20,000 bases of DNA from an uncultured virus (IMG/VR IMGVR_UViG_3300033388_001820) (Duplodnaviria; Heunggongvirae; Uroviricota; Caudoviricetes), in IMG/VR virus record IMGVR_UViG_3300033388_001820; one strand, given 5' to 3'. Below, piece by piece: positions 1 to 20,000 of this stretch. Below the pieces are notes generated by a model that saw only the letters and a list, made by a program, of their open reading frames with translations, searched no databases and had not been told where the DNA came from. Every line of letters starts with the position of its first letter. Positions within the stretch are counted from its first letter, which is position 1. The translations under genes were made by a program, and so were the position numbers.

Positions 1-282
1 TGGATAGCCCGTCAATGCGCCTGCAAGCAGGTCGTGGTCGAAGAAGTCCCTGAGATCAGACGACCCGGCGCACGCATCCTCAAGCCTGGCACAAACGTGT
101 ACGTGCAACTCAAACGTAAGCCTGGGACCTCCCGAGACGAAGGGTTCGTGACGAACTGTTACGAGAACGGCACTGTCCGTATCCAATTGCTTACCGACAA
201 GCACGCAGTGGTGACGGTGCCTGCCGACGAGTACGTGATTGGAAGGAGAGGGACACGTGCAGATGAGACCAGAGCTAGCTGA
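1..282 (+). CDS. hypothetical protein, 5'-partial (possible SH3/KOW-like beta fold)
   Basis: Frame is open from base 1 to TGA 280-282; LKPGTNVYV...GFVTNCYENGTVRIQL resembles a small beta barrel. Confidence 0.55.
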   Translation, partial: WIARQCACKQVVVEEVPEIRRPGARILKPGTNVYVQLKRKPGTSRDEGFVTNCYENGTVRIQLLTDKHAVVTVPADEYVIGRRGTRADETRAS

Positions 283-442
283 CGTAATCGACCTTGACAT
301 CAACCCAGTATCTGATATGGTGTTTGTTATCTCTCAAGAGCGAGACGGTCAGATGCTCAAAGTGTTCGCCGACCAGTGGTCTTGTGATAACTTGGGACAC
401 TTCACCGAAGCTTGGATACCTAACACATGGACTTTAGCCTAA
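263..442 (+). CDS. small hypothetical protein ending ...WIPNTWTLA
   Basis: ATG 263 downstream of purine-rich GGAAGGAGAGGG; overlaps neighbours in an operon-like way. Confidence 0.6.
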   Translation: MRPELADVIDLDINPVSDMVFVISQERDGQMLKVFADQWSCDNLGHFTEAWIPNTWTLA

Positions 443-588
443 CGCTACCCAACCTCAAAGAGGATAAGATCGAGGCGCAGCGCCGTGCGATCGGCGTACT
501 GCATCGGCGGATTCAGGAAGGCGACTTTCCTCCTGATGTGACCGAAGCGATCAGGCAGGCACTTGACGGACAGCTTCCGAGATGGTAG
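427..588 (+). CDS. small hypothetical protein (53 aa, MDFSLTLPNLKEDKIEAQRRAIG...)
   Basis: Hand-translated, below the ORF-track cutoff; fills the gap and overlaps both neighbours. Confidence 0.55.
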   Translation: MDFSLTLPNLKEDKIEAQRRAIGVLHRRIQEGDFPPDVTEAIRQALDGQLPRW

Positions 589-761
589 CCTATCAAAGTA
601 TAGGAAGATACACCATCTGGTGGTCCGAAGAAGACGAGTCCAGCATAAACCCTGCTTGTTGCCGGGTCTGTTCTTGGACAGAGTATTGGAACATCAGCAT
701 CAAAGGTCCCATACGAGTCAACAACGTAACCCGACTTCCCACCAACTGGGAATCAGTTTAG
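582..761 (+). CDS. small hypothetical protein (59 aa) ending ...RLPTNWESV
   Basis: Hand-translated; ATG 582 overlaps the upstream ORF end and its TAG overlaps the AGGAG RBS of the next gene. Confidence 0.6.
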   Translation: MVAYQSIGRYTIWWSEEDESSINPACCRVCSWTEYWNISIKGPIRVNNVTRLPTNWESV

Positions 762-768
762 GAGAATC

Positions 769-960
769 ATGAGCTATCACAGCCAGACACGCACCGAGTA
801 TCTGATCGGCCCGAAGGGTGGACCAGCGAAGACGGTGCAGATCACTCACCGTGTCAAGCGTGTCGTAACACACAGTGAACCGCAGGTTCTGTTCACCGAT
901 CCGAAGTCAAAGAAGCAGAAGCTTCTGTCGAAGAAGGAACACACGGTCACCATCAAGTAA
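769..960 (+). CDS. small basic hypothetical protein
   Basis: AGGAGA RBS before ATG 769; ends 5 nt before tRNA-Glu. Confidence 0.7.
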   Translation: MSYHSQTRTEYLIGPKGGPAKTVQITHRVKRVVTHSEPQVLFTDPKSKKQKLLSKKEHTVTIK

Positions 961-965
961 TATTT

Positions 966-1043
966 GCCCCGTTGGTCTAGTTGGCTTAGGACGCCTGATT
1001 CTCAGTCAGGAGGACACCGGTTCGAACCCGGTACGGGGTACCA
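966..1043 (+). tRNA. tRNA-Glu(CUC)
   Basis: Cloverleaf; anticodon arm CCTGA-TTCTCAG-TCAGG; TTCGAAC T-loop; CCA encoded. Confidence 0.95.
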
Positions 1044-1050
1044 GACACTT

Positions 1051-1126
1051 TCCAGAGTAGCTCAGTCGGCAGAGCGCCAAGCTGTTAACTTGGATGTCGT
1101 AGGTTCGAACCCTACCTCTGGAGCCA
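1051..1126 (+). tRNA. tRNA-Asn(GUU)
   Basis: CCAAG-CTGTTAA-CTTGG; TCCAGAG/CTCTGGA acceptor; G73; CCA encoded. Confidence 0.95.
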
Positions 1127-1190
1127 AGAGTGGAACCGGGAGACGCGCTAAACTGGGAGCGCCCCTCCAGCAGGGTACCGGTTCTGCTCT
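1127..1190 (+). ncRNA. unidentified structured RNA (three-way junction, potential kissing loops)
   Basis: 13-bp closing stem AGAGTGGAACCGG/CCGGTTCTGCTCT (2 G-U) enclosing GCGCT-AAACTGGG-AGCGC and CCCT-CCAGC-AGGG; lies directly between two tRNAs. Confidence 0.6.
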
Positions 1191-1197
1191 GTTACAC

Positions 1198-1272
1198 GTA
1201 GCGGTGCCCGAGTTGGCCTAAGGGGTCTGGTTGCAACCCAGAATTGCGTCGGTTCAAATCCGACCCGCTACT
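1198..1272 (+). tRNA. tRNA-Cys(GCA)
   Basis: GTAGCGG/CCGCTAC acceptor, U73, TCTGG-TTGCAAC-CCAGA; no CCA. Confidence 0.93.
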
Positions 1273-1276
1273 CTGA

Positions 1277-1350
1277 AGGGCAGTAGCTCAGCGTGTTAGA
1301 GCGACGTACTTATCATACGTGCGACGTGGGTTCAAATCCCACCTGCCCCA
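1277..1350 (+). tRNA. atypical tRNA-Ile(UAU)
   Basis: ACGTA-CTTATCA-TACGT anticodon arm; GTGGG-TTCAAAT-CCCAC T-arm; A1:C72 mismatch, C37, no GG in D-loop. Confidence 0.75.
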
Positions 1351-1354
1351 CTAT

Positions 1355-1435
1355 GCGCTTGTGGTGGAAAGGAAGACACAGGGAGCTTAAGCCTCCCTGC
1401 CGTAAGGCGTGAGAGTTCGAATCTCTCCAGGCGCA
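1355..1435 (+). tRNA. tRNA-Leu(UAA)
   Basis: GGGAG-CTTAAGC-CTCCC; long variable arm GCC-GTAA-GGC; A73. Confidence 0.92.
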
Positions 1436-1441
1436 CAACAT

Positions 1442-1519
1442 GGTTCATTAGCTCAGCCCGGTAAGAGCAGCGTCCTGATACGACGAAGGTCACTGGTTCA
1501 AATCCAGTATGAACTACCA
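1442..1519 (+). tRNA. tRNA-Ile(GAU)
   Basis: CGTC-CTGATAC-GACG; GGTTCAT/ATGAACT acceptor; CCA encoded. Confidence 0.93.
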
Positions 1520-1527
1520 TTACATTT

Positions 1528-1613
1528 GCCCAGGTGGCGGAATTGGCAGACGCGCCAGGCTTAGACCCTGGTATCCGTAGAAGGGTGTAGGGGTTCGAGT
1601 CCCCTCTTGGGCA
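1528..1613 (+). tRNA. tRNA-Leu(UAG)
   Basis: CCAGG-CTTAGAC-CCTGG; long variable arm; Leu-type D-arm GGCGGAATTGGCAGACGC. Confidence 0.94.
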
Positions 1614-2273
1614 CTAAAAGGTGTAGCCGTACAAATCAATATCCTGCTCATACAGGTCAGCGATCTTCGCACGAGTAACATCATTGTAATACTCACGGTA
1701 GTGACCGTGTTTCGAAGCGTTGACTCTAGGAACGTCACCGTCATTCAACAACCCCACCTTGTCCAACACGGAAGTCAAGTCTGTGTTGATCGACTCTACC
1801 TTGCCAACGAAGTCAACCATCTGCTTGCCGTCATGATGAGTGTACAGATGTCCAGGGGCGCTGTGATAAGCTACCACCGGGTGCTGCATGGAGAGATTCT
1901 CCAAGTCCATAACAAACTCATCAAAGGTCAAGCGGCTGAACTTCTCATCCTGATCGGCCAGGTATGTGTAGCATGAAACGAGGCGATCCCACGGGTTACG
2001 AACAAACGAAAAGGAAAACCAGTTATCCCATTGAGACACAATCCCTGCTGTAGCGACAGGCCAACCAGAGAAAGGTGCTTCATCCTCCCCAACGTTCTTC
2101 TCATCCTGTCCACGATAGATAAGCTGTCGCAAACGGAGTCGACTAAACAGAATCCTGCTAGCTATCAGAGTCCCGCCAGCCTTGTTGCAACGAACGTAAA
2201 TCAGTTCAGGACCGGGATGGAACAACGTGATCTTGTTGTGTAGGTTGTTCAAGAAATTCAAAGTCTCACTCAT
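1614..2273 (-). CDS. sulfotransferase family 2 (Sulfotransfer_2-like) protein
   Basis: IYVRCNKAGGT (5'-PSB-like loop), FSFVRNPWDRLVSCY (3'-PB), DFVGKVESI, and terminal LYEQDIDLYGYTF typical of this family. Confidence 0.85.
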   Translation of the reverse strand: MSETLNFLNNLHNKITLFHPGPELIYVRCNKAGGTLIASRILFSRLRLRQLIYRGQDEKNVGEDEAPFSGWPVATAGIVSQWDNWFSFSFVRNPWDRLVSCYTYLADQDEKFSRLTFDEFVMDLENLSMQHPVVAYHSAPGHLYTHHDGKQMVDFVGKVESINTDLTSVLDKVGLLNDGDVPRVNASKHGHYREYYNDVTRAKIADLYEQDIDLYGYTF

Positions 2274-2286
2274 ATGGTGCCGATGA
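2259..2286 (+). promoter_or_regulatory. candidate sigma-28 (WhiG/FliA) promoter, probably leaderless transcript of 2293 ORF
   Basis: CAAA-N16-GCCGATGA versus consensus TAAA-N15/16-GCCGATAA; ATG follows 6 nt later with no RBS. Confidence 0.45.
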
Positions 2287-2292
2287 TATCAT

Positions 2293-2508
2293 ATGAAGTG
2301 GGTAACGATCTTGGCGATCGAGAACAAAATTCCGTACATCAAGATGAATGGCCAGACCCCTCCATGTTTTACCTGCAATGACAACGAATATGGTACACCG
2401 GTTTGCAGATGTAAAGCTCCGAGTAACTGGGTGTACACTCACGAGATTTCTGATATGCTAAGATTAGCAAGGTACGGGAAGTATCCCGACTGGTTTATAA
2501 AGGAGTAA
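2293..2508 (+). CDS. small Cys-containing hypothetical protein (possible Zn finger)
   Basis: CxxC...CxC; divergent from the sulfotransferase. Confidence 0.6.
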   Translation: MKWVTILAIENKIPYIKMNGQTPPCFTCNDNEYGTPVCRCKAPSNWVYTHEISDMLRLARYGKYPDWFIKE

Positions 2509-2511
2509 ACG

Positions 2512-2664
2512 ATGGGAAGATGCGAACATCCAGAATGTGAAGTGTCAGCGCACCGACGAATTTTCGTTGGTGAAGAGGTGTACGAATACTGTCTAGAACA
2601 TTACGACGTGGCGACTGCTGTTCAACAAAACAGGAGACCACAATGGGAACCAGACAACTCTTGA
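2512..2664 (+). CDS. small hypothetical protein (50 aa; CxxxxC...CxxH possible Zn finger)
   Basis: Hand-translated MGRCEHPECEVSAHRRIFVGEEVYEYCLEHY...; AAGGAG RBS upstream. Confidence 0.65.
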   Translation: MGRCEHPECEVSAHRRIFVGEEVYEYCLEHYDVATAVQQNRRPQWEPDNS

Positions 2665-2669
2665 AACTT

Positions 2670-2752
2670 GCGTCTGTGGTGGAATGGCAGACACGCCAGT
2701 CTGAGAGGCTGGTGCCCGGAAGGGCGTGTGGGTTCAACTCCCACCAGACGTA
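2670..2752 (+). tRNA. tRNA-Leu(GAG)
   Basis: CCAGT-CTGAGAG-GCTGG; long variable arm GCCC-GGAA-GGGC. Confidence 0.93.
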
Positions 2753-2756
2753 CTAT

Positions 2757-2831
2757 GCGGGTGTAGCTCAATGGCTAGAGCCTCAGTTTTCCAAACTGAT
2801 GATGAGGGTTCGATTCCCTTCACCCGCTCCA
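2757..2831 (+). tRNA. tRNA-Gly(UCC)
   Basis: GCGGGTG/CACCCGC, U73, TCAGT-TTTCCAA-ACTGA; CCA encoded. Confidence 0.95.
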
Positions 2832-3013
2832 TGTTAGACAATTACATCGCTCATTACGTTGCCCCTGGGCCGACTCCGTTGTTCTATTCGCTAGTCGAAT
2901 ATCTAGTGTTTGGTCTGTGTGATTACAGTGACACTACCGACATCGCTATCCGATACGAAGAAGGCGACCATAATGGTTCAAAAGTCATGCCAAGAAATTG
3001 GGTAACGCTATGA
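2831..3013 (+). CDS. small hypothetical protein ending ...VMPRNWVTL
   Basis: ATG shares the A of the tRNA-Gly CCA; ATGA overlap with the next ORF. Confidence 0.6.
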   Translation: MLDNYIAHYVAPGPTPLFYSLVEYLVFGLCDYSDTTDIAIRYEEGDHNGSKVMPRNWVTL

Positions 3014-3237
3014 TTGAGTACAACATCGAGAAGCCTACCGAGCCTGAGTTTTTTCAGGAGACTGGCAACTGGTATCGGAGGCGATGGTCGCTCAGTATGT
3101 ACCAGAACGTCGTGCTGCTTGAAACGGACGGACCGATCAACAGAGACGGGGACCTCACGTTGATCTCGTACTGGGATAGCACCAATTCTTACAAGACAGA
3201 AAGACACCGTTTGCCTAACTCTTGGGTGTGGGCATGA
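3010..3237 (+). CDS. small hypothetical protein ending ...RLPNSWVWA
   Basis: ATGA-coupled to the upstream ORF. Confidence 0.65.
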   Translation: MIEYNIEKPTEPEFFQETGNWYRRRWSLSMYQNVVLLETDGPINRDGDLTLISYWDSTNSYKTERHRLPNSWVWA

Positions 3238-3250
3238 CGATGAGTAATGT
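3216..3250 (+). promoter_or_regulatory. candidate promoter for the Gly/ncRNA/Thr cluster
   Basis: TAAC-N16-GACGATGA (sigma-28-like, 3216-3243) overlapping TTGGGT-N17-TAATGT (sigma-70-like, 3222-3250). Confidence 0.35.
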
Positions 3251-3257
3251 AATACAC

Positions 3258-3330
3258 GGGTTAGTAGCTCAATTGGTAGAGTACAACCTTGCCAAGGTTG
3301 ATGTTGCCGGTTCAAGTCCGGTCTAGCCCT
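3258..3330 (+). tRNA. tRNA-Gly(GCC)
   Basis: GGGTTAG/CTAGCCC, U73, CAACC-TTGCCAA-GGTTG; no CCA. Confidence 0.93.
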
Positions 3331-3333
3331 CGC

Positions 3334-3467
3334 TGGTTGCAGGGAGAATATTCGGAACCAGACGCCCCAGGGCAAGTAGCCCTTGGGTATTTCGATGCCC
3401 CTCACCCAAGTTTTTCCTCTGGTGAAAGCGCAGGCTGAGGCACCCCGTTGACTTATCCCTGCAACCA
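3334..3467 (+). ncRNA. unidentified multi-branched structured RNA (134 nt)
   Basis: Perfect 12-bp terminal stem TGGTTGCAGGGA/TCCCTGCAACCA; inner hairpins AGGGC-AAGTA-GCCCT and GGGTAT-TTCG-ATGCCC; fills the whole gap between two tRNAs. Confidence 0.65.
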
Positions 3468-3473
3468 TGCTAT

Positions 3474-3549
3474 GCTTCGGTAGCTCAGTTGGAAGAGCGT
3501 CGCTCTCGTAAAGCGAAGGCCGCGAGTTCAAATCTCGCTCGAAGCTCCA
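3474..3549 (+). tRNA. tRNA-Thr(CGU)
   Basis: TCGCT-CTCGTAA-AGCGA; CCA encoded. Confidence 0.94.
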
Positions 3550-3564
3550 AGGAGATTAGGATGA

Positions 3565-3726
3565 ATGGATGATACCGATCAAGAGTTCTGGAGTGTGGTC
3601 AACCACAGCCTCACCGACGAGGACGACGGGAGGCCCACTCGGTGGGAGATGGCCGCTTGGTTCGTCACCTTCGTGGTGTTGATCGGCCTGCTCGTTATTG
3701 GTCCCATCTGGGTGGTGTTCCTATGA
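3565..3726 (+). CDS. small membrane protein (53 aa)
   Basis: Hand-translated MDDTDQEFWSVV...WFVTFVVLIGLLVIGPIWVVFL; AAGGAG and AGGA upstream; one hydrophobic C-terminal helix. Confidence 0.65.
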   Translation: MDDTDQEFWSVVNHSLTDEDDGRPTRWEMAAWFVTFVVLIGLLVIGPIWVVFL

Positions 3727-3787
3727 GAGAAGAACGTCCGTCGACGCGCAGTGTAAGCAGAAGGAGTTAAGTCGACTATGAGTGAGT

Positions 3788-3926
3788 GATCCTGATACAT
3801 TATGCGGTTACACCTTTGATGTCTTGCATGACCTGGGATGCGCGGTATAGCAACCTCCTGGCCAGACCCCTTCAAGTGGAAGGAAGAGGGATCAAAGCGC
3901 AGTATCAGGTCTTCCACTAGGGAAGA
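3788..3926 (+). ncRNA. unidentified long irregular stem RNA upstream of tRNA-Thr(UGU)
   Basis: Nested helices CCTGATAC/GTATCAGG, TGCG/CGCA, CTTTGAT/ATCAAAG, inner CCTTC-AAGTG-GAAGG, followed by TCTTCC-ACTAG-GGAAGA hairpin. Confidence 0.5.
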
Positions 3927-3939
3927 GAAGAAAGTACAT

Positions 3940-4015
3940 GCCGAATTAGCTCAGTGGCCAGAGCAGTGCTCTTGTAAAGCGAAGGTCCTCGGTTCGACTC
4001 CGAGATTCGGCTCCA
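3940..4015 (+). tRNA. tRNA-Thr(UGU)
   Basis: GCCGAAT/ATTCGGC; loop CTTGTAA; CCA encoded. Confidence 0.93.
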
Positions 4016-4188
4016 TGAATATGAGATACGAAAAATACTGGGGAGGCGCTGCTGACGGCGGCTTCTGGAACTGGACGGCTCAGCGACCTGGGCAAGAGAA
4101 GTGTATTGGCATGGGCTGGTATCGTTGGACAGCCTGGCTCAAAGCATGGCGTGCCACAAGGAACGCCCCTTACATGGAAGAATGGTAA
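4015..4188 (+). CDS. small Trp-rich hypothetical protein
   Basis: ATG shares the A of the tRNA-Thr CCA (alternative ATG at 4021); MNMRYEKYWGG... Confidence 0.6.
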   Translation: MNMRYEKYWGGAADGGFWNWTAQRPGQEKCIGMGWYRWTAWLKAWRATRNAPYMEEW

Positions 4189-4191
4189 ATC

Positions 4192-4416
4192 ATGGCAAGT
4201 TTTCACACACCCTCAGAACTACTCGCTTATGGAGATTTCATCTACGACAAGTTTCTCACTGTGACCGAGGTCACAACCCTTGAAGGAACAGGCGTTATCG
4301 TGGCCGGTAGGCGCGGAGGCACAGGCAAAGCAGAAACGCACACCTTTGAGACCGACGACAAAGTGTGGATTCATCGCACCAACCACATCTTCGACTGTGG
4401 ACCTGATGCCCAATGA
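4192..4416 (+). CDS. small hypothetical protein
   Basis: Starts 3 nt after the upstream stop; ATGA-coupled to the next ORF. Confidence 0.65.
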   Translation: MASFHTPSELLAYGDFIYDKFLTVTEVTTLEGTGVIVAGRRGGTGKAETHTFETDDKVWIHRTNHIFDCGPDAQ

Positions 4417-4568
4417 TGGACGCGTTTGACGATTACATGCTTCGCATGTACCCTCCACCAATCGACCCTGACAAAGAACGTCTACGCAGGGACATGAACA
4501 AGGCTCGACACGCTGCATTGGATGCGGGTGAGCCTGACCCTTTCGTCATATACATCAAGGTACCGTAG
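4413..4568 (+). CDS. small hypothetical protein (51 aa)
   Basis: Hand-translated MMDAFDDYMLRMYPPPIDPDKERLRR...; ATGA-coupled; TAG stop is nt 8-10 of tRNA-Phe. Confidence 0.55.
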   Translation: MMDAFDDYMLRMYPPPIDPDKERLRRDMNKARHAALDAGEPDPFVIYIKVP

Positions 4569-4634
4569 CTCAGCAGGAAGAGCGCTGGCGTGAAGCCCCA
4601 GAGGTCGTTGGTTCGACTCCGACCGGTACCACCA
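4559..4634 (+). tRNA. tRNA-Phe(GAA)
   Basis: GGTACCG/CGGTACC; CTGGC-GTGAAGC-CCCAG (C31:C39 mismatch, G32); CCA encoded. Confidence 0.88.
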
Positions 4635-4643
4635 CTCCAACCA

Positions 4644-4652
4644 TGCTATACT
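4644..4652 (+). promoter_or_regulatory. extended -10 promoter for leaderless recA
   Basis: TGcTATACT ending 6 nt before ATG 4659; no Shine-Dalgarno. Confidence 0.6.
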
Positions 4653-4658
4653 ATCTCC

Positions 4659-5627
4659 ATGAGCATTGATCAAGTACAAAAAAACCTAGAGAAGAAGTTC
4701 GGCAAGGGTGCCGTCGTTCGCATGAACGACAAACCTCAAGACATTGAAGTAATCCCGACAGGGAACATAATCCTCGACATGGCTCTAGGTGTTGGCGGCT
4801 ACCCGCGAGGTAGAATCGTTGAAATCTTCGGACCTGAATCCTCTGGCAAGACAACGCTGGCTACACACGCAGCGGCTGAAGCACAGAAACTCGATTTGAA
4901 CGTGGCCTACATCGACGCAGAGCACGCTATTGACCCGACATACACCGAAGCGTTGGGCGTAGACCTTAACGCTGTCCTGCTCAGTCAGCCTGACAGCGGC
5001 GAGCAGGCTCTTGAGATCGCTGACGAAATGGTCAAGTCAGGAGAGTTCGGATTGATCGTAGTGGACTCTGTAGCGGCTCTCACGCCTCGTGCAGAGCTAG
5101 CAGGTGAGATGGGAGACTCTCATATGGGGCTGCAAGCACGGTTGATGGGGCAGGCTCTACGCAAGATGCGTGGCACCGCCAACACAACTGGTACGACGCT
5201 CATCTTCGTCAATCAGATTCGTGAGAAGATCGGGGTCATGTTCGGGTCGCCAGAAACTACACCGGGTGGACGTGCGCTCAAGTTCTTCTCCACTATCCGT
5301 CTCGACATCCGTCGCATCGGTGCGATCAAAAACGGTGTTGAGATCATGGGCAACGAGACACGAGTCAAAGTCGTCAAGAACAAGGTGGCACCGCCGTTCA
5401 AACAGGCCGAGTTTGACATCATGTATGGTCGTGGTGTGTCGCAGTCAGGGTCGATCATTGACCTCGGCGTGGCAGAGGACTTGATCTTGAAGTCCGGCGC
5501 GTGGTACACTATCGGAGAAGAGCAGGTGCAGGGTCGTGAGGCTGCCAAAGATTCGCTAGAATCTCAGCCTGATCTGATGGCGGAACTGTACGAGAAGCTA
5601 GCCTACGAGGACGAGACAGGTGACTGA
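4659..5627 (+). CDS. recA: recombinase RecA (322 aa)
   Basis: GPESSGKTT Walker [61 protein letters not shown]. Confidence 0.98.
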
Positions 5628-5805
5628 ATTCCATTTAAGAGACGGACGTCGACGTAAGGCCACTTTGCGCACCGGGAATAGTCATAGCAAACGAAGCTAC
5701 AAGAAGGCCCGAAGCAAAAGCGAGAAACGTGACCGGGCAGAACAGAATGAGATCAGACAACTGAAACGTATTCTCAGAAACGAACAAGAAGCAAGGGACG
5801 TGTAG
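5620..5805 (+). CDS. small basic hypothetical protein
   Basis: GTG overlaps the recA end; Lys/Arg-rich; TAG stop is nt 8-10 of tRNA-Val. Confidence 0.6.
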
Positions 5806-5871
5806 CTCAGCAGGAAGAGCAGCGGTTTTACACACCGCAGGTCGTCGGTTCGAACCCGGCTACGTCCACCA
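5796..5871 (+). tRNA. tRNA-Val(UAC)
   Basis: GCGGT-TTTACAC-ACCGC; CCA encoded. Confidence 0.94.
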
Positions 5872-5882
5872 GAAAGGATTAA

Positions 5883-5897
5883 GTCCCCTTCGGGGGC
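5883..5897 (+). other. cUUCGg tetraloop hairpin in tRNA spacer
   Basis: CCCC-TTCG-GGGG between tRNA-Val and tRNA-His. Confidence 0.55.
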
Positions 5898-5902
5898 AAG
5901 TT

Positions 5903-5980
5903 GTGGCAGTAGCTCAGTCTGATTAGAGCGTCGGGTTGTGATCCCGAAGGTCGCGGGTTTAAATCCCGTCTGTCACCCCA
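5903..5980 (+). tRNA. tRNA-His(GUG)
   Basis: TCGGG-TTGTGAT-CCCGA; C73 and CCA; base -1 is T; T-loop TTTAAAT. Confidence 0.9.
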
Positions 5981-6010
5981 TCGCAAACAACAAGAAAGAG
6001 AGAAACACAC

Positions 6011-6247
6011 ATGTTGTGGTTCATTATTTTCTACCTAGTCATGATGGCAGTGTTCGCTCAGTGGATCATCATTCCCCTGTACTCCAACGAACACGGAATA
6101 CTTGAGATGCTCGCTCCTGAGACGCACGAAGAGTGGGAGCAGCAAACCAACACCGTAAAGACGGTCATCACTTTGATCGTCTCAGCCTTTTGGCCGCTCA
6201 TCGTTATTGGAACCGCCGTTGCGATGTTCCAGAAAGTCATCAGATGA
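6011..6247 (+). CDS. small membrane protein (two hydrophobic segments)
   Basis: Hydrophobic N- and C-terminal stretches, ...AFWPL... motif; ATGA-coupled to the next ORF. Confidence 0.7.
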   Translation: MLWFIIFYLVMMAVFAQWIIIPLYSNEHGILEMLAPETHEEWEQQTNTVKTVITLIVSAFWPLIVIGTAVAMFQKVIR

Positions 6248-6384
6248 TAGCACTACTGACAATCATCGCAGCGATACTGTTCGTGCGTGTTGCCGTTGAT
6301 GCTAATCGTCGTCGCGGATACGTCGCAAAGTTTGTAGTAGCCTTCGTGGTCGCGTGGGTTGTGCTCTTCCTTATGGGCATCTGA
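6244..6384 (+). CDS. small membrane protein (46 aa)
   Basis: MIALLTIIAAILFVRVAVDANRRRGYVAKFVVAFVVAWVVLFLMGI; ATGA overlap. Confidence 0.65.
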   Translation: MIALLTIIAAILFVRVAVDANRRRGYVAKFVVAFVVAWVVLFLMGI

Positions 6385-6394
6385 AAGGATAGAC

Positions 6395-7141
6395 GTGAAG
6401 ATAGGATTTCTTGGCGACGTACACGGTAGCCCCGGCTGGGTGAAGTGGGCGTTCGCAGAACTTGTGAAGCAAGGAGCTGAGATAATCGTTCAGCTAGGTG
6501 ACCTCATGTACTGGGAACACAAACCCGGTGGCAAGGAGTTCATCGACTACATCCAAAGCCTGTGCGACGAATACTGTATTGATTTCTGGTGGATTGATGG
6601 GAACCACGAGAACTTTGATTGGCTATACGACTATCCGCTTGATAGAAACGGGCGTAGACCTATCCGGCCGAACGTCATTCATCTGCCTCGTGGACATGCT
6701 TGGGAATGGGATGGCGTGAAGTTCCTAGCCTTCGGCGGATCATACTCCATCAACAAGGACATGCTTACCCCTGGTGACTCGTATTGGCCACAGGAGATGC
6801 CGACAGTACAAGAAGTCGACATTGCTCGTGCGGTTGGCAAAGTAGATGTCATGATCAGTCATGACGTGCCTGAAGGTGCGGACCTAGCGGATTTGTTAGG
6901 ACCGTCTTGGATGGTATTTGCTACGCATCCTGCCGAGTGTGGGATTGTACGAAGACGAGTACGGGACGTATGGGACATTGCACAACCGAACTGGCTTTTT
7001 CACGGGCACTATCATCGGAGGGCTAACAGTGTACTTGGTAGGACGCGCATCGTGGGCCTGGCTAACGAAAACACCGGACCCAATTCTATCTATCTTGCAG
7101 ACACCAATAGCCTACGTTCAGGGTTTGCTGGAACAATTTGA
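6395..7141 (+). CDS. calcineurin-like metallophosphoesterase
   Basis: GDVHG, QLGD, DGNHEN, ISHD, FHGHYH motifs; GAAAGGA RBS before GTG 6395. Confidence 0.92.
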   Translation: MKIGFLGDVHGSPGWVKWAFAELVKQGAEIIVQLGDLMYWEHKPGGKEFIDYIQSLCDEYCIDFWWIDGNHENFDWLYDYPLDRNGRRPIRPNVIHLPRGHAWEWDGVKFLAFGGSYSINKDMLTPGDSYWPQEMPTVQEVDIARAVGKVDVMISHDVPEGADLADLLGPSWMVFATHPAECGIVRRRVRDVWDIAQPNWLFHGHYHRRANSVLGRTRIVGLANENTGPNSIYLADTNSLRSGFAGTI

Positions 7142-7250
7142 TGACGCTCTCACTGCTGTTGACTACAGTGGTTGGGACGATTACTACCTCTACAATTTCG
7201 GTTTCCATCTCCCGATACCTAAAAACTGGGAGCCGGGGGTCGTGTATCTT

Positions 7251-7324
7251 GGTGGCGTAGCTCAGCAGGTTAGAGCAACGGGTTCATAATCCGTAGGTCG
7301 TTGGTTCAAATCCAACCGTCACTA
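7251..7324 (+). tRNA. tRNA-Met(CAU) elongator (Ile2 not excluded)
   Basis: ACGGG-TTCATAA-TCCGT; paired 1:72 (G-U); no CCA. Confidence 0.88.
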
Positions 7325-7331
7325 CTCTAAG

Positions 7332-7360
7332 TTGACAACGGCGTTATACCGTAGTACACT
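7332..7360 (+). promoter_or_regulatory. sigma-70/SigA-type promoter
   Basis: TTGACA-N17-TACACT. Confidence 0.8.
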
Positions 7361-7396
7361 AACACATGAGAACGCCATGCGGTTCATCTACTCTCG

Positions 7397-7431
7397 GTCG
7401 GGGGTCGAACCGTTACACGGTGGCCCCCGAC
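7397..7431 (+). other. GC-rich hairpin in leader of the fMet cluster
   Basis: GTCGGGGGTC-GA-ACCGT-TAC-ACGGT-GGCCCCCGAC. Confidence 0.6.
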
Positions 7432-7443
7432 ACACAATTTCGA

Positions 7444-7521
7444 TGCAGGGTGGAGCAGTCTGGTCAGCTTGCTTGGCTCATAACCAAGACGTCGTGGGTT
7501 CGAATCCCACCCCTGCCACCA
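7444..7521 (+). tRNA. initiator-like tRNA-fMet(CAU)
   Basis: U1:C72 mismatch, fMet-type D-arm TGGAGCAGTCTGGTCAGCT; CTTGG-CTCATAA-CCAAG; CCA encoded. Confidence 0.9.
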
Positions 7522-7576
7522 ACTTAGAAAGGCAACATGGAACTCAATATACCAGCCATCATTTTTTAACACACAC

Positions 7577-7651
7577 GGGGGTGTAGCTCAGCCTGGCTAG
7601 AGCATCTGCTTTGCAAGCAGAAAGTCGTGGGTTCGAATCCCATCTCCTCCA
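7577..7651 (+). tRNA. tRNA-Ala(UGC)
   Basis: G3:U70 pair; TCTGC-TTTGCAA-GCAGA. Confidence 0.93.
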
Positions 7652-7664
7652 CTTTTTACCACGC

Positions 7665-7749
7665 GGGGACGTGGCGGAATTGGCAGACGCGCTGGGTTCA
7701 AGCTCCAGTGAGATAATACCTCGTGAGGGTTCAAGTCCCTCCGTCCCTA
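7665..7749 (+). tRNA. tRNA-Leu(CAA)
   Basis: CTGGG-TTCAAGC-TCCAG; long variable arm; Leu-type D-arm. Confidence 0.93.
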
Positions 7750-7751
7750 CT

Positions 7752-7937
7752 ATGACGAAACTCACGCAACATCAACATCTAGGTTCCCGTATGCCAACTG
7801 TTGAATTTCATGAAGACAATTGCAATCTTTGGGCACATCAAGAAGGATGGATCTGTGGCATCGCTCATGAAGACAGTGGAGCATTGTGGCATGATCAAGT
7901 TTCTTCTCACGACCTAGCAAATTGGGAGTTCATATAG
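7752..7937 (+). CDS. small hypothetical protein ending ...HDLANWEFI
   Basis: ATG 2 nt after the tRNA-Leu discriminator (A-CT-ATG); MTKLTQHQHLGSRM... Confidence 0.6.
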   Translation: MTKLTQHQHLGSRMPTVEFHEDNCNLWAHQEGWICGIAHEDSGALWHDQVSSHDLANWEFI

Positions 7938-7942
7938 TCCGA

Positions 7943-8015
7943 GCCTTTGTAACTCAGCGGACAGAGTGGCAGGTTTCTACCCTGCTGGGCGTAGGTTCGA
8001 ATCCTACCAAGGGCG
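7943..8015 (+). tRNA. tRNA-Arg(UCU)
   Basis: GCAGG-TTTCTAC-CCTGC; GCCTTTG/CAAGGGC; no CCA. Confidence 0.92.
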
Positions 8016-8044
8016 CTAAGCAATTACCTACGAATGGAGAACTC

Positions 8045-8368
8045 ATGGAATACGGTTTCGAAACTGGTGAAGAACCAACCGAGGAAGAAATGGAGCAGAT
8101 GGAATCCGACTACGCAAAGTACGCTGGACAACAGATCGCTTACGTCGATCGACTCTATGATTTCGTGAACGGCTTGGACAAAGCACAGTTGGATGCGTTC
8201 CTGCAACTAACCAAACAGTTCGGAACGAGTCCTACTACGATCCAGTTCTGGTCAGGCTACTCCCGTGCCCTCAGGTACGCCAAGTTTGATGTGAACCCGA
8301 ACCCGTATGTACCGAAGCTGAATCCCGAAGATTTCATAGATAACGCTGAAACCGAAGAAGAAAACTGA
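8045..8368 (+). CDS. acidic hypothetical protein
   Basis: GGAG RBS before ATG 8045; the longer ORF-track start lies within tRNA-Arg region. Confidence 0.75.
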   Translation: MEYGFETGEEPTEEEMEQMESDYAKYAGQQIAYVDRLYDFVNGLDKAQLDAFLQLTKQFGTSPTTIQFWSGYSRALRYAKFDVNPNPYVPKLNPEDFIDNAETEEEN

Positions 8369-8412
8369 TATGCTCTAGACTAGATCCCGATACAACATAG
8401 GAGGTGGGTGAC

Positions 8413-8907
8413 ATGGGTGGAGTTCTGTTGCTGAATGCAACATATGAGCCAATGCGTGTCCTGCCTCTCAAGCGGGCTATCGTACTTGTGCTGCAAGAGA
8501 AGGCCGAGATCGTAGAAGACGAAGGCGGTGTGATCAGGTCTGAGAACCTGTCTATCACGCTACCAAAGGTGATCCGTCTGCTGTACTACGTGAAGATTCC
8601 GTACAGGAAGAAAGTGCCGCTCTCTAACAGGACCGTGCTTGTCCGAGACAAGTTCAAGTGCGCGTACTGTGGCCAGAAGGCAACTACAATCGACCACGTG
8701 TGGCCCAAGTCTTTGGACGGTGCCCACGACTGGACGAACGTTGTTGCAGCATGTCAGCCATGCAACCAGAAAAAGGGCAACCGGACTCTGGATCAGCTAG
8801 GTTGGACGTTGCCATTCAAGCCTGACAGGCCAACCACACGCAAGTGGGTTGTTGTCGAAAGGATTGAGAAGTCATGGGTCCCATATCTAGAGATGGCGAG
8901 CGCATGA
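8413..8907 (+). CDS. HNH endonuclease (actinobacterial VLLLNAxYEP family)
   Basis: VLLLNATYEP N-terminus; RDKFKCAYCG, TIDHVWPKS, WTNVVAACQPCNQKK; AGGAGGTG RBS. Confidence 0.93.
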   Translation: MGGVLLLNATYEPMRVLPLKRAIVLVLQEKAEIVEDEGGVIRSENLSITLPKVIRLLYYVKIPYRKKVPLSNRTVLVRDKFKCAYCGQKATTIDHVWPKSLDGAHDWTNVVAACQPCNQKKGNRTLDQLGWTLPFKPDRPTTRKWVVVERIEKSWVPYLEMASA

Positions 8908-8912
8908 TTGAG

Positions 8913-8953
8913 GGAGTTGGTCGGTGGGGGGCGCGTTCCCTGCCGACCTCTCC
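8913..8953 (+). other. strong hairpin (terminator or processing stem) between HNH gene and tRNA-Gln
   Basis: GGAG-TT-GGTCGGTGGGGGG-CGCG-TTCCCTGCCGACC-T-CTCC; no U-tract. Confidence 0.55.
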
Positions 8954-8957
8954 ACGA

Positions 8958-9032
8958 GCGGGTATAGCATAATTGGCAGTGCCGCGGGCCTTGGCCCCGC
9001 TAGTTCAAGTTCGAGTCTTGATACCCGTACCA
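8958..9032 (+). tRNA. atypical tRNA-Gln(UUG)
   Basis: GCGGG-CCTTGGC-CCCGC (C33); Gln-like D-loop AATTGGCA and short variable loop; G1:U72, A73; CCA encoded. Confidence 0.75.
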
Positions 9033-9199
9033 TGAAACAGTTCTACAGTTCACGATTCTACTCTTGGGCTACACGTGACGCCTACGGCATCAATTACAAC
9101 GCCGAGTACGCTTTGGTTCACGATGAGATCAGTGGCTTAACGTACATCAGTGTACACTCTATACCCGCATCATTACTCCCCAGAAACTGGGGCGGATAA
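9032..9199 (+). CDS. small hypothetical protein ending ...LLPRNWGG
   Basis: ATG shares the A of the tRNA-Gln CCA; MKQFYSSRFYSW...; overlaps the convergent gene by 27 nt. Confidence 0.6.
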   Translation: MKQFYSSRFYSWATRDAYGINYNAEYALVHDEISGLTYISVHSIPASLLPRNWGG

Positions 9200-9718
9200 G
9201 TATGAACCCCCCGCATCCCTCAGCTTGTATCTGTTGCTCCAAGGCAATGGAAGGCTGCTGCTGACGCCGAGAAAGCTCAACAAGGGATCAGGGTCCTCTA
9301 CTAAATCCTCAAGATAGAACTGAGCGACGGCTATCTCAGATACCAAGTCGTTCCAAGCATCCCACCAGTATTCGGCGCGTCTGCGTGGGTCGATGACTCG
9401 GCTCAAGCCTGGAAGGATACGTTCAGCGTAACGGGAGCTAGTCTCGATTACTCCGTTGATCAGTAGACTAGCGATGCAAGCCTGTCTGTTTCTCAGAAGT
9501 TGTATGACTATCAGTTCAGAGACAGGGAAGAGGGGAGCCATCCAAGAACTATCTCCAGCATATTCACCCCAGTCAACGTCGCCGTACAAAGACATGCCGT
9601 TGAAAACTCTTTCATGTCCAGTGAGTCGACCTGCGTCAGTTATCAGTTCTGAAACAGACCGGGTACCGGAACGAGGCATCCCGGTGATTACAAACTTAGA
9701 ACTGTCCTTGACCGGCAC
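9173..9718 (-). CDS. P-loop sulfotransferase-like protein
   Basis: FVITGMPRSGT PAPS-binding loop, GHE, IQLLRN...IAS, FYLEDLV; start placed at GTG 9718 (uncertain). Confidence 0.75.
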   Translation of the reverse strand: MPVKDSSKFVITGMPRSGTRSVSELITDAGRLTGHERVFNGMSLYGDVDWGEYAGDSSWMAPLFPVSELIVIQLLRNRQACIASLLINGVIETSSRYAERILPGLSRVIDPRRRAEYWWDAWNDLVSEIAVAQFYLEDLVEDPDPLLSFLGVSSSLPLPWSNRYKLRDAGGSYLSAPVSGE

Positions 9719-10451
9719 GATACAATGCTGCCATTTCCGCAGCCGACAGAAGTTTCCCATGAAAGAACACGAGGTCAGAGATCCAGCCATCAAATTCTGT
9801 CCAGAAGCTGGAAGGCTGCCCACCAATATGCAGTTGTCCACTATTTTCCAGGGCAGCACCGATTGCGTTCGTTGATAATTCTTCACTCCCGTCTTGCGCA
9901 ACGATAGGAGCGTCGAGACCAGCAGCTTTAGAAGCTCCGACCATAGTCGAAGTGTTGACAACGAGGTTTTTACCGTTTGGATCATCAAAAACGATCAGGT
10001 TTTCTTGATCAGGTTCCGGCGCGCCGCTATTAACGAGAGTAAGAGCATGTACTCCTGCCGATGAGTCGGCGGTGAAATGAAAGATCGATTGATTCGCATA
10101 AGTAGCTCCGCTGTGAGGATATCCCCAAACAGTTGCTCGTTCAACCAACGTCTTAGGACGGAACCAGTAAATCACAGAGAAATCAGAAGGTATATGATGC
10201 GTTTGATCGTCGCGGCCAGTAAATCTCAGCCAACCGCCAGTAGTGTACATGCTCTTACCCAAACCTGGAGCAATAGGCGGTTGCGAAAAGGTTTGAGTGC
10301 CTGACTGGCTATCTACAGTACCAGTCTTGTGCGGTCCAATGTCGTAGTTGCGACTGTCCTCAAGAATATACCATGTGGCACCCATTGATAGAGCCAAATC
10401 TCTGAACGGACGAGGGCCGGTCTTTGTTGTTCTCCTGGTCATGCGTGCCAT
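9696..10451 (-). CDS. LamG/concanavalin A-like domain protein (putative virion or carbohydrate-binding protein)
   Basis: FSVIYWFRP...LHIGG...FDGWISDLVFF...LSAAEMAALY is the typical Laminin_G_3 pattern. Confidence 0.75.
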   Translation of the reverse strand: MARMTRRTTKTGPRPFRDLALSMGATWYILEDSRNYDIGPHKTGTVDSQSGTQTFSQPPIAPGLGKSMYTTGGWLRFTGRDDQTHHIPSDFSVIYWFRPKTLVERATVWGYPHSGATYANQSIFHFTADSSAGVHALTLVNSGAPEPDQENLIVFDDPNGKNLVVNTSTMVGASKAAGLDAPIVAQDGSEELSTNAIGAALENSGQLHIGGQPSSFWTEFDGWISDLVFFHGKLLSAAEMAALYRAGQGQF

Positions 10452-10457
10452 GACGAA

Positions 10458-11081
10458 TTAGTCCTGTTCGATTTGAAGAGTCAAAACTAGATCACCGACA
10501 GCACCAAAGAAAGTATGATCAGACCTAGTGACCATGTGGGCAAACAGACTTGTTGCTGCACACGAAAACGGGACCGGCACGTTCGAGGCCATCACGATAC
10601 GGTTCAATGCAGAGTTGAACGATCCCGACAAGGATAGAACCCCAACACATTTTGCCATGTCGGTGTCCGAGAACGAGTTAGCGGCGTTGTCCGAAGCAGG
10701 TGTCACAGTAGCGTTGAACAAAAAAACGTCGATACCTGCCACAATATTGGCTTTGTCCAGAAGAACGGCACTGGTGATAATTCCAGTGCCACCAGTAGCT
10801 CTCACAGCAGAAGCGAACTCCAACTCCGTACCCAACTGGTCACTAAGGACGTAAGCGGTTGTGGCCGTTGTCAAACCAGCGCTTGTATCGGATAGAGTCA
10901 CAACCAAAGGTCGAGGATCTACGTGTAGACCTCGTGCTGTTGACGCTGCAACCCTTTCTGTACCACCATCGGTAGCAGAAACAAGTTTCATCAACTGAAC
11001 ATGAGCAAGCCCGCCGCCCATGTTCACTTCGTCCGTGGCAACTACTTCAGCAGCGCCCGGTAGTATTACGTCATCAGCCAT
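10458..11081 (-). CDS. hypothetical protein, probable virion structural/decoration protein
   Basis: Ala/Thr/Gly-rich, beta-strand pattern; AGGGG RBS; adjacent to LamG gene; function is inference. Confidence 0.6.
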   Translation of the reverse strand: MADDVILPGAAEVVATDEVNMGGGLAHVQLMKLVSATDGGTERVAASTARGLHVDPRPLVVTLSDTSAGLTTATTAYVLSDQLGTELEFASAVRATGGTGIITSAVLLDKANIVAGIDVFLFNATVTPASDNAANSFSDTDMAKCVGVLSLSGSFNSALNRIVMASNVPVPFSCAATSLFAHMVTRSDHTFFGAVGDLVLTLQIEQD

Positions 11082-11105
11082 CTACATAATCCCCTGTTCA
11101 CTATG

Positions 11106-11133
11106 ATATCGTCGTTAAGCAAAGCAAGTTTGA
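11106..11133 (-). promoter_or_regulatory. candidate sigma-28 promoter for the 11081-9173 genes
   Basis: Minus strand TCAA-N16-GACGATAT in the 54-nt intergenic gap. Confidence 0.4.
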
Positions 11134-11135
11134 GA

Positions 11136-12080
11136 CTAAGAAACGTGACAGCGTTGAAACAATTGCATGATTTCTTCAACGGACTCAAGCGTCGGATGAA
11201 TGTTGTCATCCTTGTAACCCTGTCGCGTGCCAAGAACCGTAGTCAACATTTCATACGACGGGAAGTACACAGCGTTATCGCTGGTCTCCACGAACTCCCT
11301 AGCCACTGCCAGCAGGGTAGCCTTGGATCTAGAGTTAGCAGTGAGCACCGACTCATCCTTGCGGAACGTAGCACGCAGAGGAACAGGCGACACTGTGACC
11401 ACTAGCGTGCAGTCAGGATTGTGTTTTTTCATCAGATCACCGATCATCGTCAGGTTCTCAAGGTTCTCTGCGTAAGTAGCTGTACGGAACGCATGTTTGT
11501 TTGGATCGAACGCCCACTTGGGTGGCACCTGATAGAAGACTGAGCCGTCCTTATGTGAATACCAAATCTCTGTCAAACCCAATGTCAAAATGAAGACCTT
11601 GCTAGAAGTGAGAATAGTACGACAGCTAGCCGGATAGTCCACGACCTCTTGCTGATACTCGTCTAACTCTGTCAAATGTTTATAGGGCAACCACGGCGGG
11701 ATCTTTCGATACGGACACTGGATCATTCCTTCAGGTGTAGTCCAGGTTGCCTCGACAGGGCGGAAAGAGTCTTCCAGTCCACGTTCGATCTCTTGCCTCA
11801 TCGTGAACGTGTTGTATACGACGCCCCACAATGTGGCTAACGTCTGACGGTACGCTTCTTCACCAATCGAGAGATAGTTGTAACCGTTGTTGATTAACCA
11901 TGTTCTGATCTCAGAAGCAAAGCAACTACCCATTGAACTAACCGGTGTTGACTTGTCCATCAATGGGTTTCGATCGTCAAGGACCGTGGGTACAAGTCGT
12001 TTGCCTTGCGGCCAAATTTGACGTCGACTCAACTTGAGAATTTCAATCTCTGGATACGTTGGAATTCTGTCGTCTGTCAT
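11136..12080 (-). CDS. GSCFA domain protein (SGNH hydrolase-like)
   Basis: SMGSCFA, FILTLGLTEIW, VTVSPVPL, ANSRSKATL, YFPSYE, DNIHP motifs. Confidence 0.9.
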   Translation of the reverse strand: MTDDRIPTYPEIEILKLSRRQIWPQGKRLVPTVLDDRNPLMDKSTPVSSMGSCFASEIRTWLINNGYNYLSIGEEAYRQTLATLWGVVYNTFTMRQEIERGLEDSFRPVEATWTTPEGMIQCPYRKIPPWLPYKHLTELDEYQQEVVDYPASCRTILTSSKVFILTLGLTEIWYSHKDGSVFYQVPPKWAFDPNKHAFRTATYAENLENLTMIGDLMKKHNPDCTLVVTVSPVPLRATFRKDESVLTANSRSKATLLAVAREFVETSDNAVYFPSYEMLTTVLGTRQGYKDDNIHPTLESVEEIMQLFQRCHVS

Positions 12081-12808
12081 ACAGCTATGTCCAGATTCGT
12101 GATCGCCGTTGTGTGGATCTGACAGACACGAGATTCTGTGACGCCAAGCACGCGACCGATCTCTGCTAGAGTCAAGCCTTCATAGTAGTACAGAGTGATG
12201 ACTACATTCTCGCGCCCAGACTTAGACCGAATCGCTGCCACCGTCGTACCGAACAAGTCATCAAGATATGACATGTCGTCCTTCTCATCAGAGAGGACAT
12301 CCATCAACGTCATAGTCTCCCCGGCCTCAGACCCAACACTATGATCCAAAGGCACCATGCGGCCAGTAGCAGCCTTGTCACGGTCTTTCTGTACACGCTC
12401 CACTGAAAGCTGTAGCTCCGACGCTATCTCAATATCAGACGCAGGGCGACTGGTGCGCTCGGTGATGTTGGCAGCAGCCGTTTCGATCTGCTTACTACGC
12501 GACCGAACAGACCGTGGCACCCAGTCGGTAGAGCGAAGCTCATCCAGCATCTGTCCACGGATACGGTTCACGGCATACGTCTCAAACTTGAGTCCACGCG
12601 ACAGTTCGAACTTGTCGATGGCATCCATTAACCCGATGTACCCGACCGACACGAGGTCGTCGCGGTCCACAGACTTCGGCAGGTTAGAAGCGACAGAACT
12701 AGCTACAGTCTGGACCAGCCCGAGATAGTTCTCGATCAGTTGGTCCCTTATCTTGATCGTCTTTTTCCGATCGTATTGTTGCCAGAGCCTGTCGACCTTT
12801 ACGTTCAC
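12077..12808 (-). CDS. RNA polymerase sigma factor, FliA/WhiG (sigma-28) family
   Basis: DDLVSVGYIGLMDAIDKF, FETYAVNRIRGQMLDELRSTDWVPRSVR, LYYYEGLTLAEIGRVLGVTESRVCQIH. Confidence 0.95.
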   Translation of the reverse strand: MNVKVDRLWQQYDRKKTIKIRDQLIENYLGLVQTVASSVASNLPKSVDRDDLVSVGYIGLMDAIDKFELSRGLKFETYAVNRIRGQMLDELRSTDWVPRSVRSRSKQIETAAANITERTSRPASDIEIASELQLSVERVQKDRDKAATGRMVPLDHSVGSEAGETMTLMDVLSDEKDDMSYLDDLFGTTVAAIRSKSGRENVVITLYYYEGLTLAEIGRVLGVTESRVCQIHTTAITNLDIAV

Positions 12809-12824
12809 AATACTTCGCCCGTTA

Positions 12825-13196
12825 TCACTTGTATCTTGCTACAAACTCGTCCTGCTCGAACTCGGGATTTAGCGGGTCAGCTTCAGAATTCAGTTCGATG
12901 TACGTGATAAGGTTCCAGATAGCCTGGGCTGCACTCTGGACACCTATGTCTTTGTCGTATGGTCCGTTCTCATAGTGGCTAAACATGTGACGCAACGCTG
13001 CATCGAAGTATTCTTCGTCGGGCTTGTTGCCTAGCTTCCAATTGAGCGGCTCATACTTGATGGCACCCTGCTCAAGCACACGCACCAAGGCAGTCATCGC
13101 CTTCGGATAGTGCAACAGGTAGCTCATCTGAGGCTTGCCCTGGTTGAACCTCTGAGCCTCCACCGGCTTCTTCGCTGCCTTCTTTGCCGCTACCAT
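12825..13196 (-). CDS. dATP/dGTP diphosphohydrolase domain protein (DUF5664-like)
   Basis: RFNQGKPQMSYL...VLEQGAIKY...NWKLG...DAALRH pattern. Confidence 0.85.
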   Translation of the reverse strand: MVAAKKAAKKPVEAQRFNQGKPQMSYLLHYPKAMTALVRVLEQGAIKYEPLNWKLGNKPDEEYFDAALRHMFSHYENGPYDKDIGVQSAAQAIWNLITYIELNSEADPLNPEFEQDEFVARYK

Positions 13197-13197
13197 G

Positions 13198-13647
13198 TCA
13201 GTCCTCCACGAACTTACTCAGAGGGGAATGCTTGTCCCCATGCTCTTGTCTTCTAACCATCAAAACCAGGCAGGCTGGCTGCCACTTGCCTTTGTTAGAA
13301 TGTACCACATCGTGACACTCACGACAAAGGGTAATCAGGTTCTCTGCGAGATGCTTACCGCCTTGCGAACGATACAGGATGTGATGCACGTGCAGGTCGT
13401 TAGAAATGCCACACTTACGACACTTTCCACCGTCCGAAGCGATCACAGCGTCACGTAAACCCTCGGGCATCGGATTCTTGGCACGTTTGCGTTTGATCCT
13501 AGACCTCTTGAGAGGCCCCCTAACGGCCTGGAGGCTATTTTGCTTGTCCTTACGACAGTCCTCGCCGCAAAAGCTGCTGACGCCTGCACGGAGCGCCTCG
13601 TCCCTATCTATGTAGTCCCGACAGCTAGCACAGCGGACCTTAGGCAA
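13198..13647 (-). CDS. HNH endonuclease with N-terminal Cys motif
   Basis: CASC...FCGEDC; CRKCG...LHVHHI...GG...NLITLCRECHDVVH; GGAGG RBS before TTG 13647. Confidence 0.88.
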   Translation of the reverse strand: MPKVRCASCRDYIDRDEALRAGVSSFCGEDCRKDKQNSLQAVRGPLKRSRIKRKRAKNPMPEGLRDAVIASDGGKCRKCGISNDLHVHHILYRSQGGKHLAENLITLCRECHDVVHSNKGKWQPACLVLMVRRQEHGDKHSPLSKFVED

Positions 13648-13933
13648 AATTAGCCTCCACGAACGTGGCAATCTGCTCACCGAACAGCCCAAAGATGTCT
13701 ACTGGTCTGTTCTTGCGGAACAAAGCACGTCGCGGACGGTCAGTGAACCCACCCCACACGCCAATCCATTCTTCAGTATGCAACGAATAGTCCAAACAGT
13801 TAGCCTGAACCGGACAACGGATACATTTCTCGATGGCTTCGTCCTTGTGTGGATACAAGCCTTTGTCGTCAGGGTAGAAGATACCTGTGTCCTCTATCGT
13901 GCATATCCTGCGGGCAACCCAATCAGTCTCCAT
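13640..13933 (-). CDS. whiB: WhiB family Fe-S transcription factor
   Basis: W...C...FYP...A...CxxCPVxxxC...GVWGG; start at ATG 13933 (METDW). Confidence 0.92.
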   Translation of the reverse strand: METDWVARRICTIEDTGIFYPDDKGLYPHKDEAIEKCIRCPVQANCLDYSLHTEEWIGVWGGFTDRPRRALFRKNRPVDIFGLFGEQIATFVEANFA

Positions 13934-14315
13934 CCGAACCCTCATCGTCTTGACGTATCGCTTCAGCGAGCGCTTGAGGGATGACGTCGGCGAGATCAGG
14001 AACGACAGGCAGAACCTCATCGCTAGACTCAGCGGCTCTTGCTTGACCGGCAACACGCGCAGCTTCACGCATACGCTGACGAGGGTCCAACGTTTGAGGC
14101 GGGTCACGCAACAATATAAGCCCGAGATCCACCAGTTCACGAAGCTCTTCCAAGAGGATAGCTATAACCTCGCCATGCTCATGTGACTGCAACAGCATCT
14201 GGTTCACAAGCGCCGCATGATCGTTCTGCTTACGAGCCTCAGAGTAAGTGATCTCCAAAACCTCGTCACCAAACTGAACACCCAAAATCGTAATTTCTGA
14301 ACTGTCCTGACTCAT
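13923..14315 (-). CDS. acidic hypothetical protein
   Basis: ATGA-coupled to the upstream gene; operon context. Confidence 0.75.
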   Translation of the reverse strand: MSQDSSEITILGVQFGDEVLEITYSEARKQNDHAALVNQMLLQSHEHGEVIAILLEELRELVDLGLILLRDPPQTLDPRQRMREAARVAGQARAAESSDEVLPVVPDLADVIPQALAEAIRQDDEGSDGD

Positions 14316-14842
14316 GGCTGGGCCGGTGCTGGGCCGTCCAAGAAGCCTTGGAGGCTTGAATCGGTACGCTTGCTGATCGTGCCGACTGTCTGGGCACCCA
14401 TCGTGCCGACATGTTCAACTTGAGAATCGTCCTCGTCCTCGTATACCTCAACAGGGTCGTCATCCCATACTTCCAGATCAGTCAGCTCAACCTCATCATC
14501 AGCCTCAGCATCAGCAATAGCTGCCAACACCGAACCCTGACCTTCCAACTCATCCGCACCCAACAGATTACCCGCAAGCTCCTGCAACACGAACTGTGCG
14601 TTCGCATCCTCAGGATTGAGAATCACAACGTCACGCAAATCGAACTGCGTCACACGCTTCACATCACCCTGATTGGTCACATCGAACGTAGTCTTGCCAG
14701 CGACCGCAGTCACCATGAACACAAACGTCGTGTCGTAACTAACCTGCTCACCTTCGTCTTCTTCAAGGTCGAACCCACCAGCAAATTTACCCTCATAGAG
14801 TTCGACTTCCATACCATCGAATCTACCCTGTCCACTAAACAT
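14312..14842 (-). CDS. acidic hypothetical protein
   Basis: AAGGAG RBS; possible extended -10 TGaTACTGT upstream on the minus strand. Confidence 0.8.
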   Translation of the reverse strand: MFSGQGRFDGMEVELYEGKFAGGFDLEEDEGEQVSYDTTFVFMVTAVAGKTTFDVTNQGDVKRVTQFDLRDVVILNPEDANAQFVLQELAGNLLGADELEGQGSVLAAIADAEADDEVELTDLEVWDDDPVEVYEDEDDSQVEHVGTMGAQTVGTISKRTDSSLQGFLDGPAPAQP

Positions 14843-14936
14843 ATCTCATTCTCCTTGTAGAACTGCTTCTACAGTATCACGCGAACTCTCACTTTGTGAG
14901 TTCATCTTGATGAAATTACAACCATGACATTAGACA

Positions 14937-16895
14937 TTAGAACGGTTCTCTGTCAGTGTCAGTATAGTCCGGCAACCTACGTGCTGTCAAGTCCCCCACA
15001 GGAGCGTAACGCTGACCCACGAGAGACTCTTGGAAAGCTGCCTCATACTTCATCTTGTTCTTGTTCTGTTCCACCTCTTGTGAAGCGAACTTCTCCCACT
15101 TGGAGAGGGTCTTACCATCAGAAGGAACGATCGTTGTAGACAACGGAGCGAAGAGACAATTAGCTTCCTGTCCAGTGCCACCATGCCGTGACTTAGCGAT
15201 GTACAAATTGACCAACCCCCGCGACTCCATCAAACCCGCACCTGTCTCCAGCATGTCAGGCCGATAGTAAGTGAACACAAAGTCAGACGTTTCCTCAATG
15301 GCACCCGAATCGCGGGCGTCATCCATCGACGGACGCTGGCCCGCTTTGTTGCCACGAGACACCTGTGCCGGTACCATAATCCTGATACGGAACTCCTTCG
15401 CTATCTCTTTCAACATCATGATCGCTGCGGTAGTCCGTTCATAAGCGTCACCACGGAAGGCCCGAGCGAAATAGCCAAGATAGTCAACACCCACCATATC
15501 AGGCAACTCGCCCATGTCGGCAGCATACAACTCAAGGCCCTGACGGAACTCATCAGGAGTCACACGGTTCTTCTCTACCAAACGAATACGTGGACTCCAG
15601 AATTCCTTGGCGTCATTGCGGGCAAGCTCAGGGTCCTCGGTGCGCTCAAAGAACCTACGCACCTTCCAGGCACGGTCAGCCCACTCCGAAGCAGTCTGCT
15701 CCAGTGAGTACAGTAAGAACGTAGTCTCAGGACGCTGCCTTGAAATGTGTTCGAACGCCGACAAGATGTACGCCGTCTTACCGGCACCCGTCTTAGCCAA
15801 CACCGTCAACACCTGACCAGGAAGCATCCCCTTCTGCATAGCATTATCAATGTCAGGGAAACCGAACGGGATTTGTGTCCCCGGATCAGCCTGCTCAATG
15901 TCCCACCGTTCGAAAGCGAACTCAGGAGTGAGCAGAAACCCCGACGACTGAGACAGTAGCAGCTTCTGGAAAGCCTCAGCAGTGTTATCCTCGATCTGAA
16001 ACCAGTCAGAGACATCCATGTCGTCTTCGAAGTCAACGACCGTTGCTTTAGGGCCGAACTCCTTAGCTAGCTCAGTCGCAGCATTACGCCCAGCAGTGTC
16101 ACCATCAAACGCAATAGCGATCTTCGGAGCCATCTCGAAATATCCGGCCCACTCTTTCAGCTTCGACTTCCATGATGTAACGCCAGGGATGCCTACAGCA
16201 TGGAACCCGTTCTGCTCAGCGATGATCGCGTCGAATTCACCCTCACACACGACAAGCGTGCCAGCCACCTTGTACGTCGTGTCACTGTTGAACAGGAACA
16301 CACCCGCACCGGCAGGAGTCTTGTACTTCGCTGGTCCATCAAAGAAACGACCGCGAATTTGAACACACTTACCACCCCGGAAGTACGGGATCGTGACGGC
16401 ATTAGTGAAGAAGTCAGCGCCTCTCTCAGACATCAGTCCAGAAGCGATAATCTCATGTGTCTTGTAGCCCCTGGTCAGCAAATGAGCACGTAGGGAACCG
16501 TCTGCCCAGCCGATCTTAAATCGCTGGATTGTCTCTACTGAGAGTCCCCTGGCTTTCAACCACGACAACGCATCAAGGTTGTCCCCCAGTTTGCGTGCGT
16601 AGTAATCGGCTGCAATATCTAGGATCTCCGCCACAGCATCGGTAGGTTCTTCATCCTTGTTACCGAGTGGAGGGTCACCAAAGTAGCGGCGAAGCTGGTT
16701 TATGTTTCCAGTCTCACCACAACGCTTGCAGTCCCAAAGTCCATAATGATCCGAACTAGGATCGACGTTGACATACAGCCGACCCCGTTTGCTCGAATCT
16801 TCACCGTGAAAAGGGCAATGGACGTGCGCTTCACGCCCATCGCGCTTTACACGAGGAAACTTCTCGTTGAGATAAGCCTCAACGTCGAAGTCCAT
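14937..16895 (-). CDS. DNA primase-helicase fusion (CHC2 Zn finger, TOPRIM, DnaB-like helicase)
   Basis: CPFH...CKRC, VCEGEFDA, FDGD.AG, AKTGAGKT, YSLEQ, VDYL, AQVSR, RDSGAIEETSD, KSRHG. Confidence 0.95.
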   Translation of the reverse strand: MDFDVEAYLNEKFPRVKRDGREAHVHCPFHGEDSSKRGRLYVNVDPSSDHYGLWDCKRCGETGNINQLRRYFGDPPLGNKDEEPTDAVAEILDIAADYYARKLGDNLDALSWLKARGLSVETIQRFKIGWADGSLRAHLLTRGYKTHEIIASGLMSERGADFFTNAVTIPYFRGGKCVQIRGRFFDGPAKYKTPAGAGVFLFNSDTTYKVAGTLVVCEGEFDAIIAEQNGFHAVGIPGVTSWKSKLKEWAGYFEMAPKIAIAFDGDTAGRNAATELAKEFGPKATVVDFEDDMDVSDWFQIEDNTAEAFQKLLLSQSSGFLLTPEFAFERWDIEQADPGTQIPFGFPDIDNAMQKGMLPGQVLTVLAKTGAGKTAYILSAFEHISRQRPETTFLLYSLEQTASEWADRAWKVRRFFERTEDPELARNDAKEFWSPRIRLVEKNRVTPDEFRQGLELYAADMGELPDMVGVDYLGYFARAFRGDAYERTTAAIMMLKEIAKEFRIRIMVPAQVSRGNKAGQRPSMDDARDSGAIEETSDFVFTYYRPDMLETGAGLMESRGLVNLYIAKSRHGGTGQEANCLFAPLSTTIVPSDGKTLSKWEKFASQEVEQNKNKMKYEAAFQESLVGQRYAPVGDLTARRLPDYTDTDREPF

Positions 16896-16898
16896 CTA

Positions 16899-17369
16899 TC
16901 AGAAAGGCTCCACTTCAACTGCCGGAGGCGGTGTCGGCGGAGTCAGTCCACCAACGCCAGCACCAACCGTAGCACGGTTGCGCATCACGTCAGCGACGTA
17001 GTTCTTGCCCTTCTTCTTGCCAACACCCAGAGCAATCTTGACAGGCATGTCAACAAGGTCATCAGTGTTGAACTTGAACCCCACAGGGAGTTCATCCGTA
17101 CCCAGGATCTCTTCGACCCAGACACGTAGACGGCAGTTAGGTGACAAATCGAAATACGTCGCTGTGCTGCCGTAGAAGATACGACCTTGATGGTCTCCTG
17201 GCTCAGTGATCTGGAACATGAAAGAAACTTCACGCTTCTTTCCCTTGCTCGGGTCGTTCTGATCAATGTCCCACGGTGTCTCGCGGTCTTCAACACTAAG
17301 GACGTTAGCCTCTAGCACTGTATCTTCCTCTAGGGTCTGTAGACCCTCTTCAAGTGTAAAATCACTCAT
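16899..17369 (-). CDS. probable phage single-stranded DNA-binding protein
   Basis: Between Sak4-like ATPase and primase; OB-fold-like pattern, Gly/Pro linker and acidic ...EVEPF tail. Confidence 0.65.
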   Translation of the reverse strand: MSDFTLEEGLQTLEEDTVLEANVLSVEDRETPWDIDQNDPSKGKKREVSFMFQITEPGDHQGRIFYGSTATYFDLSPNCRLRVWVEEILGTDELPVGFKFNTDDLVDMPVKIALGVGKKKGKNYVADVMRNRATVGAGVGGLTPPTPPPAVEVEPF

Positions 17370-17404
17370 CTCTATCTATTCTCCTATGTCTCTAAGCTAA
17401 ATGC

Positions 17405-18571
17405 TTATCTCTTCAATGCTTCGTGTGCGTCCCGGCACAGGATTCGCCTGAACCGGATCTGGGATAGGTCAGCCTGATCTTCAGTCTCGACCTCATTGCC
17501 TGTCTCTTCACAGAAGTAATTGGTGTCAAACCCACGAAGAATTGGAACCACACCAACCGGCAACTCATTACGGCTAAGGACTTCCGTCCCATCTGCCGTG
17601 ACGTACTTGTATCCACCCTCTACTGAGGGAGTCTTCACTTCGGTCTTAGCAGCAGCCTTTTTGACCGCCTGCTTAGCCGCCTTCTTAGCAACCTTCTTGA
17701 CTGGTGCAGCAGCAGAAGTAGGCGGTGGTGTTTCAACCGCCACTGACTGCTCGACCTGAGGCTCTTCCGAAGGCAGAGCATTCTCTGTCACGGTGTCCTC
17801 AACTATGACCTCAGTCGACTCAGGCAGATTCAAGGTGCTGGGGTAAACCAACTCGTTGATTCGGTCGAAGTCGTCTTGGAAGTTGATCTCAAGGATCTGA
17901 GGCAGCTTGCCTGAACGGTCCTTCAAGAACGACATAGAGTTCGTCGGGAACGAATGCAAGTACCGTCGCTGGATCTTCACTGTCTGGTTGTCCACCACGT
18001 CAGTGTCAAGAACAGGAACGATCGCAAGCGACAAGTCCACGTAGCCGGGGATCTGGTCAGCGATACCGCCCTGCAAGCCAGGCTTGAAGTAGGTGCGACC
18101 AGTTTCAGAATCGGTTGACTCTTTGAGATGGCACGTGAACACCACATGCATGTCAAGGTTACGGAACCCACGAATGAGAGCCTGCATCTGCTCAGACAAC
18201 CAACCCCAATCGGGTAGCGTCATAGCGTCCTTCTTTTCGGACCTGAGTCTCTCCGCAATGAGGATCTTCTGGACCTCATCAATGGTGTCAATGACCACCG
18301 TCTCGATCGGGAAACCGATCAGTTCATCACGAACGTCGGCAGACTGATCAAGAACACTCTTGATTCCGATAAGGTCAGTGATGTTGTCGACCTTCATGTA
18401 CGGAATGTCTCTGTCGGCAATCGACATGAGTCCCGGCTCTGCACACACGAACAACGGGTTCGGGAAAGTGGAAGACATGAGAGTCTTGCCAGCCCCAGGC
18501 TCCCCAAAGATGAGGGCCTTGATGTACTTGCTGTAATCATCTGCGCCTGTTCTTCTAATCTTCAATGTCAT
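17405..18571 (-). CDS. AAA_24 / Sak4-like recombination ATPase
   Basis: LIFGEPGAGKT, VVIDTIDE, DWG, VVFTCH, KDRSG; AK-rich linker and extra C-terminal domain. Confidence 0.88.
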   Translation of the reverse strand: MTLKIRRTGADDYSKYIKALIFGEPGAGKTLMSSTFPNPLFVCAEPGLMSIADRDIPYMKVDNITDLIGIKSVLDQSADVRDELIGFPIETVVIDTIDEVQKILIAERLRSEKKDAMTLPDWGWLSEQMQALIRGFRNLDMHVVFTCHLKESTDSETGRTYFKPGLQGGIADQIPGYVDLSLAIVPVLDTDVVDNQTVKIQRRYLHSFPTNSMSFLKDRSGKLPQILEINFQDDFDRINELVYPSTLNLPESTEVIVEDTVTENALPSEEPQVEQSVAVETPPPTSAAAPVKKVAKKAAKQAVKKAAAKTEVKTPSVEGGYKYVTADGTEVLSRNELPVGVVPILRGFDTNYFCEETGNEVETEDQADLSQIRFRRILCRDAHEALKR

Positions 18572-18574
18572 CTG

Positions 18575-19459
18575 TCAAAATGCTCCTTCGTCTTGATCTT
18601 TGTCTATGATCTCTAATCTATCCAACACTGGACCGACTGCTGTACACTCTTTTACGTAATCACAGAGTCCACACATAGTGCCAGAAATATGAGGCACATA
18701 TACGCCCAACTCTCTCGATTTAACGCACTCCAACATGACTCGGTATAGTCGTAGGAAGTCCATGTCATCGCGCTTGCCAGCGTCGATTTCTTTGTTACCC
18801 CACAGATGATACCAAATGGCTCTACGCTCTGTGTCCGCAAACCGTTCGAATAGTTCCTCACCGTTCTTGAATCCTTTCGTTTCACCGTGTTCATTACTGA
18901 TACCAGTCCAGAACTCAGGCTGCATCGAAGCGTAGGTGTAGATGGTGAACTGAATGTCCAACGCTAGCTCAGTTTGATACGGCTGTTTGGATGTAGATTT
19001 GTAGTCAACGACACGCAACGGCTCCTTACCGCGAGCAGATTTCTTGACCTCCAACAGATCCACGTAGCCAGACAACCAGTGATCTCCTAGAGGAACAAGA
19101 AACGAGTGCTCAGTAGCTATGATCTCACGAGTCTCCCACTGGTTCTTCGCGTGGTACTCGTTGAGGATCTGTACGCCCCGACCGCGCAGGCCACCATAGG
19201 TGAGGCCACGACCCCACGTGTTGATCGGCTTGATCTTCTCATCCAACAGAAGAGGGTTGTCCCACCAAACCAGAAACAACTTCTTCGCTTCCTCGACATT
19301 GCCCGTGTTGTTGTAGTGCTCAAGACAGGCGTGGATGACAGTACCGAATACCGTCTTCGACCAGACCTTCTCTTCCACCTCAACCTTGTCTTCGTATTTG
19401 TATTTGACCTGGAGGCTACAATCCATCCAGACCTTAAGCATTGACGCTGAGAACCTCAC
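18575..19459 (-). CDS. PD-(D/E)XK RecB/Cas4-like exonuclease
   Basis: FSAS...C, GTVIHACLE, E...F, GYVDLL, VVDYKS, QFTIY, CGLCDY...C. Confidence 0.92.
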   Translation of the reverse strand: MRFSASMLKVWMDCSLQVKYKYEDKVEVEEKVWSKTVFGTVIHACLEHYNNTGNVEEAKKLFLVWWDNPLLLDEKIKPINTWGRGLTYGGLRGRGVQILNEYHAKNQWETREIIATEHSFLVPLGDHWLSGYVDLLEVKKSARGKEPLRVVDYKSTSKQPYQTELALDIQFTIYTYASMQPEFWTGISNEHGETKGFKNGEELFERFADTERRAIWYHLWGNKEIDAGKRDDMDFLRLYRVMLECVKSRELGVYVPHISGTMCGLCDYVKECTAVGPVLDRLEIIDKDQDEGAF

Positions 19460-19629
19460 CCAAATCTACTCCCATCCAGATCAATGAACGGTCCTCGTTC
19501 CCAAGGATGACCATAAAACAGAATGCGTCCTTGAAACTTGGCAATACGATGCGATGGCTTCCACCATTTATACACAGGAGCAAGCGTAGGAATAGGTCTA
19601 CTCCCAAACCCAAATGCTTCATTATTCAT
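19456..19629 (-). CDS. small hypothetical protein (57 aa, MNNEAFGFGSRPIP...)
   Basis: Hand-translated; GTGA-coupled to the exonuclease start and overlapping the HTH stop. Confidence 0.55.
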   Translation of the reverse strand: MNNEAFGFGSRPIPTLAPVYKWWKPSHRIAKFQGRILFYGHPWERGPFIDLDGSRFG

Positions 19630-19864
19630 AGGCGTGCAGCCTCACTAGCAGGTTAGTTTCTGCGTCCGTCATGCTAAGCGCAGTAGCAATCTTTCCGAAC
19701 GCTTTCAATGATGGTTCCATCATGCCACGTTCCACTTTAGAGACATAGGTGGCAGACAGACCAGCAGCGGCAGACACCTGTCTAGCGCTCAGTCCTTTCT
19801 TCTCACGAAGGAACTGTATTCCCTCGCCGAGAGTCAGCTTCAACGTGGTTTCTTGTTCCTTCAT
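19622..19864 (-). CDS. XRE-family helix-turn-helix protein
   Basis: LGEGIQFLREKKGLSARQVSAAAGLSATYVSKVERG...PS...KIATAL. Confidence 0.92.
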   Translation of the reverse strand: MKEQETTLKLTLGEGIQFLREKKGLSARQVSAAAGLSATYVSKVERGMMEPSLKAFGKIATALSMTDAETNLLVRLHAYE

Positions 19865-20000
19865 CAAAGTTGAACCTCGGGCATTGGAAGCAGTCCCACG
19901 CCTCAGCGTAGTAATCCCACACCGCTGACCCTGTGCATGGGGACTGTTTGCAGTGCGGCTTGAAGTCACAGTCTACAGGCATTGGGAACAGATAGTCGGC
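19803..20000 (-). CDS. C-terminal part of a Cys-rich hypothetical protein (5'-partial)
   Basis: Open frame from the window edge: ...DCDFKPHCKQSPCTGSAVWDYYAEAWDCFQCPRF... Confidence 0.35.
   Translation of the reverse strand, partial: ADYLFPMPVDCDFKPHCKQSPCTGSAVWDYYAEAWDCFQCPRFNFDEGTRNHVEADSRRGNTVPS

Follow-up and report, generated by a model that had tools for sequence, protein, structure and literature searches.

A 64-nt element fills a tRNA-sized slot in a phage tRNA array

The window analyzed here, a stretch of 20,000 nt from an uncultured virus, has 21 tRNA genes, every one of them on the + strand and identified identically by ARAGORN and by Rfam at gathering cut-offs. In the ARAGORN annotation, the first tRNA block reads Glu, Asn, a gap, Cys, Ile(UAU), Leu, Ile and Leu, with successive spacers of 7, 71, 3, 3, 5 and 8 nt; because the remaining spacers in the block measure 3–8 nt, the 71-nt gap between tRNA-Asn and tRNA-Cys is the sole one of tRNA size. 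Within this gap lies the element that is the subject of this work (1127–1190, + strand, 64 nt), whose first base adjoins the CCA of tRNA-Asn and whose last base falls 7 nt before tRNA-Cys, a placement in a tRNA slot that had been proposed, with the same end coordinates, in an initial annotation of the sequence. The upstream neighbor, tRNA-Asn (GTT; 1051–1126, +), is called by ARAGORN, scores 69.6 bits against the Rfam tRNA model and encodes its CCA at 1124–1126; the downstream neighbor, tRNA-Cys (GCA; 1198–1273, +), is called by both programs. The G+C content of the element is 64%, versus 52% for the window and 50–63% for the neighboring tRNAs. Further along the same block, tRNA-Ile(UAU) at 1277–1351 (+) sits beside tRNA-Ile(GAU).

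A scan of the + strand from 960 to 1614 revealed neither a sigma-70-like promoter nor an intrinsic terminator, and without an internal promoter or terminator the element fits co-transcription with the tRNAs. The 7-nt spacer that separates it from tRNA-Cys (GUUACAC; 1191–1197, +) contains no CCA and no U-run; given this tail and the blank scan, we ruled out that the element is itself an intrinsic terminator.

The genes interspersed with the array and around it are those of a phage. A RecA/UvsX-like recombinase (4590–5627, +), a metallophosphoesterase (6359–7141, +) and an HNH endonuclease (8404–8907, +) are embedded among the tRNA genes, and a second HNH gene lies at 13198–13692 (−). A sulfotransferase-like gene neighbors the element, and the window further encodes a sigma factor, a WhiB-like regulator, a primase/helicase (14937–16895, −), a Sak4-like protein and an exonuclease. 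The WhiB-like regulator suggests an actinobacterial host, and the source is a sediment phage that probably infects actinobacteria. The primase/helicase has hundreds of relatives at ~40% identity on metagenome contigs of up to 197 kb, while its matches in cultured phages do not exceed 26%, a distribution that suggests a large group of tRNA-rich phages that are as yet uncultured.

The element folds into a closed three-way junction

RNAfold predicts for 1127–1190 a 13-bp closing stem that encloses two hairpins, with no anticodon arm, reproducing the architecture read from the sequence in the initial annotation. The 5′ strand of the closing stem P1 (AGAGUGGAACCGG; 1127–1139, +) is followed by the unpaired junction GAGAC (J1/2; 1140–1144, +); by hairpin P2 (1145–1162, +), with five base pairs (GCGCU/AGCGC, pair probability ~0.9) and an 8-nt loop, AAACUGGG, that includes CUGG at 1153–1156; by hairpin P3 (1163–1175, +), with four base pairs (CCCU/AGGG, pair probability 0.78–0.85) and the 5-nt loop CCAGC, in which CCAG occupies 1167–1170; by the unpaired UA of J3/1 (1176–1177, +); and by the 3′ strand of P1 (CCGGUUCUGCUCU; 1178–1190, +). 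The linker between P2 and P3 is 0 nt. P1 includes two wobble pairs (U5-G60 and G6-U59 in element numbering); its terminal pair has a pair probability of 0.72 and its other 12 pairs have probabilities of 0.97–1.0.

The minimum free energy (MFE) of the element is −31.4 kcal/mol, and the MFE structure accounts for 51% of the RNAfold ensemble. Compared with dinucleotide shuffles, the fold has a z of −3.06, with 2 of 200 shuffles folding as well; a z of −3 for one 64-nt stretch is significant, not overwhelming, and both the fold and the covariance model described below rest on one sequence. Adding the 7-nt tail to the element leaves the fold unchanged. The antisense strand reaches −27.9 kcal/mol (z −2.16); the tRNA-sense strand folds better because both G-U pairs of P1 turn into A-C mismatches on the opposite strand. 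The element is a stable, strand-specific fold that exactly fills a tRNA slot. An alternative inner hairpin, CUGGGAG/CUCCAG, was rejected at −22.8 kcal/mol versus −31.4 kcal/mol for the MFE fold. Within long precursors (660 and 236 nt) the MFE fold differs from that of the isolated element; we judged the MFE of a multi-tRNA precursor to be unreliable and gave this difference no weight.

The initial annotation described the element as a kissing-loop RNA. The loops are indeed complementary, CUGG (1153–1156) matching CCAG (1167–1170) with a duplex energy of −5.8 kcal/mol, but the proposed contact depends on this single 4-nt match, and among shuffled or random loops of 8 and 5 nt, a Watson-Crick match of at least 4 nt turns up in 3.2–3.4% of cases; when G-U pairs are allowed, the frequency ranges from 3.9% (shuffled) to 13.7% (random). 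Because ~3% is expected by chance and the match was also spotted post hoc, it is suggestive only. Moreover, with no linker between P2 and P3, structural reasoning favors end-to-end stacking of the two hairpins over a loop contact. We therefore regard a CUGG-CCAG contact that holds P2 and P3 side by side as possible, but doubtful.

The element matches no known RNA family

We compared the element with known structured RNAs, including those that the initial annotation had named as resembling it in topology. In agreement with that annotation, which had noted no match to their sequences, cmscan of 1100–1220 against Rfam at E ≤ 10 matched nothing but part of the tRNA-Asn end, leaving the element itself unmatched; no tRNA, purine aptamer, SRP, tmRNA or ribozyme family matches it at this threshold. 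At gathering cut-offs, Rfam finds nothing but the 21 tRNAs in the whole window, and at E ≤ 1 all the inter-tRNA gaps in 900–9100 are unmatched.

We rejected identification of the element as a tRNA. ARAGORN makes no call in 1127–1197, and the Rfam tRNA model has no match there at E ≤ 10. The relaxed and mitochondrial (armless) modes of ARAGORN likewise give nothing at default, -ps80 and mitochondrial default settings; at -ps60 and at -mt -ps80 they give only junk calls with malformed anticodons. In a cloverleaf test, the element has no anticodon arm with a 7-nt anticodon loop. A T-arm and T-loop are missing as well: what precedes the 3′ strand of P1 is a 2-nt junction, and the nearest hairpin loop is the 5-nt CCAGC. 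The element resembles tRNA (RF00005) in its size, its paired ends, the GG in its first hairpin loop and its position in a tRNA array; it differs from tRNA in lacking the anticodon arm and T-loop. The resemblance of the first arm to a D-arm, to which the initial annotation had pointed, proved superficial: its loop is A-rich with a GG, it has no T-loop partner, and ARAGORN is blank at -ps80 and in mitochondrial default mode.

Like the purine riboswitch aptamer (RF00167), the element consists of a closing helix and two hairpins whose loops could pair. The hairpins of the purine aptamer are 7 bp long, and its J2/3, of ~8 nt, forms the ligand pocket; by contrast, the hairpins of the element are 5 and 4 bp, its J2/3 is 0 nt, and it is not located upstream of a gene. 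The element shares with the SRP Alu domain a proposed pairing between two adjacent hairpin loops, but has no helix 5 or S-domain context, and no SRP family matches it at E ≤ 10.

Two possible origins were also considered and rejected. A MITE-like palindromic mobile element is not supported: the element is single-copy in the window, and neither the 836 kb of loci nor the collection scans yielded another copy; further, its ends show no target-site duplication, and GAGCCA and GTTACAC, the sequences that flank it, have no common repeat. With respect to derivation from a tRNA, the best local similarity among 108 tRNAs is 15 of 18 bases in the D-arm region of a tRNA-Leu, which lies within the shuffled range (score 21–22, versus a shuffled mean of 20.3, sd 2.3 and maximum 27) and falls on differing structural parts of the two RNAs.

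Relatives of the element were found only in closely related sequences

To search for relatives, we built a covariance model from the single element sequence and its fold (effective sequence number 1.27), which scores the element itself at 99.6 bits. The model finds no paralogue in the window, no match in 68 loci totaling 836 kb, and no match in 10 IMG/VR contigs, searched whole, from distant primase relatives; over five tRNA-array regions of those relatives and the T4 tRNA locus, its best score is 13.4 bits (E 0.33). The first three of four pattern scans of IMG/VR, including one in which the loops and junction were kept and the stems left free, returned 0 matches. The fourth, a relaxed loop pattern, returned 104 stretches, of which 80 were kept as loci and searched with the covariance model; the architecture is absent from the 80, where the best score is 15.4 bits and the matches are simple hairpins. 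A pattern scan of GTDB genomes, again with fixed loops and junction and free stems, gave 0 matches, and a primase scan of the same genomes found no relative.

Searches guided by neighboring proteins gave a similar picture. Neither RecA nor the sulfotransferase-like protein nor the primase retrieved a close relative from IMG/VR, and an alignment of 26 of the 120 primase homologues listed contains distant relatives only (identity ≤39%). The sulfotransferase-like protein retrieved 17 loci from JGI metagenomes at ≤40% identity, in which ARAGORN found 2 lone tRNAs and no array. In cultured phages, megablast of 900–1700 gave no match, blastn of 1100–1220 matched the tRNA-Asn part four times and otherwise gave a single 19-nt chance match (E 4), and tblastn identities reached at most 61% for RecA and 26% for the primase/helicase. 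Closer relatives of the primase were found at 88% (JGI; longest contig 34,954 nt), 77% (ENA) and 62% (Logan) identity.

Two contigs align to the element, one of them across its full length. A 387-nt contig from sediment run X3 aligns over 1047–1195, a span that takes in tRNA-Asn and all of the element; this alignment has 11 mismatches and 6 gap letters (~89% identity). A contig from run X2 covers 1145–1323 with 1 difference. In the X3 relative, the element is ~89% identical, versus ~88% for the neighboring coding DNA (1527–2331); because the element is as diverged as the coding DNA, this alignment shows its presence and no extra constraint. The element is for now a lineage-restricted singleton, and the suggestion in the initial annotation that it might represent a new ncRNA class has no basis, as the homologue searches gave nothing alignable. 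We found no published account of this element, nor of a phage tRNA array that houses a 64-nt RNA lacking an anticodon arm; the supplementary tables of PMC10690425, which treats tRNA-like candidates, might list a related motif.

Other RNAs occupy slots in phage tRNA arrays

That a few RNAs other than tRNAs are encoded in phage tRNA clusters is long established, the classic example being the species 1 and species 2 RNAs of T4. These RNAs, encoded by rnaC and rnaD, are matured together with the tRNAs and retain a tRNA-like acceptor and T-arm part; to our knowledge, their purpose is still unexplained. In the T4 annotation, rnaC (species 1, 139 nt) and rnaD (species 2, 119 nt) lie just after tRNA-Arg, the spacers measuring 1 and 6 nt. 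The element resembles them as a non-tRNA RNA that lies on the tRNA strand and abuts tRNA genes, with spacers of 0 and 7 nt; it differs in being half their size and in having no T-arm or T-loop. Homology to rnaC or rnaD was not detected, the covariance model with filters off over the T4 locus giving a best score of 10 bits (E 2.9). The element belongs to a known kind, the non-tRNA RNAs of phage tRNA clusters, with a fold that is unrelated and a size that is unusually small.

A second slot filler lies in the same array at 3332–3473 (+, 142 nt), between tRNA-Gly(GCC) and tRNA-Thr(CGU). It starts one base past the tRNA-Gly discriminator and ends 3 nt before tRNA-Thr, and its closing stem of 12+2 bp fills the slot; it folds at −57.3 kcal/mol (z −3.62), with 0 of 200 shuffles as good, and has no Rfam match at E ≤ 1.

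Fillers are also found in the tRNA arrays of two distant primase relatives, L153 (G001:C1:108000-122200) and L154 (G002:C1:22900-34300), which have 45 and 36 tRNA-model matches, respectively, and many strongly folded inter-tRNA fillers of 80–180 nt. Two of these (L153:880-961 and L154:4964-5087) display a T-arm-like GGTTCRAWTCC hairpin just within the closing stem, a sequence feature that suggests rewired tRNA-shaped RNAs.

A possible passenger RNA released by tRNA processing

Because the fold beats shuffles and its helix spans the gap from the CCA to 7 nt before tRNA-Cys, because 3332–3473 shows the same design of a closing stem that fills its slot, and because further support comes from the fillers of L153 and L154, from T4 rnaC and rnaD and from the X3 and X2 contigs, we favor, at about even confidence, a reading in which the element is a stable passenger RNA excised from a polycistronic tRNA precursor. 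It is reasonable to infer that its release is brought about by tRNA processing. The element would be transcribed within the polycistronic precursor and cut out by the enzymes that mature the neighboring tRNAs: its 5′ end would arise from a cut at the tRNA-Asn CCA or past it, and its 3′ end in two steps, with RNase P cutting at the start of tRNA-Cys and the 7-nt tail then being trimmed back as far as the stem. Since both ends would be locked in a 13-bp helix, close in length to the 12-bp acceptor/T stack of a tRNA, protection from exonucleases is expected, and the excised element may therefore persist as an RNA of 64–71 nt.

The same position could instead reflect a purely cis-acting structured spacer that guides or insulates processing, for example by providing a defined cleavage site that makes the 3′ end of tRNA-Asn or by preventing misfolding of the neighboring tRNAs, with the excised piece degraded and having no function of its own. 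The zero spacing between the CCA and the stem is consistent with such a role, as is the start of 3332–3473 one base after the tRNA-Gly discriminator; in addition, the X3 relative keeps tRNA-Asn and the element together, and pattern scans of IMG/VR and GTDB found no wider family with conserved loops. However, the other junctions of the block manage with a plain 3–8 nt, so that a 64-nt three-way junction exceeds the apparent need, and from what is known of bacterial tRNA maturation, a stem abutting the CCA would hinder rather than aid exonucleolytic 3′ trimming. We consider a solely cis-acting spacer unlikely. A neutral remnant is distinctly unlikely: the element would then be what is left of a tRNA gene after decay or rearrangement, or else a small palindromic insertion, and its structure would be unselected. 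The element is slot-sized and inside the array, its family was not found beyond close relatives, and it shares the 15 of 18 bases with the D-arm region of tRNA-Leu; but that similarity is within the shuffled range and on different structural parts, a decaying gene is not expected to retain 22 uninterrupted standard pairs, and the expectations for an insertion fare no better, with a single copy in the window and the scanned collections and no target-site duplication visible at the element ends. Nor does the fold of a G+C-rich spacer by chance account well for the locus, despite the reliance on a single sequence, the 2 of 200 shuffles that fold equally well and the antisense strand that also folds (z −2.16): the stem lines up precisely with the slot at both ends, the size of the slot is unusual for a compact block, and the element is kept in a relative of ~89% identity. 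We regard a chance fold as very improbable.

If the element is indeed an excised passenger, what the RNA might do is a more speculative matter. The initial annotation raised the idea of a decoy for tRNA-targeting defense proteins, which can be sharpened, as a long shot, into a pared-down imitation of the tRNA top half: once released, the RNA might conceivably engage or titrate a factor that recognizes tRNAs by their shape and is blind to the anticodon. On this improbable model, the 13-bp helix would replace the stacked acceptor and T stems, whose length in tRNA-Sec is likewise 13 bp, and the loop-joined hairpins would form a knob in place of the D-loop/T-loop elbow; RNase P and RNase Z would, just as improbably, take the element as a substrate, and the factor might be, for example, a host defense nuclease or a phage tRNA-repair enzyme.

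To the RNAs of phage tRNA clusters, the window adds a very small member, 64 nt long with neither an anticodon arm nor a T-arm, together with a 142-nt example from the same array, and in both the closing helix matches the extent of the slot exactly. At present, the 64-nt element is a well-placed, well-folded singleton. If relatives confirm the fold, it would offer a compact model for what tRNA-processing enzymes need in order to excise a non-tRNA, and also for the role of passenger RNAs in infection. PMC10264068, PMC11464382 and PMC11555353 reflect a growing interest in phage tRNAs as counter-defense.

Elsewhere in the array, the window carries two tRNA-Met(CAU) genes (7251–7325 and 7444–7521); either an initiator or a lysidine-type Ile tRNA could be encoded by one of them. 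The 118-nt gap between them (7326–7443, +) contains a strong G+C-rich hairpin (GUCGGGGG...CCCCCGAC) and, near its start, a TTGACA hexamer, with an overall z of −2.15; this gap could be a promoter followed by a structured leader.
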